Below are positions 1-64,000 of a DNA stretch of 64,000 nucleotides, in pieces. Source of the stretch: Candidatus Curtissbacteria bacterium RIFCSPLOWO2_02_41_11 (lineage in GTDB: Bacteria > Patescibacteriota > Microgenomatia > Curtissbacterales > GWA2-41-24); NCBI GenBank assembly GCA_001775055.1, contig MFBU01000007.1, positions 1,683 to 65,682 on the forward strand, in the 5' to 3' direction. A model generated the notes under the pieces. The model saw only the letters and a program-made list of their open reading frames with translations. It made no database searches and had not been told where the DNA came from. Both the position numbers and the translations under genes were made by a program. Within the stretch, counting starts at the first letter, position 1. Every line of letters starts with the position of its first letter.

Positions 1-60
1 TTTATGAATTTTAGCCCTTGATACCCGTGGTACCCTTGGCACTTGTGGTACCCTTAAATC

Positions 61-582
61 ATGTATCGCTCCATCGCCATTTCCGGCCCCATTGCTGCCG
101 GATCAACTTCCACCGCCAAGTTGCTTAGCGAAAAACTCAAAATCCCCTATAAAGTTGCTGGCAATTTTTTTAGGGATTATATGCAAAAGCATAACATCCC
201 TTTGCCCGAGAAAGAAAAAGTCCCGGATGAAGTCGAAAGAAAAGTAGATTCAGAACTTTCCGATCTGATTGCCTCCAAAAAACCAATCATCATCGACGGC
301 CTTTACATCGCCTATTTTGCCCGCAATATGCCGCATGTTTTAAAGGTTTTACTAACCTGTGATCAAAAAGTCAGAATCAATCGCGCTCTTACCCGTACTC
401 ATACTCATGTGGAAACAGCAAAGGATGTCAGACGACGCGACCGCGCCCATGACGCCAAATTCCGCAAACTCTACGCCGATGAGGATTTTTTGGACCCGAA
501 GTTTTTTGATCTTGTGATTGACACTACTGATACGAAACCAGAAGAAGTAGTTGAAAAAATTTTGGATAAGTTTAAAAAATAA
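61..582 (+). CDS. P-loop NMP kinase, cytidylate kinase-like (archaeal-type Cmk / AAA_17-like)
   Basis: 173-aa ORF; N-terminal nucleotide-binding stretch 'IAISGPIAAGSTSTAKLL' resembles archaeal-type CMP kinases; size fits small NMP kinases. Confidence 0.45.
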   Translation: MYRSIAISGPIAAGSTSTAKLLSEKLKIPYKVAGNFFRDYMQKHNIPLPEKEKVPDEVERKVDSELSDLIASKKPIIIDGLYIAYFARNMPHVLKVLLTCDQKVRINRALTRTHTHVETAKDVRRRDRAHDAKFRKLYADEDFLDPKFFDLVIDTTDTKPEEVVEKILDKFKK

Positions 583-602
583 CCCCCATGATAAAAAAGA
601 AA

Positions 603-1412
603 TTAAGAAGCAAGTCTTCCTGAAAGTCCAAACTTCGCATTTAGTGCCTTCAAAAAATGACGCTGGTCAAAATAGCCAAACTTCACTCTATAATTACCTT
701 TGTATACTTTAATACTCTGTCCCTCTGTTACTTTCGTATGCTCTTGCCCATCAATAATTAGCGAAACATCATCGCCTTTGTGTACTTTAACCTCAATCTC
801 ACTTTCCGGTGATAATGCCACTGAAGGAATCGGCAGACCAATCGGGTTAATTGGCGTTATCAAAAAACAGTCAACCGCCGGATCAACAATTGCACCACCG
901 CTAGATAGTGAATAGGCTGTTGAGCCGGTTTGGGTGGAAACGATCACTCCATCACCGATAATCTCCAGAAACTTTTGTCCATTAACGTTAATCTCAAGCT
1001 TAATCACCCGATACATACCTTTCACTACCACCTCATTAAGCGCCCGATATCTAGTGCCTAGTGCCTGATGCCTAGTGCCTTGTTCAAGTACGGTCTCCAG
1101 TGTCATTCTTTCCGAAACAACATATTTGCCACTAATTAACTTATCAATCGCCTCTTGCCAATCGTCAATCTCCGCCGCCGTCAAAAAACCCAATGTCCCC
1201 ACATTAATACCAACGAACGGAACCTCCAATCCCACATTCTCGCAAGCCGCATGCAGAAGTGTCCCATCACCACCAAGAGTCAATATCAAATCAGACTTGG
1301 TCAAACCTTTATCTGACACATCATGGCCTTTTGACTTAAGATAATTTGTGATCTTATCAGCCAATCTTTCAGCTTGAGAATTTTCCTTCGCAACCACAAT
1401 CCCGAATTTCAT
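603..1412 (-). CDS. nadK: NAD+ kinase
   Basis: 269 aa; 'GGDGTLL' and 'NVGTLGFL' NAD-kinase signatures; convergent with upstream gene. Confidence 0.85.
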   Translation of the reverse strand: MKFGIVVAKENSQAERLADKITNYLKSKGHDVSDKGLTKSDLILTLGGDGTLLHAACENVGLEVPFVGINVGTLGFLTAAEIDDWQEAIDKLISGKYVVSERMTLETVLEQGTRHQALGTRYRALNEVVVKGMYRVIKLEINVNGQKFLEIIGDGVIVSTQTGSTAYSLSSGGAIVDPAVDCFLITPINPIGLPIPSVALSPESEIEVKVHKGDDVSLIIDGQEHTKVTEGQSIKVYKGNYRVKFGYFDQRHFLKALNAKFGLSGRLAS

Positions 1413-1454
1413 AAGTCCCTCCTATATGATAAAATTAGCTTCGATATCAAGACT

Positions 1455-1526
1455 GGGTCCATAGCTCAACGGCAGAGCACCACTCTTATAAAGTGGCGGT
1501 TCTTGGTTCGAATCCAAGTGGACCCA
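1455..1526 (+). tRNA. tRNA, anticodon UAU (reads AUA; Ile2-type) - identity from hand-folded cloverleaf
   Basis: 72-nt cloverleaf. Acceptor GGGTCCA/TGGACCC, D-stem GCTC/GAGC, anticodon stem CCACT/AGTGG with loop CTTATAA, T-stem CTTGG/CCAAG with GTTCGAATC loop. CCA not encoded. Confidence 0.8.
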
Positions 1527-1563
1527 CAAGTGACCAAATATTAGCACAATTTTGAAGGAAATT

Positions 1564-1590
1564 ATATCAGCCTCGCTTCGCTCCCCTATG
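1564..1590. repeat. partial copy of dispersed repeat ('tatatcagcctcgcttcgctcccc'), related to family-A TIR and the 'cgcttcgctt' elements
   Basis: shares 'tatatcag' terminus with the 4 family-A copies and 'cttcgcttcgct' with inserts in tkt and tsaD. Confidence 0.4.
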
Positions 1591-1609
1591 TAATTCTCAC
1601 GGGCTCGAA

Positions 1610-3973
1610 TTATAATCGCGCTCGGTGCACAATTTCCGCATCGACTACATTGACATCACGGCCGTAGCGAAGGCGTGAGAGTTGCTTGATCATCTCAGCA
1701 ATTCGCGGATCGCGCTCAATCTTAGCTAAATCGCGGGTTGTGTCCAGAGAAAACGGTTGCACCGGCTCATTGCGCACAATCGTCTTCACATAAGCCTGAA
1801 ACCTTTCGATATTGATTAAATCCGTTTCATTAAAAACCGGCGTAAACTCATGCTGCAGATAATTGGCATCGGTCACCCCAACTCTAAAATTAACCAAAGT
1901 TCCAACATTGCCAAAAACCGCATTTTTAACATCTTCCTCAATTTGGCCGATAAATTGGTTGGCAACAATTAGATTAAGCCTGAATTTTCTGGCCTCTGCC
2001 AAAATATCGGCGAAAGTTTCAGTGGCAAAATTCTGAAATTCGTCAACATAGAGGAAAAAGTCAGGCCGCTGCTCCTCCGGAACATCTTGTCGACTCATTG
2101 CGGCAACCAGAATTTTTGGCACCAGAACCAACCCTAAAAAGTTGGAATTTTCCTCGCCGACCCGACCCTTGGAAAGATTAACAATTAAAATCTTTTTATT
2201 GTCCATAATATCCCGCAAATTAAAGGCGGACTTTGACTGTCCAATAATATTTCTCATCATCCTGTTGGTCACAAATCTGCCGAATTTGGAAACGATGTAG
2301 TCCAAAACCTCACTTTTGTGAAAATCGGCCGTTTGGGCAATTTGATCTGTCCAATAGCGCCGCACCACCGGATCGGAAACTTTAGGCAACAGCTCCTGCA
2401 CAAAACGCGCATCGGTTAAAACCCGCACAACCTCAACGAAAGTGTTGCCGGGCTCACTCATCACCGTTAACATGGCGTTTCTGATGGCATGCTCAAAGCG
2501 CGGACCGATAATGCCGGTTTTGTGAGGGTCATAAAGTTTGTACATGAGTCCCACTATATAGGTTGCCACAAAATGCTTTTCCTGCTCAGTCTGGGCTTCT
2601 AACATATTCATGCCAAGCGGCCTCTCGCTATCAGCCGGATTAAAGTAAATAACATCTTCTGCCCGCTCCGGCGGAATTTGAGTTAAAATATCTTCCGCCG
2701 CATCGCCGTGGGGGTCAATAAAAGCCACTCCATGACCTGCAAGAATATCCTGCATCACCATGTATTTTAAAAGCTCGGTCTTGCCGGTACCGGTTTTGCC
2801 GACAATATAAACGTGGCGTCTGCGATCATCTTCACTAATATGGACTTCTTTAGTGCTCCCCCGATAAACGCTTTTTCCCAGATGAAGGCCGGAAGATGGA
2901 ATTTGCGCCGGTGCCGGAGCCCGTTTGGCATTAACCCAGAAAATTCCCGGAGTTTCCACCGTTTTATTGGGCAGGTGAAAAATACTGGCTAATTCCTCAC
3001 TATTTAAAACGCCGAAATTACCAAAAATAGGCATATAGCGGTAAACAAAATCTATTAAAAACTGTTTTTTGAAGCGGATATTGGCACCGGTAAACCCGTT
3101 GTACTCGCTAGTAAACTGGGCAAATGTCGACTTAATATTCTCAAGATGAATCTTGGCATCCTCATCGGTTTTGGCAGAAACAATAATTCTTACAACCACA
3201 TTAAAACCGACTTTGGCAACCTTATTTTCAATCGCCTCCATTTTCTTTGGATCAGGCGGTGTACGCTCCTCGGTCTTTGTCGAAAGTTCGGCTTGTTTAG
3301 TCTTGGTAACAAAGCGCTTGCCGGATGCCCTCCATTTGGCATCGGCCGGCGATGCCAAAATTTGAACAGCCGCTCCTTCCCCAGGCTGCATTTTGGCTAG
3401 TGCCGAAGTAATTTGACTTAAAGGGTCTGTACCTAGTTCCTTATAAGTTTTGACAGGATAATATTTGGCCTTATTAAGTTTTAAGGCCGCAAAAGCCAAC
3501 TTGCCTTCTTCGGAAAAAATATTATATTCTTCAACTTCCCGAACATCGGCCCCGGGATAAGCACCATGTATTTGTTTTTCGACTAAATCCTGCAGATTTT
3601 TGGGGCAGGAAATATAAAATTTAATTTCCTCAGGTAAAGCGACAATTTCAAATGAAAAATGGTCTTGAGGCCTAAGAAACGAAAGGGTTCCGCTTTTGTA
3701 AACTGAATATAAGGAAGAAAACATCTGCTCGGCCGCGTCAATCTTAATTTCGTTATCTCGTGGTACGGCAACTGAAAGCAAAACAAATTCCAGCGATCTC
3801 TCTTCCCTGTTTTTATTGCGCATCCATAGAAGCCAAATGTAACCGACAATAAGTGTCAAAATACCCAAAACCAAAAGAACCAGTGCCAAAAATCCCAGCG
3901 TCGAAAGTACCAGTTGAAAACCGGAAAGAGCATCAATTTGTCCGACCGTTTTTGAAGTTTCTTCAATCGGCAT
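1610..3973 (-). CDS. membrane-anchored VirD4/TraD/TraG-like coupling-type ATPase (DUF87/HerA-FtsK superfamily)
   Basis: 787 aa; N-terminal TM helices; Walker A 'VYIVGKTGTGKTELL', 'AFIDPHGD', Walker B-like 'FFLYVDEFQNF' typical of T4SS coupling proteins / HerA-like ATPases. Confidence 0.5.
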   Translation of the reverse strand: MPIEETSKTVGQIDALSGFQLVLSTLGFLALVLLVLGILTLIVGYIWLLWMRNKNREERSLEFVLLSVAVPRDNEIKIDAAEQMFSSLYSVYKSGTLSFLRPQDHFSFEIVALPEEIKFYISCPKNLQDLVEKQIHGAYPGADVREVEEYNIFSEEGKLAFAALKLNKAKYYPVKTYKELGTDPLSQITSALAKMQPGEGAAVQILASPADAKWRASGKRFVTKTKQAELSTKTEERTPPDPKKMEAIENKVAKVGFNVVVRIIVSAKTDEDAKIHLENIKSTFAQFTSEYNGFTGANIRFKKQFLIDFVYRYMPIFGNFGVLNSEELASIFHLPNKTVETPGIFWVNAKRAPAPAQIPSSGLHLGKSVYRGSTKEVHISEDDRRRHVYIVGKTGTGKTELLKYMVMQDILAGHGVAFIDPHGDAAEDILTQIPPERAEDVIYFNPADSERPLGMNMLEAQTEQEKHFVATYIVGLMYKLYDPHKTGIIGPRFEHAIRNAMLTVMSEPGNTFVEVVRVLTDARFVQELLPKVSDPVVRRYWTDQIAQTADFHKSEVLDYIVSKFGRFVTNRMMRNIIGQSKSAFNLRDIMDNKKILIVNLSKGRVGEENSNFLGLVLVPKILVAAMSRQDVPEEQRPDFFLYVDEFQNFATETFADILAEARKFRLNLIVANQFIGQIEEDVKNAVFGNVGTLVNFRVGVTDANYLQHEFTPVFNETDLINIERFQAYVKTIVRNEPVQPFSLDTTRDLAKIERDPRIAEMIKQLSRLRYGRDVNVVDAEIVHRARL

Positions 3974-3974
3974 A

Positions 3975-4008
3975 ATTTTAGTAACTAGTTACTAGTGGCT
4001 AGTTGCTA
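3975..4008. repeat. cluster of ACTAGT-containing short repeats ('gtaactagttactagtggctagttgctagtcaact')
   Basis: seen in sequence; similar 'actagtttttactagt' at 12420-12434. Confidence 0.4.
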
Positions 4009-4524
4009 GTCAACTCCTTTCTTAAATATCACTTTCATCGCATGCTTATGTGTCATTTTAATCAGTCTGCCAACCCAAGTGGCCAAGGCAAAAAAACTCG
4101 ATGTACCAACAACTACTTTATTGACGATAGTTCCCGCAACTTTTTGATGTAACCCTTTTTTATATTCATCTTCTGAAATTGGTAAGTTAATTGTGGTACC
4201 GCTTCTGACAACTTCATCAGCCTGCTCTTGAGGAACTTTTACCCCACTGTCTGCAACATCAGGGGCCAGTTTTGGCTCAGGCCTGGCAAGCCTTGCCTCT
4301 GATATTGCACTTTGAATTGCCTTTTCCGCCTGTTCGTCTGCTGCCTCGCTGGTTCTAATAACTTCTGAGAGGATTTTCCCCTCTTCGGCTTTAGTTTCCT
4401 GCGATGTTGGCTCCTGCTCTTTTGCCTTGACAGCACCCATCTTATCATCCGGCGGTTGTACCGGTTGGGCGGCAGTTGAGTCACCATCAGCCTGGCTCTT
4501 TAAATCTGTGGCAGTATCGGACAT
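4006..4524 (-). CDS. hypothetical acidic low-complexity protein with C-terminal hydrophobic segment
   Basis: 172-aa ORF directly upstream of the VirD4-like ATPase on same strand; no recognisable domain. Confidence 0.35.
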   Translation of the reverse strand: MSDTATDLKSQADGDSTAAQPVQPPDDKMGAVKAKEQEPTSQETKAEEGKILSEVIRTSEAADEQAEKAIQSAISEARLARPEPKLAPDVADSGVKVPQEQADEVVRSGTTINLPISEDEYKKGLHQKVAGTIVNKVVVGTSSFFALATWVGRLIKMTHKHAMKVIFKKGVD

Positions 4525-4554
4525 TGAAGTAATTATATCAAGAGCGGAGCGAAT

Positions 4555-4650
4555 GATACATCAGAGGAGCGCACTGAGTTTATCGCACTTCGACATTGCT
4601 CAGTGCGACTCTGAGCTAATCGAAGAGTCGAAGGGCGATCTGCTGATATA
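4555..4650. repeat. family-A MITE-like repeat, copy 1 (TIR 'atacatcagaggagcgc' ... 'ggcgatctgctgatata')
   Basis: terminal inverted repeats shared with copies at 9623-9686, 37171-37256, 46578-46636; internal hairpin 'gcactgag..ctcagtgc'. Confidence 0.7.
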
Positions 4651-4781
4651 AAATCAGTAAGATTTTGAGCTTTGCGAGAAAACTAAAATATATCAGAAGA
4701 AACTTAATATATCGAGGTAACTTCGGATAGTTAAAATAATTCCCAAATTTACTCAGCTTAATTTCAATGTAAAAAAATCTT

Positions 4782-5105
4782 TTAACGGATAAAAAAATAT
4801 GACAGAAACCCCGGCGCTAACATAATCATAAAAAAGACTGCTATTAGAAGCAATGTTAAACCAATTCCAATAAATAGTTTTTTAAAACCTTCTCTCCGAT
4901 TTTCACTTGTGTCGGGAGTTCGAAAGAAAAATGAATATATCCAGAAGATAATAAAGAAAACAAGTGTTAATATCGGAGAGAAAATTATAAAACGCAAACT
5001 GCAGAGTGAATCACTAGGTTCTCCGAAACAATTCAACCATGCAACTATGGAACCAATTATAAAACCTAGAACAACTGATATTATCGCATTGAAAAAAATA
5101 TTCAT
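4782..5105 (-). CDS. hypothetical small membrane protein
   Basis: 107 aa, 3 predicted TM helices. Confidence 0.3.
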   Translation of the reverse strand: MNIFFNAIISVVLGFIIGSIVAWLNCFGEPSDSLCSLRFIIFSPILTLVFFIIFWIYSFFFRTPDTSENRREGFKKLFIGIGLTLLLIAVFFMIMLAPGFLSYFFIR

Positions 5106-5149
5106 TTTATTAAATTTATCCTATATTATAGTCACAACACTATCGGAGT

Positions 5150-5890
5150 CTAACGAGCTCTAGCACTTTTTCTCAAAAACAAAAAGTCGTAAATTAAGCC
5201 AAAAATACTGCCGGTTGCCGGACCGATTATCCAAACAGCAAGATTGCTGTAAGATTGCGAAATAATCAAAGGCCCGAAAGCCCTTGCCGGATTAAGAGCT
5301 GCTCCAGTTAAAGAACCTGCAAAAATTGCAGAAACTGTCAGCACCAGACCAACAACCAAAGGACCAAAGCTAACCGCTCCTCGCTTATCAACCATTGTGG
5401 CAAAAACTGCCAATACTAAAATTGCCGTTAGTATTGCTTCAATAACTACCGCTATTTTTATACTCACTCCCGCCCCGATCACTGGTCCCCCCAGCGAAAA
5501 CTGGCGAGCATCAGGCCCGAATATCCAAAGCAATACCCCAGCGGCAGCCAAACTTGCCAAAAGCTGGGCTATTATATAAAAACTAGCTACTCCCCCATTG
5601 ATTTTTTGCGAAAACCATATAGCCAAAGTTACTGCCGGGTTTAAATGGCCGCCTGATAAATGAACAACGGCATAAATCATTGAAGTTAGCGCCAGTCCTG
5701 TCGCCAATGCCACTCCAACACCACCTATATCATTAAAGAAAATATTGGTAAGTGTTGCACCGGAAGCTATAAAAACGAAAACAAAGGTGCCTAAAAATTC
5801 TGCCAAATATGCCCGCCAAGGCGTAAACCAAGATTTCAAAAGAGATTTAACCATAATCAGATTAGAACACTCACCAGTAACAGTTGTCAA
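5150..5890 (-). CDS. aquaporin / MIP family channel (AqpZ/GlpF-like)
   Basis: two NPA motifs ('SGGHLNPAVT', 'GAALNPARAFGP'), 6-TM architecture; true start probably at the internal Met ~5854. Confidence 0.85.
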   Translation of the reverse strand: MTTVTGECSNLIMVKSLLKSWFTPWRAYLAEFLGTFVFVFIASGATLTNIFFNDIGGVGVALATGLALTSMIYAVVHLSGGHLNPAVTLAIWFSQKINGGVASFYIIAQLLASLAAAGVLLWIFGPDARQFSLGGPVIGAGVSIKIAVVIEAILTAILVLAVFATMVDKRGAVSFGPLVVGLVLTVSAIFAGSLTGAALNPARAFGPLIISQSYSNLAVWIIGPATGSIFGLIYDFLFLRKSARAR

Positions 5891-5908
5891 TGCTGATACA
5901 ATATTCTT

Positions 5909-6565
5909 ATGAAACTCTTCATCGACAGCGCCAATCCAGAAGAAGTTAAAAAGATGGCCGAACTTGGCATCATTGATGGGGTAACTACTAACCCTAGCTT
6001 AGCCACCAAAGCGGGGATTGACTATCGGAAGGCAGTTGACCAGATCTTGGCCACTGTCGATGGCAATGTCAGTCTGGAAGTTTTATCAACAGATGCCCAA
6101 GGTATGATGGGTGAAGCCAGAAACCTTTCTAAACTTCATAACAATGTGGTTGTTAAGTTACCAACTACTCCAGAAGGTCTTAAAGCCCTCAAAATTCTAA
6201 AAGCTGAAAAAATCAGGGTTAATATGACCTTGGTTTTCTCTGCCAACCAAGCACTTCTGGTTGCTAAACTCGGCGCCTATATTGTTTCTCCCTTTGCCGG
6301 CAGACTTGATGACATTGGCGCATCAGCCATTGATGTGATTTCCGAAATCCGCCAAATTTACGATAACTTCGCCTTTGAAACCCAGATTCTTTTTGCCTCG
6401 GTAAGATCGCCCCTTCATGTTAAACAGGCGGCACTTGCTGGTTGCGATATTGCAACCTGCCCGTATGAAGTTCTGGAAAAATTGGTTCATCATCCCTTAA
6501 CTGATGTTGGCCTCAAAAAATTTTTGAGTGATTTTAAAGAAAGCGGCCAAAAACCGCTAGTCTGA
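5909..6565 (+). CDS. tal: transaldolase / fructose-6-phosphate aldolase (short Tal/FSA subfamily)
   Basis: 218 aa; 'MKLFIDSANPEEV...DGVTTNPSL' signature, Schiff-base lysine region 'VVVKLP'. Confidence 0.85.
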   Translation: MKLFIDSANPEEVKKMAELGIIDGVTTNPSLATKAGIDYRKAVDQILATVDGNVSLEVLSTDAQGMMGEARNLSKLHNNVVVKLPTTPEGLKALKILKAEKIRVNMTLVFSANQALLVAKLGAYIVSPFAGRLDDIGASAIDVISEIRQIYDNFAFETQILFASVRSPLHVKQAALAGCDIATCPYEVLEKLVHHPLTDVGLKKFLSDFKESGQKPLV

Positions 6566-6610
6566 GTTAATTGTCAAATGTTAAATGTCAATTGTTAACT
6601 CGAAGTATTT

Positions 6611-6670
6611 TCCGGTCCGCGGTTGCGTTAGCCCCGCCATTTAAGAAATTTTGTTAAATCACCAACAAAA
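6611..6670. repeat. family-D repeat (left arm): 'ccggtccgcggttgcgttagccccgccatttaagaaattttgttaaa'
   Basis: inverted relative to copy at 7771-7821 (shared 'tttaacaaaattt', 'taacgcaa', 'ccgcgg'); the two arms flank genes 6698-7670. Confidence 0.5.
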
Positions 6671-6697
6671 TTTTTTAAATGAGGAGCGCAGGAATCG

Positions 6698-7252
6698 TTA
6701 GTCGGCCGTTTTCTCTGGTCCACGATTCCTATAGGTTTTGATAAAGGCTTCGATTTTATCGTAATCCGGCTGATCCATCGCCAATACCCTTCCCCAGGCA
6801 ACTAAGGCAATTTTGCTGTCATTTTGTTCTCTTGGCTCAAGCACCACTTTCCAGCTGTCTTTTCCGATAATTTCTTTTAATTTATTTTTAACTTCATCGA
6901 CAGTATCAGGTTTGTATGATATCCAGATGTGCCCATGCTCAAGATTATGGATTAACTGCTCATCAGGTAATTGCTGATCATAAACACCATTTCTGGCAGC
7001 GGCAGGCCAATGCGGACCGGAAGACGGCGGATTGGAATTATAACCGGAACCGGCAGTTCCTTGTGTAAGATGATCTCTACCAACGATACTATAATCAACC
7101 GTCCCTTCAACCGGCTTGGAAACGCCAGCGGCCTCGCCCAAAACTTGATTTTCGGGTACAGTCTGACTTTTGGATAAAAACCAAACGCCGGCTCCCACCA
7201 AAACAAAAGTCGGCAGCAAAAACCAGACTAAAAGCGGAATCCTTCGCAACAT
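6698..7252 (-). CDS. hypothetical membrane-anchored secreted protein (possibly DUF3105-like)
   Basis: 184 aa, N-terminal TM/signal anchor, 'HNLEHGHIWISYKPD' motif. Confidence 0.35.
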   Translation of the reverse strand: MLRRIPLLVWFLLPTFVLVGAGVWFLSKSQTVPENQVLGEAAGVSKPVEGTVDYSIVGRDHLTQGTAGSGYNSNPPSSGPHWPAAARNGVYDQQLPDEQLIHNLEHGHIWISYKPDTVDEVKNKLKEIIGKDSWKVVLEPREQNDSKIALVAWGRVLAMDQPDYDKIEAFIKTYRNRGPEKTAD

Positions 7253-7259
7253 AGAACGG

Positions 7260-7670
7260 TTATTCTACTACAATCTGCCCAGTTTGAGAAGCATTAAGGT
7301 GATTGTGATATTTATATGTTCCGGCTTTGGTAAAAGTAACCGATGTTGACTCGCCCAGTGCAATTACCCCAATATTAAGCTCAGGAAAAAGCTCATGGGT
7401 CGGATGGACAGCCGAATTAACCTGAACATTGCTATCGGAACTATTCTTAAATTCAACTGATTGACCCACTTTAACAGTCACTTGTGCCGGTGAGAATCCA
7501 CTGGCCGTATAGGAAATAACACCCGAAGCTGTCAATGGAGCTTGCTCCCCGCTTGTTTGTTGATTCTGATTATTCTTGCTAGATGGTGTTTTATAAAGAT
7601 TGCACGCCGAAAGAATCAAAGCCGAAGATGCAACTACTCCAATTGCAATTATCTTTTTCAAATTAATCAT
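7260..7670 (-). CDS. lipoprotein with cupredoxin-like domain
   Basis: 136 aa; lipobox 'LILSAC'; C-terminal 'GTYKYHNH...GQIVVE' cupredoxin-like beta-sandwich pattern (no canonical Cys copper ligand). Confidence 0.4.
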   Translation of the reverse strand: MINLKKIIAIGVVASSALILSACNLYKTPSSKNNQNQQTSGEQAPLTASGVISYTASGFSPAQVTVKVGQSVEFKNSSDSNVQVNSAVHPTHELFPELNIGVIALGESTSVTFTKAGTYKYHNHLNASQTGQIVVE

Positions 7671-7770
7671 TTCTTCCTAAATCACCTCCCTTGCCCTCCC
7701 GACTTGTCCGCCAAAACTTTAGTGTCGGCGGAAGCTTTATGCGAAGGAGGGTTTTTCCATAACCAATCAC

Positions 7771-7821
7771 TTTAACAAAATTTAAAAGGGTAACGCAAGG
7801 GTTTTTAAACACGGCCCGCGG
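7771..7821. repeat. family-D repeat (right arm)
   Basis: see 6611-6670; adjacent 7728-7760 also carries the 'gaagctttatgcgaagga' 18-mer shared with 44199-44216. Confidence 0.5.
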
Positions 7822-8689
7822 ATCCAAATACCTCAATTTTCGCCTCAACCACTGCCGCCACCGCCAAAATTACATCCGGCACAAGCTTATACATTGCGTA
7901 TTCATCAGGATTCTCAGCCATTTTCTCACTCAAAGCATCTTTATATTCCTGCCGCAGTTCCGTATTGACATTAATTTTGACAATTTTGCCAACCTCAATC
8001 GCGCGCCTGACTTGATCAGCCGATATCCCAGATCCGCCATGCAGCGAAAGAAAAGTATTAGGCAGTGACTTGCGAATTCTTGCCAAAAGGTCAAGATCTA
8101 AATCCGGTTGAGTTGGGAAAACTCCATGGACATTGCCAAAAACCGCAGCCATTATATCGACACCGGTTTGAGATACAAACCGCGCAGCCTTCAGCGGATC
8201 AGTATATGATTTATGAAGTGCCTCAAAATCAATCTCCTCATTATGAACCACACTTGAACCGGCAATTTTGTCAATCTCTCCTTCGACAAGAACCTGCCTG
8301 CCGGCAGGCAGGGCCTTTGCATGCGCCGCTTCAATTACTTTTTTGCAACCACTGATGTTCTCTGAAAACTCAAGTTCTGAACCATCAAAGTGGATTAGGT
8401 CGAAACTTGACTGATCAATTGCTTGCATACAATCTTCAACCTTTTTTGCATGGTCCAGATTTAAAAGAATCGGAATGCCGTATTCCTCTCTCGCGTTGAC
8501 TACCAGACTGACAATATTTTTTAATCCAAAATATTCCACCTCACCTGACGAAAATTCCACCATCACCGGCGATTTTTTGCGCTGAGCCGCCACACAAATC
8601 GCCTTAAAAATATCTAAATTATCCGCATTAAACGCCCCGATAGCAAAACCATCTTGTTGAGCTTTCTCAAACCATTCTCTTACAGTCAT
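7805..8689 (-). CDS. fba: class II fructose-bisphosphate aldolase
   Basis: 294 aa; 'FAIGAFNADNLD' N-terminus and 'HGGSG' zinc-site region typical of class II ketose-bisphosphate aldolases; carries palindrome 'cctgcctgccggcaggcagg' in-frame ('LPAGRQ'). Confidence 0.85.
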   Translation of the reverse strand: MTVREWFEKAQQDGFAIGAFNADNLDIFKAICVAAQRKKSPVMVEFSSGEVEYFGLKNIVSLVVNAREEYGIPILLNLDHAKKVEDCMQAIDQSSFDLIHFDGSELEFSENISGCKKVIEAAHAKALPAGRQVLVEGEIDKIAGSSVVHNEEIDFEALHKSYTDPLKAARFVSQTGVDIMAAVFGNVHGVFPTQPDLDLDLLARIRKSLPNTFLSLHGGSGISADQVRRAIEVGKIVKINVNTELRQEYKDALSEKMAENPDEYAMYKLVPDVILAVAAVVEAKIEVFGSAGRV

Positions 8690-9105
8690 ATCTTAGCCTT
8701 CCTCTCCCTTGCCTCCGAATAAATCTTCAAACCCCAAAAGCCGTTTATCGCTGCCATTAAAAGGTAGGGAATCCAGAAAACTGATTTTAAAGTCGTCGCT
8801 GTTCCTCCCAATTCAAAACCCTCCAGTACAAAAATCAAAATCATTGCAAATTCAAAAATCGAAATCAAAGTTACCAGTACTGTTGCGCGCATAGTCCTCA
8901 CCAGCCATAAAAAGGCAGCCGGTCCAAACATCAAAATTCCCAAAACCATCCCGTTTAAAACTTCCCGACTGATAACAAAATCCCAAAGATTAAGAAAAAT
9001 AATGATAAAAAGCAAATTAATCTTTACCAGATTTTTCTCAAACTTACCCTCAATTTTGAGATATTCAATTACTTTCATAGCCAAAACCAGCACATTTTTT
9101 GACAT
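8686..9105 (-). CDS. hypothetical multi-TM membrane protein
   Basis: ORF extends to 9327 but that overlaps rpiB by 200 bp; start most plausibly at an internal Met (~9105-9132). Confidence 0.3.
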   Translation of the reverse strand: MSKNVLVLAMKVIEYLKIEGKFEKNLVKINLLFIIIFLNLWDFVISREVLNGMVLGILMFGPAAFLWLVRTMRATVLVTLISIFEFAMILIFVLEGFELGGTATTLKSVFWIPYLLMAAINGFWGLKIYSEARERKAKI

Positions 9106-9121
9106 GTCATTTTTTTTGATG

Positions 9122-9601
9122 TTATCCTTCATTTTCGAACTTGGATATTTTGTCAACCCTTCTCTGATGGCGACCACTTTCAAACTTGGTATCAAGCCAG
9201 ACAGAAACTGCCTTTTTGGCATCATCTGCCGATAGAAACCTAGCACCAAGTGACAAGATATTTGCATCATTATGCTCGCGAGCAAGTCGAGGAATCGAAG
9301 ATCCTGAGCTTGTCGAAGGACCTCCATAATAAACCGCTGCTCTTATCCCTTTTACTTTATTGGCAGCAATTGCCTCCCCTTGACCGGAACCGCCAATGAC
9401 TATCCCCACATCATCGGGTTTACCCTGAGCGTGGCTTTCCGCCACGCGAAGGGCGCAAGGGATTACAAAATCTGGATAATCGTCATCTTCATTAAGCTCA
9501 AATGCCCCCATGTCCTCAACCTCCAAACCTTTGATCTTAAGATACTGGATCAACTGTTTTTTAAGATAAAATCCAGCATGATCGGCCGCAATGTAAATCA
9601 T
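9122..9601 (-). CDS. rpiB: ribose-5-phosphate isomerase B
   Basis: 159 aa; 'IYIAADHAGF', 'GIVIGGSGQGEAIAANK', 'LAREHNDANILSLGARF' RpiB/LacAB signatures; small repeat-like insert (~9270-9325, 'PSTSSGSSIP'). Confidence 0.85.
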   Translation of the reverse strand: MIYIAADHAGFYLKKQLIQYLKIKGLEVEDMGAFELNEDDDYPDFVIPCALRVAESHAQGKPDDVGIVIGGSGQGEAIAANKVKGIRAAVYYGGPSTSSGSSIPRLAREHNDANILSLGARFLSADDAKKAVSVWLDTKFESGRHQRRVDKISKFENEG

Positions 9602-9622
9602 CTATTTTGAGTATAACTGAAA

Positions 9623-9686
9623 ATATCAGAGGAGCGCCATTGACATGAAGAACCGAAGGTTCTGTGTCAAGGCGACCTGCTGATAT
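9623..9686. repeat. family-A MITE-like repeat, copy 2 ('atatcagaggagcgcc...ggcgacctgctgatat')
   Basis: near-perfect TIRs, internal hairpin 'gaaccgaaggttc'. Confidence 0.75.
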
Positions 9687-9736
9687 TCCAGATTACAAGG
9701 TTGGCGAAATATGCGCAAATTGACCAAAGTTAATTG

Positions 9737-11065
9737 TTAAGAAACTAGATTTTTGAGGTCAAAATTAGCGTCTGCAAGACTACCCTTATGGACAGAAATA
9801 TCAATCTTCCCTTTAACCGCCATCGTTAGAGGCCCGACTTCGGCAGGATTATTAATGACAGTTGCCCCGACAATCCGCGTAGTTCCGCTAATTTCCTTAA
9901 TAAAGATTCTTGTCATCTTTCCTTCCGCGACTGTTCCGCGTGTTACAACTTCATCGGCAAAACTCTCGTCTGTTACTCCGATAAACGAACAATGGCCGCC
10001 CGCCTCGACTCGCGGAGACTTAGCCGTTCCAGTCGACCGAGATGTATCGACGCGAGGCCGGTCAAAAAAATCAGCGCTGTATGAAGAAGCCGTTTCAAAA
10101 ACCGTTCTTACACCGGCAATTGTTTTACCAACCGCCAAGCCCTGGCTGGTCGCATTAGCCCAATTTCCCATTATATGCTGTCTTTTAAAAATCACATCCC
10201 AAAACTCGGCGCAATCGCCGGCCGCATAAATATCGGGTACATTGGTTTCCAGGTATTCATTGGTAACAATCCCCCGATTGACCTTAATGCCACTCCCCTT
10301 AAACCAATCAAGATCAGTTTTAATCCCAACCCCAATCCCAACAATATCCGCTTCAAAAGTCTTCCCAGACTTGGTAACTACCTCCCTAACAACTGGAGTC
10401 CGGTCTCTGATAGAGATTGAACTTCGCAGTTCTGCGACTTCTTCATTAGTCAAAACTTTGACACCATTTTTCTCTAAGGTTTTTTGTAAAACTTGGCTAG
10501 AGTCTCGATCTAATTTTCCCTGCCAATAATAATCCTCTATTACCAAAACCAATACATCCTCCACTCCATTTGCCCGAAAACACGTCGCAAAATCCAGACT
10601 GATAAAACCACCGCCAATAATAACTGCTTGTCTAGAATTAACAACTTGCGCCAGAATTGCATCCGCATCATCTAACGTCCGTAGATAAAAAACATTACCA
10701 AGATCATCTCCGGTAATCGGCAGTCTGATAACAGAACCGCCGGTGGTAATTAAAAGTTTCCCATATTGATACTCTCCACCAGTGGAAACTTTGACTCTGT
10801 GGCTTGCCGACTCTAAACTGTCGGCCTTTACACCCTTAACAAACTCTATATTCTTTTCTTGATACCAGCTTGGTTTCTTCAAAAATAATTTATCTCTTGC
10901 GATTTCGCCACGGAGATAGTTGGAAAGCAAAATTCGGGAATACTCCTCATAAGGTTCATCACTGACAATGGTAATTGAAGATTGAGGTTTTAATGATCGA
11001 AAAACTTCCGCCGCCGTTGTCCCTGCCGCTGAACCACCTACCACCAAAAGATCAACCGACTTCAT
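9737..11065 (-). CDS. FAD-dependent pyridine nucleotide-disulfide oxidoreductase (NADH-oxidase / ferredoxin-reductase-like) with C-terminal extension
   Basis: 442 aa; FAD-binding 'DLLVVGGSAAGTTAA', second Rossmann 'AVIIGGGFISLDFA', 'AAGDCAEF' motif. Confidence 0.7.
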   Translation of the reverse strand: MKSVDLLVVGGSAAGTTAAEVFRSLKPQSSITIVSDEPYEEYSRILLSNYLRGEIARDKLFLKKPSWYQEKNIEFVKGVKADSLESASHRVKVSTGGEYQYGKLLITTGGSVIRLPITGDDLGNVFYLRTLDDADAILAQVVNSRQAVIIGGGFISLDFATCFRANGVEDVLVLVIEDYYWQGKLDRDSSQVLQKTLEKNGVKVLTNEEVAELRSSISIRDRTPVVREVVTKSGKTFEADIVGIGVGIKTDLDWFKGSGIKVNRGIVTNEYLETNVPDIYAAGDCAEFWDVIFKRQHIMGNWANATSQGLAVGKTIAGVRTVFETASSYSADFFDRPRVDTSRSTGTAKSPRVEAGGHCSFIGVTDESFADEVVTRGTVAEGKMTRIFIKEISGTTRIVGATVINNPAEVGPLTMAVKGKIDISVHKGSLADANFDLKNLVS

Positions 11066-11787
11066 AAGGAAACTCCGGAAATCCCAAAGAAACGAAGCGC
11101 CTCACCGGCAATAAAGCCAATAGCTGCCGCTACTAACCCGATGACAATTGTTTCGGCAATTTTAGTTCCAAAACTGCCGCGATTAAGCCACCAGCGAATC
11201 GACCCGATAAATGTCATCACCAAAACAGAAACAAAAATTGACATCAAAAGTGCACGGGCAATCGGAGTAAAGAAGATAAATGGCAAAAGCGGCGGAATAC
11301 CTGCCAGAAGATAGAAAAAACCAATTAAAACACCGGCAATTCTTGGCGACTCTTCCTTTACAAGACCAAGTTCATCACGCATCATAACGCGGAGCCAAAG
11401 ATTGCGGTCGGCCGTTACTTTTTTGGTTAAAACCTCAACCGTATCCTTATCAAAACCATAATTTGTATAGATTTCGCGAATTTCATCGCGTTCGACATCC
11501 GGCTTATTATCTATTTCCCAATTTTCAATTTTCTCCATGGCATCGTAAAACTCCCTTTGGCTTTTAACCGCCAAGTAATTACCAAGAGCCATTGAGGCCG
11601 CACCGGCAATAATTGTTAGCGCACCGGCAATGACCACAATCCCCTGTTCGCTAACACTACCGGCAATCCCCACCAAAAAACCAATGGCCGTTACCACACC
11701 GTCATTGGCACCAAAAACAATATCTCTTAAAAACTGTCCGCTTGTTGGATGCTGCGGTTCTCTTTCTGCAATTGATTTTTCCTGCAT
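11062..11787 (-). CDS. VIT1/CCC1 family iron/manganese transporter
   Basis: 241 aa; 'FGANDGVVTAIGFLVGIAGS' VIT-family N-terminus, central soluble domain, 5 TM segments. Confidence 0.7.
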   Translation of the reverse strand: MQEKSIAEREPQHPTSGQFLRDIVFGANDGVVTAIGFLVGIAGSVSEQGIVVIAGALTIIAGAASMALGNYLAVKSQREFYDAMEKIENWEIDNKPDVERDEIREIYTNYGFDKDTVEVLTKKVTADRNLWLRVMMRDELGLVKEESPRIAGVLIGFFYLLAGIPPLLPFIFFTPIARALLMSIFVSVLVMTFIGSIRWWLNRGSFGTKIAETIVIGLVAAAIGFIAGEALRFFGISGVSL

Positions 11788-11847
11788 GAGATTATTCTAT
11801 CATGGAATTTTCGACTGAGATTTTGTACTTCATGGTAAAATACCTGC

Positions 11848-12147
11848 ATGGCTGAAAGAAGAATCAGGACCGTCCCTCGAATACAAACAGTCGAACCAGA
11901 CCAAATACCAAATACTGTTGTAACGCCAAAAAGGACCCGAACAGTACCATTAATACGAACGGTTGAGCCAAAAAATAGAAAAATTATGACTACAAATGAA
12001 GGGACACCCCATGAAGTTAAACGCGAACCATTTCCGGAAAATATCCCTGATGAAATCCTCGATGATCCTGATATGCTCAGACCTTTTGATCCTGTTGTCT
12101 CTCCACCAATAACTTTTCGTGAACTTCTGGAAAGTTTAAACAGTTAG
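11848..12147 (+). CDS. hypothetical protein with internal tandem repeat ('RTVPRIQTVEP'/'RTVPLIRTVEP')
   Basis: 99-aa ORF divergent from VIT gene; no known domain. Confidence 0.25.
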   Translation: MAERRIRTVPRIQTVEPDQIPNTVVTPKRTRTVPLIRTVEPKNRKIMTTNEGTPHEVKREPFPENIPDEILDDPDMLRPFDPVVSPPITFRELLESLNS

Positions 12148-12401
12148 GGGTACTCTTGTTCTCCGGTTCCAATATTTTCCAAAATTATCGCCTTAGTCGG
12201 GCAAGACTCGGCAGCCAGTTTTATTGATTCGGGAGGATCTCCCGCCTCATCCAAAACTACGGCTTTATTTTCGCTATCCAGCGCAAAAGTTTTCATTGCC
12301 AATGCCACGCAAGAAGCCGCGCCAATGCAAAGGTTGCGATCAACTTTAATACGATATTTCTTTGTTTGATTGCTTTGTGTACTTGATTGATTATTGACCA
12401 T
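12144..12401 (-). CDS. small ferredoxin-like Fe-S protein
   Basis: 85 aa; 'CIGAASC' and 'ESCP' cysteine motifs; last gene of suf cluster. Confidence 0.5.
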   Translation of the reverse strand: MVNNQSSTQSNQTKKYRIKVDRNLCIGAASCVALAMKTFALDSENKAVVLDEAGDPPESIKLAAESCPTKAIILENIGTGEQEYP

Positions 12402-12434
12402 ACCGGTGTCTAGTTAAATTCTAAAGGTAAAATA

Positions 12435-12803
12435 CTAGTTTTTACTAGTCGCCAATTTTTTAATTGCTTCAAGCGGCAAAAAGGCACACTTTAATCTGGC
12501 TGGTGCAACTGGACCACCGAGTAATCCTAAAACATCCTTACCAGTTAATTTTGCTAAAAAAGAAATCGGCCTCCCCTTAATAAACTCCGAAAGGATTGAC
12601 GCTGAAGCAATGGAAATCGCACATCCGTTGCCGACAAATGAAACGCCAGCTACCTTATTATTCTTAATTTTAAAGTAAAACCGCACCTCATCACCACATA
12701 ATGGATTAATCTGGTCAATAACCAAATCGGCATCAGGCATTTCCCCAAAATTCAAAGGATTTTGCCAATGCTCAAGAATTTCCTCCCTGTAGATATCTGT
12801 CAT
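12435..12803 (-). CDS. sufU: SUF Fe-S cluster assembly scaffold SufU (NifU/IscU-like)
   Basis: 122 aa; 'NPLCGDEV' and 'GNGCAIS' conserved Cys motifs. Confidence 0.85.
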   Translation of the reverse strand: MTDIYREEILEHWQNPLNFGEMPDADLVIDQINPLCGDEVRFYFKIKNNKVAGVSFVGNGCAISIASASILSEFIKGRPISFLAKLTGKDVLGLLGGPVAPARLKCAFLPLEAIKKLATSKN

Positions 12804-12860
12804 CCTAATTCATCCTAATTTTAATAGTCCAAATTTATTCGAATATTCGCTCATTCGCAT

Positions 12861-14198
12861 CTAAATCTTAAAAGTTTTCTTAACCTTTAAAATTCCCTCC
12901 ACCAACCGATCTATCTCCTCTTTCGTATTGTAAATATAAAAACTCGCTCGCGCAGCCGATGCTATTCCTAAAAACTCCATCAAAGGCTGGGCGCAGTGAT
13001 GACCGGAGCGAATGGCAACTCCTTCCGAATCAAGAATCGAAGCCACATCATGGGCATGAATGTTGCTGACGTTAAACGAGACGACTCCAGCTCTTTTGTC
13101 ATCATCAAAACCACCTCTCTTGTCATCGCGAGCAAAGCGAAGCGATCTATTCTCGCTATTTTTAGATTGCTTCGTCGTCCCGATTGAATCGGGGTTCCTC
13201 GCAATGACATTTGAACGTGGTCCATAAATAATTACATCCGGAATCTTCGACAGTCTCTCAATCGCATACTTCGTCAGCTCAATCTCATGCTTCCTTATAT
13301 TATCCATCCCCAAAGCTTGTAGATAATCCACTGCTGCCCCAAGCCCCACGACTCCGGCCACATCAGGGGTCCCAGCCTCAAATTTCCAAGGCAAATCATT
13401 CCAAGAAGATTCATCAAGGGTAACTTTTGAGATCATCTCTCCTCCAAACAAAAAGGGCGGCATCTTTTCTAAAAGTTCGCGCCTTGCCCATAGAACTCCG
13501 ACTCCAGTTGGCCCCAGCATTTTATGTCCTGTGAATACATAAAAATCACAGCCGATTGAGCCGATATCAACCGGCATATGAGGAACAGCTTGCGCACCGT
13601 CAATCAGGATTTTCGCCCTCGGTGATTGTCGACGGACTATAGTCGACAGACTATCGACCTGATTAATTGTTCCAAGAACGTTTGAAACATGGAAGAAAGT
13701 AACAAGCTTCGTCTTTTTAGTTAAAGCTTTCTTAAAAGCAACTAAATCCAGCTCTCCATTTTCATCAACGGGAATTATTTTAAGAACTGCGCCGTTTTCC
13801 GCCGCCAATTGCTGCCAGACCACAAAATTCGAATGGTGCTCGGCAACCGTCAACACGATCTCATCTTCCTTATTTATATTGAGTCTTCCCCAAGCATAAG
13901 CGACTAAATTAATTGCCTCGGTCGCATTGCGAACAAAAATAATTTCGCTAACATCCCCGACTCCCAGAAATTTCGCAATCTTAGCTCTTGCTGTCTCATA
14001 AGCCTCCGTCGCCTCAACGCTAAGAGTGTGAATTCCCCTATGCACATTGGCATTATGACTTCGATAATAGTTAGTAATCGCCTCAATTACCTGCCTCGGC
14101 TTCTGTGAAGTCGCCGCATTATCCAAATAAACCAACGGATGGCCATTGACCTTGCGGCTAAGAATCGGAAAATCCCTACGAATCTTTGCAATATTCAT
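12861..14198 (-). CDS. sufS: cysteine desulfurase SufS (carries ~90-bp in-frame repeat insertion)
   Basis: 445 aa; 'LDNAATSQKP', PLP-lysine 'FTGHKMLGPTGVG', active-site 'RSGHHCAQP'; ~35 aa longer than typical SufS. Confidence 0.85.
   Translation of the reverse strand: MNIAKIRRDFPILSRKVNGHPLVYLDNAATSQKPRQVIEAITNYYRSHNANVHRGIHTLSVEATEAYETARAKIAKFLGVGDVSEIIFVRNATEAINLVAYAWGRLNINKEDEIVLTVAEHHSNFVVWQQLAAENGAVLKIIPVDENGELDLVAFKKALTKKTKLVTFFHVSNVLGTINQVDSLSTIVRRQSPRAKILIDGAQAVPHMPVDIGSIGCDFYVFTGHKMLGPTGVGVLWARRELLEKMPPFLFGGEMISKVTLDESSWNDLPWKFEAGTPDVAGVVGLGAAVDYLQALGMDNIRKHEIELTKYAIERLSKIPDVIIYGPRSNVIARNPDSIGTTKQSKNSENRSLRFARDDKRGGFDDDKRAGVVSFNVSNIHAHDVASILDSEGVAIRSGHHCAQPLMEFLGIASAARASFYIYNTKEEIDRLVEGILKVKKTFKI
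13121..13210. repeat. TIR-bounded element inserted in-frame in sufS ('cttgtcatcgcgag...ctcgcaatgacat')
   Basis: 12-bp terminal inverted repeats; encodes 'IARNPDSIGTTKQSKNSENRSLRFARDDKRGGFDDDKR'; internal 'cgcgagcaaagcgaagcgatc' related to other repeat families. Confidence 0.6.
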
Positions 14199-14230
14199 AA
14201 ACTACTTTTAAACCACCAAATACGATAAGC

Positions 14231-14374
14231 AGGCTTGAGGCATCCAAAAACATGACGCAGCCAACTTAGAATACCCAATAAATCACCTCTGAGTTTCGAT
14301 GCTGGCGGAGGCTTGAGCGAGGCGAAAAGGTCCTGACAATCAAATCAATAATTAGCCGAGCGTTTTTTGGATGC
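14231..14374. repeat. intergenic composite repeat with IR 'aggcttgaggcatccaaaaa' / 'tttttggatgcaaaagactgc'
   Basis: inverted repeat plus internal 'ggcggaggcttgagcgaggcgaaaaggtcctgaca' resembling the sufC/tkt element. Confidence 0.45.
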
Positions 14375-14387
14375 AAAAGACTGCAAT

Positions 14388-14696
14388 TCATCCTTCTACA
14401 AAAACATCTTCCCCTTCAACCGAAACTTGATACGTCTTTAGAGGTTCGGTGGCCGGCGGCAAAACAACCGCTCCGGTTTTGACATTAAACTGCGAACCGT
14501 GGCAAGTGCACTCAACAACATCACCATGGATTACATTACTGACATCCAGTTCACAATGCGCATGAGTGCAAATGTTGCTGGTGGCAAAAATCTGGCCGGC
14601 AATCTTAAACAAAGCTACCGGCTCTCCATTAACATCAACTTTTTTAAGCCCACCTTCGGCAACATCATTTACATTTGCAACTTTAATCTTGGCCAT
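14388..14696 (-). CDS. Rieske [2Fe-2S] ferredoxin-like protein
   Basis: 102 aa; 'CTHAHC' ... 'CTCHGSQF' Rieske motifs. Confidence 0.75.
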   Translation of the reverse strand: MAKIKVANVNDVAEGGLKKVDVNGEPVALFKIAGQIFATSNICTHAHCELDVSNVIHGDVVECTCHGSQFNVKTGAVVLPPATEPLKTYQVSVEGEDVFVEG

Positions 14697-14724
14697 TAAT
14701 TATCAACCTCCTTTCGGTCGGTAT

Positions 14725-14795
14725 TAATTTTCAATGAAATTTAAATTTTTAAAAATTGATTGAAAATTTCAAATTTCAAATTAAAAATTTTGACC
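14725..14795. repeat. family-F AT-rich repeat ('aatttcaaatttcaaattaaaaattt') copy 1
   Basis: ~70 nt similar to 17643-17742 and, inverted, 30950-31010. Confidence 0.55.
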
Positions 14796-15312
14796 CCGAT
14801 TTTAACTTCTCCCGTATCGGGTTAATAAATCCCTCAATCAGCAATTTTTCAGCCTCTTTTCGGCTCAATCCGCGACTCATCAAATAAAACAACATCTGCT
14901 CATCGACTTTACCGATAGTGGCTGCGTGTCCAGCCTTGACATCCGGCTCCAAAATCTCCAGGGCCGGTGTATCATCACCCATTTTAGCCTCATCAAACAA
15001 CAGCGCGTCAGACCGTAAATACGCATCTGCCCCTTTTGCACCCTTTTCGATTTTGACATCACCGCGGAATGAAAATGTCGATCTCCCCCTCAAAACCGCC
15101 CGCACATTAACATTAGATTTGGTATTGGGCGCAGCATGGGTAATATAAGCCTCGAGTGCTTTCTCCTCAACTCCTTTACCTAAGATCAACCCCACAACCT
15201 CCACACACGCACCTTCTCCTGCCAAAACAACTTCAAGTTTTTCTTCTAGGGTAACCAATCGAAGCGGTACTAACTCAGTCTGATTCTTATATAGAACTAA
15301 TTTCATAATCAA
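14776..15312 (-). CDS. sufD: SufD-like protein (C-terminal beta-helix/dimerisation part only)
   Basis: 178 aa; aligns with SufB/SufD core ('[34 protein letters not shown]'); lacks the usual N-terminal domain. Confidence 0.7.
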   Translation of the reverse strand: MIMKLVLYKNQTELVPLRLVTLEEKLEVVLAGEGACVEVVGLILGKGVEEKALEAYITHAAPNTKSNVNVRAVLRGRSTFSFRGDVKIEKGAKGADAYLRSDALLFDEAKMGDDTPALEILEPDVKAGHAATIGKVDEQMLFYLMSRGLSRKEAEKLLIEGFINPIREKLKSGSKFLI

Positions 15313-15659
15313 CCTCCTGTTAACATTTTTCTAAAATTACCAAAATCGTAGTTCGCTACCCATAAACAATTAACCATTTCATATACTAAAGAACTTAAAA
15401 ATTCTGGATCTTCATCAGTCCCAGGAGTTGTTAAGATAAAAATTCCTATGTTCTCGTTACTCAGTGCCATAAGTTCGTCAAATATCAAACCCATTTCAGC
15501 AGCCCTATCTCGTAATAACTCAAGAGGAATTTCCAGAGGAATAAAACCAGCTCCCTCAACTTCACCTAACCTCTCCATCAATCTCCCAAATTCTGGATCT
15601 AGTTCAAAAAAAGTTTTACGCACTAAATGTACGTAACTCGGCGTACCCTCCAACGTCAT
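15309..15659 (-). CDS. hypothetical acidic protein embedded in suf operon
   Basis: 116 aa; start/stop overlaps (ATGA-type) with neighbours; no known domain. Confidence 0.4.
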   Translation of the reverse strand: MTLEGTPSYVHLVRKTFFELDPEFGRLMERLGEVEGAGFIPLEIPLELLRDRAAEMGLIFDELMALSNENIGIFILTTPGTDEDPEFLSSLVYEMVNCLWVANYDFGNFRKMLTGG

Positions 15660-16234
15660 CCCACCGCTCCTTTCCTCCGACTCAAGCCATCAATAATTCT
15701 CTTTATAATTGGTGGATTCTTTTTGACTCTTAGACAAGGATAATCAATAAGATAACCTAGATTAAGCCTTTCACGAGCGTCCTTTTCTAAAGCGTCCCAG
15801 AGAGTCTGATCGTCACTAACTGCATATTCACCACTCACTTCTAAAACCCTATACCGAAAATCTAGCTCGATATCCAGCGGTTCTATAGAAAACAAGAATT
15901 TCCCGCTTTCAATTTCCTCTACGTTAATATCAAGGTCTGCTTCATTTTTCAAAATACCTCTTCTTTTCAATAAACCCGCAAGACTCAAATATGATAAGGG
16001 GTGCAGGAGTCTGCCTTTTACCCCACGCTCCCTAAATTTGCTAACCTCTTCCCAAGAAGAAATCTCTTTAATATCCAAAAAATCCTCTGGTACCTCAAAA
16101 CAACTGTCAGCAATTCTTAACACAGGCGGCCTACCCCCCTGATCCTCCCGAAATTCGATTGCGGGAATAGATCCAAGATAATCTTCGTATCTTAACTCAC
16201 CAAGATATCCTTCTTGTCGATTCTCGACAGTCAT
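15656..16234 (-). CDS. hypothetical acidic protein embedded in suf operon
   Basis: 192 aa; stop overlaps start of downstream gene, start overlaps sufB stop; no known domain. Confidence 0.4.
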   Translation of the reverse strand: MTVENRQEGYLGELRYEDYLGSIPAIEFREDQGGRPPVLRIADSCFEVPEDFLDIKEISSWEEVSKFRERGVKGRLLHPLSYLSLAGLLKRRGILKNEADLDINVEEIESGKFLFSIEPLDIELDFRYRVLEVSGEYAVSDDQTLWDALEKDARERLNLGYLIDYPCLRVKKNPPIIKRIIDGLSRRKGAVG

Positions 16235-17634
16235 TATCCTACTGCTCCTTCCATATTAAGTTGAATCAATCTGTTTAACTCCACCGCATATTCTAAGGGC
16301 AACTCCTTCACAATCGGCTCGATAAAGCCGTTTATAATTAAGGAAGTTGCTTCAACTTCAGTTAACCCCCGGCTCATTAAATAAAATAACTGATCCGCAT
16401 TAATCTTTGAAACTGCTGCCTCATGGCCAATGGTCACATTATCCTCATCAACCTGCATGGTCGGATAAGTATCGGATCGGCTCTTCTCATCCAAAATCAG
16501 CGCATCACAACGTACATTGCATTTAACTCTCTCTGCGCTTTTAATTACTTTTACCAAACCTCTATATGAGGTTCGACCTCCGCTGTGACTGACTGATTTT
16601 GAGATAATCTCACCGCTTGTCTCCGGCGCCAGAAATACCAGTTTGCCGCCCGCATCCTGATGTTGATTTTCCCCTGCCAGTGCCAAAGACAAAATCTCAC
16701 CGCGTGCTCCTCGACCGGTCAAATAACAAGATGGATACTTCATGGTAATTTTGCTGCCGATATTGCCGTCCACCCACTCCATAATCCCTTCTTCCTCCAC
16801 AAATGCCCGTTTGGTAACTAAGTTATAGACGTTGCTGGACCAGTTTTGAATGGTGGTATAGCGGCAACGCCCACCACGCTTTACAAAAATCTCCACTACT
16901 GCCGCATGCAAAGAATCAGTTGAATAAACAGGGGCCGTACAACCCTCAACATAATGCACATAAGCCCCCTCATCAATAATAATTAGCGTCCTTTCAAACT
17001 GGCCCATGTTAGCGGCGTTAATGCGAAAGTAAGCCTGAAGCGGAATCTCAACCGAAATACCCGGTGGTACATAAATAAAGGAACCTCCTGACCAAACGGC
17101 ACTATTTAATGCCGCAAATTTATTATCAGCTGGAGGAATTGCTTTGCCAAAATATTGCTTCACCAAATCACCATACTCTCGCAATCCCGAATCCATATCC
17201 AAAAAGACAACTCCTTTATCTTCCCATTGTTTTTGGAAAGAATGATAAACCGACTCACTTTCATATTGCGCCGTCACTCCGGCCAAAAACTTGCGTTCCG
17301 CCTCCGGAATACCAATGGCATCATAAGTATCTTTGATCTCCTTTGGTAGTTCCCCCCAAGATTTGGCTTGTCGATCAGTCGGCCTGATGTAGTAGTAGAT
17401 ATCGTCAAAATTAATAGTAGATAAATCCGCCCCCCATATGGGCATCTGCTTTGATTGGAAAATCGAGAGGGCCCGCAGCCTTTGCTCCCTCATCCACTCC
17501 GGCTCATTCTTAAATCCGGATATCTGACGCACAACATCAGCATCCAAACCCTTCTTGCTCTTAAAAACATACCTCTCCGGTTTGGCAAAACCGTATTTGT
17601 AATTAGTAATTGGTATTGATGCTCCGTTGGCCAT
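16234..17634 (-). CDS. sufB: Fe-S cluster assembly protein SufB
   Basis: 466 aa; strong SufB identity throughout (e.g. '[16 protein letters not shown]', '[18 protein letters not shown]', '[16 protein letters not shown]'). Confidence 0.9.
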
Positions 17635-17642
17635 AGTTATTA

Positions 17643-17742
17643 AATTTTCAATTTATAATTCTCAATTTTCATTGAAATTCAAATGTTTAAATTTTAAAAA
17701 TTTAGTATTGATTAAAAATTTTAAATTTCAAATTAAAAATTT
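17643..17742. repeat. family-F AT-rich repeat copy 2
   Basis: see 14725-14795. Confidence 0.55.
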
Positions 17743-18635
17743 ATCGCTTGATAACCTTTATTTTCTATTTCCCTTGCAAGCGATAATCTTCCCGATTTAA
17801 CAATCTTCCCCTCCACCATCACATGCACAAAATCAGGTTTTAAGTATTTGAGGATTCGAGCGTAATGGGTTATTAGAAGGACGGATGAACGCGGATTATT
17901 AAATCTAAACTGATTAATCGCGGATGAGACAAGCTTAAGTCCATCAACATCAAGTCCAGAGTCAATTTCGTCCAAGATCACCAATTTCGGCGAAAGGGCC
18001 ATCATTTGCAAAATTTCACTTCTTTTTTTCTCTCCCCCGGAAAAACCTTCATTTAAAGAGCGCCGCAGGAAATCATCAGAAAGTCTTAAAGACGAAGCGT
18101 ATTCAAGTAGTTCCTGACGAAATGCTGAAAGACTGCGGGTGGCAGTGGCGGAGGGGGTCCCATCGAGCGCCCGCAGACCAACCAAGGATTGTTGATTGCG
18201 TTTCGAATTAGACTTGGTCGAGGACGTCGGATGGGACGAGCCGCTGACAGGACCCGAAATCGATTGCTTTGCTCTTCTTAAAACATTAAACACGCTGACC
18301 CCCGGCACCTCTACTGGATGCTGAAATCCCAAAAAAATCCCCAATTTTGCCCGTTTGTCCGGAGTTAATTTTGTAATATCCTCTCCGTTAAATGTTATCG
18401 GTGAACTGCTTGCCCCTCGAAGCTTTAGCGGAGTGGGGTCAATTGTGAATTGCGGGGCACCCGCAATTACCTGTGCCAGCGTGCTTTTGCCACTGCCATT
18501 TGGCCCCATCAACACATGAAGTTCGCCAGCCTTGACCTCAAGGTCAATCCCTTTTAAGATCTCCTGCTTGCCCGCCATAACTTTAGTGGAGGTGGAACCT
18601 TTGATTGAAACTTTTAAATTGTTAATTTTAAGCAC
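17733..18635 (-). CDS. sufC: Fe-S cluster assembly ATPase SufC (with ~128-bp in-frame repeat insertion)
   Basis: Walker A 'GPNGSGKST', ABC signature 'GFSGGEKKR', Walker B 'LVILDEIDSGLD', H-loop 'ITHY'; likely GTG start at 18635 preceded by AAGGAG (ORF track extends to 18695). Confidence 0.9.
   Translation of the reverse strand: MLKINNLKVSIKGSTSTKVMAGKQEILKGIDLEVKAGELHVLMGPNGSGKSTLAQVIAGAPQFTIDPTPLKLRGASSSPITFNGEDITKLTPDKRAKLGIFLGFQHPVEVPGVSVFNVLRRAKQSISGPVSGSSHPTSSTKSNSKRNQQSLVGLRALDGTPSATATRSLSAFRQELLEYASSLRLSDDFLRRSLNEGFSGGEKKRSEILQMMALSPKLVILDEIDSGLDVDGLKLVSSAINQFRFNNPRSSVLLITHYARILKYLKPDFVHVMVEGKIVKSGRLSLAREIENKGYQAINF
18133..18260. repeat. dispersed element inserted in-frame in sufC (same family and frame as 27346-27484 in tkt)
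   Basis: shares 'tgcgggtggcagtgg...gagg' start and 'ctgacaggacccgaaat' end with tkt copy; encodes 'ISGPVSGSSHPTSS...SATATRS'. Confidence 0.7.
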
Positions 18636-18811
18636 CTTCTCTCTCCTTTCCTTTACCTGCCTCTGCCCAAGCACGTGTTCCCTGAATTTCCGCAAGCGGA
18701 CGCAAAGTTAAACCCGTTCCTTCTTCAAGCCTGCGTCTTGACTGACCCCAAACCATTAAAGCTATCCGTCTCTGTGCCGCCTGTTGTTGACAAAGTGTAT
18801 TTTCAATTCTT

Positions 18812-19216
18812 CTATTCACCATCCACCCCCTTTGCACCTACCAAATCCGCCACTGTTTTCTTTCCTAAGGTTGCCTCCATTTGTTTTTTCATCTGCTGCC
18901 ACATTTCGCCGGCACCACAGGTGCACTCGTGACCTTCTTCAAAACATTTGCCTTCGATTAAGTCCCCTTCCAAAACCTTTAAAACATCAAGAAGTTTTAT
19001 TTCATCTGATTCCCTAGCCAAAGTGTAGCCCCCAGAAATACCTTCCTTAGAAGATAAAATTCCGGCCTTTTTAAGCTCATTGGCCACTTGGGATAAAAAT
19101 TTAGGGGATATTTGATTTTTCTGGGCTATTGCAGAAATTGGAATGAGTTTTTTTGATCGGGCAAGACTGGAAAGAAGCATCAATCCGTAATCAGCTTTTT
19201 GGGAAAGTCGAAACAT
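18812..19216 (-). CDS. Rrf2 family transcriptional regulator (IscR/SufR-like)
   Basis: 134 aa; N-terminal wHTH 'ADYGLMLLSSLAR', C-terminal Cys cluster 'CFEEGHECTCG'; directly upstream of sufCB.. Confidence 0.8.
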   Translation of the reverse strand: MFRLSQKADYGLMLLSSLARSKKLIPISAIAQKNQISPKFLSQVANELKKAGILSSKEGISGGYTLARESDEIKLLDVLKVLEGDLIEGKCFEEGHECTCGAGEMWQQMKKQMEATLGKKTVADLVGAKGVDGE

Positions 19217-19268
19217 AACTACTACTACTTTAGTGGAAGTTTAAAGGAAAAAAATACTGGTGTCAACT

Positions 19269-20327
19269 TTATTTTATGGGGACTTCTTTTCCCTTAAAAA
19301 CTTCATCATAGCCTTGTCTGAAAGAACAGACTAAAATTCCCGACTGCTCCCCCCTCGCTAAACCCGCATCTACATATCTACCCATCCAAACCATAGTATC
19401 TGCTGCTTCTATATAATCGGCTTCCCGCTCAATCCGCAATTCAATAGGTGAAACAGTATCCAGATCAACAATTCGACAATCCAAAGTTATGTTATGCGGT
19501 GTCAAATAACCATGCTTCAACCCCATGTTATGCATAGTCGCAACATTTTCTCCTAAAGTTTTACCAAACCACCCTAAAAATTCCTCGTTTGTAAACTCTC
19601 TTGCCTCCTCCGCCTCAACCATTCTCTTAGCATCGCTAACTAAGAGTCTATCCAAGAAAGGGTAATGATAAGGATCTTGAATCCTAGATCTAACTCCGAA
19701 GGCTCTCACCAAAATTACAGGTTTGAAACCGAAGTCTATAATATTATTTTCGATTGCCTCTACCAATTTCCAATTTTCTCGGTCAAGTCCTCTGTGAACA
19801 ACAAGTTCTTCCAAGCCAATAATTGCTAAGACTTTTGGAGTTCTAATACCAGCAAATAACAATTCCTCACTTACTTGCCATTCGTAAAATGCAGAATCTT
19901 CATCTAAAAGCCCTTCTCTTCTACCATCTTCTCTAATATGACCTGGGCCACTAACTCCCCATGGGCCGACAGAACCTATTCCTTTTAAATCAACATCCCT
20001 ATAAATTCTTCCTTGTTTATCACAAAATAGGACCCTGCCAAGAATCGCCGTACGGCCATGACCCTCGTAAGTTTCGAGATTCAAACAACCAGAAATTCTA
20101 CCAGAAGCATCGTGAACTAAACACCTGGCAAAAACTCCAAGGGTAGAAGCTTTTCCCTCCACCAGTGAAAAAGGGGTGTAAACATCCCCATTGACAGCTA
20201 GAACCTTATTTCTGACCGGAGTAAAGACAGTTAAATAATCGCCCAATCTTTGGGCAACAAGTTGTTCCAACTTTTGTCCTTCCCCTACAGGAAGCCTGTT
20301 AATTAATCCTATTTCAGATTCAACCAT
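19269..20327 (-). CDS. hypothetical protein with protein-kinase-like (RIO/Kdo-kinase/APH-like) C-terminal region, catalytic Asp replaced
   Basis: 352 aa; 'LKHGYLTPHNITL...RIVDLDT' resembles kinase catalytic loop 'HGDLxxxN' + 'IDF/DLD' metal-binding motif but with D->Y. Confidence 0.3.
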   Translation of the reverse strand: MVESEIGLINRLPVGEGQKLEQLVAQRLGDYLTVFTPVRNKVLAVNGDVYTPFSLVEGKASTLGVFARCLVHDASGRISGCLNLETYEGHGRTAILGRVLFCDKQGRIYRDVDLKGIGSVGPWGVSGPGHIREDGRREGLLDEDSAFYEWQVSEELLFAGIRTPKVLAIIGLEELVVHRGLDRENWKLVEAIENNIIDFGFKPVILVRAFGVRSRIQDPYHYPFLDRLLVSDAKRMVEAEEAREFTNEEFLGWFGKTLGENVATMHNMGLKHGYLTPHNITLDCRIVDLDTVSPIELRIEREADYIEAADTMVWMGRYVDAGLARGEQSGILVCSFRQGYDEVFKGKEVPIK

Positions 20328-20408
20328 AAATTTAAATGGAAATTATAGGATAATTTAGGAATTTAAGCAAATTCCTGTGCCTGAAGCCATTTCTCCGGTT
20401 CGACACTT

Positions 20409-20666
20409 TCAATACGTCTTTGAAGTGCGTCTCACTATCGAAGTAACAATCACCTTTTTTACCTCAATATAATAAAAAATCCGATAATCACCCACTCTTA
20501 GACGATAACCCTCTGTCAATTTTTTAATATGCTTGCCATCTGCTATATAGGGCTTGGTTGATAACTTGCCAAGCATTGATTCCAGAATTTTGTCTTGGAT
20601 TGATTTTGGAAATGATCTTAGCTGTTTTAAAGCGGATTTTTTGACAAAAACTTCAAACTTTTCCAC
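20409..20666 (-). CDS. type II toxin, RelE/ParE family
   Basis: 85 aa; 'YRLRVGDYRIFYYIE...VIVTSIVRRTSKTY' typical ParE/RelE; overlaps upstream antitoxin by 14 bp. Confidence 0.75.
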   Translation of the reverse strand: MEKFEVFVKKSALKQLRSFPKSIQDKILESMLGKLSTKPYIADGKHIKKLTEGYRLRVGDYRIFYYIEVKKVIVTSIVRRTSKTY

Positions 20667-20916
20667 TGATTATATCTTTGAGGAAAAAAGCTTTTTCTTT
20701 GGCAGTTCTCTTTTTTGATTTGGTCATTTCAAGCTCTTCCCATAGAGCCTCGTTTTCCTCCATTATCGATTGATAACGGTCTGGAGATAAAATGACAGAA
20801 ACTTTGTCGGTATTTTTGGTAACCAAAACGACTTCGTTTTTTCTGCGAATTTGATCAAATACTCTTTTGGCGTCGCGTCTTATATCGGTGATACTTTTCA
20901 AGACCGGTAATTGCAT
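20653..20916 (-). CDS. type II antitoxin, Phd/YefM family
   Basis: start taken at ATG 20916 (ORF-track Met at 20934 is TTG inside the promoter); 'DKVSVILSPDRYQSIMEENEAL' Phd/YefM-like. Confidence 0.7.
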   Translation of the reverse strand: MQLPVLKSITDIRRDAKRVFDQIRRKNEVVLVTKNTDKVSVILSPDRYQSIMEENEALWEELEMTKSKKRTAKEKAFFLKDIISGKV

Positions 20917-20924
20917 AACAAAAT

Positions 20925-20955
20925 TATTATACAAATTTATCTACAAATTTGTCAA
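20925..20955 (-). promoter_or_regulatory. sigma70-like promoter (TTGACA-17-TGTATAAT) for phd/parE, with direct/palindromic 'acaaatttgt' repeats (probable antitoxin operator)
   Basis: read on minus strand: 'attgacaaatttgtagataaatttgtataat'; near-leaderless ATG 9 nt downstream. Confidence 0.55.
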
Positions 20956-21075
20956 TAATTTAAGTCACTCCTGCACCTCAACCCCCTCCGAATCTTATCG
21001 CTCACCTTTCCACTATTATTCATAGACAGCTCCCGGAGCGATTTTTGGAGGGCAGGCACTTTTCCGCCTTTATAA

Positions 21076-22032
21076 TTACTCTTGACTTTCTATCCAACGT
21101 TCCGCCTCAAGGGCTGCCTGGCAACCATAGCCGGCAGCGGTCACTGCCTGGCGATAGTGGTAATCATGAACATCTCCGGCCACAAAAACACCTTCAACCG
21201 AAGTCATCATATTGTACTGATTTCGGATCTCGGATTTCGGATTTCGGATTTTTTTAACATATCCCTTCTCATCTAGCTCAATTTGCCCGCGAAAAATATC
21301 AGTCATCGGATGATGTCCGATGGCCACAAACATACCGTCAATAGCCAGCTCTCTGGCCGATCCGTCCTGCTTATTCTTAATCTTGATCCCCTCCACTTTG
21401 TCTTTCCCCAAAACATCCATAACCTCGCTATTTAATATAAAGGAAATCTTCTTGTTGGCGCGTGCCCGATCAAGCATGATTTTGGAAGCACGGAATTGTT
21501 CTCTCCTATGAACAATGGATACATCAGTTGCAAACTTAGTTAAAGTCAGCGCTTCCTCCATGGCGCTGTCTCCGCCACCAACCACTACTACCTTTTTGTC
21601 TTTAAAAAACCAAGCATCGCAGGGAGCACAGGAAGAAACCCCGCGGCCAATTAATTTTTGCTCATTTGGCAAACCTAACCAATTAGTTTCGGCACCGGTG
21701 GCAATAATGACAGCTCTTGCCTGATAAACTTTTTGGCCGACAGAGACTTTAAATGGCTTGGCCTTAAAGTCAACTTTGGAAACATCCTCATTCAAAATTT
21801 CGGCGCCGAATCTCTCTGCTTGTTTACGAAAAACAGTCATCAGCTCGGGTCCCAATATCCCATCAACAAAACCGGGATAATTTTCAACCTCGGTTGTCAG
21901 CATTAACTGCCCTCCCCATTTGACACCTGCCAAAACCAATGGTTTCAAATCCGCGCGCGCAGTGTACAAAGCAGCCGTTAATCCTGCCGGACCAGAGCCG
22001 ATGATGACGACATTGCGGATATCATTACTCAT
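21076..22032 (-). CDS. trxB: thioredoxin-disulfide reductase
   Basis: 318 aa; 'VVIIGSGPAGLTAALY', redox-active 'CAPCD', NADPH site 'VVVVGGGDSAMEEA'. Confidence 0.9.
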   Translation of the reverse strand: MSNDIRNVVIIGSGPAGLTAALYTARADLKPLVLAGVKWGGQLMLTTEVENYPGFVDGILGPELMTVFRKQAERFGAEILNEDVSKVDFKAKPFKVSVGQKVYQARAVIIATGAETNWLGLPNEQKLIGRGVSSCAPCDAWFFKDKKVVVVGGGDSAMEEALTLTKFATDVSIVHRREQFRASKIMLDRARANKKISFILNSEVMDVLGKDKVEGIKIKNKQDGSARELAIDGMFVAIGHHPMTDIFRGQIELDEKGYVKKIRNPKSEIRNQYNMMTSVEGVFVAGDVHDYHYRQAVTAAGYGCQAALEAERWIESQE

Positions 22033-22036
22033 AGTG

Positions 22037-22075
22037 ATTAAAAGGTATCACAGGTATCACAGGTATCACAAGTAT
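22037..22075. repeat. tandem 9-mer repeat (ggtatcaca)x4 immediately upstream of trxB start
   Basis: 'ggtatcacaggtatcacaggtatcacaagtatcacaagc'; related 'gtatcacgggtatcacgag' occurs inside tkt at 27318-27337. Confidence 0.7.
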
Positions 22076-22262
22076 CACAAGCGAAAAAATTTAGTGACAA
22101 AAATAAAATTGAAAATTATTCTAGAATTTCATTACCCGAATTTTTACCGAACCCGAATAATTGACGAAAAAAATAAAATTGATCACAATTTATACCCCGA
22201 TTTTAGCCTTTTTCGGGTAAAAATAAATCACTATTGACAGCTTTTAGTGCCCCTGACATAGA

Positions 22263-22889
22263 ATGTCACTCGTTATCATTATGCGTAAAATCGCAAAATA
22301 CTTTATCGCATCTTTTGCATTTTCTGTCCTTTTAACCACCGCAGTTCTTGCCCAAAATCCTGCTCCAATACTTGAGGTGGTTACACCCTCTGAGGGGCAA
22401 ACAATCTATGGAAATAAAGTTCCTATCCTTTTTTCTGTTGAAAATTTCCAACTGGTTGACTATCAAACAAATAAACTACTTCAAGCCGGACAAGGCCATA
22501 TCCATCTTTGGCTGGATGATTCAAATCCCACACCCGAATCGGCCGTCAAATTGACAAGTGACGAGTTTACTTTTTCCGATGTCGCCTACGGCAACCATAC
22601 ACTAAGAACCGAGCTGGTTAATAATAACCACACGTCACTTAACCCACCTTTTGTAACAACCGTCAGTTTTACAAATGAGGCGGTTGGCTCACCTTCACCG
22701 GTTGCTACTTCCGGCTTTGATAAAAACACGGCCTTGGTCATTCTGGTTGTCGTTGCTTTGGTAATTATTGCTGCTTGGTGGTACACGAAGGAAGAAGACG
22801 AAGAAACTAAGGCAGAGTCAAAGAGTCAAGGATCAAAGTCAAAAGTGACTAAGAAAAGAACAGTAAAAAAGTCTAAGGGTAATCGCTAA
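22263..22889 (+). CDS. hypothetical secreted protein with C-terminal TM helix and Lys-rich tail
   Basis: 208 aa, signal peptide, C-terminal 'ALVILVVVALVIIAAWWY' anchor; candidate promoter TTGACA...TAGAAT at 22236-22266. Confidence 0.35.
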   Translation: MSLVIIMRKIAKYFIASFAFSVLLTTAVLAQNPAPILEVVTPSEGQTIYGNKVPILFSVENFQLVDYQTNKLLQAGQGHIHLWLDDSNPTPESAVKLTSDEFTFSDVAYGNHTLRTELVNNNHTSLNPPFVTTVSFTNEAVGSPSPVATSGFDKNTALVILVVVALVIIAAWWYTKEEDEETKAESKSQGSKSKVTKKRTVKKSKGNR

Positions 22890-22910
22890 ACTCTTTAACA
22901 TTTGAATATC

Positions 22911-22954
22911 AAAAAAAACAGAAGCCCATCGCGTTTGACGTGGGCTTTTGTTTT
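22911..22954. terminator. bidirectional rho-independent terminator between convergent genes
   Basis: A8 run, hairpin 'agccca(tcgcgtttgacg)tgggct', then TTTTGTTTT. Confidence 0.65.
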
Positions 22955-22959
22955 GGGGA

Positions 22960-23535
22960 TCACAAAATGATTACGGTGGCAACAAGAAAATAAATTAATA
23001 AGCTAACAAAATCTTGTATTACTGTAGTAAACGGGCCTCCACCCAAAGCTGGGTCAATATTTTGTTTGAATAAAATCTCTGGAATAACTATGGCAACCAC
23101 AGGTGCAATAATTGTATTTATAAACATAGCAAAACCTACAGTTATAGCAGTTTCTGCTGACCTTAACCATATAAAAGCTGCTAAACCTAGTAATAAACTC
23201 AGAATAACACCCAAAAAACTCCCCACTAATATTTCTTTTGCCAAATATTTTGCGAAATTATCCTTAAAGGTGGACATATTTCTTATATAAATTGTTTCTG
23301 TTTGAGTCCCCACTGCATCACTTAAATAGACAATGACCGGTATAAAAAAGACAAGATAAAGGTTTGTAGACAGTACATTTTCAAACCTAGATACCAAAAA
23401 TGAAATAGCCAAACCGCCTATTAAACCCACAATTAGCCATGGCAGCCTTAAACGGACGAGAAGAACTGCCCGTTGATGAACATCATCAGTAATCGCAAAA
23501 TGCTTCGGACTCTTCATAACATTCCCTAAATCCAT
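22960..23535 (-). CDS. MgtE-family divalent cation transporter, membrane domain only
   Basis: 191 aa, 5 TM; C-terminal 'NIDPALGGGPFTTVIQDFVSLLIYFLVA' matches MgtE transmembrane-domain end. Confidence 0.5.
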   Translation of the reverse strand: MDLGNVMKSPKHFAITDDVHQRAVLLVRLRLPWLIVGLIGGLAISFLVSRFENVLSTNLYLVFFIPVIVYLSDAVGTQTETIYIRNMSTFKDNFAKYLAKEILVGSFLGVILSLLLGLAAFIWLRSAETAITVGFAMFINTIIAPVVAIVIPEILFKQNIDPALGGGPFTTVIQDFVSLLIYFLVATVIIL

Positions 23536-23592
23536 TTTATATTATTTAGACTTTGGAATTCGAACAGAATTAGGAGTGATTTTAATTCACTT

Positions 23593-24123
23593 TTAGACAT
23601 GCCTGTCGGCGACATGGCTTGCACCCCATGAAGCGGGCTTGGTGGCAACTTTAAAGCCGTTGGCCCTAATCATACCGACAATTTCGGCAATCATTGCGCG
23701 AGTTTCGCCATTTGGCCCAATGTCAACATGAATCTCCAGATTAATCCGCTCTGATTCTGCCTGTTCTGATTTGCCGGAGTTATTGTTAAACAAACCGATT
23801 TGGACAAAATCACCAACCAGTTTTTCAGCCAGAGTCAAAGAAATAATCGCCTCCTGCCAAATTCGCTGCCTCATTGAATGAAGATTGGTAATCTTTTGCC
23901 TGCCCCAAAAATAAATGCCGCCCCGACCTTTCTTGTGAACTACGACCGCCGAAACAAAATCGGCCAGCCCATTTTGAGCTTCCGAATCGGTACCGATTAT
24001 CACCTCATAAGAAGCCTTGGTATCGGCGCCTATAAAGGCAAGCATTTTTGAAAGGGCATCCTGCCAACTTAATTGGCCGTAAGTCGGACTATTAAAAGCT
24101 TCAGGTACAATTTTATTGGCCAT
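23593..24123 (-). CDS. hypothetical protein, possibly DUF458/YkuK RNase H-like family
   Basis: 176 aa; 'EVIIGTDSE' acidic motif and overall size reminiscent of YkuK-like proteins. Confidence 0.35.
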   Translation of the reverse strand: MANKIVPEAFNSPTYGQLSWQDALSKMLAFIGADTKASYEVIIGTDSEAQNGLADFVSAVVVHKKGRGGIYFWGRQKITNLHSMRQRIWQEAIISLTLAEKLVGDFVQIGLFNNNSGKSEQAESERINLEIHVDIGPNGETRAMIAEIVGMIRANGFKVATKPASWGASHVADRHV

Positions 24124-24139
24124 TTGGAAATGAATTGTA

Positions 24140-24215
24140 CTACCTCCACCTCGGGGGAGTCAAAGCCTGCCTACCGGCAGGCAGGTCCACCCCCAAGGTG
24201 ATTGCATATATGTAG
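24140..24215. repeat. GC-rich palindromic element ('cacctcggggg...gcctgcctaccggcaggcagg...cccccaaggtg')
   Basis: nested inverted repeats; the 'cctgcc..ggcagg' palindrome recurs at 8293, 35496, 51116. Confidence 0.5.
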
Positions 24216-24317
24216 GCTTAATACTAAAATCAAAATTGGATCTGGCGCGGCCTAGGCCAATTTTTTCCACTAAAGGAAGAGGAATACTAAGGGGAAACCT
24301 TGGTGTTCCCTTAGAGT

Positions 24318-24410
24318 AAAAAAAAAGACCCCATGTAGCATTGCGGGGTCTTTAAGAATACTGGCCAGTACTCAAACTGAAAGGGCTTTAGACCTAAAAA
24401 ATTAGGGTCT
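24318..24410 (-). ncRNA. candidate small RNA (~90 nt) with own promoter and intrinsic terminator
   Basis: minus-strand TTGACA(24440-24445)-17-CATAAT(24417-24422); internal hairpin 'gggttagacc...ggtctaaagccc'; terminator hairpin 'gaccccgcaatgctacatggggtc' + U9; no ORF. Confidence 0.4.
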
Positions 24411-24485
24411 AACCCATTATGAGCAAAGCTGAATTTAGATGTCAATATACAACAATAATCAAATGCTATAATAAAAAAGTAAAGT

Positions 24486-24752
24486 ATGCTTAAACCTCAG
24501 GCCTTGGCCAATAGCTTTGTTTTAACTACCGCCACTTTATACATTTTTTTATATTTGCTTAAACTTGTCGCTCCACCATTTTTCAGGCTTCTTATCAATA
24601 GTCAGTTTCTGGGAGCGGATATCGCCTCCCAAGTGCCAAAATTTAGCCTTGTAAACTTTGTGGGCATCTTAATTGCTGTTTGTGTAGTTGCTTGGGTATT
24701 TGGCTATCTTTTAGCTTCAATCTACAATCGTCTGGCTGAAAAAAAACCTTAG
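24486..24752 (+). CDS. hypothetical small membrane protein
   Basis: 88 aa, 2 TM; TATAAT at 24466. Confidence 0.3.
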   Translation: MLKPQALANSFVLTTATLYIFLYLLKLVAPPFFRLLINSQFLGADIASQVPKFSLVNFVGILIAVCVVAWVFGYLLASIYNRLAEKKP

Positions 24753-24809
24753 AATTTTGACCATTATCCCGCTATAAGTTATTGACAGTTCCCTTTTCAT
24801 ATGTTAAAC

Positions 24810-24858
24810 TTGACATCCTCGAATATTTGTATTAGAATTCTAATAGTTAGAATTCTAA
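24810..24858 (+). promoter_or_regulatory. MarR promoter (TTGACA-17-TAGAAT) overlapped by two 12-bp palindromes TTAGAATTCTAA (putative MarR operator)
   Basis: 'ttgacatcctcgaatatttgtattagaattctaatagttagaattctaa' followed by GGGAGG RBS and ATG 24878. Confidence 0.6.
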
Positions 24859-24877
24859 CTAATTGTGGGAGGCGGTT

Positions 24878-25348
24878 ATGGTAAAGCACACATTTGTCTT
24901 CCATGTAATCGGTCTTGCTAAAAAGATTCAGAAGGTTATTGGCTTTAAATCACCCCCCTTTTCTCTATCCTATTCCGAAGCCTCTGCCCTTTTGACTATT
25001 GACTCACAAAAAGATATCAATCAGCGGGAAATTGCCGCCAGACTCCACCTTGAACCTGCCTCCGTTGTCAGCCTAATTGATGAATTGGAAAAGGCAAATC
25101 TGGTCAAAAGAGAATCGCCAGACCAAGACCGCCGCAAATACCATATTGTTCTTACTGCCGCAGGAAGAAGAAAACTTCGGCAAATCAAAACTCGGGCCTT
25201 CCAACTCGACAACACCCTAAGAAGCAAACTTAAAGCTAAAGAAGTCGCTAGTTTCTTTGCAACTTTGGAAAAACTAATGGCCTATCTTGACGATTGGAAA
25301 GGAGGTGAAAATGAAATACCCGGCACTAAGCGACATTTGGCGCCTTGA
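24878..25348 (+). CDS. MarR family transcriptional regulator
   Basis: wHTH 'QREIAARLHLEPASVVSLIDELEKANLVKRESPDQDRRKYHIVLTAAG'. Confidence 0.8.
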   Translation: MVKHTFVFHVIGLAKKIQKVIGFKSPPFSLSYSEASALLTIDSQKDINQREIAARLHLEPASVVSLIDELEKANLVKRESPDQDRRKYHIVLTAAGRRKLRQIKTRAFQLDNTLRSKLKAKEVASFFATLEKLMAYLDDWKGGENEIPGTKRHLAP

Positions 25349-25775
25349 TTTTGTATCAAGACCCAAAACGGTAACGCAACATGCGCATAATGGTCAATCG
25401 CGTGTGCTTGCCCGTGTTCGCCAAATCTTCCCGCTGACGCTTTTTACAGACGAGCTAATTGTAGAGGAGTTAAGAATAATTTGGTTTAGAAGAAAGGGTC
25501 CATGGTCCAATGAGGTGATTTCAATTATGGCAACTGATATTGCCTGCGTGAATGCTTCAAGCGGCCCGTTTTTTGGTGAGATTCATATCAAAAGTTTAAC
25601 GGGCGGTCCAGAGATTATGGTAGACAACCTGCTAAGACGCGACGTCTACAAAATTAGAAGCTTAGTCGAGGGAATTGCCCTGTCGGCAAGAGAAGGCTTA
25701 ACAATTGAAGACACCAGTCTTGATGTTGAAAAGCAAAATTTGCTAAGGGCAGGCAACATTCCGCAAATGACCTAA
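25311..25775 (+). CDS. hypothetical protein (co-transcribed with MarR)
   Basis: ORF overlapping marR 3' end; no recognised domain. Confidence 0.3.
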   Translation: MKYPALSDIWRLDFVSRPKTVTQHAHNGQSRVLARVRQIFPLTLFTDELIVEELRIIWFRRKGPWSNEVISIMATDIACVNASSGPFFGEIHIKSLTGGPEIMVDNLLRRDVYKIRSLVEGIALSAREGLTIEDTSLDVEKQNLLRAGNIPQMT

Positions 25776-25841
25776 GGCTGTAAAATGAGCTTTGATCGTA
25801 ATAATGAGGTGTAAGACACCCTATATATATTTTGAAAAAAA

Positions 25842-27881
25842 TTACCCCAAAATTTCCCTAACTTTATTAATAATAGAAGAAGCAGAAATTCCTTCCCAGT
25901 CAAGTAATTGATCGGGTTTCCCCGACATCGGCAATTTGCCAACCGCCAGCTTATAAATTTTAACCTTTCCACTTTGGGCAAAAACATTTAAAACCGCATC
26001 GCCAAGACCCCCGTCAAAATAGTGATCCTCAACCGTAATAATCAAATTATTGGTTTGTTGGGCAGATTTTTTGAGGGTTTTCTCATCAATCGGTTTGATA
26101 CTGTAGGCATCAATTACTCTGACTCTAATTCCTTTTTTGGCAAGTTCATCGCAAGCTTTTATCGTCTCAATTAGAGTCACCCCACAGGCAACAATTGTCA
26201 GCTTATCATCTTTACTTGATCTGACAACTTTACTGCCACCGATTTTAAACTCTTCTTTCTGATCATAAATGACAGGTGTTGCTGGTCTGTTTGTGCGAAT
26301 GTAGAAAATGCCCTGATTTTCGGCAGCCAGCGCAACTAGCCGGACACAGGAAACAGCATCAGCCGGATATAAAATCGTACTGCCGAAAATTGAGCGAAAC
26401 ATTGCCAGATCCTCAAGCCCCATTTGTGAAGGGCCGTCTTCGCCGATTGAAACACCGGCATGCGAACCCACAAATTTGATATTGGCACCAGAAATCGCAC
26501 TTATTCTAATTTGATCGGCTGCCCTACTTAAAAAAGCCGCGAAAGTCGAGACAAAAGGAATTTTGCCGCGTTTAGAAAGACCAAGTGCCACACCAACCAT
26601 ATTTTGCTCGGCAATAAACATTTCAAAAAACCGCTCTGGGTATTTTTCTTTAAAAAGTTCAGAATATGTTGAATTCTTGACTTCCGCATCAAGACTGACT
26701 ATACGTGGATCAATCTCGCCAAGTGCAACTAATGCTTCCCCGTAGGCTTTGCGAGTCGGAACCATCTCGCCTAATTGATAATTAACTTTTAATTTTTGAT
26801 TTGTAATTTTGAATTTTGAATTTCCCGACCTCGTCTCGACTCGGTCGAGGACGGGTTGAATTTTGAATTTTTCTGTAGTTGGTTTCTTTATCTCGCTCTT
26901 GATCTCAAAATCAATCTCACCTAATTCTTTTACTGCCTCTTTAAATTGTTCTTCGGATAACGCCTTTCCATGCCAACCTTCCTTATCCTCCAAAAAGCTA
27001 ACACCTTTACCTTTAATTGTTTTAGCAATAATCATCTGGGGTTGACTCGATCCATCTGGCAACAAATCAAGAGTCCGCACAATAGACCTTAGATCGTGTC
27101 CATCTACAAGATGAGTTTGCCAACCAAAAGCCTCAATGCGCTCTTTATATTTATCAACGTCCCAACCAAGCATCGTCTGACCGCTTTGCCCAAGTCTGTT
27201 AATATCAATAATGCCCACCAAATTACCCAGTTTATAATAAGAAGCAAGCTCAACAGCTTCCCAAACTGATCCTTCGCTAGTCTCAGAATCACCCATCAGA
27301 ACGTACACTTTTGGAAGAGTATCACGGGTATCACGAGCTTGAGAATTGCGGGTGGCAGTGGTAGGAGGGTTCCCGACCCCACTTCGCTTCGCTTCGAGGG
27401 GCACAGCAGCGCTATCATCGCTGGCGGGCTTGCCCACCGAAGCTTTAGCGGAGGCGGGAGGGAAACCACTGACAGGACCCGAAATTCTCATCGCCAGTGC
27501 CATCCCAAGACCAATCGAAAGCCCCTGCCCTAAAGAACCGGTTGCCACATCCACATATTTAAAACGGGGAGTCGGATGCCCTTCAAGCGGACTTTCAAAC
27601 TTCCGATAGCCATCTAATTCTTTCTCTGTCAATACTCCAGCTGCAGCATAGAGTGCATAAAGCAGAGGTGAAGCATGGCCTTTGGAAAAAATCACCCTAT
27701 CATTAGCCGAATTTTGGGGATTTTCAAGATCAAATCGCAAGTGATTAAAGAAAAGGGCAACCATCAGATCGGTTGCCGAAAGCGAAGAGGTTGGATGTCC
27801 CGAGCCGGCCTTGGTAGTCATGCGCAAAATATAATAACGAACTAACTTCGCCAGCTTCTCAAGCTTAGCAATATCTGCCAT
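25842..27881 (-). CDS. tkt: transketolase (with two in-frame repeat insertions)
   Basis: 679 aa; ThDP motif 'GDSETSEGSVWEA', 'SHAGVSIGEDGPSQMGLEDLAMFR', N-terminal 'AGSGHPTSSLSATDL'. Confidence 0.85.
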   Translation of the reverse strand: MADIAKLEKLAKLVRYYILRMTTKAGSGHPTSSLSATDLMVALFFNHLRFDLENPQNSANDRVIFSKGHASPLLYALYAAAGVLTEKELDGYRKFESPLEGHPTPRFKYVDVATGSLGQGLSIGLGMALAMRISGPVSGFPPASAKASVGKPASDDSAAVPLEAKRSGVGNPPTTATRNSQARDTRDTLPKVYVLMGDSETSEGSVWEAVELASYYKLGNLVGIIDINRLGQSGQTMLGWDVDKYKERIEAFGWQTHLVDGHDLRSIVRTLDLLPDGSSQPQMIIAKTIKGKGVSFLEDKEGWHGKALSEEQFKEAVKELGEIDFEIKSEIKKPTTEKFKIQPVLDRVETRSGNSKFKITNQKLKVNYQLGEMVPTRKAYGEALVALGEIDPRIVSLDAEVKNSTYSELFKEKYPERFFEMFIAEQNMVGVALGLSKRGKIPFVSTFAAFLSRAADQIRISAISGANIKFVGSHAGVSIGEDGPSQMGLEDLAMFRSIFGSTILYPADAVSCVRLVALAAENQGIFYIRTNRPATPVIYDQKEEFKIGGSKVVRSSKDDKLTIVACGVTLIETIKACDELAKKGIRVRVIDAYSIKPIDEKTLKKSAQQTNNLIITVEDHYFDGGLGDAVLNVFAQSGKVKIYKLAVGKLPMSGKPDQLLDWEGISASSIINKVREILG
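26809..26870. repeat. hairpin element with 15-bp flanking direct repeats, in-frame in tkt
   Basis: 'ttgaattttgaattt' + 'cccgacctcgtctcgactcggtcgaggacggg' + 'ttgaattttgaattt' (TSD-like). Confidence 0.6.
27346..27484. repeat. dispersed element inserted in-frame in tkt (same family/frame as 18133-18260 in sufC)
   Basis: encodes 'ISGPVSGFPPASAKASVGKPASDDSAAVPLEAKRSGVGNPPTTATRNSQ'; also contains 'gaagctttagcgga' shared with 18415 and 7737/44199. Confidence 0.7.
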
Positions 27882-27946
27882 ATTCCAAGATTAGCACAAG
27901 AGAAAAGGCTGCGACTATTAGGAGAAAATAAGGTCAAGGGGAATTG

Positions 27947-28840
27947 TCAAGCCGCCAACCTATCAATCATTTCTTGGGAAACTTCTCGACCAGCCAGGCT
28001 AAAGGCGGTTATGATTTTCACCTTAGGATGAACTCCTAAGGCAGAGTGGCCAGTATTAACAAAATATGTACCTTGGAATTTGCCATTATCAAACTGACAG
28101 ACTTCGTTATTTTCGCTTTCAATAATTGTGTAACCAACCCCTTCTGGAACTCTGACTTCAACCTCATCACCATATTTGGCTCTAAGCCGAAAATCATCCC
28201 CATTAGAAATCGCCAAATAGATCAAGCCAACAGCCGAATTAAGCCGACACTTAACCGGAATGCCTACCAAATCCATATGGTTAACCATCTTTTTTACCTG
28301 CTGGGGATGTTCAAGTGCCGCCATCAAGGCCTCGAGCGTCGCTTTGCTCCAGAGCCACCAATTAACTCTTTTACCGGTCGCTCTAAAAACCTCTCGAGTC
28401 TTCTTAAGTAAAATCTGTTCTCTTTTTTTGATCTCCTCGCGATTGACTCCATACGGATACTCGGCGTAATAGACGTCGTAATCAAGACCCGAAAGCCAAT
28501 TACCCATTGGCTCAAGAGACCACTTGGAACCCAATAGGCCAGTTGCTAGAATCGTCGGTTGATCATGGCCACGGGGAATTCCTTCCGTTGAGAGGTGATT
28601 GTCAAAACGGTCTCTAAGAAACGCCAGTCCACCACGCTGCAAATCAATGCCTAATCCCCATAGATCAAAAGGTAAATCAAGAGGTGAGGCAAAAAGACTC
28701 CTCAAAAAATGCCTTCTAGTCCTTGGCAAATCTCCGATCTTAAAGAGTACTTGACCGTCCCCGTTACTTGAGACATCTTGCTCCGAGGGAGAAGTAACAC
28801 GCAGCCTTTCTACCATGGATAATAGACAGTCCAATCCCAT
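27947..28840 (-). CDS. hypothetical protein (possible alpha/beta-fold enzyme)
   Basis: 297 aa; weak 'ATGLLGSKW' nucleophile-elbow-like motif only. Confidence 0.3.
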   Translation of the reverse strand: MGLDCLLSMVERLRVTSPSEQDVSSNGDGQVLFKIGDLPRTRRHFLRSLFASPLDLPFDLWGLGIDLQRGGLAFLRDRFDNHLSTEGIPRGHDQPTILATGLLGSKWSLEPMGNWLSGLDYDVYYAEYPYGVNREEIKKREQILLKKTREVFRATGKRVNWWLWSKATLEALMAALEHPQQVKKMVNHMDLVGIPVKCRLNSAVGLIYLAISNGDDFRLRAKYGDEVEVRVPEGVGYTIIESENNEVCQFDNGKFQGTYFVNTGHSALGVHPKVKIITAFSLAGREVSQEMIDRLAA

Positions 28841-28896
28841 TCTTGCTCTTAAAATTTTTTAATGTCAAGAAAAGATGAATTAAAGGTGATAAGAAA

Positions 28897-29100
28897 TTAA
28901 AGCTTAACGCTGGTTTTTTTACTTTCCTGAAGTTCTCTCTTCTCGCGGATTTCGGCAAATTGGGCATCGACAACCTTTTGACAAGCGCTGTCCGGACAGA
29001 CAGTCTCAACATGAGTTATCGGCGTACCCCGATTTACTGTTTCTTTCCATGTGCGCTTAACAATTCTTGTCTTGCCACAACGGATGCAGGGAGTTTCCAT
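28897..29100 (-). CDS. small zinc-ribbon protein
   Basis: 67 aa; 'CIRCG...CPDSAC' CxxC...CxxxC. Confidence 0.3.
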   Translation of the reverse strand: METPCIRCGKTRIVKRTWKETVNRGTPITHVETVCPDSACQKVVDAQFAEIREKRELQESKKTSVKL

Positions 29101-29238
29101 TTTAAGACGAAATTTATTTTAACATTGAAGACTTTTAAAGTCAATTAAACTATGGGGTAAGTGCACTTGAAAAGTTGGGGACGATTTTCGAACTGATGGA
29201 GAATTGCAAAACATTTGAATATCCGCGATCGTGAAAGT

Positions 29239-29505
29239 TTAAGGGGTTTCCTTGGATCTACGAGTGAAGATTTTATATCCAGCGTACATTAAAAATCCAC
29301 CTATTACTAAATCTGTTAAACTATCAGCGGTTATCATCTTGTACATACCGATTGTGAACATGGTTGCTGCAGCAATTTTGACACCGGTATTTATTACCGT
29401 TTCCCTTGAAAGATTATGATTAAATTCGGCATTTTGGGGTTGAAAACTAAACCCCTTATCAACAGAATATGTACCTGTAAATGTAGGACTAATTTCTGGA
29501 CTCAT
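29239..29505 (-). CDS. hypothetical small membrane protein
   Basis: 88 aa, 2 TM. Confidence 0.25.
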   Translation of the reverse strand: MSPEISPTFTGTYSVDKGFSFQPQNAEFNHNLSRETVINTGVKIAAATMFTIGMYKMITADSLTDLVIGGFLMYAGYKIFTRRSKETP

Positions 29506-29591
29506 AACAAAAACGAATTATACTACACTATAGGATGTAAATCAACTTTTAAGAAACAAGAGTTTATTATCTGCTGGTATACTGTTTCTTA

Positions 29592-30935
29592 ATGTTTTCT
29601 TTAGCCCAAAATTATTTAACTCGTGGGTTTTGGGGTGATGAGGCCTGGACTTCCTTGATTTCCCAACTTCCCTATTTGCAAATGTTAAAGACCACTGCTG
29701 CCGACTTTCATCCTCCAGCCTACTACACAATCGTCGAGATCGTTTATAAATTTTTGCCGCCAACAGAAATAGTCACCCGTTCGATTTCGATCGTCTTCTA
29801 TTTGTTAACTATATTTCTTGTATATAAACTGGCCTCAGAAGTTAAAGGCCCCACCTCCGCTGAAGCTTCGGTGGGCAAGAAACTTTTTGGCATAATTTCG
29901 GCGCTGGTGGTTGCCGCCAATCCGATCTTTTTTATCTACGCTTTTGAAGCCCGAAATTACACCATGTTTGCCTTTGCGGCGACCGGATCCATTTATTTTC
30001 TAATTAAACTTTCTGAAAATTTTAGCTGGCGGGCTGCAGTTGGCTTTGTACTTTTTTCAACTTTGGGAATCTACACCCATTACTACATGTTTTTTATTTT
30101 GGCAGCCCAAGGTCTTTATTTAATTCTTTTTGACCGCAAGATTCTTTTAAAAGTAATCGGTCTTTACATAGTGGTAGCAATTTTATACTTGCCCTGGATT
30201 CCCTTTTTGGCAGGACAAGTTAAGTCAGCTGGTCAAAATTATTGGATCGGAGCAATCGACCAAAGAACTCATTTTGAAGCAATTTTGCGCATTTTTGGTG
30301 GAGAGTTTAAAAATGCTTTTCGACCATTTTTGTTTAGCCTGTCAGTAGCACTTTTGGTCATAGGGTTGATCCAACATGCACTGCGCCACAAGTTTGAGAA
30401 GCCGTATCTTCTAATTTGGCTCTGGGCAACTGTGCCCTTTATTTTGGCAAGCCTGCCTGGCTTGGCCATTGACGGATTAAAATTGCCTTTTCGCCCGATT
30501 TTTTTCTGGCGCTATCTAATCGGCGCGGCAGTTCCTCTTGCCATAGTGATGGTTCATACGAGTGAGAAATTGCCGAAGTATCTGTTTGTAATCTCAATTG
30601 CGGCAATAATCGCATTAAGTATTATCATTGACGCTTTAACTTTTAGCAGATATCCTTACACTTTTCGCCAGGCTTATCAGCAAAAAATATTGCCGAAAAT
30701 TTCCTCCCAAGATAAAATTGTGACGGTTCTGCCATCTTTTGCCGAAGTTGCCTATTATAGGCAGCGATTTGGGATTAAAAACGACTTGATTGTTCTACCG
30801 GAAGGCTTGGTGCAGTTTTCCGGCAAAAGCCTGCTTGACGCCTATGTCGAAAATCAAATAGTGACAATTGACGAAGCACCATCCGGAAATTATTTTGAAC
30901 TAAGACCGGGACCAAGTTTAGTGATTAGAGACTAG
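29592..30935 (+). CDS. GT39/ArnT-PMT-like membrane glycosyltransferase
   Basis: 447 aa, ~11 TM; N-terminal 'GFWGDEAWTS' + periplasmic loops typical of GT-C family 39 enzymes. Confidence 0.55.
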   Translation: MFSLAQNYLTRGFWGDEAWTSLISQLPYLQMLKTTAADFHPPAYYTIVEIVYKFLPPTEIVTRSISIVFYLLTIFLVYKLASEVKGPTSAEASVGKKLFGIISALVVAANPIFFIYAFEARNYTMFAFAATGSIYFLIKLSENFSWRAAVGFVLFSTLGIYTHYYMFFILAAQGLYLILFDRKILLKVIGLYIVVAILYLPWIPFLAGQVKSAGQNYWIGAIDQRTHFEAILRIFGGEFKNAFRPFLFSLSVALLVIGLIQHALRHKFEKPYLLIWLWATVPFILASLPGLAIDGLKLPFRPIFFWRYLIGAAVPLAIVMVHTSEKLPKYLFVISIAAIIALSIIIDALTFSRYPYTFRQAYQQKILPKISSQDKIVTVLPSFAEVAYYRQRFGIKNDLIVLPEGLVQFSGKSLLDAYVENQIVTIDEAPSGNYFELRPGPSLVIRD

Positions 30936-30949
30936 AGACTAGAGTTAAG

Positions 30950-31010
30950 AAAATTATAATTTGAAATTTGTAATTTTTAATGAAATCTTAATTTGAAAAT
31001 TTATCTGATT
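30950..31010. repeat. family-F AT-rich repeat, inverted copy ('taatttgaaatttgtaatttttaatgaaatcttaatttgaaaattt')
   Basis: reverse-complement similarity to 14725-14795/17643-17742. Confidence 0.4.
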
Positions 31011-32525
31011 CTGATGAAGAAACTTATAAATATCCATTATCTAATTCTAACTTTAATACTTTTCGTGATTTTTCTATTTCGTCTCCCCTCTCTATTTGAG
31101 CCCTATTGGTATGGCGATGAAGGCATCTTTGCGGCTGTTGCCGCCAATCTAAATCAAGGCGGCGTCCTTTATCAAACGGCTTGGGATAACAAACCGCCAA
31201 TGATTTATCTAACTTACGCGGCAATTTTTAAGCTCTTTGGCGTCTCCATGTTTTGGCTAAGACTTGTAACGCTGGCGCTAGTTTTGGCAACCGCTGTCGT
31301 TATCTATGAAATTGCCAAAAATATTTTAGGTGAAAAAAGGGCGCTTTTGGCCATCTTCATCTTTGGTTTTTTGACATCTTTAAGAATTGTCGAGGGCAAC
31401 TTGGCTCTGACTGAAATTTTTATGATTTTGCCAATTTCTGCGGCAATGATGATTGTAATCCTTCGCAAATTCGATCCTCTTTCGCTTTTTGCGGCCGGCA
31501 TGCTTTTTGCTATTGCTTCTCTTTACAAGCAGGTAGGAGCATTTGAGGCTGTGGCACTTGGCATCTTTCTTTTTTGGGCAAGCGAAAACTTTGGCAAGTT
31601 TATCAAAGGGGCAGTAGTCTTATCTTCTGGTTTTCTGATACCCCATCTTCTAACAATCGGCTATTTTGCTTCCAAAAATCTAATCGGTGATTATATTTTT
31701 GCTGCTTATACTTATTACCGGATTTATCTTGGGGAAAGCCCCAAATATGCGTTTCTTATTAATCTTCTCAAATTTATACCGATTATCACTGTCATCACTT
31801 ATGGATTTTGGCAAAAAACCAAAAAAGAAATCAGTACGTTTCACTTAATTTTGCTTTGGACGGCCTTTTCGTTTCTAGGGAGTTATTTTTCTGGCAGAAC
31901 CTACGGTCATTATTTAGTCCAGGCGATACCACCAACGTCATTATTGATAGCATCGATTTCATTTAAGCCGATCCTCAAAAGGGCTAGGGTAACTTTTGCA
32001 CTTTTCTTCTTTATCCCACTAATTTTTCTAACTAAACTTTTGTTTACTGATTTTCTCTCCGGCGGCCCAATTAATCAGATTAAATACTGGCAGAATTTTA
32101 TCCAGTTCACTCAAGGTCAAAAAAGTATCAATGCCTACAATGATTTTTTTGACAAAAATGTTAATTCCATAATGGGTTTGGCCGATTTCTTTAATACGCA
32201 AAAGAAGGAGAAAAATGTCTTAGGCCCGCAGGCGCAGCCAAGGACCGCAAGCTCTGCTTATATCTGGGGAGATTATCCTTGGCTCTACGCAATCGCTAAC
32301 CTTTACGATCCTACTCGCTATGTCACTTCTTTCCATGTCTTTGGGGTACCAAATGGCCAAGAGGAAGTAGCAGGTGCGCTAAGTAGCAATCTTCCCCAGT
32401 TTATTATTAAACCGCCAAGTTCAATTGGCTATTTTGAAGGTCTTGAGAAAATTTTAGCCAAAAAGTATAAAATAGTCGGCAAAATAGAAAACAGCCAGGT
32501 TTTTGAGAAAAAAGAAGAATTTTGA
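30993..32525 (+). CDS. GT39/ArnT-PMT-like membrane glycosyltransferase (second copy)
   Basis: 510 aa; 'PYWYGDEGIFAAVAANLNQGG...WDNKPP' N-terminal signature of ArnT/PMT-family GT-C enzymes. Confidence 0.55.
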   Translation: MKIYLILMKKLINIHYLILTLILFVIFLFRLPSLFEPYWYGDEGIFAAVAANLNQGGVLYQTAWDNKPPMIYLTYAAIFKLFGVSMFWLRLVTLALVLATAVVIYEIAKNILGEKRALLAIFIFGFLTSLRIVEGNLALTEIFMILPISAAMMIVILRKFDPLSLFAAGMLFAIASLYKQVGAFEAVALGIFLFWASENFGKFIKGAVVLSSGFLIPHLLTIGYFASKNLIGDYIFAAYTYYRIYLGESPKYAFLINLLKFIPIITVITYGFWQKTKKEISTFHLILLWTAFSFLGSYFSGRTYGHYLVQAIPPTSLLIASISFKPILKRARVTFALFFFIPLIFLTKLLFTDFLSGGPINQIKYWQNFIQFTQGQKSINAYNDFFDKNVNSIMGLADFFNTQKKEKNVLGPQAQPRTASSAYIWGDYPWLYAIANLYDPTRYVTSFHVFGVPNGQEEVAGALSSNLPQFIIKPPSSIGYFEGLEKILAKKYKIVGKIENSQVFEKKEEF

Positions 32526-32547
32526 GAAAAAAGAAGAAAGTTAATTT

Positions 32548-32919
32548 ATGCCTTTTGTCACCCTCAAAGATGAAGCCAGCCAAAGTTTGACTACTGACCG
32601 TTTTGCTTTTTCGATTTTAATCTTCTGCAGCCTTTCAATTTTGGCTCAAATATCATTAATTTTGGTTTCTTGGGGTAAACTCCCACCCGAACTGCCGCTT
32701 TTTTATTCAAGACCCTGGGGCGAGCCGATGCTAACTTCACCCCTATTTTTATGGATCTTGCCGTCAGTTGCTGCCCTCTTAACCATCGCCAATTTTTCAA
32801 TTGCCATTTTTTGGCTAAAAACCAATTATTTTCTTACCCGTGTTTTAATAATTTTTGCTGCCCTTGTCGCTTTTGCCACTCTTTATGACAGCGCCAAAAT
32901 AATTTCCCTTTTAACATGA
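32548..32919 (+). CDS. hypothetical membrane protein
   Basis: 123 aa, 3-4 TM. Confidence 0.3.
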   Translation: MPFVTLKDEASQSLTTDRFAFSILIFCSLSILAQISLILVSWGKLPPELPLFYSRPWGEPMLTSPLFLWILPSVAALLTIANFSIAIFWLKTNYFLTRVLIIFAALVAFATLYDSAKIISLLT

Positions 32920-34004
32920 CCGTTATTCTGTCTTTTCTATTGGCTTTGGGCCTTTCACTAATACTAACACCAGCAATAATTTCACTTGCTAAAAAATATA
33001 AACTAGTTGATGATCCTCGCCGCCGTCCTCATCCGGCAACCATCCATAAAAGAATCATTCCCCGGGCCGGAGGAGTTGCCATCTTTTTGGCATTTCTGAT
33101 AACGGCACTTCTAACCCTACCGATGTCTCAAAAGCTTTTGGGGGTCATTTTAGGCGGCTTAATTTTAATTGCCGTCGGTATCATTGACGATCGGCGTGAT
33201 TTAAAAAGTTATTGGAAAATCTTAGCTCAAATACTGGCAGCGCTTATAGTTGTCGGCTCGGGAATCGGCATCAGTTTTATCACCAACCCCTTCTCTCTAC
33301 TAGGACTGACCAACGCTTCAATGGATGTCATCAGACTTGACGAGTATCGCATTTTCTTTGACTTTTTTGGACCGCATTCGATAATCATTTTAGCTGATCT
33401 TTTTGCTCTTTTCTGGATTGTCTGGGTTATCAACATGGTTAATTTTTCAAGCGGGGTCGACGGCCAAATGCCCGGAATTGTTCTAATTACCTTAATGGTC
33501 ATCTTTGCGGCAAGTCTTAGGTTCCCGGGTGATCAAAGCCAAATGATTGTAAGTGCGCTTTCCCTAATTGGTGCCGGAGCAACCTTAGGATTTTTGTTCT
33601 ACAATTTTTATCCGGCTAAAATTTTCCCAGGCGATTCCGGCTCTTACTTTTTGGGATTTTTGGTGGCTACTCTGGCCATTCTTTCCGGCGCCAAAGTCGG
33701 CACCGCTATTTTGGTAATGGCTATTCCACTTTTGGATGGCGTTTTTACGGTGATTCGCCGACTTGCCGAGGGTAAATCACCCTTTGTTGGCGATCGCAAA
33801 CACTTGCATCACCGACTCTTGGAATTAGGCTGGGGCCAAAGACGAATTGCCTTGTTTTATTACCTGGTCTGTGCTATTTTGGGTGCGGCTGCACTGACTC
33901 TGCACTCCGCAGAAAAGCTGTTTGCCGCAGTAATTGTTGCTATTATTGTCTTAGGAGGCTTACTTTGGTTAAATATGACTTTACCAATCGAGGCCCGCAA
34001 ATAA
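32916..34004 (+). CDS. polyprenyl-phosphate N-acetylhexosamine-1-phosphate transferase (MraY/WecA family, GT4)
   Basis: 362 aa; 'IIDDRRDL', 'NMVNFSSGVDGQ', 'FPGDSGSYFLGF' MraY/WecA motifs. Confidence 0.8.
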   Translation: MTVILSFLLALGLSLILTPAIISLAKKYKLVDDPRRRPHPATIHKRIIPRAGGVAIFLAFLITALLTLPMSQKLLGVILGGLILIAVGIIDDRRDLKSYWKILAQILAALIVVGSGIGISFITNPFSLLGLTNASMDVIRLDEYRIFFDFFGPHSIIILADLFALFWIVWVINMVNFSSGVDGQMPGIVLITLMVIFAASLRFPGDQSQMIVSALSLIGAGATLGFLFYNFYPAKIFPGDSGSYFLGFLVATLAILSGAKVGTAILVMAIPLLDGVFTVIRRLAEGKSPFVGDRKHLHHRLLELGWGQRRIALFYYLVCAILGAAALTLHSAEKLFAAVIVAIIVLGGLLWLNMTLPIEARK

Positions 34005-34975
34005 TCTGGCTTCCCTTCTGGCTATTTGTTTCCGCACGGCCCCGTCAATGGCTTAAAAATCTGGCGCTTTATGCCACCATAGTTTTTGAAGGCGAGTTTT
34101 TCAATTTAGATAAGTTTTTATTGACCACTTTAGGTTTTGCGATTTTTTGCCTTGTCACTTCCGGAATTTATATTATCAATGATGTCATAGATCTTGAAAA
34201 AGACAAACATCACCCGTTTAAAAGCAAACGGCCGATTGCCGCCGGCAGAATCAACCCACAAATCGCTTTAGTCTTTGCCCTCATATTTCTGGCGACAGCC
34301 CTTTTTGCCTCGGTCAAAATCTCGGCATTCTTTACCTTTGCAACCACTTTTTATGCAATTCTGCAAATTATCTATTCACTTTTCCTAAGATCAATAATTT
34401 TATTGGATGTCATGACTATTGCCACCGGCTTTTTGCTTAGAGTTTACGCCGGGGCAGTTCTTATCGATGCTCATGTAACGGTCTGGTTTATTTTAACCGT
34501 AGCCTCACTGGCTCTCTTTTTGGCCATCGGCAAAAGAAGGTCAGAGCGAACTCTGCTTCTGGGATTAAAAGAAAAAAGCCTGGAAACACGCCGTATTCTT
34601 CTTCATTACCCCGAATCCTTACTTGACTCGTTAACCATGATGTTTGCAACTGCAACCTGGTTTTCCTATACGATGTTTACCTTTCTGCAGCCGCCATCAG
34701 GCGCCGGAGCCCAAGTTCTAGTTTTATTCGGCGACTTTTTACCCAGAACATTTTTGGCTTCCAAATGGCTGATGCTTTCCGTTCCTTTGGTTATTTATGG
34801 CGTCATGCGTTATTTATTCGTTATTTATGAGAAAAAAGAAGGCGAATCGCCAGAGCGGGTACTTTTATCCGACATCCCTCTTTTGTTTTCAGTTTTAGTC
34901 TGGGCAATTTTAGTCTTCTTTGTAATCTACGGCAGCGATATTTTGCCGACAAGACTTATTAGATATCTGCAGTAA
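33965..34975 (+). CDS. UbiA-family prenyltransferase, decaprenyl-phosphate phosphoribosyltransferase-like
   Basis: 336 aa; 'ARPRQWLKN', 'NDVIDLEKDKHHP...KRPIAAGRI' DPPR-synthase-type motifs. Confidence 0.7.
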   Translation: MVKYDFTNRGPQIIWLPFWLFVSARPRQWLKNLALYATIVFEGEFFNLDKFLLTTLGFAIFCLVTSGIYIINDVIDLEKDKHHPFKSKRPIAAGRINPQIALVFALIFLATALFASVKISAFFTFATTFYAILQIIYSLFLRSIILLDVMTIATGFLLRVYAGAVLIDAHVTVWFILTVASLALFLAIGKRRSERTLLLGLKEKSLETRRILLHYPESLLDSLTMMFATATWFSYTMFTFLQPPSGAGAQVLVLFGDFLPRTFLASKWLMLSVPLVIYGVMRYLFVIYEKKEGESPERVLLSDIPLLFSVLVWAILVFFVIYGSDILPTRLIRYLQ

Positions 34976-34992
34976 TAAATCCCTAAAAGATA

Positions 34993-35448
34993 CTATTTAA
35001 CCTCCACTTTAAACTCGACTGCTTGAGTTATGTCGAGTGAAGCCTCCTGAGTTGAGATCAGACTAATGGAAACTGAAGCTTGGCTTGGAATAGAAATCGA
35101 GGTTGACTGATTGTTTAAATCCTCGCCCCAAAAAAGTTTGGTATCGCCCGAAGTTCTCCTAAGTAAGTATGTTTGGGTTCTATCAGTCGGATTATTAATT
35201 ATCAAAATACCAAGATACGCCTGGGAAGGACCCTGTTTGCTAAAGGAAATTCGGTAACTATCCGCGTCTTGAGAAAATTCCATCCCCGGAAATTTTTCAA
35301 CCTGAGATACCACTAAAAACTGACTCTGGCTTTTAACACCGGCCACGCGGGCAAAATTCTTAGCAAAGAAAAAAGGCGTGGCTATTAAACCAACAAGTAA
35401 AACTACAGCCATGAAATTCAGAGTAATTTTCAGAAAATGATTATTCAT
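34993..35448 (-). CDS. hypothetical secreted/anchored protein
   Basis: 151 aa, N-terminal TM. Confidence 0.3.
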   Translation of the reverse strand: MNNHFLKITLNFMAVVLLVGLIATPFFFAKNFARVAGVKSQSQFLVVSQVEKFPGMEFSQDADSYRISFSKQGPSQAYLGILIINNPTDRTQTYLLRRTSGDTKLFWGEDLNNQSTSISIPSQASVSISLISTQEASLDITQAVEFKVEVK

Positions 35449-35464
35449 ACTAATCTATCGTTTA

Positions 35465-36290
35465 GCGTTAATCGGTTACGAAGCCAGTTTCGTTTACCTG
35501 CCTGCCAAGCAGGCAGGGCGGTTACGTTTTACGTCTGACGCCTCACGATACGGGCGTCGTCACCCTAACCGTCTGACCTTAACCCGCGCTCCTTGCTATC
35601 TCTACCTCTTTTTCAATATCAACGGCAAAAACCCAGGAAAAGTTGGCCGCCACCACAAAAGCTATAATGGCAATCTGCGCATAGGTTACTCCCAGAATCG
35701 TCGAGATAACTAAAAAAGCCACAGAAAGCCAAAGGAAAACGAGCCAAATGGCCGCCTGATGATAAAGGTGGTAACTTGGAGCAACTAAGCTTTCCAAATT
35801 GAGTCGAACTAGTCTGGCATGAAGAGTTGGATGGATGTGGCTTTCATGAAAAAAGTGGGCACGCACCAAAACTATAATTGTGCCCAGGGCGGCTATTGAA
35901 AACATCGCTAAATTCGAATAATTTTCGGCAATAGTGTAATTGGCCAAATCGGTAAAGTGAACAGATGGCAACACCTTAAAAATTTGGCCATTGACAAGAG
36001 TTATGGGCATTTTTAAAAAATAGATGACCAGAAAAAGCCCGAGCATTTTACCAAAGATCAAGGCTGCAGCCGGCATGATCGCCTCATCAATTAACTTGGC
36101 TAGCGATTTGGTGATCATACTCTAAATATAGCAGATTCCGGAAAGCAGATGGTTACGGTGACGATACCCGTTTCGTGAGGCGTTTTGGGTCTTACGTGTT
36201 TATTGGTTTTTACGATTAACGTAACCGATAAACGATACGAGCATCGTGACCCTTCAGCTCTAAACGAAACCCAGGCAAACTGACTTCGCC
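35465..36290. mobile_element. candidate non-autonomous cassette: ~100-bp imperfect inverted repeats flanking one membrane-protein gene
   Basis: left arm 35531-35575 'acgtctgacgcctcacgatacgggcgtcgtcaccctaaccgtctg' is reverse-complement-similar to right arm 36146-36197; outer segments also match ('cgaag(c/t)cagttt', 'cggttacg'). Confidence 0.5.
35579..36118 (-). CDS. hypothetical 5-TM membrane protein (cargo of IR-flanked cassette)
   Basis: 179 aa; no known domain. Confidence 0.35.
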   Translation of the reverse strand: MITKSLAKLIDEAIMPAAALIFGKMLGLFLVIYFLKMPITLVNGQIFKVLPSVHFTDLANYTIAENYSNLAMFSIAALGTIIVLVRAHFFHESHIHPTLHARLVRLNLESLVAPSYHLYHQAAIWLVFLWLSVAFLVISTILGVTYAQIAIIAFVVAANFSWVFAVDIEKEVEIARSAG

Positions 36291-36315
36291 ATATCTCACC
36301 CTTTACATTTTAAAC

Positions 36316-37152
36316 TCATGGTAATTTTTTAGCATACTGGCTGGAAATCCAGCCTTGTTTATCCTCAAATTTAACCTTGACCCAATCTTTCGTCTCCTGA
36401 ATAATTTCCAGCTCGTCTCCCGTCTTGACCCTGCCAATTTCCGGTGAGTCGAGTGAGGCTTCTTTGCGCACTCTCAAAAACCCTGTCGGAGTAGCTAAAA
36501 TCCGCACTTTTTGAACTGATAGTGCAGGAACCGGTGAAGGTTGAACTTGGGGATTTTTGGCTATTTCCGAGGCCAAAGTGACATCGGCAACTACCTGATA
36601 TTTATTTGAGGCTTTAACAGCAAACTCACGATTAATATAACCAGCCTTAGTAAGGGTAATTTTATGTTCGCCTTCTTCAAGTTTTTCGACTAAATATGGA
36701 GTTTTGCCGACTAACTTACCGTCCATAGTAATCTCCACTTCACTCGGCATTGATGAAACAAAAAGACCCCTTTTACCACTTTCAAGCCAAAGAGTCTCAC
36801 CAGACTCGGCCAAAAAATTATTGGCAAGCTCCCGGTTAACGACCGTTAAAGTTCCACCGCTCAAAGTTATTTTTTCGACAAAACTAGCCTCACCAGCCGT
36901 AATTTTTAGCAAATATTCGCCAACTTTAAGCTGATCGGAAAAAAACGGGGTTTTGCCAAGGTGCTTACCATCAAGAAAAACCGAAGCCTCGGGAATAGAA
37001 GTAATCTGAAGCGCTGCCGGTTTGGTCGTACCGATGGCACTGCAACCGAAAAAAATAGTAGCTAGTAGCAGGTAGCTGGTAGCTGGTAGCAAGACTTTTA
37101 GGACTTTAGCTTTAGTCGTTAAATGTTTAGCTTTTGACGATATGAAAGGCAT
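36316..37152 (-). CDS. lipoprotein with PEGA domains and C-terminal SH3b domain
   Basis: PEGA-like 'ITSIPEASVFLDGKHLGKTP' and 'EITMDGKLVGKTPY'; C-terminal 'GDELEIIQETKDWVKVKFEDKQGWI' SH3b-like; start set at internal Met so the ORF does not run over repeat copy 3. Confidence 0.5.
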   Translation of the reverse strand: MPFISSKAKHLTTKAKVLKVLLPATSYLLLATIFFGCSAIGTTKPAALQITSIPEASVFLDGKHLGKTPFFSDQLKVGEYLLKITAGEASFVEKITLSGGTLTVVNRELANNFLAESGETLWLESGKRGLFVSSMPSEVEITMDGKLVGKTPYLVEKLEEGEHKITLTKAGYINREFAVKASNKYQVVADVTLASEIAKNPQVQPSPVPALSVQKVRILATPTGFLRVRKEASLDSPEIGRVKTGDELEIIQETKDWVKVKFEDKQGWISSQYAKKLP

Positions 37153-37170
37153 TGGACTTAAGTTAACACT

Positions 37171-37256
37171 TTGACTTCGCTCAGTGCAAGATCCTGCTTC
37201 GCAGGATTTTACTATATCAGCAGGTCGCTGAGTCTGACTCGGCGCTCCTCTCATAT
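37171..37256. repeat. family-A MITE-like repeat, copy 3 (reverse orientation)
   Basis: 'tatatcagcaggtcgc...ggcgctcctctcatata' plus upstream 'gacttcgctcagtgc' related to copy 1 interior. Confidence 0.7.
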
Positions 37257-37386
37257 AATTTTCTCACTCCGTTCAAATATTATGGGATTTGACATTTGGG
37301 TCTGACTGTGTTACACTTTCCGCTCGTAAATTCTCCACTATGGGTTAAAGGCCCAAGGTCCCCAGAAATCTTAATGTGGACTTCTT

Positions 37387-38088
37387 GTGGAGAAAAATAT
37401 GAAAAAATTAAAACGAAAAATTAAAAAAATTGCAAGACAATTAAAAACCTTAGCTCGCCTTGAGGTGTCTTTGGCCATACGGTTTGCTCTAAAATTTCTG
37501 CATCTTCAGCTTAAAATCAGGCCGAGAATCAGACTGTTTACCAAAGTTCTCTTGGTGTTAACGCTAGCCTTTTTTGCCTCTCATCAAGCAGTTGCTTATC
37601 TTAAACCGAAAGAGGCAGAAATTAAGATAGGCGGCCAGCCTATTTTGGTAGCCGATAGCAAAGAATCAACCGAGCCGAAGACAGAAGCTGGAATTGATTT
37701 CGCAATCGCCTCAAGAAGGTCCCCGTTTGAATTCAAAAAGCCGGTTGAAGCTGGCTATCTTTCCCAGGGCTACAGCTCATATCACCGAGCTTTCGACATT
37801 GCGACCGACTTTAATTCACCAATTCGTCCTTTAGGACCAGGTATTGTTGAATTTGCGGGCAGACTGGCGGATGGTAAAGGTAATGTGGTGATTGTTGACC
37901 ATGGAGATGGCCTTAAATCTCTTTATGCCCACATGAATAGAATTGATGTCGGTGTGGGCAATATGGTCAATGCCAGCATGATAATCGGTACTGTAGGATT
38001 AACCGGCCGAACCACCGGCCCGCACGTCCATATCGAAATTATTGACAACGGCATTCAGGTTGATCCTGCCAGTGTTCTGCCTGACTAA
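37387..38088 (+). CDS. M23 family metallopeptidase
   Basis: 'HRAFDIA', 'VDHGDGLKSLYAHM', 'GPHVHIEI' LytM-type zinc motifs. Confidence 0.8.
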   Translation: MEKNMKKLKRKIKKIARQLKTLARLEVSLAIRFALKFLHLQLKIRPRIRLFTKVLLVLTLAFFASHQAVAYLKPKEAEIKIGGQPILVADSKESTEPKTEAGIDFAIASRRSPFEFKKPVEAGYLSQGYSSYHRAFDIATDFNSPIRPLGPGIVEFAGRLADGKGNVVIVDHGDGLKSLYAHMNRIDVGVGNMVNASMIIGTVGLTGRTTGPHVHIEIIDNGIQVDPASVLPD

Positions 38089-38105
38089 AAAACCGCTCAG
38101 CCTAG

Positions 38106-38708
38106 CTAAGCAGAAAGTGACCGAAGTTTAACTTCTCCTGAATCACTATCCCCCTCTTCAGTTTCCTCAAGTTTTTGAGTCAATTCCTCAAGAAGAATTT
38201 TAAATTCGACGGGATTACCGATATTTTCGATGACGATTTCCCTCTGGTCAAAACCGGCTGTAATAATGATCATGTCGCCGCAGCTAAATATGTAACGCTT
38301 AAAAAAAGTCTGCTCAACAGTAATATGGGTAATTCGATCAAGCGGGGCAGTCACAATCTTTCGGGAAAAAAGTCCTCTAACTATCAAGAACCGACGATTA
38401 GTCAAGGCATAAATGTAGGATTGTCTCATTCGAATAAGATGACCCCATTTGGGCATGTTATAGAAAACGATGATTAAACCGAAAATCCAAAGGTATTTAA
38501 GCCAGGAAAGGCCCGGGATTTTAAATATGTCCAAGAATAAAAACATTGAAATTAAAGATATTGCAAACGGTAGAATTAAAAGAAGAGAAAGCAAAATCCA
38601 GAAGTAGCGATCACCAATAGAAGTAACAAGAACAACCTCTTCTCCCTTGCCTAGAAGTTTGGCTAATTTCTTTTTTTGGCCTTTGGTCGGAAACTTATGG
38701 CTAACCAC
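38106..38708 (-). CDS. membrane protein with bacterial PH (YdbS/YdbT-like) domain
   Basis: 200 aa; two TM helices followed by PH-like domain. Confidence 0.4.
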   Translation of the reverse strand: MVSHKFPTKGQKKKLAKLLGKGEEVVLVTSIGDRYFWILLSLLLILPFAISLISMFLFLDIFKIPGLSWLKYLWIFGLIIVFYNMPKWGHLIRMRQSYIYALTNRRFLIVRGLFSRKIVTAPLDRITHITVEQTFFKRYIFSCGDMIIITAGFDQREIVIENIGNPVEFKILLEELTQKLEETEEGDSDSGEVKLRSLSA

Positions 38709-38781
38709 TTCATTAATTAGTTTAGCACTTCGGTAAACTCAGTACGAGCCCTTCGACAAGCTCAGGGCAAGCCCGAGAAGT

Positions 38782-39489
38782 ATGGACCTTGTTTCTGCTA
38801 ATATTGGGGTAGTGGAGCAATCTTTATTTTCCAGAATTTTGACTAAAATCGGCATTGCTATTCTGGCTATTGCCCTATTTGATCTGCTTTTTGTTAACTG
38901 GTGGATATTAAAAAAATCAAAAGTTAGTAAAGATGAGGCAAATCCAGCCAGTCAAGTAGTCAATAAGGCTGATTCCGATACAATCAGAGAAATAACTTCA
39001 ACACCATCGCCAACACCTTCTACCTCACCAACCAGTTCTTCAAAATCAACCACCCAGTCTTCACCAATTGTCAAAACAGAAACGGTTATCGAAAAACAAA
39101 CACAGACCATTGTCCAAACTGCCCAGAAAGAAATTTTTGTACCGCTGGGCCAAGGTTCAACCAACAGCTCTTCCTTTGCCGATCTTTTGGGAACAGATGT
39201 CACTATCGACACCTCAAAGTATTCGGCCATTGACTCTGTGGTTTTTGAAGCCTCGATTTGGCCGGAAGGCGGCAATGGCCGTGCCTATGCCCAGATAAAA
39301 AATGTGACTGACAATAATCCCTTGTTTGAAAGCCAGATATCAAATAGTAGCGCAAGTGGCGTTGTCAAGACATCAAGCAAAATACCAATTTCAACAGGAG
39401 CTAAAACTTATCGAGTTCAAGCCAAAACCGACATCACCAATTTCGTAGCTCATGTGGAGAATGCACGCATTAAAATTACCTTGCGGTAA
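38782..39489 (+). CDS. hypothetical secreted Ser/Thr-rich protein
   Basis: 235 aa, N-terminal TM, S/T/P-rich linker. Confidence 0.3.
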   Translation: MDLVSANIGVVEQSLFSRILTKIGIAILAIALFDLLFVNWWILKKSKVSKDEANPASQVVNKADSDTIREITSTPSPTPSTSPTSSSKSTTQSSPIVKTETVIEKQTQTIVQTAQKEIFVPLGQGSTNSSSFADLLGTDVTIDTSKYSAIDSVVFEASIWPEGGNGRAYAQIKNVTDNNPLFESQISNSSASGVVKTSSKIPISTGAKTYRVQAKTDITNFVAHVENARIKITLR

Positions 39490-39492
39490 TTT

Positions 39493-39572
39493 AGTTGGTA
39501 GTTCATAGATAATAGTTCGTAGTAAAATACTGACTACGGCCTACAAACTACAAACTAAAAACTGCGACTAAA
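39493..39572. repeat. family-C repeat ('agttcgtagtaa...ctacaaactacaaactaaaaactgcgac')
   Basis: shares 'aaactacaaactac' / 'ttactacgaact' with in-frame inserts in tsaD (50858-50912) and the NTase gene (45857-45895). Confidence 0.5.
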
Positions 39573-39582
39573 AGGAGCATCA

Positions 39583-39822
39583 ATGGCTACGAAATTCCAA
39601 AAAGAATTACTAAAACAATTAGTTACTCTTTCAACCTCCGGCTTTGGTTTGGTGGCTGCACTAGCCTGGAACGAGGCTATTCAGGCGTTTGTCAAGGAGT
39701 ATATTGACCAATATATTTCGGTAGGATCGGGAATCATCTCAAGGTTTATTTATGCGATTATTATTACGGCACTAGCCGTCTTGATCACCTATCAGCTGAC
39801 GAAAATTGTCAAAGAAGATTAA
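39583..39822 (+). CDS. small conserved-looking membrane protein
   Basis: 79 aa, 2 TM. Confidence 0.3.
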   Translation: MATKFQKELLKQLVTLSTSGFGLVAALAWNEAIQAFVKEYIDQYISVGSGIISRFIYAIIITALAVLITYQLTKIVKED

Positions 39823-39852
39823 GGCTAGGCTTATGAATTTCCCCTTGCAATT

Positions 39853-40197
39853 TTAAATAGGCTTCGAGGGAGCTCTGTGTCGAATTTCGACATACCGACG
39901 AGTTAAACTCGAAGTTATAACTAACCTTTGCCCAGTTGAAACCCTGATCGGTCTTGTAAGTTCTTTTGCAGAAAGATCTCGATCTTCTAAATTATCAATA
40001 AATGTCGCCTCGATACCTTGTATATTCCCACTGATGCTGACCTGGCCAAAAGCATCTTTGGGAGAACAACTAATATCTAAAATGGCTAGGGAAAGCTTGA
40101 TTCTCTTTTTTTGACGGCGGAAAGTTATGACTAAGGGACCTGCTTTTTCTTGTCCGTAATTATCTAAATGAAAACGCTGGTGTTCAACTGGGGTCAT
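39853..40197 (-). CDS. hypothetical protein
   Basis: 114-aa ORF downstream of groEL. Confidence 0.25.
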   Translation of the reverse strand: MTPVEHQRFHLDNYGQEKAGPLVITFRRQKKRIKLSLAILDISCSPKDAFGQVSISGNIQGIEATFIDNLEDRDLSAKELTRPIRVSTGQRLVITSSLTRRYVEIRHRAPSKPI

Positions 40198-40237
40198 GAC
40201 TGGCAGATTCTACTGCCAAAGACTGCGGAAAGTCAAA

Positions 40238-41866
40238 TTAATATTCACCCATGCCGCCCGGGGGCATCGCCGGCATAGACTTTTCTTTTTCGGGAATGTC
40301 GGTAATTAAAGCTTCGGTTGTTAAAATCATCATGGCAACGGAGGCGGCATTCTGAAGCGCCGAGCGGGCAACCTTGAAAGGATCAATAATGCCGGCAACA
40401 ACCAAATCCTTAAACTGGCCGTCGAGTGCATCCAAACCGACATTTTGCTCTTTGGCTTTTTCGACTTCTTTAACAGCCCAACCGGCATCAACACCGGCAT
40501 TTTCGGCAATTTTTTCAATAGGTTTTTGCAATGCTTTATTGACTATTTCAATACCGATTCTCTCATCAGTTGGTCCACTTAACCCTAATTTGTCCAAAGC
40601 CTTGCGGGCTCGAATAAAGGCCACTCCGCCGCCGACTACGTAACCTTCTTCAACAGCGGCTTTGGTGGCATGGACCGCATCATCAACTCGTTCCTTTTTC
40701 TCCTTAAGCTCTATTTCAGTAGCCGCACCAACATTAATAACAGCCACCCCGCCGGAAAGTTTGGCCAGCCTTTCCTCAAGCTTCTCTTTGTCAAAGTCAC
40801 TATCGGTTGTCGAAAGCTCATTTCTGATCTGTTTAATTCGCCCATCCAGTGCTACCTTTGCGCCTTTTCCGCCGACAATAATCGTATTTTCTTTATCGGA
40901 AATTACCCGATCGGCTTGCCCTAAATCCTCAACAGTAACCGACTCCAGTTTTCTACCCATGTCCTCGGAAATAACCACGCCGCCGGTTAAAGCGGCAATA
41001 TCCTCAAGCATTTCCTTGCGTCTGTCGCCAAAACCCGGAGCCTTAATCGCCAAAACATTAAAGGTACCACGAAGCTTGTTAACCACCAGTGTCGCCAAAG
41101 CTTCACCTTCAACCTCGTCGGCAATAATTACCAAGTTTTTGGAAACTTTGACAAAGTTTTCTAAAAATTGGAGAAGATCATTTAAAGAGGCAATCTTTTG
41201 GTCGGTAATTAGGATATTAGCATCCTCAACGACAGCCTGCATTTTGTCAGGATCGGTCACAAAATAAGGGGAGATAAAGCCCCTATCGAATTCCATCCCT
41301 TCTTTGTATTCAACAGAGAGTTCAAGACCTTTACCCTCCTCAACGGTGACAACTCCATCTGGGCCGACTTTTTGGAGTGCTTCACCAATCATTTTGCCGA
41401 TCGCAGGATCAGCTGCCGAAATAGTGGCAATTTTTTCGATTTCGTCCTGGCCGGCAACTTTTTTGGCCATTTTTTTAAGTTCGGCAACAATTGTCTCGGT
41501 AGCCATTTCAACACCTCGTTTAAGAATCATCGGGTTGGCACCGGCAGTAATATTTTTGAGGCCTTCTTGGACCATGGCCTGGGCCAAAACCGTGGCTGTG
41601 GTAGTACCGTCGCCAGCTACATCACTGGTTTTAGAAGCAGCTTCACGAACGAGTGCAGCACCCATATTTTCAAACGGGTCCTCAAGCTCGATTTCTTTGG
41701 CAACAGCCACACCATCGTGGACAACGTTGGGAGCGCCCCACTTCTTATCAAGGGCGACATTTCTGCCTTTGGGACCCAAAGTTGTAGCCACAGCATTGGC
41801 CAGCTTATCGACACCGGCCTTTAATTTGGTCCTGGCTTCTTCTGCGTATAAAAGTTGTTTAGCCAT
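40238..41866 (-). CDS. groEL: chaperonin GroEL
   Basis: 542 aa; '[17 protein letters not shown]', '[11 protein letters not shown]', C-terminal 'GGMGEY'. Confidence 0.95.
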
Positions 41867-41923
41867 TTTTATCGCTAATTTAAGCTAATTGTAAGCAAAT
41901 GTTAGCTAATGAGCGAATTCGCT

Positions 41924-41943
41924 CATTCGTTTAAATTCGCTTA
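41924..41943. repeat. perfect 20-bp palindrome AATGAGCGAATTCGCTCATT between groES and groEL
   Basis: similar 'attcgctcattcg' at 12845-12860 between sufS and sufU. Confidence 0.6.
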
Positions 41944-41967
41944 AAATTCGTTCCTATTCGCAAGTAA

Positions 41968-42252
41968 TCACTTTGTGATTACAGCCATTAGATCCTCAAA
42001 TTTGATTAACAAAAGTTCCTTGCCTTCTACCTTAATTTCGTTACCGCCCCATTTTTTATAAACGACTTTATCGCCGACTTTGACAGGACATTTGATTGTT
42101 TTACCCTCTTCAATTAAATCCTCACCGCAGGCCAAGACCTTTCCTTCTTGAGGTTTTTCTTCGGCAGACTCGGGAAGAACAATTCCTGAAGCGGTTTTGG
42201 TTTCTTTGGGAGCAGGTTCGATCAAAACGTATCCGGCGAGTGGTTTTAACAT
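41968..42252 (-). CDS. groES: co-chaperonin GroES
   Basis: 94 aa; 'LKPLAGYVLIE...GIVLPE...GKVLACG' GroES pattern. Confidence 0.9.
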   Translation of the reverse strand: MLKPLAGYVLIEPAPKETKTASGIVLPESAEEKPQEGKVLACGEDLIEEGKTIKCPVKVGDKVVYKKWGGNEIKVEGKELLLIKFEDLMAVITK

Positions 42253-42309
42253 TTTTGTCTAAGGTCTAACGACTAAGGACTAAAGCTTTAGACATTGGTC
42301 TTTAGTCGC

Positions 42310-42388
42310 TTGCGATTTTTGTGTAAAAATCGCGAGCACTTTCTGTCCGCGACTGCTAATATTTTAACAATGATTTTTAATTTGTCAA
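42310..42388 (-). promoter_or_regulatory. groES promoter (TTGACA-16-TAAAAT) followed by degenerate CIRCE-like element and an 11-bp inverted repeat
   Basis: minus strand: 'ttgacaaattaaaaatcattgttaaaat' then 'ttagcagtc-N9-aagtgctcg' then 'tcgcgattttt-acac-aaaaatcgcaa'. Confidence 0.45.
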
Positions 42389-42485
42389 GCCCCGAACTTT
42401 TTAGTTCTGGGCGCAGACCCCGTAGAATCGCACTTTGAGCCGTATATGGATAATATTGGAAAGGCGAGAAGTAAGATTAGTCGGG

Positions 42486-44126
42486 TCAAGAGGGTAAATG
42501 GAAGGTTTTAACTTTGCTGACTTCCTGCATGAAGGCAAGATATAAAGGGTGGGGGCGAAGGGGACGGGATTTGAGTTCCGGATGAAACTGGACGCCGACG
42601 AAAAATGGGTGATTTTTAAGCTCTATGGCTTCAACTAATTTGCCGTTTTTGGTGGTGGCAGCAATAGTCATGCCTTTTTCTTGGAAAATCTTGCGATAAT
42701 CGTTATTGAATTCATAACGATGACGGTGGCGCTCGGAACCGGCAGTGGTTCCATAGGCACGAGCTAGAAGCGTACCTCGTTTAGCCTTAAAATCCCAGGC
42801 GCCGAGTCTCATGGTTCCCCCCAGCTCTTTCTTGGCGACTCTTTCTTTTTGCGACTCCATCACATGAATTATGGGATGTTTGGTGTCAGGATTAATCTCA
42901 GTAGTATGGGCATCGCGGTATGCACAAACATGTCTGGCAAATTCAACGGCGCAAAGTTGCATGCCAAAACAAAGCCCAAAATAGGGAATTTTATTTTCGC
43001 GTGCATATTTAATTGCCGAAATAATCCCCTCAACTGCCCGGCCACCGAAACCGCCGGGAACAATGATGCCACTAAAACCCTTAAGAATTTTTACCCCTTC
43101 TTTTTCAATCTGGGTTGAATCTATCCAAGTCATTTTAGGTTTAATGTTGCAAAATGCGGCAGCATGCTTAATCGACTCGATCACCGAAAGATAGGCATCA
43201 GATAAAGTAAAATCGCCGGTTGCAAAATATTTGCCGACCATGGCGATTTTAGCTTTCCCCTTTGCGGTTAACGCCCGATTGACCATCACTTTCCAGTCGG
43301 CAAGGTTACTTTTTCGAGGTTTGACAAATAATTTTTGGAGAATTTTGGTTGAGAGATTTTGGTTTTCGAAGTTAAGGGGAATCTGATAGATATTTTCAAC
43401 ATCCGGGGCAGAGATAATATCCTCTGGATTAAGACCGCAGGCAATGGCAATTTTTTCTTTTCTTTTATCATCAACGGCGACGCTTGACCTTGCTAAGACA
43501 AAATCGGCGATAATGCCGGAGGAGGCCAGCTGTTGGATAGACATTTGGGCCGGTTTGGACTTCATTTCGCCAATTGAAGTTGGGATTGGTAGGTAAGTTA
43601 AGTGGATATGTAAAACATCCCGTGGCCGCTCAAGTTTTAAGAGGCGGTTGGCTTCTAAAAAGAGCAGGTTTTGGAACTCACCGACAGTACCACCAACTTC
43701 AAAAAGAACGATTTCGGCACGGTTCTTTTTGGCACAGTCAATGATTCTTTTGATGATTTCGCGGGGCGGATCCTGGAAAAATTCGACGGTTTTGCCTTCA
43801 TAGCCTAAGGCTCGTTCGCGGTCAATAATTGATTTGAAAACCTGACCGGTGGTCGTATAGTTGGTAGCGTTGAGATTTTGATCTAAGAAGCGTTCGTAAT
43901 TACCCAAATCCTGATCGCATTCCATACCGTCATCCAAAACAAAAACCTCACCATGTTCGATTGGGTTAAGGGTGCCGGCATCAACGTTTAAATAGGGATC
44001 AGCTTTAATGGCGGTGACTGTGAACCCGCGGGATTTTAAGATTAAGGCGATAGATGAGGTGGCCACGCCTTTGCCGATACCGGAAATAACACCGCCTGAG
44101 ACAAAGATAAATTTGGTTCTTAACAT
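42486..44126 (-). CDS. pyrG: CTP synthase
   Basis: 546 aa; 'FVSGGVISGIGKG', glutaminase 'GLCFGMQ', 'RHRYEFN'. Confidence 0.9.
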   Translation of the reverse strand: MLRTKFIFVSGGVISGIGKGVATSSIALILKSRGFTVTAIKADPYLNVDAGTLNPIEHGEVFVLDDGMECDQDLGNYERFLDQNLNATNYTTTGQVFKSIIDRERALGYEGKTVEFFQDPPREIIKRIIDCAKKNRAEIVLFEVGGTVGEFQNLLFLEANRLLKLERPRDVLHIHLTYLPIPTSIGEMKSKPAQMSIQQLASSGIIADFVLARSSVAVDDKRKEKIAIACGLNPEDIISAPDVENIYQIPLNFENQNLSTKILQKLFVKPRKSNLADWKVMVNRALTAKGKAKIAMVGKYFATGDFTLSDAYLSVIESIKHAAAFCNIKPKMTWIDSTQIEKEGVKILKGFSGIIVPGGFGGRAVEGIISAIKYARENKIPYFGLCFGMQLCAVEFARHVCAYRDAHTTEINPDTKHPIIHVMESQKERVAKKELGGTMRLGAWDFKAKRGTLLARAYGTTAGSERHRHRYEFNNDYRKIFQEKGMTIAATTKNGKLVEAIELKNHPFFVGVQFHPELKSRPLRPHPLYLAFMQEVSKVKTFHLPS

Positions 44127-44139
44127 TAAAAAATCCCTC

Positions 44140-44225
44140 CTTCGCCAAGGCTACGGAGGGTAAACCCCCTTCGCCACAACTATTGGAGGGCTCGCTCTCC
44201 GAAGCTTTATGCGAAGGAGAGCCCG
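44140..44225. repeat. pyrG-leader hairpin repeats ('ccctcc...ggaggg', 'gctctccgaagctttatgcgaaggagagc')
   Basis: 18-mer 'gaagctttatgcgaagga' identical to 7737-7754. Confidence 0.55.
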
Positions 44226-44361
44226 CCAATATTCTCTCAAAGCCAAGTTTGGCTTGTCAACCCCGAACAAAGTTTGGTCGTAAAGTTTTTTTCCTTAAAT
44301 ATCGTTGTTGAGATTAGATTCGGAGTTAGACGACTGTTTGATTACTATACTTTGTACGGGG

Positions 44362-44802
44362 TCAAGAAGCTTGTTGTTGAGATAATTCTGCGCTCAGTTG
44401 ATTGATTGCCTTAACGTATCCTAATGCCTTATCAAGACGCAATCTAAAACTGTGGCCATGGTCTCGAATTTCACCACTGTAAGTTTCCTCGCCATTTCTA
44501 ACTTTTCTCTTAACGCGTAGCCACTCGTCTAATCCTTCAACGCGCATCCAGACTGAGCGAGCTTTTCGCAAATTAGCTCCTGCCATTAATGAAACTCTAA
44601 CAGGAGGTTCTTGTGAATTAACGTTATAGGTTAAAACTCGATAAATTACGAAGGGATTATAAGAGGGAATCCACTGGATTTTCCCTTTATCTTTCAAAAG
44701 CCGAATGGCACTATTAAATATTACCTCACAGCCAAAACCAATCTGCCCTCTTTCTTGTAGATTTTGTCTTCCTATTTCTATAAGGGATTCAGGATATGCC
44801 AT
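44362..44802 (-). CDS. hypothetical protein (possible partner of upstream nucleotidyltransferase module)
   Basis: 146 aa; basic; 'EIRDHGHSF' only weakly HEPN-like. Confidence 0.25.
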   Translation of the reverse strand: MAYPESLIEIGRQNLQERGQIGFGCEVIFNSAIRLLKDKGKIQWIPSYNPFVIYRVLTYNVNSQEPPVRVSLMAGANLRKARSVWMRVEGLDEWLRVKRKVRNGEETYSGEIRDHGHSFRLRLDKALGYVKAINQLSAELSQQQAS

Positions 44803-44857
44803 TTGGCTGAATTATACTATGAGATGCTAGAATGTCAAGTTTAGCTTCTTAATCCTC

Positions 44858-44940
44858 TTTTGATACTCCCCCATCACCCACTCCTGAGTATCTTGCGGGT
44901 GGAACAAGAGTTGGTGGTCCCCTATTTTTTCGGGTGGTGA
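44858..44940 (-). pseudogene. orphan duplicated 3'-end fragment of the nucleotidyltransferase gene (45677-46564)
   Basis: ~85 nt ~80% identical to 45728-45812; translates to 'EKIGDHQLLFHPQDTQEWVMGEYQKR' vs 'EKIGKHQLFFHPQNTGEWVMEEYQKR'. Confidence 0.5.
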
Positions 44941-45396
44941 TTATTGAGGTCTTAACAACTGTATTGGCAATTGTTTAAAGCTTTTCAATCGGCGATCGCT
45001 GGTTACAAACACGTCAGCTCGTGCCTGAAGGGCCGTTGCCAGTTGAATGGAATCAGCTAGGGAAAATTGATATTTGCGCCTTATGTCTGCTGTCGTTATT
45101 GCAATGTTGTTATCAACAGGAACAATGACAAGAAAAGAAATTGCCAGAAATTCTTCTTGGAGGTGACTTCTTAGGACAGGTGCTTTGTTGGTAGCAAGTA
45201 ATTCTGCCAAGGTAATGGCACTGGTCACTACAGTCGTTCGCTCAAGGGAAAACTTGCGGAATAACTCTCTGACTATTGGTCCAAAGCGAGGATGTTTTTG
45301 GAAAAAGTAAATGAAGATATTGGTATCTATGGCAACTGTATGGAAGCTATTTACTAAAGCTCTTTTCAAATTTCTGGAGTTTTTCTTCCCACTCAT
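44941..45396 (-). CDS. vapC: PIN-domain toxin VapC
   Basis: 151 aa; 'VAIDTNIFIYFF', 'TSAITLAEL', 'FVTSDRRL' PIN acidic residues. Confidence 0.75.
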   Translation of the reverse strand: MSGKKNSRNLKRALVNSFHTVAIDTNIFIYFFQKHPRFGPIVRELFRKFSLERTTVVTSAITLAELLATNKAPVLRSHLQEEFLAISFLVIVPVDNNIAITTADIRRKYQFSLADSIQLATALQARADVFVTSDRRLKSFKQLPIQLLRPQ

Positions 45397-45622
45397 TTCT
45401 CATTTTTTTCACTTCGCGAATTGGATCAATGCCTTTCCAAGCCTCAGTCATCATGCCATAAAGCCGATCTACCCATGCCGTGGGATCTGTTTTGATCGTA
45501 ACAGTATCTTCATTTATAGAACTGATAGTAACCTTACTACCCGGAGAAATCCCTTTGATCTTTTTTCTAACTTCTTTGGGGATAACTACTTGATATTTAG
45601 TACCGACTGTTACTTGTTGCAT
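45347..45622 (-). CDS. vapB: AbrB/MazE/SpoVT-type antitoxin VapB
   Basis: 91 aa; swapped-hairpin motif 'GTKYQVVIPKEVRKKIKGISPGSKV'; overlaps vapC by 50 bp. Confidence 0.7.
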   Translation of the reverse strand: MQQVTVGTKYQVVIPKEVRKKIKGISPGSKVTISSINEDTVTIKTDPTAWVDRLYGMMTEAWKGIDPIREVKKMRNEWEEKLQKFEKSFSK

Positions 45623-45629
45623 AGTATCA

Positions 45630-45680
45630 CCAAGTCAGACTTGGTATGACAATACTACCAATTTTTGTCATACCTGTCAA
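45630..45680 (-). promoter_or_regulatory. vapBC promoter (TTGACA-17-TAGTAT) with 10-bp inverted repeat GGTATGACAA/TTGTCATACC and 'ccaagtcagacttgg' palindrome
   Basis: seen in sequence directly upstream of vapB ATG. Confidence 0.5.
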
Positions 45681-46564
45681 TTAGGAATAACTGCATTATT
45701 TTTTAGTTTAAGCTTAATCAGCCGCTTTTGATACTCCTCCATCACCCACTCTCCAGTATTTTGCGGGTGGAAGAAAAGTTGGTGTTTGCCGATTTTTTCA
45801 GTGGTGATTTTGGGGTGCATATACCAGAGTTGAAAGTTTTTGAGAAAACTTTCAACAGTTCGTAGTAAGTAGTTAGTAGTTGGTAGTTTCTTTTTCTCTG
45901 ATCTATGATCTACAACCCCAAAATTAACTTGCCAATTCGGAAGGAATTTATATATCCATTTATTAGCATCGATAAATCGTCGGTAAGTCTTGTCCCGATC
46001 CCAAATTGGTTTCATTTGACAAATTTCGTGGGCAAGATAGAGATTTTGGGGACTGATTTTAAGGTCTGATTCGTCGATAAGGACATTAAGGCAAGCTCGA
46101 TCTGCAACTTTTTGACCCTTGACATCTCTTTTAAACGGCACGAGCAAAATGTTTGCCACAAAACGGGTTGTCCAGAGAGTATTTTGGGAGGTTATTAAAA
46201 CCAAATCAATATCATCATTTTTGTGACTGTTTTGCATGGCCAAAGCACCTGATATCGCCATCAACTTTAAAGTCGGAATGATTTTCAGAACTTTAGCAAA
46301 AAAAAGGGCTTTTTTGAATTTGAACTTTGAATATTTTTGCCTTTGCTTGCGCAGGCTGACGATTTGTATTCGACCCTTGAGAAAATAATATTGGCCTTTT
46401 TGGCCAATTTTTGATGACTTCGTCAAAATCAATAATTCTTTGGCGACTGCATCGAGTTTGCTCCTCTTCCCTATTAAATATTGATGGACTTCTTGAACAG
46501 TCAGTGGATAATCGAAAATGTCATGGTAGGCGAAAGTGGCTAGGATTGACTGCGACAAGGTCAT
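45677..46564 (-). CDS. Pol-beta-superfamily nucleotidyltransferase (GS-x10-DxD motif), function unknown
   Basis: 295 aa; 'ISGALAMQNSHKNDDIDLVLI' (G[SA]...DhD) and downstream 'LNVLIDESD'; carries family-C repeat in-frame (45857-45895). Confidence 0.5.
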   Translation of the reverse strand: MTLSQSILATFAYHDIFDYPLTVQEVHQYLIGKRSKLDAVAKELLILTKSSKIGQKGQYYFLKGRIQIVSLRKQRQKYSKFKFKKALFFAKVLKIIPTLKLMAISGALAMQNSHKNDDIDLVLITSQNTLWTTRFVANILLVPFKRDVKGQKVADRACLNVLIDESDLKISPQNLYLAHEICQMKPIWDRDKTYRRFIDANKWIYKFLPNWQVNFGVVDHRSEKKKLPTTNYLLRTVESFLKNFQLWYMHPKITTEKIGKHQLFFHPQNTGEWVMEEYQKRLIKLKLKNNAVIPN

Positions 46565-46577
46565 GCAAGTGCCAATA

Positions 46578-46636
46578 ATATCAGCAGGTCGCCTTGGCTA
46601 CAAGCCAATGGCGCTCCTCTGATATATCATAATCAC
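46578..46636. repeat. family-A MITE-like repeat, copy 4
   Basis: 'atatcagcaggtcgcc ttggctacaagccaa ggcgctcctctgatat'. Confidence 0.75.
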
Positions 46637-46685
46637 TGTGTGATTAGATATAAACCAGAAACTGGAAACTGTAAACTGGTAGTGC

Positions 46686-48008
46686 CTAATTGGCGCCAAA
46701 GCGCGCCAAAATTTGGGCTACATTTTTGGCTGTGGTCTCGAGGGCTGACTTAGCAGGAGCTCCATTAACAACACTGTTCACAGCATCCTCGTAAGCCTTA
46801 ATGATTTGGTCATTAAGCCCATTATCAAAAGTGCGTGAGGCCATCGGGAAAGAACGCATATAAGGAGCATCCTTAATATAGGCCCCAACAATCGGATCTG
46901 ATACTAGTTGTGCTGCCAAAGGAACCTTAGGATATGGTTCACCAAAGAATCGCCCGGGTGTCCTGGAGGCTTCACTATAAAGCTTAACCAGATTTTCGTC
47001 CTCCTGCATAAATTTAATAAACTCCCAAGCCTCTTTCTTATGAGCACTTTTGGCTGAAACGCCCTCTGCCCAATAACTTGCCCAGGTTACTTGACTACCT
47101 TCAAGTTGTGGAACCGGAGCAACTTGAAAGTTTAAAAGAGGATTAACTTGCTTAATCTCCATCGCCCGCCAGCTCGGGGCAAAATACATCGCCAGATTTC
47201 CTCCGGCAAAGGCGATAGTTGATGGCGGCATTGTTTCATCCCAAACATGGTCTGGGCCCTTGGCAAAATTAGCAAAGTATTCCAAAGCATCTGCCGACTG
47301 TTTATCAGTCGGTGATTTTAAATCTCCGCCGTTTTGCAAAATCATCAAAGCCAAAATATCTGAAAAGTGATCTACATTTGAGGCGCTACCCAAAGCAACT
47401 CCTGCGGTTCTGATATTGCCGGCCGTGTCGCGAACTGTAAGTTGAGCAGCTGTCTGGGCAAGCTCGGTCCACGTTGCAGGAGGTCTACCAATCCCGGCAG
47501 CTTTAAAAATATCCTCGTTCCAGAATAAACCAAGACCGTCAATTTCTAAGGGCACGCCGACAAATTTATTCTCACTATTTCTTAAATCAAAAAATACTGT
47601 CGGATAAAAGTTTTTCTTAAAATCAGACGTCGAAACAAGATCCGACGGCACAACATCAAGTTCGTTCTTCAAAACCGGCGTCCAAGTATTATGGAAACGG
47701 AAAAGATCAGGGCCTTTTCCTGCCTCAATCTGATTTTGCAGGCTTTCCCGATATTGCTGGGGACTCTTCTTCTCATAGACAATATTGACATTAGGCTTAA
47801 GTTTTTTGTAGTCATTAACTACCTGATTAATAGTATCGGCGTTTTCCCAAAGACCCCAATATTTAAGGGTAACAGCTTCCGGTTCTTTTCCGCCCGGAAG
47901 CAGTGAACAACCCGCCAAAATTATACCGATGACTGCAAGCGATACCGTTAAAAGAATTCTCTTTCTTAATAATTGGAAATTATTCACTAACGGAGTTAAT
48001 TTAGGCAT
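46686..48008 (-). CDS. ABC transporter substrate-binding lipoprotein (family 1, sugar-type), orphan
   Basis: 440 aa; lipobox 'LAGCS'; MalE-like fold pattern; no adjacent permease genes. Confidence 0.65.
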   Translation of the reverse strand: MPKLTPLVNNFQLLRKRILLTVSLAVIGIILAGCSLLPGGKEPEAVTLKYWGLWENADTINQVVNDYKKLKPNVNIVYEKKSPQQYRESLQNQIEAGKGPDLFRFHNTWTPVLKNELDVVPSDLVSTSDFKKNFYPTVFFDLRNSENKFVGVPLEIDGLGLFWNEDIFKAAGIGRPPATWTELAQTAAQLTVRDTAGNIRTAGVALGSASNVDHFSDILALMILQNGGDLKSPTDKQSADALEYFANFAKGPDHVWDETMPPSTIAFAGGNLAMYFAPSWRAMEIKQVNPLLNFQVAPVPQLEGSQVTWASYWAEGVSAKSAHKKEAWEFIKFMQEDENLVKLYSEASRTPGRFFGEPYPKVPLAAQLVSDPIVGAYIKDAPYMRSFPMASRTFDNGLNDQIIKAYEDAVNSVVNGAPAKSALETTAKNVAQILARFGAN

Positions 48009-48043
48009 TTTTAAGATTCATCTCTATGATATCATAATAAAGC

Positions 48044-49921
48044 TTGATTCGAATAAACCTCAAATCCCTGATGATAAAGTCTAAATTCAACTTTAAAAAA
48101 AGTTCTTTTTCGTTAACTTTTATTTTTATTTTACTGCTATTTTATTTCGGCTACACCTTAGTCTACCTCAATAAAACGCCGCCCAATACCTATTTTGCAA
48201 ATCAGCCTTTTCCTGCTACGACTCAAGACCAATTAATTGAAAAAATCAGCCAGAAAATAGATTCATTTGAAAATTCTAAAATTATTTTTGAAGTTAACGA
48301 TCAAAAAATTGAGGCAGACCCAAAAACATTGGGAATTAACTTCGACAAGGCTAAAACTATCGATAATATTTGGCTTAAGACAAAATCCGCAAATTTTAAA
48401 GACGAGCAAATGCGAAAAATTAAATCCTTATTTATTAAAACTTATATTGCTCCAAATTACCAAGTTGATTTTTCAAAACAATCAAGCAGTTTGGATTCCT
48501 TATTTGGCAAATATGAGACTAAGGCCAAAGATGCGACCATCAACTTTAAATTAGGAAAAATTGAAGTTAACGATGAGGCTGTAGGTAAAGTAGTCGACAA
48601 GGGTGATTTGTATTTGGCCCTTAAAGATCGCTTAGATAATTTATCAACTCAGCCAATCAATGTTGCTCTAATAGAAGATGCCCCAAAAATTCGCACTTCC
48701 GGCGCAAAACAAGCGCAAGATAAAGTCGAAACCCTTAATAACCAAAGAATTGTCCTTACATTTGGCAGTGACGCTTGGAAACTTTCAGGCAACTCGCTAC
48801 TTTCAATTTTAAAATTTCATCCATATGGGCTTGAAGATGCCTACATTATAGAGTTTAAATTCGGCCAAAATCCGCTCATCATCACCTGGATAAAGCTTGC
48901 CGACTCACAAGAACCCAAACTTAATGTCAGCTTAGATAATGAAAAACTCAATGATTTAATTGACGAAATTGCCAGTTCCATCGAACAAAATACAGTAAAT
49001 GCTACTCTTAGATTCGAAAACGGCAAGGTTACTGAATTTACACCTGCTCGTGACGGCCAAAAACTTGATAAGACACAAACTAAAAAATTAATTGCAGACA
49101 AAGTTTCCATTGATAGTGTTAGTGGAGAAAAGGATATTAACATTGCCCTTCCAGTAGTGGTCACTAAGGCAAAAATAGCCAATGAAGAAATCAATAATCT
49201 GGGGATAAAAGAACTTTTAGGCAGGGGTGTTTCTTATTTTGCAGGCTCAATTGCAAATAGAATTTATAATATTTCTCTAGGTTCTCAAAGAATAAATGGC
49301 ACATTAGTTAAACCACAAGAAACATTTTCCTTTAACGGGACAGTTGGCGAAGTTAGTAGTGCCACCGGTTATAGGCAGGCATACGTTATTTCTTCTGGCA
49401 GAACTGTCCTTGATGACGGCGGCGGAATTTGTCAGGTTTCAACAACTGTTTTTAGGGCGGCTCTAAATGCCGGCCTGCCGATTGTAAAGCGCACAGCCCA
49501 TGCCTATCGCGTCGCCTATTACGAGCAACGTGGGTTTAAACCCGGACTGGATGCTACCGTTTGGGCACCGGCGGTTGATCTTGTATTTAAAAATGACACT
49601 ACAAACCATATCTTAGTGCAGGCAATTTTCGATGCAGCCAGTTCCAAGCTTGAAGTTGATATCTACGGAACAAGTGACGGCAGACAAGTTAAACTAACAG
49701 ATCCGATTATTTCCAATGTTAAACCACCGCCACCTGATAAATATCAGGAAGACCCAACTTTACCAAAAGGCACAACCAAACAGGTTGATTTTGCTGCCTG
49801 GGGAGCAACATCCGTATTCACCAGAAAAGTCTTTAAGAATGACCAATTGATAATTGATGATACCTTCAAATCTTATTTTAAGCCTTGGCAAGCAGTATAC
49901 TTAGTGGGGACAGGTGGCTGA
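48044..49921 (+). CDS. VanW-domain protein with C-terminal G5 domain
   Basis: 625 aa; VanW region 'QETFSFNGTVGEVSSATGYRQAYVI...GGGICQVSTTVFRAALNAGLPIV'; G5-like C-terminus. Confidence 0.7.
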   Translation: MIRINLKSLMIKSKFNFKKSSFSLTFIFILLLFYFGYTLVYLNKTPPNTYFANQPFPATTQDQLIEKISQKIDSFENSKIIFEVNDQKIEADPKTLGINFDKAKTIDNIWLKTKSANFKDEQMRKIKSLFIKTYIAPNYQVDFSKQSSSLDSLFGKYETKAKDATINFKLGKIEVNDEAVGKVVDKGDLYLALKDRLDNLSTQPINVALIEDAPKIRTSGAKQAQDKVETLNNQRIVLTFGSDAWKLSGNSLLSILKFHPYGLEDAYIIEFKFGQNPLIITWIKLADSQEPKLNVSLDNEKLNDLIDEIASSIEQNTVNATLRFENGKVTEFTPARDGQKLDKTQTKKLIADKVSIDSVSGEKDINIALPVVVTKAKIANEEINNLGIKELLGRGVSYFAGSIANRIYNISLGSQRINGTLVKPQETFSFNGTVGEVSSATGYRQAYVISSGRTVLDDGGGICQVSTTVFRAALNAGLPIVKRTAHAYRVAYYEQRGFKPGLDATVWAPAVDLVFKNDTTNHILVQAIFDAASSKLEVDIYGTSDGRQVKLTDPIISNVKPPPPDKYQEDPTLPKGTTKQVDFAAWGATSVFTRKVFKNDQLIIDDTFKSYFKPWQAVYLVGTGG

Positions 49922-50424
49922 TAGTGAAGAAGGATTTAGCGATAATTTTTGGCTTATTTCTTTTGATTGCAATCCTTTTAATATTCGGTAAAGGCATCTC
50001 TACCATTAGTTACCTCCCACAAAACCAATCTCAGACTCAAAAGGGAAACGAACTACCCGCAATCTCAGTCAAAAGTCTAAACATTAAAGCAAAAGTTGCT
50101 TCAAAACCTGATGAGCGCAAAAATGGACTTTCAAAACAAGAGTCAATGCCGCTTGATGAAGGCATGCTTTTTGTTTTTGAAAACCCGGGTCTTTTTGGCA
50201 TTTGGATGAAAGATATGAAGTTTGCCATTGATATTATTTGGATTGACGAAAATAAAAAGATTGTTGATATTGCAGCTAATACTCCGCCGGAACCTAGTAA
50301 AAAAGAAAAAGAGCTGACAATTTACCGCCCGACAAGCAACGCAAAGTATGTGTTGGAGATTAATGCCGGACTTTCTACACTTAATAACCTTCAGATCGGT
50401 GATCAAGTTAATTTTGAATTATAA
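49885..50424 (+). CDS. DUF192 family protein
   Basis: 179 aa; 'MPLDEGMLFVFE...IWMKDMKFAIDIIWID' DUF192 pattern. Confidence 0.6.
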   Translation: MASSILSGDRWLIVKKDLAIIFGLFLLIAILLIFGKGISTISYLPQNQSQTQKGNELPAISVKSLNIKAKVASKPDERKNGLSKQESMPLDEGMLFVFENPGLFGIWMKDMKFAIDIIWIDENKKIVDIAANTPPEPSKKEKELTIYRPTSNAKYVLEINAGLSTLNNLQIGDQVNFEL

Positions 50425-50427
50425 CCC

Positions 50428-51621
50428 ATGATAATTTTAGGGATTGAATCCACCTGTGACGAGACCGGAGTAGCAATTGTTGAGTGGGATCCTTCTCAAG
50501 ACTCGGGACTAAAGGTTTTAGCTAATGTCATCGCCTCCTCGGTTGAATTGCATAAAAAGTATAGCGGTGTTGTTCCGGAGGTTGCAGCACGCGAGCAAGT
50601 AAGAGTAATTATCCCCGTGGTCAATGAGGCTTTGACAAGAGCATTCGGATCAATTCGCAGTAATAATTCGTACAAATTTGGATGCCAAATTGATGCCATT
50701 GCAGTTGCTCACGGTCCGGGACTAGTCGGCTCACTTTTGATCGGTGTCGAAACTGCCAAGGCTCTAGCTTTAGTCTGGAATAAGCCATTGATCCCGATTA
50801 ATCACCTGATGGGTCATGTCTATGCCAATTGGCTTCAACCAGTTGGTAGTATTGAGTCGGTAGCTGGTAGTAAAAATAAAAAAACTAAAAACTACAAACT
50901 ACGAACTCCAGACTTTCCTTTAGTCGCCCTAGTCGTCTCCGGTGGACATACGGATTTAATATTGATGACCGATCATAACAAATATCGATGGCTTGGCGGA
51001 ACTTTGGATGATGCAGCCGGCGAAGCGTTCGATAAAGTGGCTCGAATTTTGGGATTAGGATATCCTGGAGGGCCGGAGATTGAGCGAGCAGCTCAACAAC
51101 TGACAACTGACAATGGGCCTGCCTTACCGGCAGGCAGGCAATTGACATTTAAATTACCTCGGCCGCTGATTAACTCGACCAGCTTTGATTTCTCATTCTC
51201 GGGGCTTAAGACTGCCGTTGTTCATTATTCTAGTCAAATGTCAGATACTCGCCTCGCTTCGCTTGCGAAGCGGGTCAAAGGTCCCGGCGCCGTCAAAACT
51301 TTAGCAGGCAGGCAAGTGTCTGCGATAGCGCATGAGTTTCAGCAGGCAGTATGCGATATTCTAGTAACAAAAACCTTAAGAGCCGCCAAAAAATATCAAG
51401 TGGAATCAATTGTTGTCGGTGGAGGAGTAGCAGCAAATCAACGGTTGCGTTCACTGTTAACGGTTAATGGATCACGGTTGGGAATTCCTGTTTTCTTTCC
51501 AGAGAAAAATCTTTCAACTGACAATGGGGCAATGATTGCCGCAGCAGCGTTCTTTCATCCGTATCAAATTAATCCTCTGAAACTTTCTGCAGTTCCCGGC
51601 CTTTATTTCGATCAAACTTGA
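50428..51621 (+). CDS. tsaD: tRNA N6-adenosine threonylcarbamoyltransferase TsaD (with three repeat-derived in-frame insertions)
   Basis: 397 aa (~55 aa longer than typical); 'ILGIESTCDETGVAIV', 'VAHGPGLVGSLLIGV', 'VSGGHT', 'GGGVAANQRLR'. Confidence 0.85.
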   Translation: MIILGIESTCDETGVAIVEWDPSQDSGLKVLANVIASSVELHKKYSGVVPEVAAREQVRVIIPVVNEALTRAFGSIRSNNSYKFGCQIDAIAVAHGPGLVGSLLIGVETAKALALVWNKPLIPINHLMGHVYANWLQPVGSIESVAGSKNKKTKNYKLRTPDFPLVALVVSGGHTDLILMTDHNKYRWLGGTLDDAAGEAFDKVARILGLGYPGGPEIERAAQQLTTDNGPALPAGRQLTFKLPRPLINSTSFDFSFSGLKTAVVHYSSQMSDTRLASLAKRVKGPGAVKTLAGRQVSAIAHEFQQAVCDILVTKTLRAAKKYQVESIVVGGGVAANQRLRSLLTVNGSRLGIPVFFPEKNLSTDNGAMIAAAAFFHPYQINPLKLSAVPGLYFDQT

Positions 51622-51635
51622 CACTACATCGTTTT

Positions 51636-51662
51636 TTGATCTTTAATAAGATCAATTTATTA
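51636..51662 (+). terminator. putative terminator hairpin after tsaD ('accagaggttcgccctctggt' + TTTATT)
   Basis: 8-bp stem; second similar hairpin 'cagaggattaccctctg' at 51726-51742. Confidence 0.4.
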
Positions 51663-52073
51663 CCAGAGGTTCGCCCTCTGGTTTATTAGTGGTCAATGGA
51701 GAGAGAAGATTCAACCGCTTATAGTCAGAGGATTACCCTCTGTTATACATCAAGAGTTTGGGAAGAGTTACCTGCAGGCTTAACCGCATCTATCGACTTT
51801 GTAATTGAAGAAAACTCAGCAAGGCGTTTACAAGTTTGCAGCCAAGAGGGGACAGTTAAAACTCTTGATAGTCGCAGAAGAGGAGTCAACATATTAATGG
51901 ATTTTGATCCAACACTAGACAATGTCCCTTTACCTAAAAAAGCATTACGAGAAAATTAGCCCAAGTTTCCAATTATCTTTCTTTCTGCAATAATATAAAG
52001 GTCGAAATACTTACTTTACACGTGGGGGTAAAATTAGAGTCCGCGGCCACATGAAAAGAAATTACTGACTCTC

Positions 52074-54248
52074 ATGAAATTTAAAAACGAAAATGATATC
52101 TATGCTTTTTGGAAAAAGTCCGGCTTTTTTAAAGCCGACCCGACTTCTACCAATAAACCTTATTCCCTGTTAATCCCCCCTCCAAATTTAACTGGCGAAC
52201 TTCACTTGGGTCATGCCATGCAGCATTCTATTTTAGATGCAATCGCCCGCTTTAAAAGGTTACAAGGATTAGATGTTTTACTTTTGCCCGGAGTCGATCA
52301 TGCCGGAATTTTGTTTGAGGCGACATTTGAGAAAGAACTTGAAAAAGAAAATTTATCTAAGGAAAAACTCGGGCGTGAAGAATGGCTAAAAAAAGCCTGG
52401 CAATTCAAAGAAAAAATTTATCAATCAGTTTCCTCGACTTGGCGATTTATGGGACTTTCCGCAGATTGGTCAAGAGAAGTTTTTACATTAGATCCCGATC
52501 CTCAAAAAGCGGTCTTTGAAGAATTTAAAACCTATTTTGAAAAAGGCTTAATTTACAAAGGTCCTTACATTGTTCAATGGTGCCCTGGATGCAATACGGC
52601 CATTGAGGATGTGGAGGTGGAATACGATGAGAGAAAAGAAAAATTATATTACCTCAAATATGGTCCATTAATCTTGGCAACTGCCCGACCAGAAACAAAG
52701 TTCGGTGACACGGCAATGGCCGTCAATCCGCAGGACAAGCGTTACCAAAAATATGTCAGTTGCGAATTTGAAATCGAAACTCTCGCAGGAAAAAGGGGAA
52801 TGAAAGTTATCGCTGATGAGGCGGTTGATCCAAAATTTGGGACTGGGGTGATTAAAGTAACTCCGGGTCACGATTTTGCGGATTATGAAATTGGCAAGAG
52901 ACATAATCTACCAATCATCCAAGTGATTAACAAAGAAGGTAGACTGACCAAGGCAGCTGGTAAATATGCAGGGATGAAAGTTGATGAAGCAAGAAGAGCG
53001 ATGATCCCAGAGCTTAAAAAAAGAGGACTCTTAGTTAAAGTGGAAGACTATACTCATTCGGTTGCAGTCTGCGAAAGATGTAAAAGTGTAGTTGAACCTT
53101 TAATTTCCGAAGAGTGGTTTGTCAAAGTCAAAGATATGGCAAAAGAAGCAGTCAAAGTAATAAAGGCGGGAAAGATTGAATTTTTGCCAAATAACTATGG
53201 CAAAATCCTGATTGACTGGTTTGCTAACATTCACGATTGGTGCATTTCAAGATCTCTTTGGTGGGGACATCGAATACCCGTTTGGTATCCTTCAACTCGC
53301 TCAGCTCACTCAGGACAAGTCGAAAAGATGAGGGTCTCTTTAGAATCACCAGGAGACGGATGGATACAAGACGAGCAGGTTTTAGATACCTGGTTCTCTT
53401 CCGGGCTTTGGCCAATGTCAACTTTAGGATGGGTCGGAATAAGTCAAAGTGAAAAGTCAAAGTGGAAAGAAATGTCCAAGTATTTCCCCTGGGATTTTGA
53501 AATCTCGGCACCGGAAATTAAGTTTTTGTGGATTGCTAGGATGATTATGATCAGTAAATATTTTACAGACGAAATTCCATTTAAAACTATGTTTTTTCAT
53601 GGGATGCTTCGAGATCTTTTGGGTCGAAAGTTTTCCAAATCGCTGGGAAACGGCATCGAACCAACTTATCTAATTGAAAAATGGGGCGTTGATGCTACTC
53701 GTATGGCTCTTTATACCTACAGTATTCCTAGCCGCGATGGCCGGGTTTCAAAAGAAATAATGGACGAGCGAGGTAAAAATTACCGCAATTTTGCAACCAA
53801 AGTTAGAAATATAGCCAGGTTTATTTACGAACTCAAACCAGATTCCTCCTCCGAGGTGAAGTCTAGTCAACATCAAGAGAGCACCTCGGAGGTGGAGCAT
53901 GCGGATGACAAGTGGATTTTGGGTGAACTTGAGAAAACTATCAAATCAGTAACTAAAAATCTAGAAGAAATCAAGCTTCACTTGGCATCTGAGGCAATTT
54001 ACGATTTTATCTGGCACAAATTTGCCGACATTTATCTTGAAAAAAGCAAAGCAAGGAGAGAAGAGGCCCAACCGGTTCTGGAATATGTTTTAAAGACCAG
54101 TTTAATAATTCTACATCCATTTATGCCGTTTACGACCGAGGAAATTTATCAGAAATTTGCAGACAGGAAGAAGTCGATCATGTTGGAAGAATGGTCTATC
54201 ATTAAGTTGTCGAATGCTAGAAGACTAACGACTAACGCAAAAGGTTAG
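52074..54248 (+). CDS. valS: valyl-tRNA synthetase
   Basis: 724 aa; HIGH 'PPPNLTGELHLGHA', KMSKS 'KFSKSLGN', editing domain; short C-terminus; palindromic in-frame insert at 53846-53893. Confidence 0.9.
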   Translation: MKFKNENDIYAFWKKSGFFKADPTSTNKPYSLLIPPPNLTGELHLGHAMQHSILDAIARFKRLQGLDVLLLPGVDHAGILFEATFEKELEKENLSKEKLGREEWLKKAWQFKEKIYQSVSSTWRFMGLSADWSREVFTLDPDPQKAVFEEFKTYFEKGLIYKGPYIVQWCPGCNTAIEDVEVEYDERKEKLYYLKYGPLILATARPETKFGDTAMAVNPQDKRYQKYVSCEFEIETLAGKRGMKVIADEAVDPKFGTGVIKVTPGHDFADYEIGKRHNLPIIQVINKEGRLTKAAGKYAGMKVDEARRAMIPELKKRGLLVKVEDYTHSVAVCERCKSVVEPLISEEWFVKVKDMAKEAVKVIKAGKIEFLPNNYGKILIDWFANIHDWCISRSLWWGHRIPVWYPSTRSAHSGQVEKMRVSLESPGDGWIQDEQVLDTWFSSGLWPMSTLGWVGISQSEKSKWKEMSKYFPWDFEISAPEIKFLWIARMIMISKYFTDEIPFKTMFFHGMLRDLLGRKFSKSLGNGIEPTYLIEKWGVDATRMALYTYSIPSRDGRVSKEIMDERGKNYRNFATKVRNIARFIYELKPDSSSEVKSSQHQESTSEVEHADDKWILGELEKTIKSVTKNLEEIKLHLASEAIYDFIWHKFADIYLEKSKARREEAQPVLEYVLKTSLIILHPFMPFTTEEIYQKFADRKKSIMLEEWSIIKLSNARRLTTNAKG

Positions 54249-54281
54249 AAAGCTTTAGTCGTTGAGCTTTAAGCGTTAAGC

Positions 54282-54797
54282 ATGATTTTACCGCATAATC
54301 TCCGCAATATTTCCCGCAAACTCTTAAATTATCACCTTTGGTTAAGATTAACAGCAACTTTCACAATTTTTGGATTTTTGACAATTGTCATTACCAAATC
54401 CCATTATCAAACTTCACTGAAACAACCTATCTCAACAAAACCATTAACAAGTAAATCAGTCAACACTAATTCACATGTAATCTATGCCTCAAGGCTAATT
54501 AATGAATTTAGGAAAAGTCAAAACCCACAAAATCTAAACTTAGCCAGGGAAGAGTTAAAAATAGCCCTAACCGTAAGTCCCAAAAATACTTATGCCCTAA
54601 AGCAGCTTTTAATAGTCAATAAATTGGAAACTCCCAATATCCAAAAAGAAATCGCCAAAACCCAAGAAATACTCAAAACAAGGCCGGATTATAGCGCCGC
54701 TTGGCTAAGACTTAGCATTCTTTATGATCAACTCGGAGAAAAGGACTTGGCAAAAGAGGCAAAAGACAATGCCATAAAGTTTAATTCGAATTTGTAA
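54282..54797 (+). CDS. membrane-anchored TPR-like protein
   Basis: 171 aa; N-terminal TM, helical repeats. Confidence 0.3.
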   Translation: MILPHNLRNISRKLLNYHLWLRLTATFTIFGFLTIVITKSHYQTSLKQPISTKPLTSKSVNTNSHVIYASRLINEFRKSQNPQNLNLAREELKIALTVSPKNTYALKQLLIVNKLETPNIQKEIAKTQEILKTRPDYSAAWLRLSILYDQLGEKDLAKEAKDNAIKFNSNL

Positions 54798-55568
54798 TTA
54801 CGAGGCTTTTTCTTCCGTCTTTTGGTCTGGTAATTTTTCGGTAGGTTCTTTAGCTTGTTCTTCCTTGGTTTTGGCCTCGACTTCTCCCGCTTTAGCTTCT
54901 TCGGGAGGAACAGCTTCAGGGGTAGCTTCGGCAGCAGCTTCCGGCGCGGCTTCAGCCACGGCTTCGGCCTTTTCGGCTTCAATTTCTGCTTCAACTGCTT
55001 CCATTTCCTTGGTAACAAGTTCACCAATTTGGGTAACAACTAGTTCTTCATCTTGAAGAATTGCTATTTTCGCTCGGTCAACCTTAAGATCCTTAATCTT
55101 AATTTCGTCTCCGACATTTTCCAATTTTGAAACATCGACTTCGATTTTTTCCGGTAAATCGGCAGGCAGGGCTTCAACCTCGATTTCCGATACAGGGGTT
55201 AAAAGAAGACCAATTTTCTTTTCAACAGCAGGTGCTTCGCCAACAACCTCTAAAGGAACATTTACCTTGACTTTTTCTGCTAAGTTAACCTGATAAAAAT
55301 CGATGTGCAACGGTTCATCTGTAACTGGATGAACTTGAACATTACGAATTAAAACCGGCTTCTTTTGGCTATCAATTGCCAAATCAACAATACCGGTTTC
55401 GCCAGCTTTTTCAAAAACTTTGGCAAAGTCACCTACTTTAACTTGAATATGCTCGGTTTTGACTTTGTGACCAAAAACATGGGCCGGAATAAGGCCATCT
55501 TTGCGAAGGTTTTTAACTTTACGCCCTAAAATTGTCCTTTTCTGGGCAGTCAGCGGTATTTGTTCCAT
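54798..55568 (-). CDS. rplY: 50S ribosomal protein bL25 (Ctc form) with long Glu/Ala/Lys-rich C-terminal tail
   Basis: start at 'MEQIPLTAQKRTILGRK'; L25 fold region 'GLIPAHVFGHKV'; low-complexity acidic tail. Confidence 0.8.
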   Translation of the reverse strand: MEQIPLTAQKRTILGRKVKNLRKDGLIPAHVFGHKVKTEHIQVKVGDFAKVFEKAGETGIVDLAIDSQKKPVLIRNVQVHPVTDEPLHIDFYQVNLAEKVKVNVPLEVVGEAPAVEKKIGLLLTPVSEIEVEALPADLPEKIEVDVSKLENVGDEIKIKDLKVDRAKIAILQDEELVVTQIGELVTKEMEAVEAEIEAEKAEAVAEAAPEAAAEATPEAVPPEEAKAGEVEAKTKEEQAKEPTEKLPDQKTEEKAS

Positions 55569-55597
55569 GTTGAGAAATACTAACAAATAGCGCCTCC

Positions 55598-55632
55598 TTT
55601 GGTCAAGCTATCTGGGGTTGCTTGACTTCGAT
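55598..55632 (+). promoter_or_regulatory. promoter TTGACT-17-CATAAT for operon 55660-58601
   Basis: 'ttgacttcgatagtttctcaatcccataatgg'. Confidence 0.45.
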
Positions 55633-55659
55633 AGTTTCTCAATCCCATAATGGATGTAG

Positions 55660-56028
55660 ATGGATCAGCCTGCACCATCTATCAAAACGCGTATTGAAAA
55701 AGAAGTTTTAGATGTTATCATCGACGGTTTGAGAAGTGGAGATCTTTCAGTTGATAACGCCCGGGAAGTCGCTCACCAAACTCTCACAACTTTAGAGCGT
55801 ATCGAAAAGCACGAAGAGTCTCTTATTGACTTTTACAAAAACCTCGCCCAAAAATACCCAGTCTTCAGCTTATTGTATACTAGAATTAAGGATGAAATTG
55901 TCAAAGCAAAAGAGCTAGGTGCCCATCGGCAAGCCTTGGCTGCAATCGATGCCGGCAATATAGATGAAGCGCACAAAATTGCCAGCATGGCCATAAATCA
56001 GTCCGCCCATGAAGCAACTAACAATTGA
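55660..56028 (+). CDS. hypothetical protein (first of 3-gene operon)
   Basis: 122 aa, helical, no known domain. Confidence 0.3.
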   Translation: MDQPAPSIKTRIEKEVLDVIIDGLRSGDLSVDNAREVAHQTLTTLERIEKHEESLIDFYKNLAQKYPVFSLLYTRIKDEIVKAKELGAHRQALAAIDAGNIDEAHKIASMAINQSAHEATNN

Positions 56029-56455
56029 CCAAGTTCTTGAAGCTTTAGGTGACGAGCCGAAATCAATCGGCGACAGGCTCACCTCTCTTGGTTTTACAAA
56101 AGAAGAGATCAAGGATAAATTCTCTTCCGATGTTTTAAACACCGCAGTTTACGGTTCGAGTTTTCTCAAATTCATTCAGGATAATAAACAAATCCTAGCC
56201 GACCTCGATCGCGGCATCCCAGCAAAAGAATTACCAGCCGATTTCAAAAACCCTTTTGATGGTGAACAAAGGACTCTTGCCCAACGACTTGACGAACTTG
56301 GAATTAGTCAAAAAGAACTAAAGGGTTTGTTTGCCGACGATACTCTTGGACTAAATCTCAACGGCGAGGAATTCCAAGATTTTATTGTTCAAAATCAGGA
56401 TAAATTTTTAGGCAGACTTGGAAAACTGGCAATGAAAGGAACAAAACATGGCTGA
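56009..56455 (+). CDS. hypothetical protein (second of 3-gene operon)
   Basis: 148 aa, overlaps neighbours by 20 and 8 bp. Confidence 0.3.
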   Translation: MKQLTIDQVLEALGDEPKSIGDRLTSLGFTKEEIKDKFSSDVLNTAVYGSSFLKFIQDNKQILADLDRGIPAKELPADFKNPFDGEQRTLAQRLDELGISQKELKGLFADDTLGLNLNGEEFQDFIVQNQDKFLGRLGKLAMKGTKHG

Positions 56456-58601
56456 TGGACTACCACCTGGCGAAGGACCAGAGACTCCACCGCAAGTTGG
56501 ACCAGAAGCGCCTGGATCGCCTACGCCTCCAGTAGAACGACAGGAAACTTTTCAGCAACTTCAAGCTCGACTGGCAGCAGAGCGTACCGCAAAGGCCGCA
56601 CAGGAAAGAGGACCAGGAGAAGCCCTTGAAGAATTAGCGGAAGACGCTCCGTTAAAAGCCCCGCCAGCGGAAGGGGCTAAGGCAGAGGGACCAACCGAGG
56701 GAAATTTAACTCCAGAACAAATTGACGAGATTGCAAAGAGATTAAACGAGCCAAATGCGGATAGAACTTTAATACTGGGCGGTTTACCTGACAACCAACT
56801 AGAGGCAGTTATGAGTCGAGTAAAGGAATTAAGATATGGCCCTTCTCCAGAAATTCCACCTGCGATCCGTGTAGAACCGATGGACTTAAAAGCTGTAGAG
56901 GCTAGCGTGGCAGAAGCAAAAACTCGAAGACTCGCTAGAGAAGCAGCTGCCGGAGGTGCCACTGGCAAAGGACAAATACCCGAACCGGAAGCGGCGGCCG
57001 CTGGTGGCGCAGAAGCAGAGGGTGGCGGAGCAGCACCAGACGCAGCTGAAGCTCCAACGGAAGAACCAGTTGGTGGACCCGCAGCAGAAGCTGCAGCCGC
57101 CGGCGGTGAAGGGGCTGGAGGAACGCCTCCCACCGAAGTTGACGGACCTGAACCAGGAGCTGAAGAACCAGAAGGCCCTCGGCCGGGGCAACCCCCAGAG
57201 GAGGTTGGTGGAGTGGATCAACTAGGTCGACAAATTACTCAAGAAGCGACTAGGGAAGCTGCAAAACTGGAGAGGATCTCAAGAATGTCAGAGCCTCAAA
57301 GAGAACGGCAGCTAAATATACTCAATAGTACTTTAGACAGGATTATGCAAAGACAGGCATTGACGCTAGACCAGAATGAAATCGACGCTCTTGAAGTCTT
57401 AGCTGACAGAACAAGAAACGAGATTAATCTAATCGAATCGGCACCACCTCCAACCGAAGGCCCGACTCAAAGAAGAACAACCAGAGTGACTGCCGAACAA
57501 CTTGCTGAAGCAGACCGAAAGTTGAAGGCTAATCTTGAGGACTTAACTAATCTTTCCAAAAAGTCTGCGGAAGAGTTGGGGGTTGAACGTACTTCAGAGG
57601 AAGGCAAATTGGAAGCACTTAAAAGGATGCAGTCTGGTCCGCTCACCGCTGCTGAAAGTATGGCAGTTGAAACTCAGATCAGAGATTCGGAAGCAAGAGT
57701 AGATGCCATTGATAAGTTGAAGACCAAAAAAGAACCATTGGAGCAAAAGACAAAAGAGGAGACAGAAGCTAAACTGCGGGCAACCGAGCTTCAGGAGCTG
57801 CAGGGCAAAGTTGGTCCGGTGGCTGAAATACAAGGAATCGTAGATGCTCATCAAGGGCAAGTTAATAATTTAAAGGCCGAACTAAAGAAAAATGCCCAGG
57901 AGCTAGCGGAAGAGACTGACGAGGCAGCTATCGAAAGGCTTAAAAATGATCGTCGGGATTTGGAGAAAAGATTAGTAGAAGTCGGGAATAGACTAGTAAG
58001 TGAAAAAGAGGCGCTAGCAGTAGCGCAAAAGAGAGAACGCGAAGAAAAGGGGCTTGAGCAGATGGCTACACCAGAAACTGTCAGTATAATGTCGGTTGAA
58101 GAATTTAATAAGTTATCACCGGCGGAACAAACTAAATATTTTATAGAACTTGGTAACGCTTTCCAAAAGCCAATTGGAACTGAATATACAGCAATTAAAA
58201 TAAAGCTGATAAACGGACAGAACTTAAGCTTCAAAGAGGCAGGGCAATTAGTCAGAGAACTGAGTGAATCGTTATTAGACAAAGCTAAGGTTAAGGAAGC
58301 TGCCAAGATTCTAAAACAGGCTGGTAATTATTCGACTGAACTTGCCCAGGCTGTTTTGGATCGAGTAACGGCAAGGGAAGATTTCCAAAAGGCTTTAAGC
58401 GAAAAATATCCAAATGATTGGCAGAGAATATTGCGCTTTGCAAAAAAACATAGCGGTTGGTTGATGATTCTGTTGTTGATCATTGCAGCGGGTGCAGCAA
58501 CTGCAGGAGCAGCTGTAGCGCCTCTGGCTGGTGCGGGTGTAGGCGTGGTAGGAACGGGCGCAGGTGCTGGTGGTGTATTCGGACTAGGTAGAAGGGTGTA
58601 G
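56448..58601 (+). CDS. 717-aa Pro/Ala/Glu-rich coiled-coil protein with C-terminal Gly/Ala-rich tail anchor
   Basis: N-terminal PxxP-rich segment, >400 aa of predicted coiled coil, single C-terminal TM 'WLMILLLIIAAGAATAGAAVAPLAGAGVGVV'; locally GC-rich. Confidence 0.4.
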   Translation: MADGLPPGEGPETPPQVGPEAPGSPTPPVERQETFQQLQARLAAERTAKAAQERGPGEALEELAEDAPLKAPPAEGAKAEGPTEGNLTPEQIDEIAKRLNEPNADRTLILGGLPDNQLEAVMSRVKELRYGPSPEIPPAIRVEPMDLKAVEASVAEAKTRRLAREAAAGGATGKGQIPEPEAAAAGGAEAEGGGAAPDAAEAPTEEPVGGPAAEAAAAGGEGAGGTPPTEVDGPEPGAEEPEGPRPGQPPEEVGGVDQLGRQITQEATREAAKLERISRMSEPQRERQLNILNSTLDRIMQRQALTLDQNEIDALEVLADRTRNEINLIESAPPPTEGPTQRRTTRVTAEQLAEADRKLKANLEDLTNLSKKSAEELGVERTSEEGKLEALKRMQSGPLTAAESMAVETQIRDSEARVDAIDKLKTKKEPLEQKTKEETEAKLRATELQELQGKVGPVAEIQGIVDAHQGQVNNLKAELKKNAQELAEETDEAAIERLKNDRRDLEKRLVEVGNRLVSEKEALAVAQKREREEKGLEQMATPETVSIMSVEEFNKLSPAEQTKYFIELGNAFQKPIGTEYTAIKIKLINGQNLSFKEAGQLVRELSESLLDKAKVKEAAKILKQAGNYSTELAQAVLDRVTAREDFQKALSEKYPNDWQRILRFAKKHSGWLMILLLIIAAGAATAGAAVAPLAGAGVGVVGTGAGAGGVFGLGRRV

Positions 58602-58616
58602 TAATTATTTTTAGAT

Positions 58617-61535
58617 TTACCTCTTGGCAACTTCAATTTCAAACTGCCTATCTGTTGCTAAGTCTGTTTGCAGGAGCAAATTTTGTTTGCCCTCCTGCTC
58701 ATCGCTTCCGTTAACCGATTTGACGGTTAGATAAGCGGGTAAATTGAATTTAAATTCAAAAGGGTCTTTTTCGGTTCCTGCTTGCTTTTGAACATACAAA
58801 TGGTAATAAGGCGCTTTTTCAAGTTTGATATTTTTGGGAATTCGATAGCTAAAAACAACCTCGCGTGTTGATTTTATCGGCACTTCAACCATCGTCGAAA
58901 AAACCGTTAAATTACCTTGCGTCGTAACCTCAACCTCCCCAACATCTTTTTTGTCGGCATTCTGGTATTCAAAAAGACTAGCGCCAAGTGGTACATAAAC
59001 TCGCAAAAAATTGACATATTTGCCTGCAGGCCAAGTGTCGGCTTGACTCTTATTAGTGTAAGTAATTGTCAGCTTTGCGACCAAATCGGCATCTCGACCA
59101 ATGGTTACATCATAGGCAATTTTCCTTTCCAAAAATCGGTTAACCTTATTTGCTCCAAGATTAGCCTCAACCAGTGCTAAAAAATCACGAGATTCGACAG
59201 AATCATCAGCGGGATTAAAAGAAGCAGGCGGCAGGGGAAAATCCCAACCGCCAGAGCGTACAAATGAGGATAAAATCGGGCTGTCAAAAGTTAGCATCAG
59301 ATCTTTCCGGGCCAAAGCATCGCTGCCAACCTCAAGAAGCGCCAGCCAAGGTACGACTCCTGAGTTTTTTTTAGCTGATTGGTTAAAACTGTCAATAATT
59401 TGCGAAATAATTGCTCGACTCAAAGCCCCAAAGAAATCCTTTTTTTGGGTTGAACCAGGAAATGAACCAATTTCGCTGTAGTATTCGCCGCGCTCGAAAA
59501 GATTTTGGGCGCTAATTTCCTCGCCATAATCTGTTAGTTTAACAGGCCCCATTTTAGCCAAAACATTTTGGATAGAGTTCAAATTTATGGCAATTACCCC
59601 ATCAACATTTTTGCCGGTTTCTTTTTTATAAAAATCACGGGCAGTGGCGGCATTTATCTCAAAATCTCCGCTCCAGTTGGAATCGCGAAGGTAAAAGCGC
59701 TCAATACCAAGAGTTTTTAAAAGCTGTGCCGGTGGCTCGATTTCCTCCTGAAGCTGACCGTCAATTGTATAAATATCTTCAACACTGATTCCCTTAAGGT
59801 GACTATTCTCAAACTCGATAAGCCCAAAATTGCCGATAAAACCGCCACCTGGGCGAAGTTCGCTGTTATTCTGAAGAAGAACTAAATAGGTCCTTGGTTT
59901 ACCATTGCCGCTAAAATCACCAACTAAGTTCACTAAGTCCAAAGCAGATTGCGAAAGACTATTAAGCGAAAGCATTGCGCTTTGGGAAGCAGCAATCTTT
60001 GATTTAAAAATCCCGCCTTCTTGTGCAAGGTTTAATAACCCACCAGCCCAAGAAGATAAAAAGTATGCTCGCCTAAAATCGACAGCAGGCGTTTCCAAAT
60101 CAAGTCCCTCTGTCTTGCCGTCTTTTGATGTAATTACCTCTAGATCTTTAACCAACCCCCGACTGCCCCTGACAAAATAATTAACCGAATCTGCACCGAC
60201 AGCCATTCCTGAAAGTGCCAAATTAATGCTTTGGTATTTTGAGGGGAATATTAAAGAAACAGGAAAAAGCAGAATTTTAGTTTGCCCCGCTGCACTATTA
60301 AAGGATTTTAAGGCAACTTTGGCTTCTACCTCTGCTTCCTGAAGATTACCTAAAACAAGCGCTTTTTGGGCATTTTTAAGACTGGTTGCTCCCCGATATA
60401 AATCAAACCCGTCTTTAACCAAAGTTAAGAACAAAATAGCCAAAATAAAAAACAGGCCAGTTTTTAGACGCGCTTTAAAAGCAGCCTTCGGCAACTTGGC
60501 GGTCAAACGGCTGATTCGATCTTTGATCTTACTATCCCTTTTTAGATCAGCTATTTCATCCAGCCTGCTAGCTGAAATTGTCTGGCTGTCGGCAGGTTCC
60601 CTAGCCGGTAGATGGCTACCAGGTCTAAAATAAGCCTTAGGTTGAGATTCTAAATTTTGATTTGCGAAATATTCAAAAGTTTGCTTTAAGCCTTCCGCAA
60701 GGTGAACTTTTGGCGAAAAACCAAGATCACCTGTTGCTATAGTAGGTTCTACTTCTACTCTATGTTGCGGCTCACTTCCGGCAAAAAAAAGTGCCAGTTC
60801 TTTGCCTAAAATTAACCTCGCCGCATTTTGAATTTCATAGGCAACCGAAAGAGCGGTTTTTGGAGCCTCCGAAACAATAACACGAATATATTCCTCTTGA
60901 TGCTGGGCTTCTTCAAAGACAAATTTATCAATAGCCAAGGTCACATCCGCAATATAGGTTGGATAAATCATCTGCAGGCCTTCCTTTTCCAAGATTACTT
61001 TATCGTCTGTCATAGCTTGAACAATTAGATCAGCAAGCCTATTTGGAGCTTGAGGTGTTTTTGCAGCCTCAAGCGGCATGGCCGGTCCGTAAATATCTCC
61101 TACAAGATAAAGCTTCAAAAATTTTCTTAAGTCTTGACCCTGGGCCAAATACTCATAAATTTGCTCATCAATGGTAATTGGCGCCATTACCAAAACCCTC
61201 GATCTACCATCTCTGGCAAGAGAAACAATGTTATTCGTAGCCAAAGGCAAATTGGGCAAAGTGGAAAACTGCCTCTTAAAATTGCCAAATAAGAGATCTG
61301 GATAAAAAACCAAATCAAAATTTGGTAAATAATCAGGCAAGGGCTGGTTTAAATTAAACTCCAGAAGTGTAAAATCATGATCTTTCAAAAGCTCTTTGAA
61401 AAAAGGCGGATTGCCAACTGCATAAACTAAACAATTTCGCGAAAGCAAGAATTTAGCAAGCGAGGCGCCTAAAAAAGAATCAACATGGGTGATTAAGACG
61501 GTTGGTCTGTTATTATTTTGGGCAGATTGATCCAT
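58617..61535 (-). CDS. 972-aa membrane protein: N-terminal degenerate SDR/epimerase-like cytoplasmic domain, one TM, extracytoplasmic DUF4012-like domain
   Basis: 'VLITHVDSFLGASLAKFL' Rossmann-like start without intact GxxGxxG; TM 'LFFILAILFLTLV'; 'YLVLLQNNSELRPGGGFIGNFG' DUF4012 hallmark. Confidence 0.5.
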   Translation of the reverse strand: MDQSAQNNNRPTVLITHVDSFLGASLAKFLLSRNCLVYAVGNPPFFKELLKDHDFTLLEFNLNQPLPDYLPNFDLVFYPDLLFGNFKRQFSTLPNLPLATNNIVSLARDGRSRVLVMAPITIDEQIYEYLAQGQDLRKFLKLYLVGDIYGPAMPLEAAKTPQAPNRLADLIVQAMTDDKVILEKEGLQMIYPTYIADVTLAIDKFVFEEAQHQEEYIRVIVSEAPKTALSVAYEIQNAARLILGKELALFFAGSEPQHRVEVEPTIATGDLGFSPKVHLAEGLKQTFEYFANQNLESQPKAYFRPGSHLPAREPADSQTISASRLDEIADLKRDSKIKDRISRLTAKLPKAAFKARLKTGLFFILAILFLTLVKDGFDLYRGATSLKNAQKALVLGNLQEAEVEAKVALKSFNSAAGQTKILLFPVSLIFPSKYQSINLALSGMAVGADSVNYFVRGSRGLVKDLEVITSKDGKTEGLDLETPAVDFRRAYFLSSWAGGLLNLAQEGGIFKSKIAASQSAMLSLNSLSQSALDLVNLVGDFSGNGKPRTYLVLLQNNSELRPGGGFIGNFGLIEFENSHLKGISVEDIYTIDGQLQEEIEPPAQLLKTLGIERFYLRDSNWSGDFEINAATARDFYKKETGKNVDGVIAINLNSIQNVLAKMGPVKLTDYGEEISAQNLFERGEYYSEIGSFPGSTQKKDFFGALSRAIISQIIDSFNQSAKKNSGVVPWLALLEVGSDALARKDLMLTFDSPILSSFVRSGGWDFPLPPASFNPADDSVESRDFLALVEANLGANKVNRFLERKIAYDVTIGRDADLVAKLTITYTNKSQADTWPAGKYVNFLRVYVPLGASLFEYQNADKKDVGEVEVTTQGNLTVFSTMVEVPIKSTREVVFSYRIPKNIKLEKAPYYHLYVQKQAGTEKDPFEFKFNLPAYLTVKSVNGSDEQEGKQNLLLQTDLATDRQFEIEVAKR

Positions 61536-61537
61536 AG

Positions 61538-62104
61538 TTAAACTTTAAAATAAACCTTAAGTCCGACTACCAGGATCCCGAAGATAAAACCCAAGCTTCC
61601 CCCAAAAACGCCCAAAATTTTTTTGTTCGGTGAGGAAAAATAGCTTGGCTGGGCTTTACCGATAGGCTTTATCTGAAGAGCCGGATCGTAACCGGCAAGA
61701 TTTACCAGCTTGGCGTTAAAACTTTGGCTGATTTTCTCAATTGCATCATTTGCCTCTTGGGGATCTTTAGCCACAACCGTCAGTCTTAAAACTTGAGGAG
61801 CTACTTTGCGTACGGATAAGCTTACCGGTAAAATACCGACTTCAGAGATAAAATCAGCACTTTCTAAAATAGCCACCGCCGTATCGGTAAAATCGCGCGC
61901 CTTCTGTTGGACATAATAGCCCTCATAATCATAATTTGTTTGGGGAGTAGTCTTCTCGCTTGCAATATAAAATAAGCGAGTTTGGCTGTAGCCTGACGGC
62001 AGTTTGTAGGTAATCATAAGCGCCAGAACCACCCCTAAAACCACCAAAAGCAATAAAACGCCAATATTTTTTTTAAAAATTTTAATATATTCTTTAAACT
62101 CCAT
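61538..62104 (-). CDS. Wzz/YveK-like polysaccharide chain-length determinant family protein (short)
   Basis: 188 aa; N-terminal TM after 'IKIFKKNIG', periplasmic domain, C-terminal TM. Confidence 0.45.
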   Translation of the reverse strand: MEFKEYIKIFKKNIGVLLLLVVLGVVLALMITYKLPSGYSQTRLFYIASEKTTPQTNYDYEGYYVQQKARDFTDTAVAILESADFISEVGILPVSLSVRKVAPQVLRLTVVAKDPQEANDAIEKISQSFNAKLVNLAGYDPALQIKPIGKAQPSYFSSPNKKILGVFGGSLGFIFGILVVGLKVYFKV

Positions 62105-62106
62105 AA

Positions 62107-62511
62107 TTAATTTCCAAGTTGTCCATCAAGCGCCAGATTAACTAGTCTGTCAGCCTGCTTGTTTTTTTCTCTTGGTATGTGTTTGTAATTAACTTGTCCA
62201 AAATTAGACTCAAGAGTTCTAATCTTAAATACAAGATCCCGAATATTTGAATTTTTAACTTTATAAATTCCTGAAAGCTGGGAAACTACCAGCTCTGAGT
62301 CCAAATAAAATGTTAAGTTGACTTTTGGATAACTTGACTCAAGCAAAATTAAAGCCTCGATGACGGCAGTATACTCGGCCACATTATTTGTTGCAATCCC
62401 GATATAACCATTACCGCTTTTGACAATCTGGCCGTCTTTTTTAACAACATATCCGAAAGCCGCCGGCCCCGGATTACCACGGGCACCTCCGTCTGCGAAG
62501 ACCTCTATCAT
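62107..62511 (-). CDS. rnhA: ribonuclease HI
   Basis: 134 aa; 'VFADGGARGNPGPAAFGYV', 'TNNVAEYTAVIEAL', 'YLDSELVV' catalytic DEDD context. Confidence 0.75.
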   Translation of the reverse strand: MIEVFADGGARGNPGPAAFGYVVKKDGQIVKSGNGYIGIATNNVAEYTAVIEALILLESSYPKVNLTFYLDSELVVSQLSGIYKVKNSNIRDLVFKIRTLESNFGQVNYKHIPREKNKQADRLVNLALDGQLGN

Positions 62512-62580
62512 AATTTCATTTATTTACCATTTTCCAATTTCCATTTATTGAACAATTGGTCAATCACTCAATTGAAAAAT

Positions 62581-63840
62581 TCACGTTGGTTCACTTTGGT
62601 AATTTTTAGTGTAATGGATTGCCATAAACAACAGAAAAGTAATCAGCGCTTCTGATACAACGGTAATGGTAGCTGCAGCCAAATAACCGTAAATTGGAAT
62701 AAAAATTAAGTTGGCGATTAAGTTAATAACGGCACCAACTCCATAAATGTAAATTAAAAGTTTTTGCTTGCCGTAAATAATCAAAAGATGCCAAAACAGG
62801 GCACTAATAAAGAAAAATGGAATCCCGATTGCCAGAATCTGAAGAGCCAAAACCGAACCGCCAAAGCGCTTATCATAAATAAACGGAATAAAATACGAAA
62901 TGGCAATAAGTGCAATTACCAAAAGTAGGGAAACCGCCGTCAAAATTTTTAGCCAAGAGACGACCTGTTTTTTAAATTCGGCAAGGTTTACCTGATAAAT
63001 CCCATTTAATATCGGATAAAGGGCATTGGCAAAGAAAATCGGAATCGAAAGTGATGCCTCAAAAAATTGGTAAGCCAAACCGTATAAACCTACTTCCTCA
63101 CTTGAGCGCCAATTGGCAAGTATCAAAACATCTATTCGAAAATATAAAAGATTAAAAATCAAAGCGACCCCGATTGGCCAAGAGTGGGAAAGCAATTTTA
63201 AGGATCTTTGTTTTGAAAAAACAGGCAAAATAATCTTCCCGAGCTTTTTAAAAATTAAAAAATAGGCCATAGCAATGAAAGTTATTCCACCAAGCACGTA
63301 GGCAACAACATAACCAAGAAATGGACCATTGGAAAAAGTGACAAAGGCAGAACCGCTAAGAATAACCACTGATCCAAAAAAAACGGCCACGGTTGAAAAG
63401 TCATAGCGCAGGATTTTTTGAAAATAGGCATTGGCAGTCGTCAGTAAAGCTTGGGTTACGATGGTCGCCGAAGCAATGATAATTCCAACTTTAACGAGTG
63501 GACTAAAGCCGATACCGGTTTGAGGGTTAAAAGGTAATATAAAACTTATCAATATGGCCAGTATGGCAAAGCTAAAAGCCAGTATGATTCGCAAACCGAT
63601 TAAGGATTTCAAAAGACCCGGCAGATTTTCTTCTTTGGCAAACTTAACAAAAATCGTGTTTAAGCCAAAATCAACAAAGGTGTAAAAATAGCCCACAAAC
63701 ACAAAAATTTTGGTGAATTGACCAAAGCCCGCCGGCCCAAGAGAGCGCCCGATCAAAACGGTTACCAAAAGAGTAGTTGAAGCGGAAATGACCTTGCCGA
63801 CAATCTGCGAGCCGGTATTGTAGAGAACTTTTTTAAACAC
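62581..63840 (-). CDS. polysaccharide biosynthesis / oligosaccharide flippase (Wzx-like, MOP superfamily)
   Basis: 419 aa, ~12 TM, N-terminal 'KVISASTTLLVTVLIGRSLGPAGFG' typical of Wzx-like flippases. Confidence 0.6.
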   Translation of the reverse strand: MFKKVLYNTGSQIVGKVISASTTLLVTVLIGRSLGPAGFGQFTKIFVFVGYFYTFVDFGLNTIFVKFAKEENLPGLLKSLIGLRIILAFSFAILAILISFILPFNPQTGIGFSPLVKVGIIIASATIVTQALLTTANAYFQKILRYDFSTVAVFFGSVVILSGSAFVTFSNGPFLGYVVAYVLGGITFIAMAYFLIFKKLGKIILPVFSKQRSLKLLSHSWPIGVALIFNLLYFRIDVLILANWRSSEEVGLYGLAYQFFEASLSIPIFFANALYPILNGIYQVNLAEFKKQVVSWLKILTAVSLLLVIALIAISYFIPFIYDKRFGGSVLALQILAIGIPFFFISALFWHLLIIYGKQKLLIYIYGVGAVINLIANLIFIPIYGYLAAATITVVSEALITFLLFMAIHYTKNYQSEPT

Positions 63841-63887
63841 TTTCCCGTTAAATATAGCAGCTTGGGCTTAGTTTTGGAAACTTATAA

Positions 63888-63916
63888 ATTTTGACTAGTC
63901 GTGCTTTAAGTTATAT
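63888..63916 (+). promoter_or_regulatory. promoter TTGACT-17-TATAAT for a gene starting near 63940 and running off the window
   Basis: 'ttgactagtcgtgctttaagttatataat'. Confidence 0.4.
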
Positions 63917-64000
63917 AATTCCTCTCAATAATCAACCTGGATGTCATCTGAATCAGAACCAACCGGTAAAACCTTAACATTTGAACAAATGAATAGCCGT

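What the first reader, a model, noticed from the sequence alone, without database searches (positions are those of the whole stretch)
44858..46564. vapBC module inserted at the 3' end of a nucleotidyltransferase gene, with an ~85-bp duplicated gene tail
The last ~85 nt of the nucleotidyltransferase gene (45728-45812) recur at 44858-44940, immediately downstream of vapC, at roughly 80% identity. That second copy is an orphan C-terminal fragment with no gene body.

This is the footprint expected if the vapB-vapC cassette (44941-45622, with its own TTGACA/TAGTAT promoter and operator palindromes) was inserted, or a tandem paralogue was replaced, between a duplicated segment.

The nucleotidyltransferase itself has a G[SA]-x10-DID ... 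D Pol-beta signature reminiscent of MNT or CD-NTase-type enzymes, and is followed by a 146-aa basic protein. Together these might form a defence or TA-like island.
Basis: seen in the sequence. Interest (0 to 1): 0.6.

Follow-up and report, generated by a model that had tools for sequence, protein, structure and literature searches.

The report
Displaced gene tail beside vapBC cassette
A toxin-antitoxin pair (vapBC) sits in a frequently rearranged slot between two conserved genes of a Curtissbacteria (candidate-phyla-radiation) genome, and the orphan gene tail next to it is most likely a leftover of recombination between different versions of that slot; it still carries the promoter of the next gene, and the whole thing is an ordinary kind of genome scar.

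Summary
About 112 nt of the 3' end of the 295-aa gene (45705-45816) recur at 44838-44950, directly after the vapC stop, at about 82% identity (E about 3e-22).

Between the copies lies a bona fide AbrB/MazE-PIN vapBC module. It has its own promoter and a perfect 10-bp inverted repeat.

Relatives with an 85%-identical NTase lack vapBC, so this is an insertion polymorphism.
- **NTase.** It is a syntenic gene (SBP-NTase-pyrG-groESL) conserved across Curtissbacteria and other Microgenomates. Its fold is a winged helix plus an MNT/ANT-like minimal nucleotidyltransferase. It is not a defence gene.
- **146-aa protein.** It is an optional, fast-evolving ORFan with no HEPN features. It is not a partner of the NTase.
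- **The NTase|pyrG slot.** It is a hotspot holding different cassettes, including four kinds of toxin-antitoxin-like pairs. At least five lineages carry orphan NTase tails. All run to the gene end but start at different positions.

One relative has NTase-vapBC-pyrG with the same left junction and no orphan. The best explanation is therefore recombination between two slot variants with one illegitimate joint ("C-terminal displacement", homology-facilitated illegitimate recombination). A duplicative insertion is less likely.

The orphan retains the consensus promoter that drives the 146-aa gene. Interest is modest.

The parts
45677..46564 (-). 295-aa conserved Microgenomates protein: N-terminal winged helix, minimal (MNT/ANT-like) nucleotidyltransferase core with GS-x10-DDxD, and a conserved C-terminal tail (invariant QLFFHP)
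   Evidence: More than 800 homologues, all unnamed or 'hypothetical', mostly Curtissbacteria. No Pfam, NCBIfam, PADLOC or PHROG hit. AF2 pLDDT 81.9. Foldseek best hits are MntA antitoxins, ANT(4'), AAD(9) and HalB at E 1e-3 to 1e-1. Synteny SBP-NTase-pyrG.
45705..45816 (-). Tail copy B: the functional 3' end of the NTase gene, attached to the gene body
   Evidence: 83% identical to the tail of the empty-site relative L061/L001.
45652..45680 (-). vapB promoter TTGACA-17-TAGTAT (TG-extended -10). The NTase TGA stop lies inside AATTGACA. The same junction is present in L064.
45643..45674 (.). Perfect 10-bp inverted repeat GGTATGACAA / TTGTCATACC spanning the -10 region: likely VapB operator
   Evidence: Conserved in L064. 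The operator function is inferred.
45347..45622 (-). vapB antitoxin (AbrB/SpoVT/MazE-type), 91 aa
   Evidence: PF04014 E 6e-9 and TIGR01439 E 7e-12.
44941..45396 (-). vapC toxin (PIN domain), 151 aa (possibly 142 aa from a later start). Overlaps vapB. The acidic residues D24, E65, D115 and D133 are present.
   Evidence: PF01850 E 2.6e-18. Nearest relatives are 99% and 87% identical, then 50% or less. The acidic residues were read from the translation.
44838..44950 (-). Tail copy A: orphan (displaced) NTase 3' end. It starts at the vapC stop and corresponds to positions about 21-125 of the 126-nt tail model.
   Evidence: Colinear with the NTase-tail-to-small-gene junction of the empty-site loci L015/L016.
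44811..44838 (-). Consensus sigma-70-type promoter TTGACA-16-TATAAT (12/12) at the 3' end of orphan A, 8 nt before the ATG of the 146-aa gene. In empty-site relatives the same promoter is embedded in the intact NTase coding end.
   Evidence: -35 and -10 invariant across all aligned loci.
44362..44802 (-). 146-aa basic (pI 9.75) ORFan of a small, fast-evolving family. An optional occupant of the slot, not a partner of the NTase.
44127..44260 (-). pyrG promoter (TTGACA-18-GAGAAT) and structured leader with a terminator-like hairpin: the conserved right-hand border of the variable slot
   Evidence: Conserved in L060, L064 and L042.

Best explanation
**The slot.** The region between the stop of a conserved NTase-fold gene and the pyrG promoter is a recombination hotspot in Curtissbacteria. 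It is filled with different small accessory cassettes.

**The event.** The window's arrangement (NTase - vapBC - orphan NTase tail - 146-aa gene - pyrG) is a recombinant of two pre-existing versions of this slot:
- P1 = NTase-vapBC-pyrG.
- P2 = NTase-small protein-pyrG.

One crossover was homologous, in a conserved flank. The other was illegitimate. It joined the base after the vapC stop to a point about 105 nt before the end of the other parent's NTase gene. This is homology-facilitated illegitimate recombination, also called 'C-terminal displacement'.

**The outcome.**
- The intact NTase keeps the tail that came with vapBC (copy B).
- The other parent's tail survives as a non-coding stub (copy A).
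- The last about 30 nt of the stub are the TTGACA-16-TATAAT promoter of the 146-aa gene, so that gene is still expressed.
- The two copies are thus homeologous sequences from two lineages. They are not the product of a duplication made at insertion.
- vapBC itself is an ordinary autoregulated type II toxin-antitoxin module: a PIN RNase toxin, and an AbrB-type antitoxin binding the palindrome over its promoter.

**Shown:** the anatomy, the empty sites, the P1-like and P2-like configurations, the recurrence of orphan tails, and the promoter sequences.

**Inferred:** the direction and mechanism of the joint, promoter and operator function, and toxin activity.
For: - **Empty-site relatives exist.** L001-L006 have NTase 85% aa identical and flanks about 87% nt identical. 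L015-L017 are also empty sites. In these the NTase end runs straight into the small gene, and the promoter is embedded in the NTase coding end.
- **A P1-like configuration exists.**
  - L064/L068 have NTase-vapB-vapC-pyrG with the same AATTGACAGGTATGACAAAAATTGGTA.. junction and no orphan.
  - VapB is 66%, VapC 50% and NTase 63% identical to the window's. The NTase-vapBC block is therefore old and co-diverging.
- **Orphan tails recur in independent lineages**:
  - L060: vapBC, then orphan, then a GNAT gene.
  - L026/L083: a DUF5678 + aspartyl-protease pair, then orphan.
  - L042/L096: a 65-nt spacer, then orphan.
  - L020: a different upstream gene, then a decayed orphan, then a 146-like gene.
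  - All run to the gene's 3' end, but they start at tail-model positions 21, 42-46, 49, 51 and 61.
- **Origin and decay of the orphans.**
  - The L042 orphan is 72% identical to another lineage's tail but 56% to its own genome's tail (rank 37 of 45).
  - L096 and L020 orphans are frameshifted, so orphans decay like pseudogenes.
- **Phylogenetic incongruence.**
  - The window's NTase is closest to L001 (85% aa).
  - Its 146-aa protein is 29% identical to L001's, 64-78% to those of L015/L020, and the genes are about 90% nt identical with L020.
- **The slot is hypervariable.** The gap runs from 89 to 1751 nt. Its contents include CsrA-like genes, Phd+PIN_3, PIN+RHH, DUF5678+Asp protease, AbrB+PIN, GNAT and ORFans.
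- **No alternative machinery or paralogue.** There is no integrase within 5 kb either side (Pfam column). No tandem NTase paralogue occurs in 135 loci.
- **A published precedent.** The same logic has been proposed for T6SS and Rhs orphan arrays (PMC5361080).
Against: - For the window itself the two copies cannot be assigned to different lineages with confidence. Copy A is 79-82% identical to copy B and 82% to the best foreign tail (L079), over only about 104 nt. An in-situ duplication followed by drift of A fits the divergence equally well.
- Both flanks of the window (the SBP-NTase side and the pyrG side) are L001-like at about 87%. The composite may therefore have been imported or assembled in an earlier ancestor, and the actual parents are not sampled.
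- In two cases the illegitimate joint sits exactly at the stop codon of the last cassette gene, and within 16 nt of it in a third. That is tidier than random joints would give, unless selection for compactness explains it.
- The proposed AAT microhomology at the joint rests on assuming the P1 parent had TAA+TTTT after vapC, as L064 and L060 do.
Confidence: 0.58

Rival explanations
1. **In-situ duplicative insertion.** The 0.76-kb vapBC cassette was inserted about 105 nt before the end of the NTase gene, and the insertion process itself duplicated those about 107 nt. Possible routes are fill-in of a long staggered break, or template switching during repair. Copy A then drifted as a pseudogene while B stayed under selection.
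For: - The copies directly flank the cassette as direct repeats.
- In a three-way comparison read by eye from the alignment, A has many more private changes (about 13) than B (about 2), as expected for a relaxed copy.
- A's identity to B (79-82%) is about as high as to any other tail.
Against: - No known transposition or insertion mechanism makes target duplications of about 100 bp (own knowledge), and the insert has no transposase or terminal repeats.
- L064 shows vapBC at the same left junction without any duplication.
- L042's orphan is clearly foreign to its resident tail.
- The 3' part of A and the 146-aa gene have different phylogenetic affinity from the NTase body.
Confidence: 0.2
2. 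**Integration of a small circular element carrying its own surrogate NTase tail.** This would be either Campbell-type single crossover by RecA, or site-specific recombination in trans, as phage e14 does at icd. Integration regenerates an intact NTase and displaces the native tail. Under this reading the tail acts as a portable attachment or homology site for toxin-antitoxin cassettes.
For: - The layout (gene body - substitute tail - insert - displaced native tail) is exactly that of e14 in icd, with its 163-bp pseudo-icd' (PMC6379469).
- Different cassettes recur at the same gene end.
- The cassette ends tightly at the repeat.
Against: - There is no integrase in the 0.76-kb insert or within 5 kb.
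- The start of the orphan differs among events (tail-model positions 21 to 61). It differs even between the two vapBC lineages, window vs L060. A fixed core, or a circle with an internal junction, would not give that.
- The longest identical run between A and B is 13 nt, which is poor substrate for RecA.
- The repeat has no attC-like palindrome; its only inverted repeat is 7 nt.
Confidence: 0.12
3. **Remnant of a tandem NTase paralogue.** Under this reading the body of a second NTase gene was replaced by vapBC.
For: Only the presence of a second C-terminal fragment.
Against: - None of 135 related loci has two NTase bodies.
- The orphan is colinear with the tail-to-small-gene junction of single-copy relatives.
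Confidence: 0.03

Closest known systems
VapBC type II toxin-antitoxin modules (PIN toxin with AbrB/SpoVT-type antitoxin)
   Same: - Gene order antitoxin then toxin, with overlapping ORFs.
- Pfam PIN and MazE/AbrB domains, with four acidic PIN residues.
- Own promoter with a palindromic operator.
- Patchy distribution among close relatives.
   Different: Nothing unusual in the module itself. Its nearest relatives below 87% identity are only about 50% identical. No activity was tested.
C-terminal displacement / orphan arrays at Rhs, CDI and T6SS effector-immunity loci, attributed to homology-facilitated illegitimate recombination (Kirchberger et al. 2017, PMC5361080; Jackson et al. 2009, cited there)
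   Same: - A conserved upstream gene serves as the homology anchor.
- The new 3' end plus cargo is inserted, and the old 3' end plus its downstream gene is shifted downstream as an orphan.
- Events are repeated and independent, with variable joints.
- The loci are polymorphic among co-occurring relatives.
   Different: - The anchor gene here is not a polymorphic toxin. Both tails encode the same conserved sequence.
- The cargo is toxin-antitoxin pairs and ORFans.
- The host is a candidate-phyla-radiation bacterium.
- The orphan is kept partly because it carries a promoter.
Prophage e14 / phage 21 integration in the 3' end of icd, leaving pseudo-icd' (PMC6379469)
   Same: An intact gene is regenerated by an element-borne substitute 3' end. 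The native 3' end is left as a diverged orphan on the far side of the insert.
   Different: No integrase, no element-sized insert, and no constant crossover point across events.
MNT (minimal nucleotidyltransferase) antitoxins of HEPN-MNT modules, and ANT/KNTase enzymes
   Same: Pol-beta-type NTase core with GS...DxD. These are the best structural matches (7bxo, 7ae9, 6m6u, 6un8).
   Different: - 295 aa, with an added winged helix and a conserved C-terminal extension.
- No HEPN neighbour.
- Conserved chromosomal synteny.
- Sequence profiles do not match any Pfam or PDB family.

Membership tests
VapBC type II toxin-antitoxin | Toxin with a PIN domain and conserved acidic catalytic residues | tested here: met
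   PF01850 E 2.6e-18, above the gathering score. D24, E65, D115 and D133 were read from the translation.
VapBC type II toxin-antitoxin | Small DNA-binding antitoxin gene immediately upstream, overlapping or abutting the toxin gene | tested here: met
   The 91-aa AbrB/MazE-type protein matches PF04014 at E 6e-9 and TIGR01439 at E 7e-12. The ORFs overlap at 45347-45396.
VapBC type II toxin-antitoxin | Autoregulated promoter with a palindromic operator | tested here: met
   Sequence level only. There is a 10/12 promoter match and a perfect 10-bp inverted repeat over the -10 region. Binding was not tested.
VapBC type II toxin-antitoxin | Toxin RNase activity neutralised by the antitoxin | not testable with these tools
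   Needs expression and rescue assays.
   Foldseek hits to MntA (7bxo, 6m6u, 7ae9) at probability 0.99-1.0 but weak E values of 1e-3 to 1e-2. The motif ISGALAMxNSxxxDDIDL is invariant.
   - No Pfam hit in 26 family members.
- No HEPN chain in the PDB profile search.
- The low-confidence model is alpha-beta-alpha.
- No arginine or histidine is among the invariant columns.
- Most genomes have the NTase without this neighbour.
CD-NTase / CBASS or other catalogued defence system | Match to defence-system profiles and an associated effector gene | tested here: not met
   PADLOC gives no hit for the NTase or the 146-aa protein. Neighbours are an ABC substrate-binding protein and pyrG.
Integron-type gene cassette | attC-like imperfect palindrome bounding the cassette, and an integron integrase nearby | tested here: not met
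   The only inverted repeat in the repeat unit is 7 nt. No integrase lies within 5 kb.
Integrative element with surrogate gene end (e14/icd type) | Diverged duplicate of the target gene's 3' end flanking the insert | tested here: met
Integrative element with surrogate gene end (e14/icd type) | Element-encoded integrase and a constant crossover core | tested here: not met
   There is no recombinase in the insert. Orphan starts vary from tail-model position 21 to 61 among events.
C-terminal displacement by homology-facilitated illegitimate recombination | Orphan 3' fragment that runs to the gene end, lies downstream of the newly placed DNA, and has a variable upstream break | tested here: met
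   Six orphan types. Four run to tail-model positions 123-125 and two (L042, L096) to 109-118. Starts lie at 21-61.
C-terminal displacement by homology-facilitated illegitimate recombination | Both parental configurations exist in related genomes | tested here: met
   P1-like: L064/L068. P2-like: L001-6, L015-17 and L062.
C-terminal displacement by homology-facilitated illegitimate recombination | Resident and orphan tails derive from different lineages | tested here: inconclusive
   Clear for L042 (72% to a foreign tail vs 56% to its own). Unresolved for the window (82% vs 79% over 104 nt).
C-terminal displacement by homology-facilitated illegitimate recombination | Short microhomology at the illegitimate joint | tested here: inconclusive
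   A possible AAT overlap (CAATAAT|CACCACC) can be inferred from the L064 and L060 sequences after vapC. The true parents are not sampled.

The most novel reading that the evidence does not exclude
The conserved 3' end of this NTase gene, with a promoter at or overlapping its end (embedded in the coding sequence in small-protein lineages), might act as a natural 'landing pad' in Curtissbacteria. Under this reading, toxin-antitoxin and other small cassettes are repeatedly captured and exchanged between co-occurring lineages because each cassette travels with a copy of the tail. The tail would serve both as a homology arm and as a promoter donor. That would make this a recombinase-independent, integron-like cassette site in ultra-small candidate-phyla-radiation genomes.
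Probability: 0.2. Interest if true: 0.55.

Novelty: new member of a known kind. Interest (0 to 1): 0.3.

Why it matters
This gives a worked example of how accessory genes, mostly toxin-antitoxin pairs, enter the very compact genomes of candidate-phyla-radiation bacteria. They arrive at the end of a conserved gene, by recombination between co-occurring lineages. They leave displaced gene tails that can be misread as duplications or pseudogenes.

It also shows that a promoter embedded in a coding end can be preserved as a stub when the gene is displaced.

For annotation, it flags two things:
- a widespread, unnamed wHTH-NTase family of Microgenomates;
- a hypervariable slot next to pyrG that could serve as a strain marker.

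None of this changes current concepts.

Tried and rejected
- **Sequence-profile identification of the NTase.** Pfam, NCBIfam, PADLOC, PHROGs and a PDB profile search gave nothing. Only fold comparison placed it.
- **HEPN test of the 146-aa protein.**
  - There is no family hit, and PDB hits are marginal.
  - The AF2 model has only three sequences in its alignment and is poor (pLDDT 58). Its fold search is uninformative.
- **Rfam** on 42000-48500 gave only sub-threshold chance hits.
- **Rooting A, B and L001 tails with other lineages.** The tail is too short and too conserved to resolve whether A is sister to B.
- **Apparent vapB disruption in L007.** It is only a scaffold gap of Ns.
- **A pyrG-tail orphan beside the hicAB insertion in relatives.** There is only a stub of about 20 nt and no duplication.
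- **attC-like structure in the repeat.** Absent.
- **Tandem paralogue.** Absent.
- **The L060 lineage upstream of vapB.** It could not be extended, because the contig is 1.4 kb and the protein look-up is restricted.
Full report
**1. What is in the window**

All relevant genes are on the minus strand:
- ABC substrate-binding protein, 46686-48008.
- A 295-aa protein, 45677-46564.
- A 91-aa AbrB/MazE-type antitoxin, 45347-45622.
- A 151-aa PIN protein, 44941-45396.
- A 146-aa protein, 44362-44802.
- CTP synthase pyrG, 42486-44126.

Pfam and NCBIfam confirm the vapB and vapC assignments: PF04014 at 6e-9, TIGR01439 at 7e-12, and PF01850 at 2.6e-18.

**2. The repeat is real**

- Window 44840-44931 matches 45708-45799 at 82% over 92 ungapped nt.
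- With one 1-nt indel the match extends to 44838-44950 vs 45705-45816 (81.6%, E about 3e-22).
- A 26-nt core pattern occurs only at these two places, and never in 100 shuffles.
- Copy B is part of the NTase coding sequence. The ORF continues about 28 nt beyond the repeat and stops at a TGA that lies inside the -35 box of the vapB promoter.
- Copy A begins at the vapC stop codon and has no gene body. It still reads as 33 open codons, EKIGDHQLLFHPQDTQEWVMGEYQKRIKKLNLTF*.
- The arrangement is 99.4-100% identical in seven other loci from independent assemblies, including GCA_001774895.1 and GCA_000996905.1. One of them, L012, carries an extra 109-bp deletion. It is not an assembly artefact.

**3. 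Promoters**

- A perfect TTGACA-16-TATAAT sits at 44838->44811. That is the last about 30 nt of orphan A, 8 nt before the ATG of the 146-aa gene.
- vapB has TTGACA-17-TAGTAT at 45680->45652.
- pyrG has TTGACA-18-GAGAAT at 44260->44231.
- The vapB promoter is overlapped by a perfect 10-bp inverted repeat, GGTATGACAA/TTGTCATACC. This is the expected kind of antitoxin operator; the function is inferred.

**4. Empty sites**

- The NTase has more than 800 homologues, nearly all unnamed and largely from Candidatus Curtissbacteria.
- Loci with an 85%-identical NTase (L001-L006) show SBP - NTase - 150/152-aa protein - pyrG with no vapBC. The NTase stop abuts or overlaps the small gene's start.
- The window aligns to them at 87.6% up to 45727, and again at 86.6% from 44267 onwards. 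Between these, only copy A plus the first codons of the small gene align, at 71%.
- In these relatives the TTGACA...TATAAT promoter of the small gene lies inside the NTase coding end.
- Orphan A is colinear with that ancestral tail-to-small-gene junction. In indel pattern it is closest to the L015/L016 type, whose small protein is 64% identical to the window's 146-aa protein.

**5. The NTase is a conserved core-like gene, and the 146-aa protein is optional**

- A scan of one genome per species found the NTase in 39 genomes, nearly all titled as Curtissbacteria, other Microgenomates (Gottesman-, Levy-, Davies- and Shapirobacteria) or unclassified Patescibacteria. A few MAG titles name other phyla.
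- In most Curtissbacteria the NTase is followed directly by pyrG.
- The distance from the NTase end to the pyrG start ranges from 89 to 1751 nt.
- The slot holds different things in different lineages:
  - nothing;
  - CsrA-like proteins;
  - Phd/YefM + PIN_3;
  - PIN + an 87-aa protein, on the opposite strand;
  - DUF5678 + an aspartyl-protease-like protein;
  - AbrB + PIN;
  - a GNAT acetyltransferase;
  - several ORFans.
- No locus of 135 has two NTase bodies.
- The NTase has no Pfam, NCBIfam, PADLOC, PHROG or PDB-profile match.
  - Its AF2 model has pLDDT 81.9.
  - The model shows an N-terminal winged helix, a minimal nucleotidyltransferase core and a helical C-terminal part.
  - The best Foldseek hits are MntA antitoxins, ANT(4'), AAD(9) and HalB, at probability about 1 but E only 1e-3 to 1e-1.
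  - The motif SGALAMxNS...DDIDL and the tail motif QLFFHP are invariant.
- The 146-aa protein has pI 9.75.
  - It belongs to a small family, with 48 representatives at 50% clustering in 1.84 billion proteins.
  - None of 26 members has a Pfam hit, and the PDB profile search finds no HEPN chain.
  - Its model is low-confidence and alpha-beta-alpha.
The slot as a whole, however, is rich in toxin-antitoxin modules.

**6. Orphan tails recur**

I searched all fetched loci with a tail peptide and with protein and DNA HMMs of the tail. Second, body-less tails turned up in several independent lineages:

| Lineage | Arrangement | Tail-model positions |
|---|---|---|
| Window type | vapBC, then orphan | 21-125 |
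| L060 | vapBC (VapC 87% identical), orphan, GNAT, pyrG | 49-125 |
| L026/L083 | DUF5678 + Asp-protease pair, then orphan | 51-125 |
| L042 and L096 | hairpin-containing spacer of about 65 nt, then orphan | 42/46-109/118 |
| L020 | a different upstream gene end, decayed orphan, 146-like gene | 61-123 |

- Four of the orphan types run essentially to the gene's 3' end and two (L042, L096) to positions 109-118. Their upstream breaks differ.
- L096 and L020 orphans carry frameshifts, so orphans decay as pseudogenes.
- The L042 orphan is 72% identical to the functional tail of another lineage (L035) but only 56% to the resident tail. That ranks the resident tail 37th of 45. There, the two tails clearly come from different lineages.

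**7. A vapBC configuration without an orphan**

- L064/L068 carry SBP - NTase - vapB - vapC - pyrG.
- The NTase stop lies in the same AATTGACAGGTATGACAAAAATTGGTA(A/G)TATTGT.. junction as in the window.
- The vapC stop is followed directly by the pyrG promoter, and there is no orphan.
- VapB is 66%, VapC 50% and NTase 63% identical to the window's.
- NTase-vapBC is therefore an old, co-diverging block. The presence of vapBC next to the NTase does not require a duplication.

**8. Interpretation**

The simplest account is recombination between two versions of the slot. P1 is NTase-vapBC-pyrG. P2 is NTase-small protein-pyrG.
- One crossover was homologous, in a conserved flank.
- One joint was illegitimate, between the base after the vapC stop and position about 21 of the other parent's tail.
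- This is homology-facilitated illegitimate recombination. It gives the 'C-terminal displacement' layout described for Rhs, CDI and T6SS effector-immunity loci (PMC5361080).
- It explains several observations:
  - the variable orphan starts;
  - their extension to the gene end;
  - the divergence of the copies;
  - the foreign affinity of the L042 orphan;
  - the discordance between the NTase and the small gene. The NTase is 85% identical to L001's, while the small protein is 29% identical to L001's. The small gene is about 90% nt identical to L020's.
- A possible 3-nt microhomology (AAT) at the joint is inference only.
- The orphan is probably retained because its end is the promoter of the 146-aa gene.

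**9. What remains open**

- For the window alone, copy A is about as close to copy B (79-82%) as to the best foreign tail (82%), over about 104 nt.
  - An in-situ duplication followed by drift of A cannot be excluded. I give it about 0.2.
- An e14/icd-like or Campbell-type integration of a cassette carrying a surrogate tail has the right layout (PMC6379469).
  - It lacks an integrase and a constant crossover point.
  - It also lacks adequate identical stretches; the longest is 13 nt.
  - I give it about 0.12.
- The tight placement of joints at cassette stop codons is not fully explained.

**10. Verdict**

- The insertion polymorphism is confirmed.
- The 'duplication by insertion' and 'defence island' readings are weakened.
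- The object is an ordinary VapBC module in a recombination hotspot, with a displaced gene tail that doubles as a promoter stub.
- Interest is modest (0.3). It is a new member of known kinds.

Noticed in passing
window 44127-44260 (-): pyrG is preceded by a promoter, a transcript start region GGCGGGC, and a long hairpin (-45 kcal/mol, z -2.9). The hairpin ends in CCCTCC...GGAGGG plus a U-run immediately before the ATG. The layout is conserved in L042, L060 and L064. It resembles the Bacillus pyrG attenuator (own knowledge). There is no Rfam match.
   Followed up: partly
L012 (GCA_000996905.1, LCBC01000008.1), equivalent to window 45676-45784: This otherwise 100%-identical assembly lacks 109 bp. 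The missing stretch covers most of tail B, the NTase stop and the vapB -35 box, giving a 275-aa NTase without the invariant QLFFHP motif. It may be a real deletion variant or an assembly error.
   Followed up: partly
L002-L004 and L013, downstream of pyrG (e.g. L002 9230-10436): A hicAB-like block (93 aa + HicA + 154 aa) is present or absent between pyrG and groES among close relatives. It is absent in the window. In L002 the last pyrG codons are replaced, and about 20 nt of the old pyrG end sit downstream of the insert. This is a second example of insertion into a gene's 3' end.
   Followed up: partly
L042 4838-4915 and L096 4372-4440: A spacer of about 65 nt lies between the NTase tail and the orphan tail. 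It is shared by two lineages and contains a hairpin with compensatory changes (GTCGAG/CTCGAC vs CTCTGC/GCAGAG). Fold z-scores are about -2. Its function is unknown, and it is not found in the other 138 loci.
   Followed up: partly
window 44838-44943 (-): The open reading frame of orphan A is in the same frame as vapC and starts right after its TAA stop. Readthrough would add 33 residues. This is probably coincidence (one chance in three).
   Followed up: no
L020 1-210: A 146-like gene about 90% nt identical to the window's is preceded by a decayed, frameshifted NTase tail fragment and by the end of a different, unidentified gene (...LKWKPLEP*). The small gene with its promoter stub therefore occurs behind different cassettes.
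   Followed up: partly
L060 81-536 vs window 44941-45396: The vapC of L060 is nearly identical to the window's over its first three quarters. It switches to an L064-like sequence over the last about 25 codons, which suggests recombination within the toxin gene itself.
   Followed up: no
window 45677-46564; protein residues 253-265: The invariant QLFFHP motif of the NTase family lies in a segment that AlphaFold models with pLDDT below 50, between two confident helices. This is a conserved but unmodelled loop that may be a functional or interaction site.
   Followed up: no

Follow-up and report, generated by a model that had tools for sequence, protein, structure and literature searches.

Probable origin of additional loop segments in a Microgenomates TsaD from several families of micro-repeats

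The tsaD gene in the window, by which we mean the whole stretch of 64,000 nucleotides that was analysed, encodes a protein of 397 amino acids, whereas bacterial TsaD proteins of solved structure have about 330 residues and compact orthologues from the same clade 328-334. The initial annotation of this DNA had noted the excess length and attributed it to three repeat-derived insertions that keep the reading frame. This raises the question whether several families of repetitive DNA can indeed have colonised an essential gene, or whether the additional residues have a more ordinary origin. The observations described below make it quite probable (about 0.8 in our estimate) that surface loops of this TsaD have taken up, in frame, copies of three or more unrelated micro-repeat families, among them those designated P, G and C, with a fourth family (E) present in the gene of a nearly identical strain, and that these copies represent selfish or neutral DNA tolerated in permissive loops. 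The positions of all features are collected in Table 1.

Table 1 Positions of the tsaD gene, its additional blocks and the related elements in the window
Feature	Position	Strand	Encoded sequence or residues	Basis or remark
tsaD, intact	50428-51621	+	397 aa	ORF, Pfam, alignment, AlphaFold2 model, synteny
Block I0	50485-50502	+	WDPSQD, aa 20-25	Absent from P0041, P0099, P0030 and P0003
Block I1	50641-50673	+	AFGSIRSNNSY, aa 72-82	Clade-wide variable loop
Site A, family C element, ~72 nt	50838-50910	+	PVGSIESVAGSKNKKTKNYKLRT	Heptamer scan, three-copy alignment
Site A block	50851-50904	+	aa 142-159	Comparison with compact TsaDs
Site B background, heptamer-periodic (CAACTGA CAACTGA CAAT.. CAATTGA)	51094-51150	+	QQLTTDN..QLT	
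Site B block	51115-51135	+	aa 230-236	Comparison with compact TsaDs
Site B, family P palindrome CCTGCCTTACCGGCAGGCAGG, 21 nt	51118-51138	+	(G)PALPAGR	Codon alignment with L122
Allelic patch, 145 nt	51177-51321	+		Versus L001 10750-10860
Site C1, family G element CTCGCCTCGCTTCGCTTGCGAAGCGGG, 27 nt	51248-51274	+	(T)RLASLAKR	Absent from L122
Site C block	51259-51315	+	aa 278-296	Comparison with compact TsaDs
Site C2, insertion CCCGGCGCCGTCAAAACTTTAGCAGGCAGG, 30 nt	51283-51312	+		Absent from L122
Family P, perfect 20-mer	8293-8312	-	LPAGRQ	In frame in class II fructose-bisphosphate aldolase (fba; 7805-8689, -)
Family P, intergenic copy CCTGCCTACCGGCAGGCAGG	24166-24185	.		
Family P, intergenic variant CCTGCCTGCCAAGCAGGCAGG	35497-35517	.		
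Family C, intergenic copy	39493-39566	+		Just upstream of gene starting at ~39584; stops in six frames
Family C copy	45857-45925	-	..KKKLPTTNYLLRT	In frame, variable segment of 295-aa hypothetical protein (45677-46564, -)
Family E palindrome pair CCTCCGAGGTG..CACCTCGGAGGTG	53847-53897	+	SSSEVKSSQHQESTSEVE	In frame in valS

An intact TsaD with five additional blocks

The elongated protein matches Pfam family PF00814 over profile positions 1-263 of 264 (E=1.9e-80 in a profile search) and the solved bacterial TsaDs (327-354 aa) with E values down to 1e-65, and the gene order VanW-DUF192-tsaD-valS-L25 is kept in five relatives. In an alignment of 30 TsaD sequences, length varies at a few fixed places and the catalytic core is without variation, the invariant columns including H126, H130 and D365, which we take, from established knowledge of the family, to be the metal-binding HxxxH motif and the C-terminal Asp of the DNG motif. 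Judged by these conserved catalytic residues, the elongated enzyme presumably acts as a functional t6A synthase. The AlphaFold2 model has a mean pLDDT of 82.5; it drops below 50 at residues 139-156 and 235-238 and to about 60 at residues 271-290, and is confident elsewhere.

TsaD proteins of the Microgenomates/Curtissbacteria type that were retrieved by protein search range from 328 to 430 aa. Three compact ones, P0041 (332 aa), P0030 (334 aa) and P0099 (328 aa), were used as in-clade references, and relative to these the window TsaD carries five extra blocks. Alignments with the solved TsaDs have gaps at query residues ~138-160, ~224-234 and ~269-290, which correspond to sites A, B and C. The three insertions that had been proposed are thus all present, and the strings quoted for them are all found in the window sequence, but the count is five, blocks I0 and I1 having been overlooked. 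The I1 loop of another TsaD (L258) carries a 27-nt family G element. At the position of I0, a few homologues in the 30-sequence alignment have a block, and its sequence is different.

Since the inserts at sites A, B and C are missing from the three compact proteins, they are not conserved TsaD segments. Codon alignments, made on orthologous syntenic loci, lead to the same conclusion for sites B and C: the nearest outgroup for which DNA is available, L122 (protein P0003, 66% identity), lacks both inserts, with nearly identical flanking codons.

Dispersed elements at three loops

At site B, the codon alignment reads GACAAT-AAA-CAATTA in L122 and GACAAT-GGGCCTGCCTTACCGGCAGGCAGG-CAATTG in the window, a net gain of 21 nt or 7 amino acids in which no target-site duplication is visible. 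The palindrome (pattern CCTGCCT..AGGCAGG, DNA hairpin z = -3.7) is by this comparison a clean lineage-specific insertion into a heptamer-periodic run, which most of the clade possesses and which, compared with the solved TsaDs, is an insertion too. Family P elements measure 20-21 nt with a stem of 7-10 bp and occur as four full copies in 64 kb; their core CCGGCAGGCAGG, with at most one mismatch, is matched six times in the window against 0.19 expected. The recurrence of the palindrome in fba and at two intergenic positions, as reported earlier, could be reproduced, although the copies are not identical but 20-21-nt variants, and the exact 21-mer of tsaD is unique in the window. The same holds for the exact 18-mer; the families become visible only with shorter cores or in other sequence collections. 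The L25 gene has a half-site at 55159 that probably arose by chance or decay. Searches with Rfam and ARAGORN gave no structured RNA at the intergenic palindromes of the window. In the fba product, the insert coincides with a 6-aa gap in PDB homologues, and it is missing from the aldolase P0122, which is 86-88% identical. The more distant aldolases P0128 and P0160 have LPAGRQV three codons upstream of the window insertion site, from which we conclude that this loop was hit more than once.

Other genomes share the GC-rich palindrome. A scan of one genome per species (596 Gb) for CCTGCCT-N1-2-CCGGCAGGCAGG returned at least 120 loci, and among the matches listed the perfect 20-nt palindrome dominates, even though it is 1 of 20 allowed variants. 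Over 60 sites, spread across many phyla, carry the perfect 20-mer, whereas about 0.5 would be expected in 596 Gb. Hosts among the matches listed are Patescibacteria, Omnitrophota, Bacteroidota, Planctomycetota, Proteobacteria MAGs, Nitrospira and Chloroflexi, and cultured isolates with the palindrome belong to Winogradskyella, Olivibacter and Flagellimonas; it is further present in 35 stretches of viral contigs. Most copies (101 of 130 among the matches listed) are not within open frames of 200 codons or more, and a minority is located inside heptamer arrays, as at tsaD site B. The flanks of 130 copies are unrelated and have no conserved adjacent bases. Right beside the palindrome they pair at ~25% and are not complementary, which indicates that the palindrome is a discrete unit and not the tip of a larger conserved hairpin; inverted repeats in its vicinity are weakly enriched (23/130 vs 13/118). 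Some copies reside in tRNA genes or tRNA fragments. In a 92-nt tRNA-Met of a phage (L151, ARAGORN), the palindrome forms the long variable arm, and in L158, L028 and L069 it is in the D-arm. The filled site of L069 differs from an intact tRNA-Lys paralogue by exactly the 20-nt palindrome, without target-site duplication.

Site C has two blocks that L122 lacks, one of 27 nt (ACTCGCCTCGCTTCGCTTGCGAAGCGG) and the 30-nt block C2, with conserved GTCAAAGGT between them. The first is a family G element with an 8-bp hairpin and the string CGCTTCGCTTGCGAAGCG at 51255-51272. That the hairpin CGCTTCGC..GCGAAGCG is a repeat, as had been assumed, cannot be seen from the window, where it has no second copy, nor is there one in 1.35 Mb of fetched loci; its repeat nature does emerge from metagenomes. 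A scan with an 18-nt core detected the exact 27-mer in eight low-GC metagenome contigs with unrelated flanks, and five of these eight copies are in frame in long ORFs, encoding TatD, a FemAB-like protein, Met-tRNA formyltransferase (Fmt), an M48 peptidase and another TsaD. In the latter, the element occupies a different loop and has the opposite orientation as compared to the window. The 3' end of C2 repeats the right arm of the palindrome at site B, the 12-mer GCAGGCAGGCAA at 51304-51315 being identical to 51130-51141, and C2 may be what is left of a degraded copy of family P.

Over 15.6 kb, the JGI contig L001 and the window share 99.96% identity, save for one patch at site C, the only stretch in which they differ. 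The patch spans conserved FDFSFSGLKTAVV codons with many synonymous differences, and in L001 a 37-nt palindrome of family E, CACCTCCGAGGTGAAAGATCTTCACACCTCGGAGGTG, stands in place of C1 and C2; its stem has 13 bp and its hairpin z is -5.5. This element matches an insert in the fba gene of another organism (L164) at 34 of 37 positions, loop included. A further family E insert, in valS, is present in both the window and L001 and adds ~10 amino acids as compared to the ValRS of T. thermophilus. Since the window allele resembles L122 in the flanking codons, it is the L001 allele that is probably recombinant. Hypermutation of the DGR type was considered for site C and rejected: the two alleles also differ synonymously in conserved flanking codons, and the palindrome is a different one. 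Presence or absence of a single element between near-identical genomes was not encountered, the sole polymorphism seen being this recombination patch.

Site A is of a different kind. Its family C element consists of opposed heptamer arrays, (GGTAGNN)n, an A-rich centre and (NAACTAC)n, with an A-rich heptamer run at 50859-50907, and the site adds 18 amino acids that are missing from compact TsaDs. Runs resembling (AACTACN)3 occur at exactly three loci in the window, against 0-1 in shuffled sequences. The three copies align nearly without gaps, apart from one indel of 3-5 nt in the central loop, and their arms are 77-83% identical over ~30 nt, 5-7 SD above shuffles. Folding gave no support for a stable hairpin (z values -1.2 to +1.1). 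The copy at 45857, said earlier to be in an NTase gene, is in a conserved protein for which the NTase label finds no Pfam or PDB match. The possibility that this copy belongs to a non-coding run-on of a spurious ORF, raised by a 114-nt repeat of its 3' region at 44838-44950, was rejected: the part C-terminal to the repeat is conserved among three orthologues, and the copy is therefore truly in frame.

In the TsaD P0020 (59% identity), site A has the same length and a similar sequence (KKSINYELQTP vs KKTKNYKLRTP), whereas the position is occupied by another heptamer array, (ATTCACN)n, in L122 and is empty in several compact proteins. By these comparisons, site A is an old, fast-evolving variable region and not the product of a recent event. 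It is older than sites B and C, and instead of a transposed element it could be an array shaped by slippage. Site A of L124 has another palindrome, CCCGCCTGCCAAAGCTTGGCACTGGCGGGCAGG, and other lineages bear other palindromes at the same loops. The proposal that several repeat families colonised tsaD thus holds insofar as each flagged segment matches a dispersed element, but for site A colonisation is not recent.

Origin and maintenance of the inserts

The alternative that comes closest to competing is that the blocks are ordinary lineage-specific loop expansions, produced in place by slippage during replication, by tandem duplication or by template switches at quasi-palindromes, and that the likeness between copies reflects low complexity and composition. 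Tandem heptamers, a form readily made by slippage, make up site A and the background of site B, the length of site A varies across the whole clade, and the identity of the family C arms is modest. Such local processes, however, cannot recreate identical sequences, and they are ruled out at sites B and C by the exact 27-mer in eight unrelated contigs and five protein families, by the abundance of the perfect 20-mer relative to chance expectation in many phyla, and by the near-identity of the family E elements in tsaD and fba of different organisms. As an account of the inserts as a whole, local expansion is therefore unlikely.

The way in which the elements are read gives information on how they are maintained. 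None of the six frames is closed by a stop in elements P and G, and four of the six are open in E. In family C, stops interrupt every frame of the intergenic copy, whereas each coding copy can be read through in one frame only, the one in use. The bias of coding copies towards frames without stops, which the initial annotation had suggested to look for, is thus the one expected from a filter. All net gains in length are multiples of three, even though P itself is 20 nt, which argues that the elements are translated and not cut from the RNA. One element yields different peptides in different hosts (family G gives RLASLAKR, PASQAKRGE, RFASEARR and PLRKRSEA). This diversity, together with the frame use, points to insertion followed by filtering and not to a selected peptide; the reading of the same element in different frames and orientations across proteins argues in the same direction.

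It may still be asked whether the blocks are adaptive, CPR-specific TsaD loops that were recruited from repeats and kept by selection, for example as partner surfaces that offset a reduced TsaB/TsaE. Three or more sequence clusters keep all inserts in frame and the same loops are hit repeatedly in many lineages, as this explanation would have it, but the clade also contains insert-free compact orthologues, close relatives have completely different insert sequences, and a strain that is 99.96% identical has swapped one insert. When the low model confidence at the inserts and the use of the same DNA in other frames and orientations in other proteins are considered as well, an adaptive role becomes improbable. 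Metagenome assembly artefacts, such as chimeric joins at shared k-mers, are the least credible source of the inserts or of the site C allele difference: the window and all tsaD and fba comparators are metagenome assemblies and the identical sequence on both sides of the allele patch has the topology of an assembly bubble, but no insert disturbs the reading frame, the exchanged patch forms an intact piece of tsaD that is likewise in frame, the palindrome is present in the cultured isolates, and the protein clusters of the two alleles have 17 (window-type) and 6 (L001-type) members, which argues against a one-off chimera.

The preferred reading, acquisition of dispersed elements as selfish or neutral DNA, can be put as follows. 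The elements would land anywhere, and purifying selection would spare only those copies that preserve the frame in permissive loops. Recurrent hits at the same TsaD and FBA loops could be explained in this way, and tolerance by permissive loops combined with a frame filter is well supported. How the elements move can be envisaged by analogy. Mobilisation most likely would occur on single-stranded hairpins and be catalysed in trans, in a manner like that of REP/RAYT or IS200/IS605 systems; no transposase Pfam domain was detected among the called genes of L001 (16 kb). Subsequent spread between strains may proceed via short-patch homologous recombination, as in the 145-nt swap. The occurrence of an identical 20-nt palindrome across phyla, phage contigs and tRNA genes does point to a mobilisation mechanism. 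A more far-reaching proposal is that CCTGCCTGCCGGCAGGCAGG, and probably the 27-nt and 37-nt elements too, represent a class of ultra-small mobile DNA that crosses phyla (CPR, Bacteroidota including cultured isolates, Omnitrophota, Planctomycetota, Proteobacteria and phages) and inserts precisely, without target duplication, into structured DNA such as essential protein genes, other repeats and tRNA genes, by means of a universal or phage-borne mobilising activity. We regard this generalisation as tentative and more doubtful than probable.

Significance and relation to known small repeats

The streamlined genomes of CPR bacteria are usually viewed as stripped of junk. A literature search gave no description of these sequences, of their peptides or of such a pattern in CPR, and the occurrence of selfish repeats inside genes is apparently new for CPR/Microgenomates. 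Micro-repeats offer a concrete source for many of the odd low-complexity insertions in CPR proteins. Since they lead to homoplasy at the same loops, they matter for phylogenomics, alignment and annotation. Furthermore, the natural insert-free and insert-bearing variants of TsaD and FBA make the tolerance of essential enzymes to loop insertions testable.

Several classes of small bacterial repeats invite comparison. The small dispersed repeats (SDR) of cyanobacteria, an account of which is attributed in PMC3116915 to Elhai and colleagues in 2008, reportedly are 21-27 nt long, hairpin-associated and nested, and occur alongside STRR heptamer arrays. In size the present elements come closest to these repeats, and the combination of ~20-27-nt dispersed hairpin units with heptamer periodicity is similar, but the SDRs probably differ in sequence and belong to a different phylum. 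Systematic in-frame colonisation of essential genes is not known as a hallmark of SDRs.

The ERIC and RU sequences of enterobacteria are small mobile sequences of 100-170 bp that resemble MITEs and have terminal inverted repeats (Delihas, PMC2759123, PMC2229807). They share with the present elements that they are small non-autonomous repeats with open frames that can lie inside genes, but unlike ERIC/RU and MITEs the elements described here are without terminal inverted repeats or target-site duplication (L069, tsaD site B). Intragenic REPs of the GTAG and CGTC super-families are closer in size. They are GC-rich stem-loops of 20-40 bp, mostly extragenic (Di Nocera et al. 2013, PMC3733652), and the intragenic ones, found in Opitutus, Rickettsia and Thioalkalivibrio, encode short peptide inserts, with several per gene in uvrA and uvrB (PMC3733652). 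Family P likewise is a repeated palindromic stem-loop of 20-21 nt that occurs mostly outside long ORFs. In contrast to REPs, P, G and E have no GTAG or CGTC tag at either end, and several unrelated families are present in a single gene of 1.2 kb.

The Rickettsia palindromic elements (RPE) are found in frame in housekeeping genes (Ogata et al. 2000, as summarised in PMC10969869); they are ~100-150 bp long and Rickettsia-specific, and each family has a conserved peptide (PMC10969869). As with RPEs, several palindromic families occur here in frame in unrelated housekeeping genes of a small genome, with peptides compatible with the fold and with intergenic copies too; the hosts comprise tsaD, fba, valS, TatD, Fmt and the M48 peptidase, and the tsaD inserts have low pLDDT. 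The differences are that the elements are 20, 27, 37 and ~72 nt long, are found in a CPR lineage, are read in several frames and orientations and have no conserved peptide, and that element P, unlike the Rickettsia-specific RPEs, is common to several phyla and phage contigs. In-frame colonisation of housekeeping proteins by micro-repeats would in this way extend beyond Rickettsia to the CPR, with units that are much smaller.

Distribution of the 20-nt palindrome

The perfect 20-nt palindrome CCTGCCTGCCGGCAGGCAGG (family P, a 21-nt member of which sits at site B, one of the insert-bearing loops of TsaD) is spread over many bacterial phyla, cultured Bacteroidota among them, and is present in phage contigs as well (within L127–L161), in each case with unrelated flanks. 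Its frequency is far above chance: about 0.5 occurrences would be expected in 596 Gb, against more than 60 sites among the genome-contig matches listed (L002–L121), which number at least 120 loci and comprise variants of the palindrome too. In some copies the arms are duplicated in tandem, or the palindrome is nested within other palindromes (L025, L035, L076, L083, L107).

The palindrome also lies within tRNA genes or tRNA fragments at five loci (see table). In a phage tRNA-Met (L151) it occupies the variable loop, and the resulting 92-nt tRNA is still called by ARAGORN, while in three further loci (L158, L028, L069) it is located in the D-arm. Comparison with an intact tRNA-Lys paralogue reveals that the insertion in L069 is exactly 20 nt, with no target-site duplication. 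A half-site in the L25 gene of the window represents either a decayed family P copy or a coincidental match, of which 0.19 would be expected per window.

In-frame inserts in protein-coding genes

The exact 27-nt hairpin element of TsaD site C (family G) occurs in frame in five other genes, which encode another TsaD, a TatD DNase, a Met-tRNA formyltransferase, an M48 peptidase and a FemAB-like protein. In the second TsaD, the element is situated in another loop and in the orientation opposite to that at site C of the window gene. In two loci (L244 and L256) the element lies midway in arrays of heptamers, (AATTTCG)n and (TTTCTGG)n.

A family E palindrome pair is carried by valS and adds about 10 residues to the encoded valyl-tRNA synthetase relative to the T. 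thermophilus enzyme; a similar pair is present in valS of L125. The class II fructose-bisphosphate aldolases of the clade possess a second insertion hot spot of 8–31 aa (columns ~115–145 of the homologue alignment), with peptides that include HLRG..HLGG, TSEV..TSEV and SSRQARTI. The first and last of these peptide types recur in relatives at TsaD site C, whose counterparts of the TSEV type are found in valS.

In a relative (L162), a 550-aa NifU_N protein also gives a LAGLIDADG domain match, which suggests that this Fe-S scaffold gene has acquired an intein or a homing endonuclease.

Coordinates of repeats, inserts and host genes (L-numbers, fetched loci or contigs)
Feature	Location	Remarks
Family E palindrome pair CCTCCGAGGTG..CACCTCGGAGGTG	window 53847-53897	in frame in valS; encodes SSSEVKSSQHQESTSEVE
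Genes with 27-nt element	L258 482-1756; L229 3228-4181; L256 2431-3342; L279 469-1380; L244 1-612	L258, another TsaD
tRNA loci with 20-nt palindrome	L151 2239-2330; L128 ~8590-8660; L158 ~495-560; L028 4021-4080; L069 2107-2160	
Half-site TCGGCAGGCAGG	window 55159-55170, - strand	in L25 gene; encodes ALPAD
NifU_N/LAGLIDADG protein	L162 3673-5325	
tsaD allele patch	window 51177-51321; L001 10750-10860	
114-nt direct repeat	window 44838-44950 and 45705-45816	82% identical
Further heptanucleotide tandem array, (GGTAGCT)n-like	window 37055-37100	tagtagctagtagcaggtagctggtagctggtagc
GTCATCGCGAGCAAAGCGAAGCGATC.., GCGAAGCG-type sequence	window 13120-13180	
NNNRAGTCWGACTYNNN-form hairpins	window 45629-45645; L125 13667-13683; L162 7905-7921; L163 3857-3873	

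Allelic variation and other repeats

The window and the JGI contig L001 are 99.96% identical over 15.6 kb, the sole difference being a patch of about 145 nt inside tsaD. The conserved codons in this patch carry synonymous changes, and the palindromic insert differs as well. The patch looks like the result of short-patch recombination, an allele swap with a divergent lineage as donor.

One copy of the 114-nt direct repeat forms the 3' coding end of a conserved gene for a 295-aa hypothetical protein; the other, downstream of a PIN-domain gene, is probably a gene-fragment duplication adjoining a toxin-antitoxin pair. Besides a further heptanucleotide array, the window contains a GCGAAGCG-type sequence, to which the GTCATCCTGAGCG..GAAGGA motifs on either side of the 18-mer core in several high-GC contigs bear a broad similarity. 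Sequences of this type are widespread, and small ORFs are often mis-called from them. Short hairpins of the form NNNRAGTCWGACTYNNN recur in the window and in L125, L162 and L163; at least two are positioned at gene ends, overlapping the fba stop (L163) or about 100 nt beyond valS (L125), and these hairpins could represent a clade-specific terminator or protein-binding motif.
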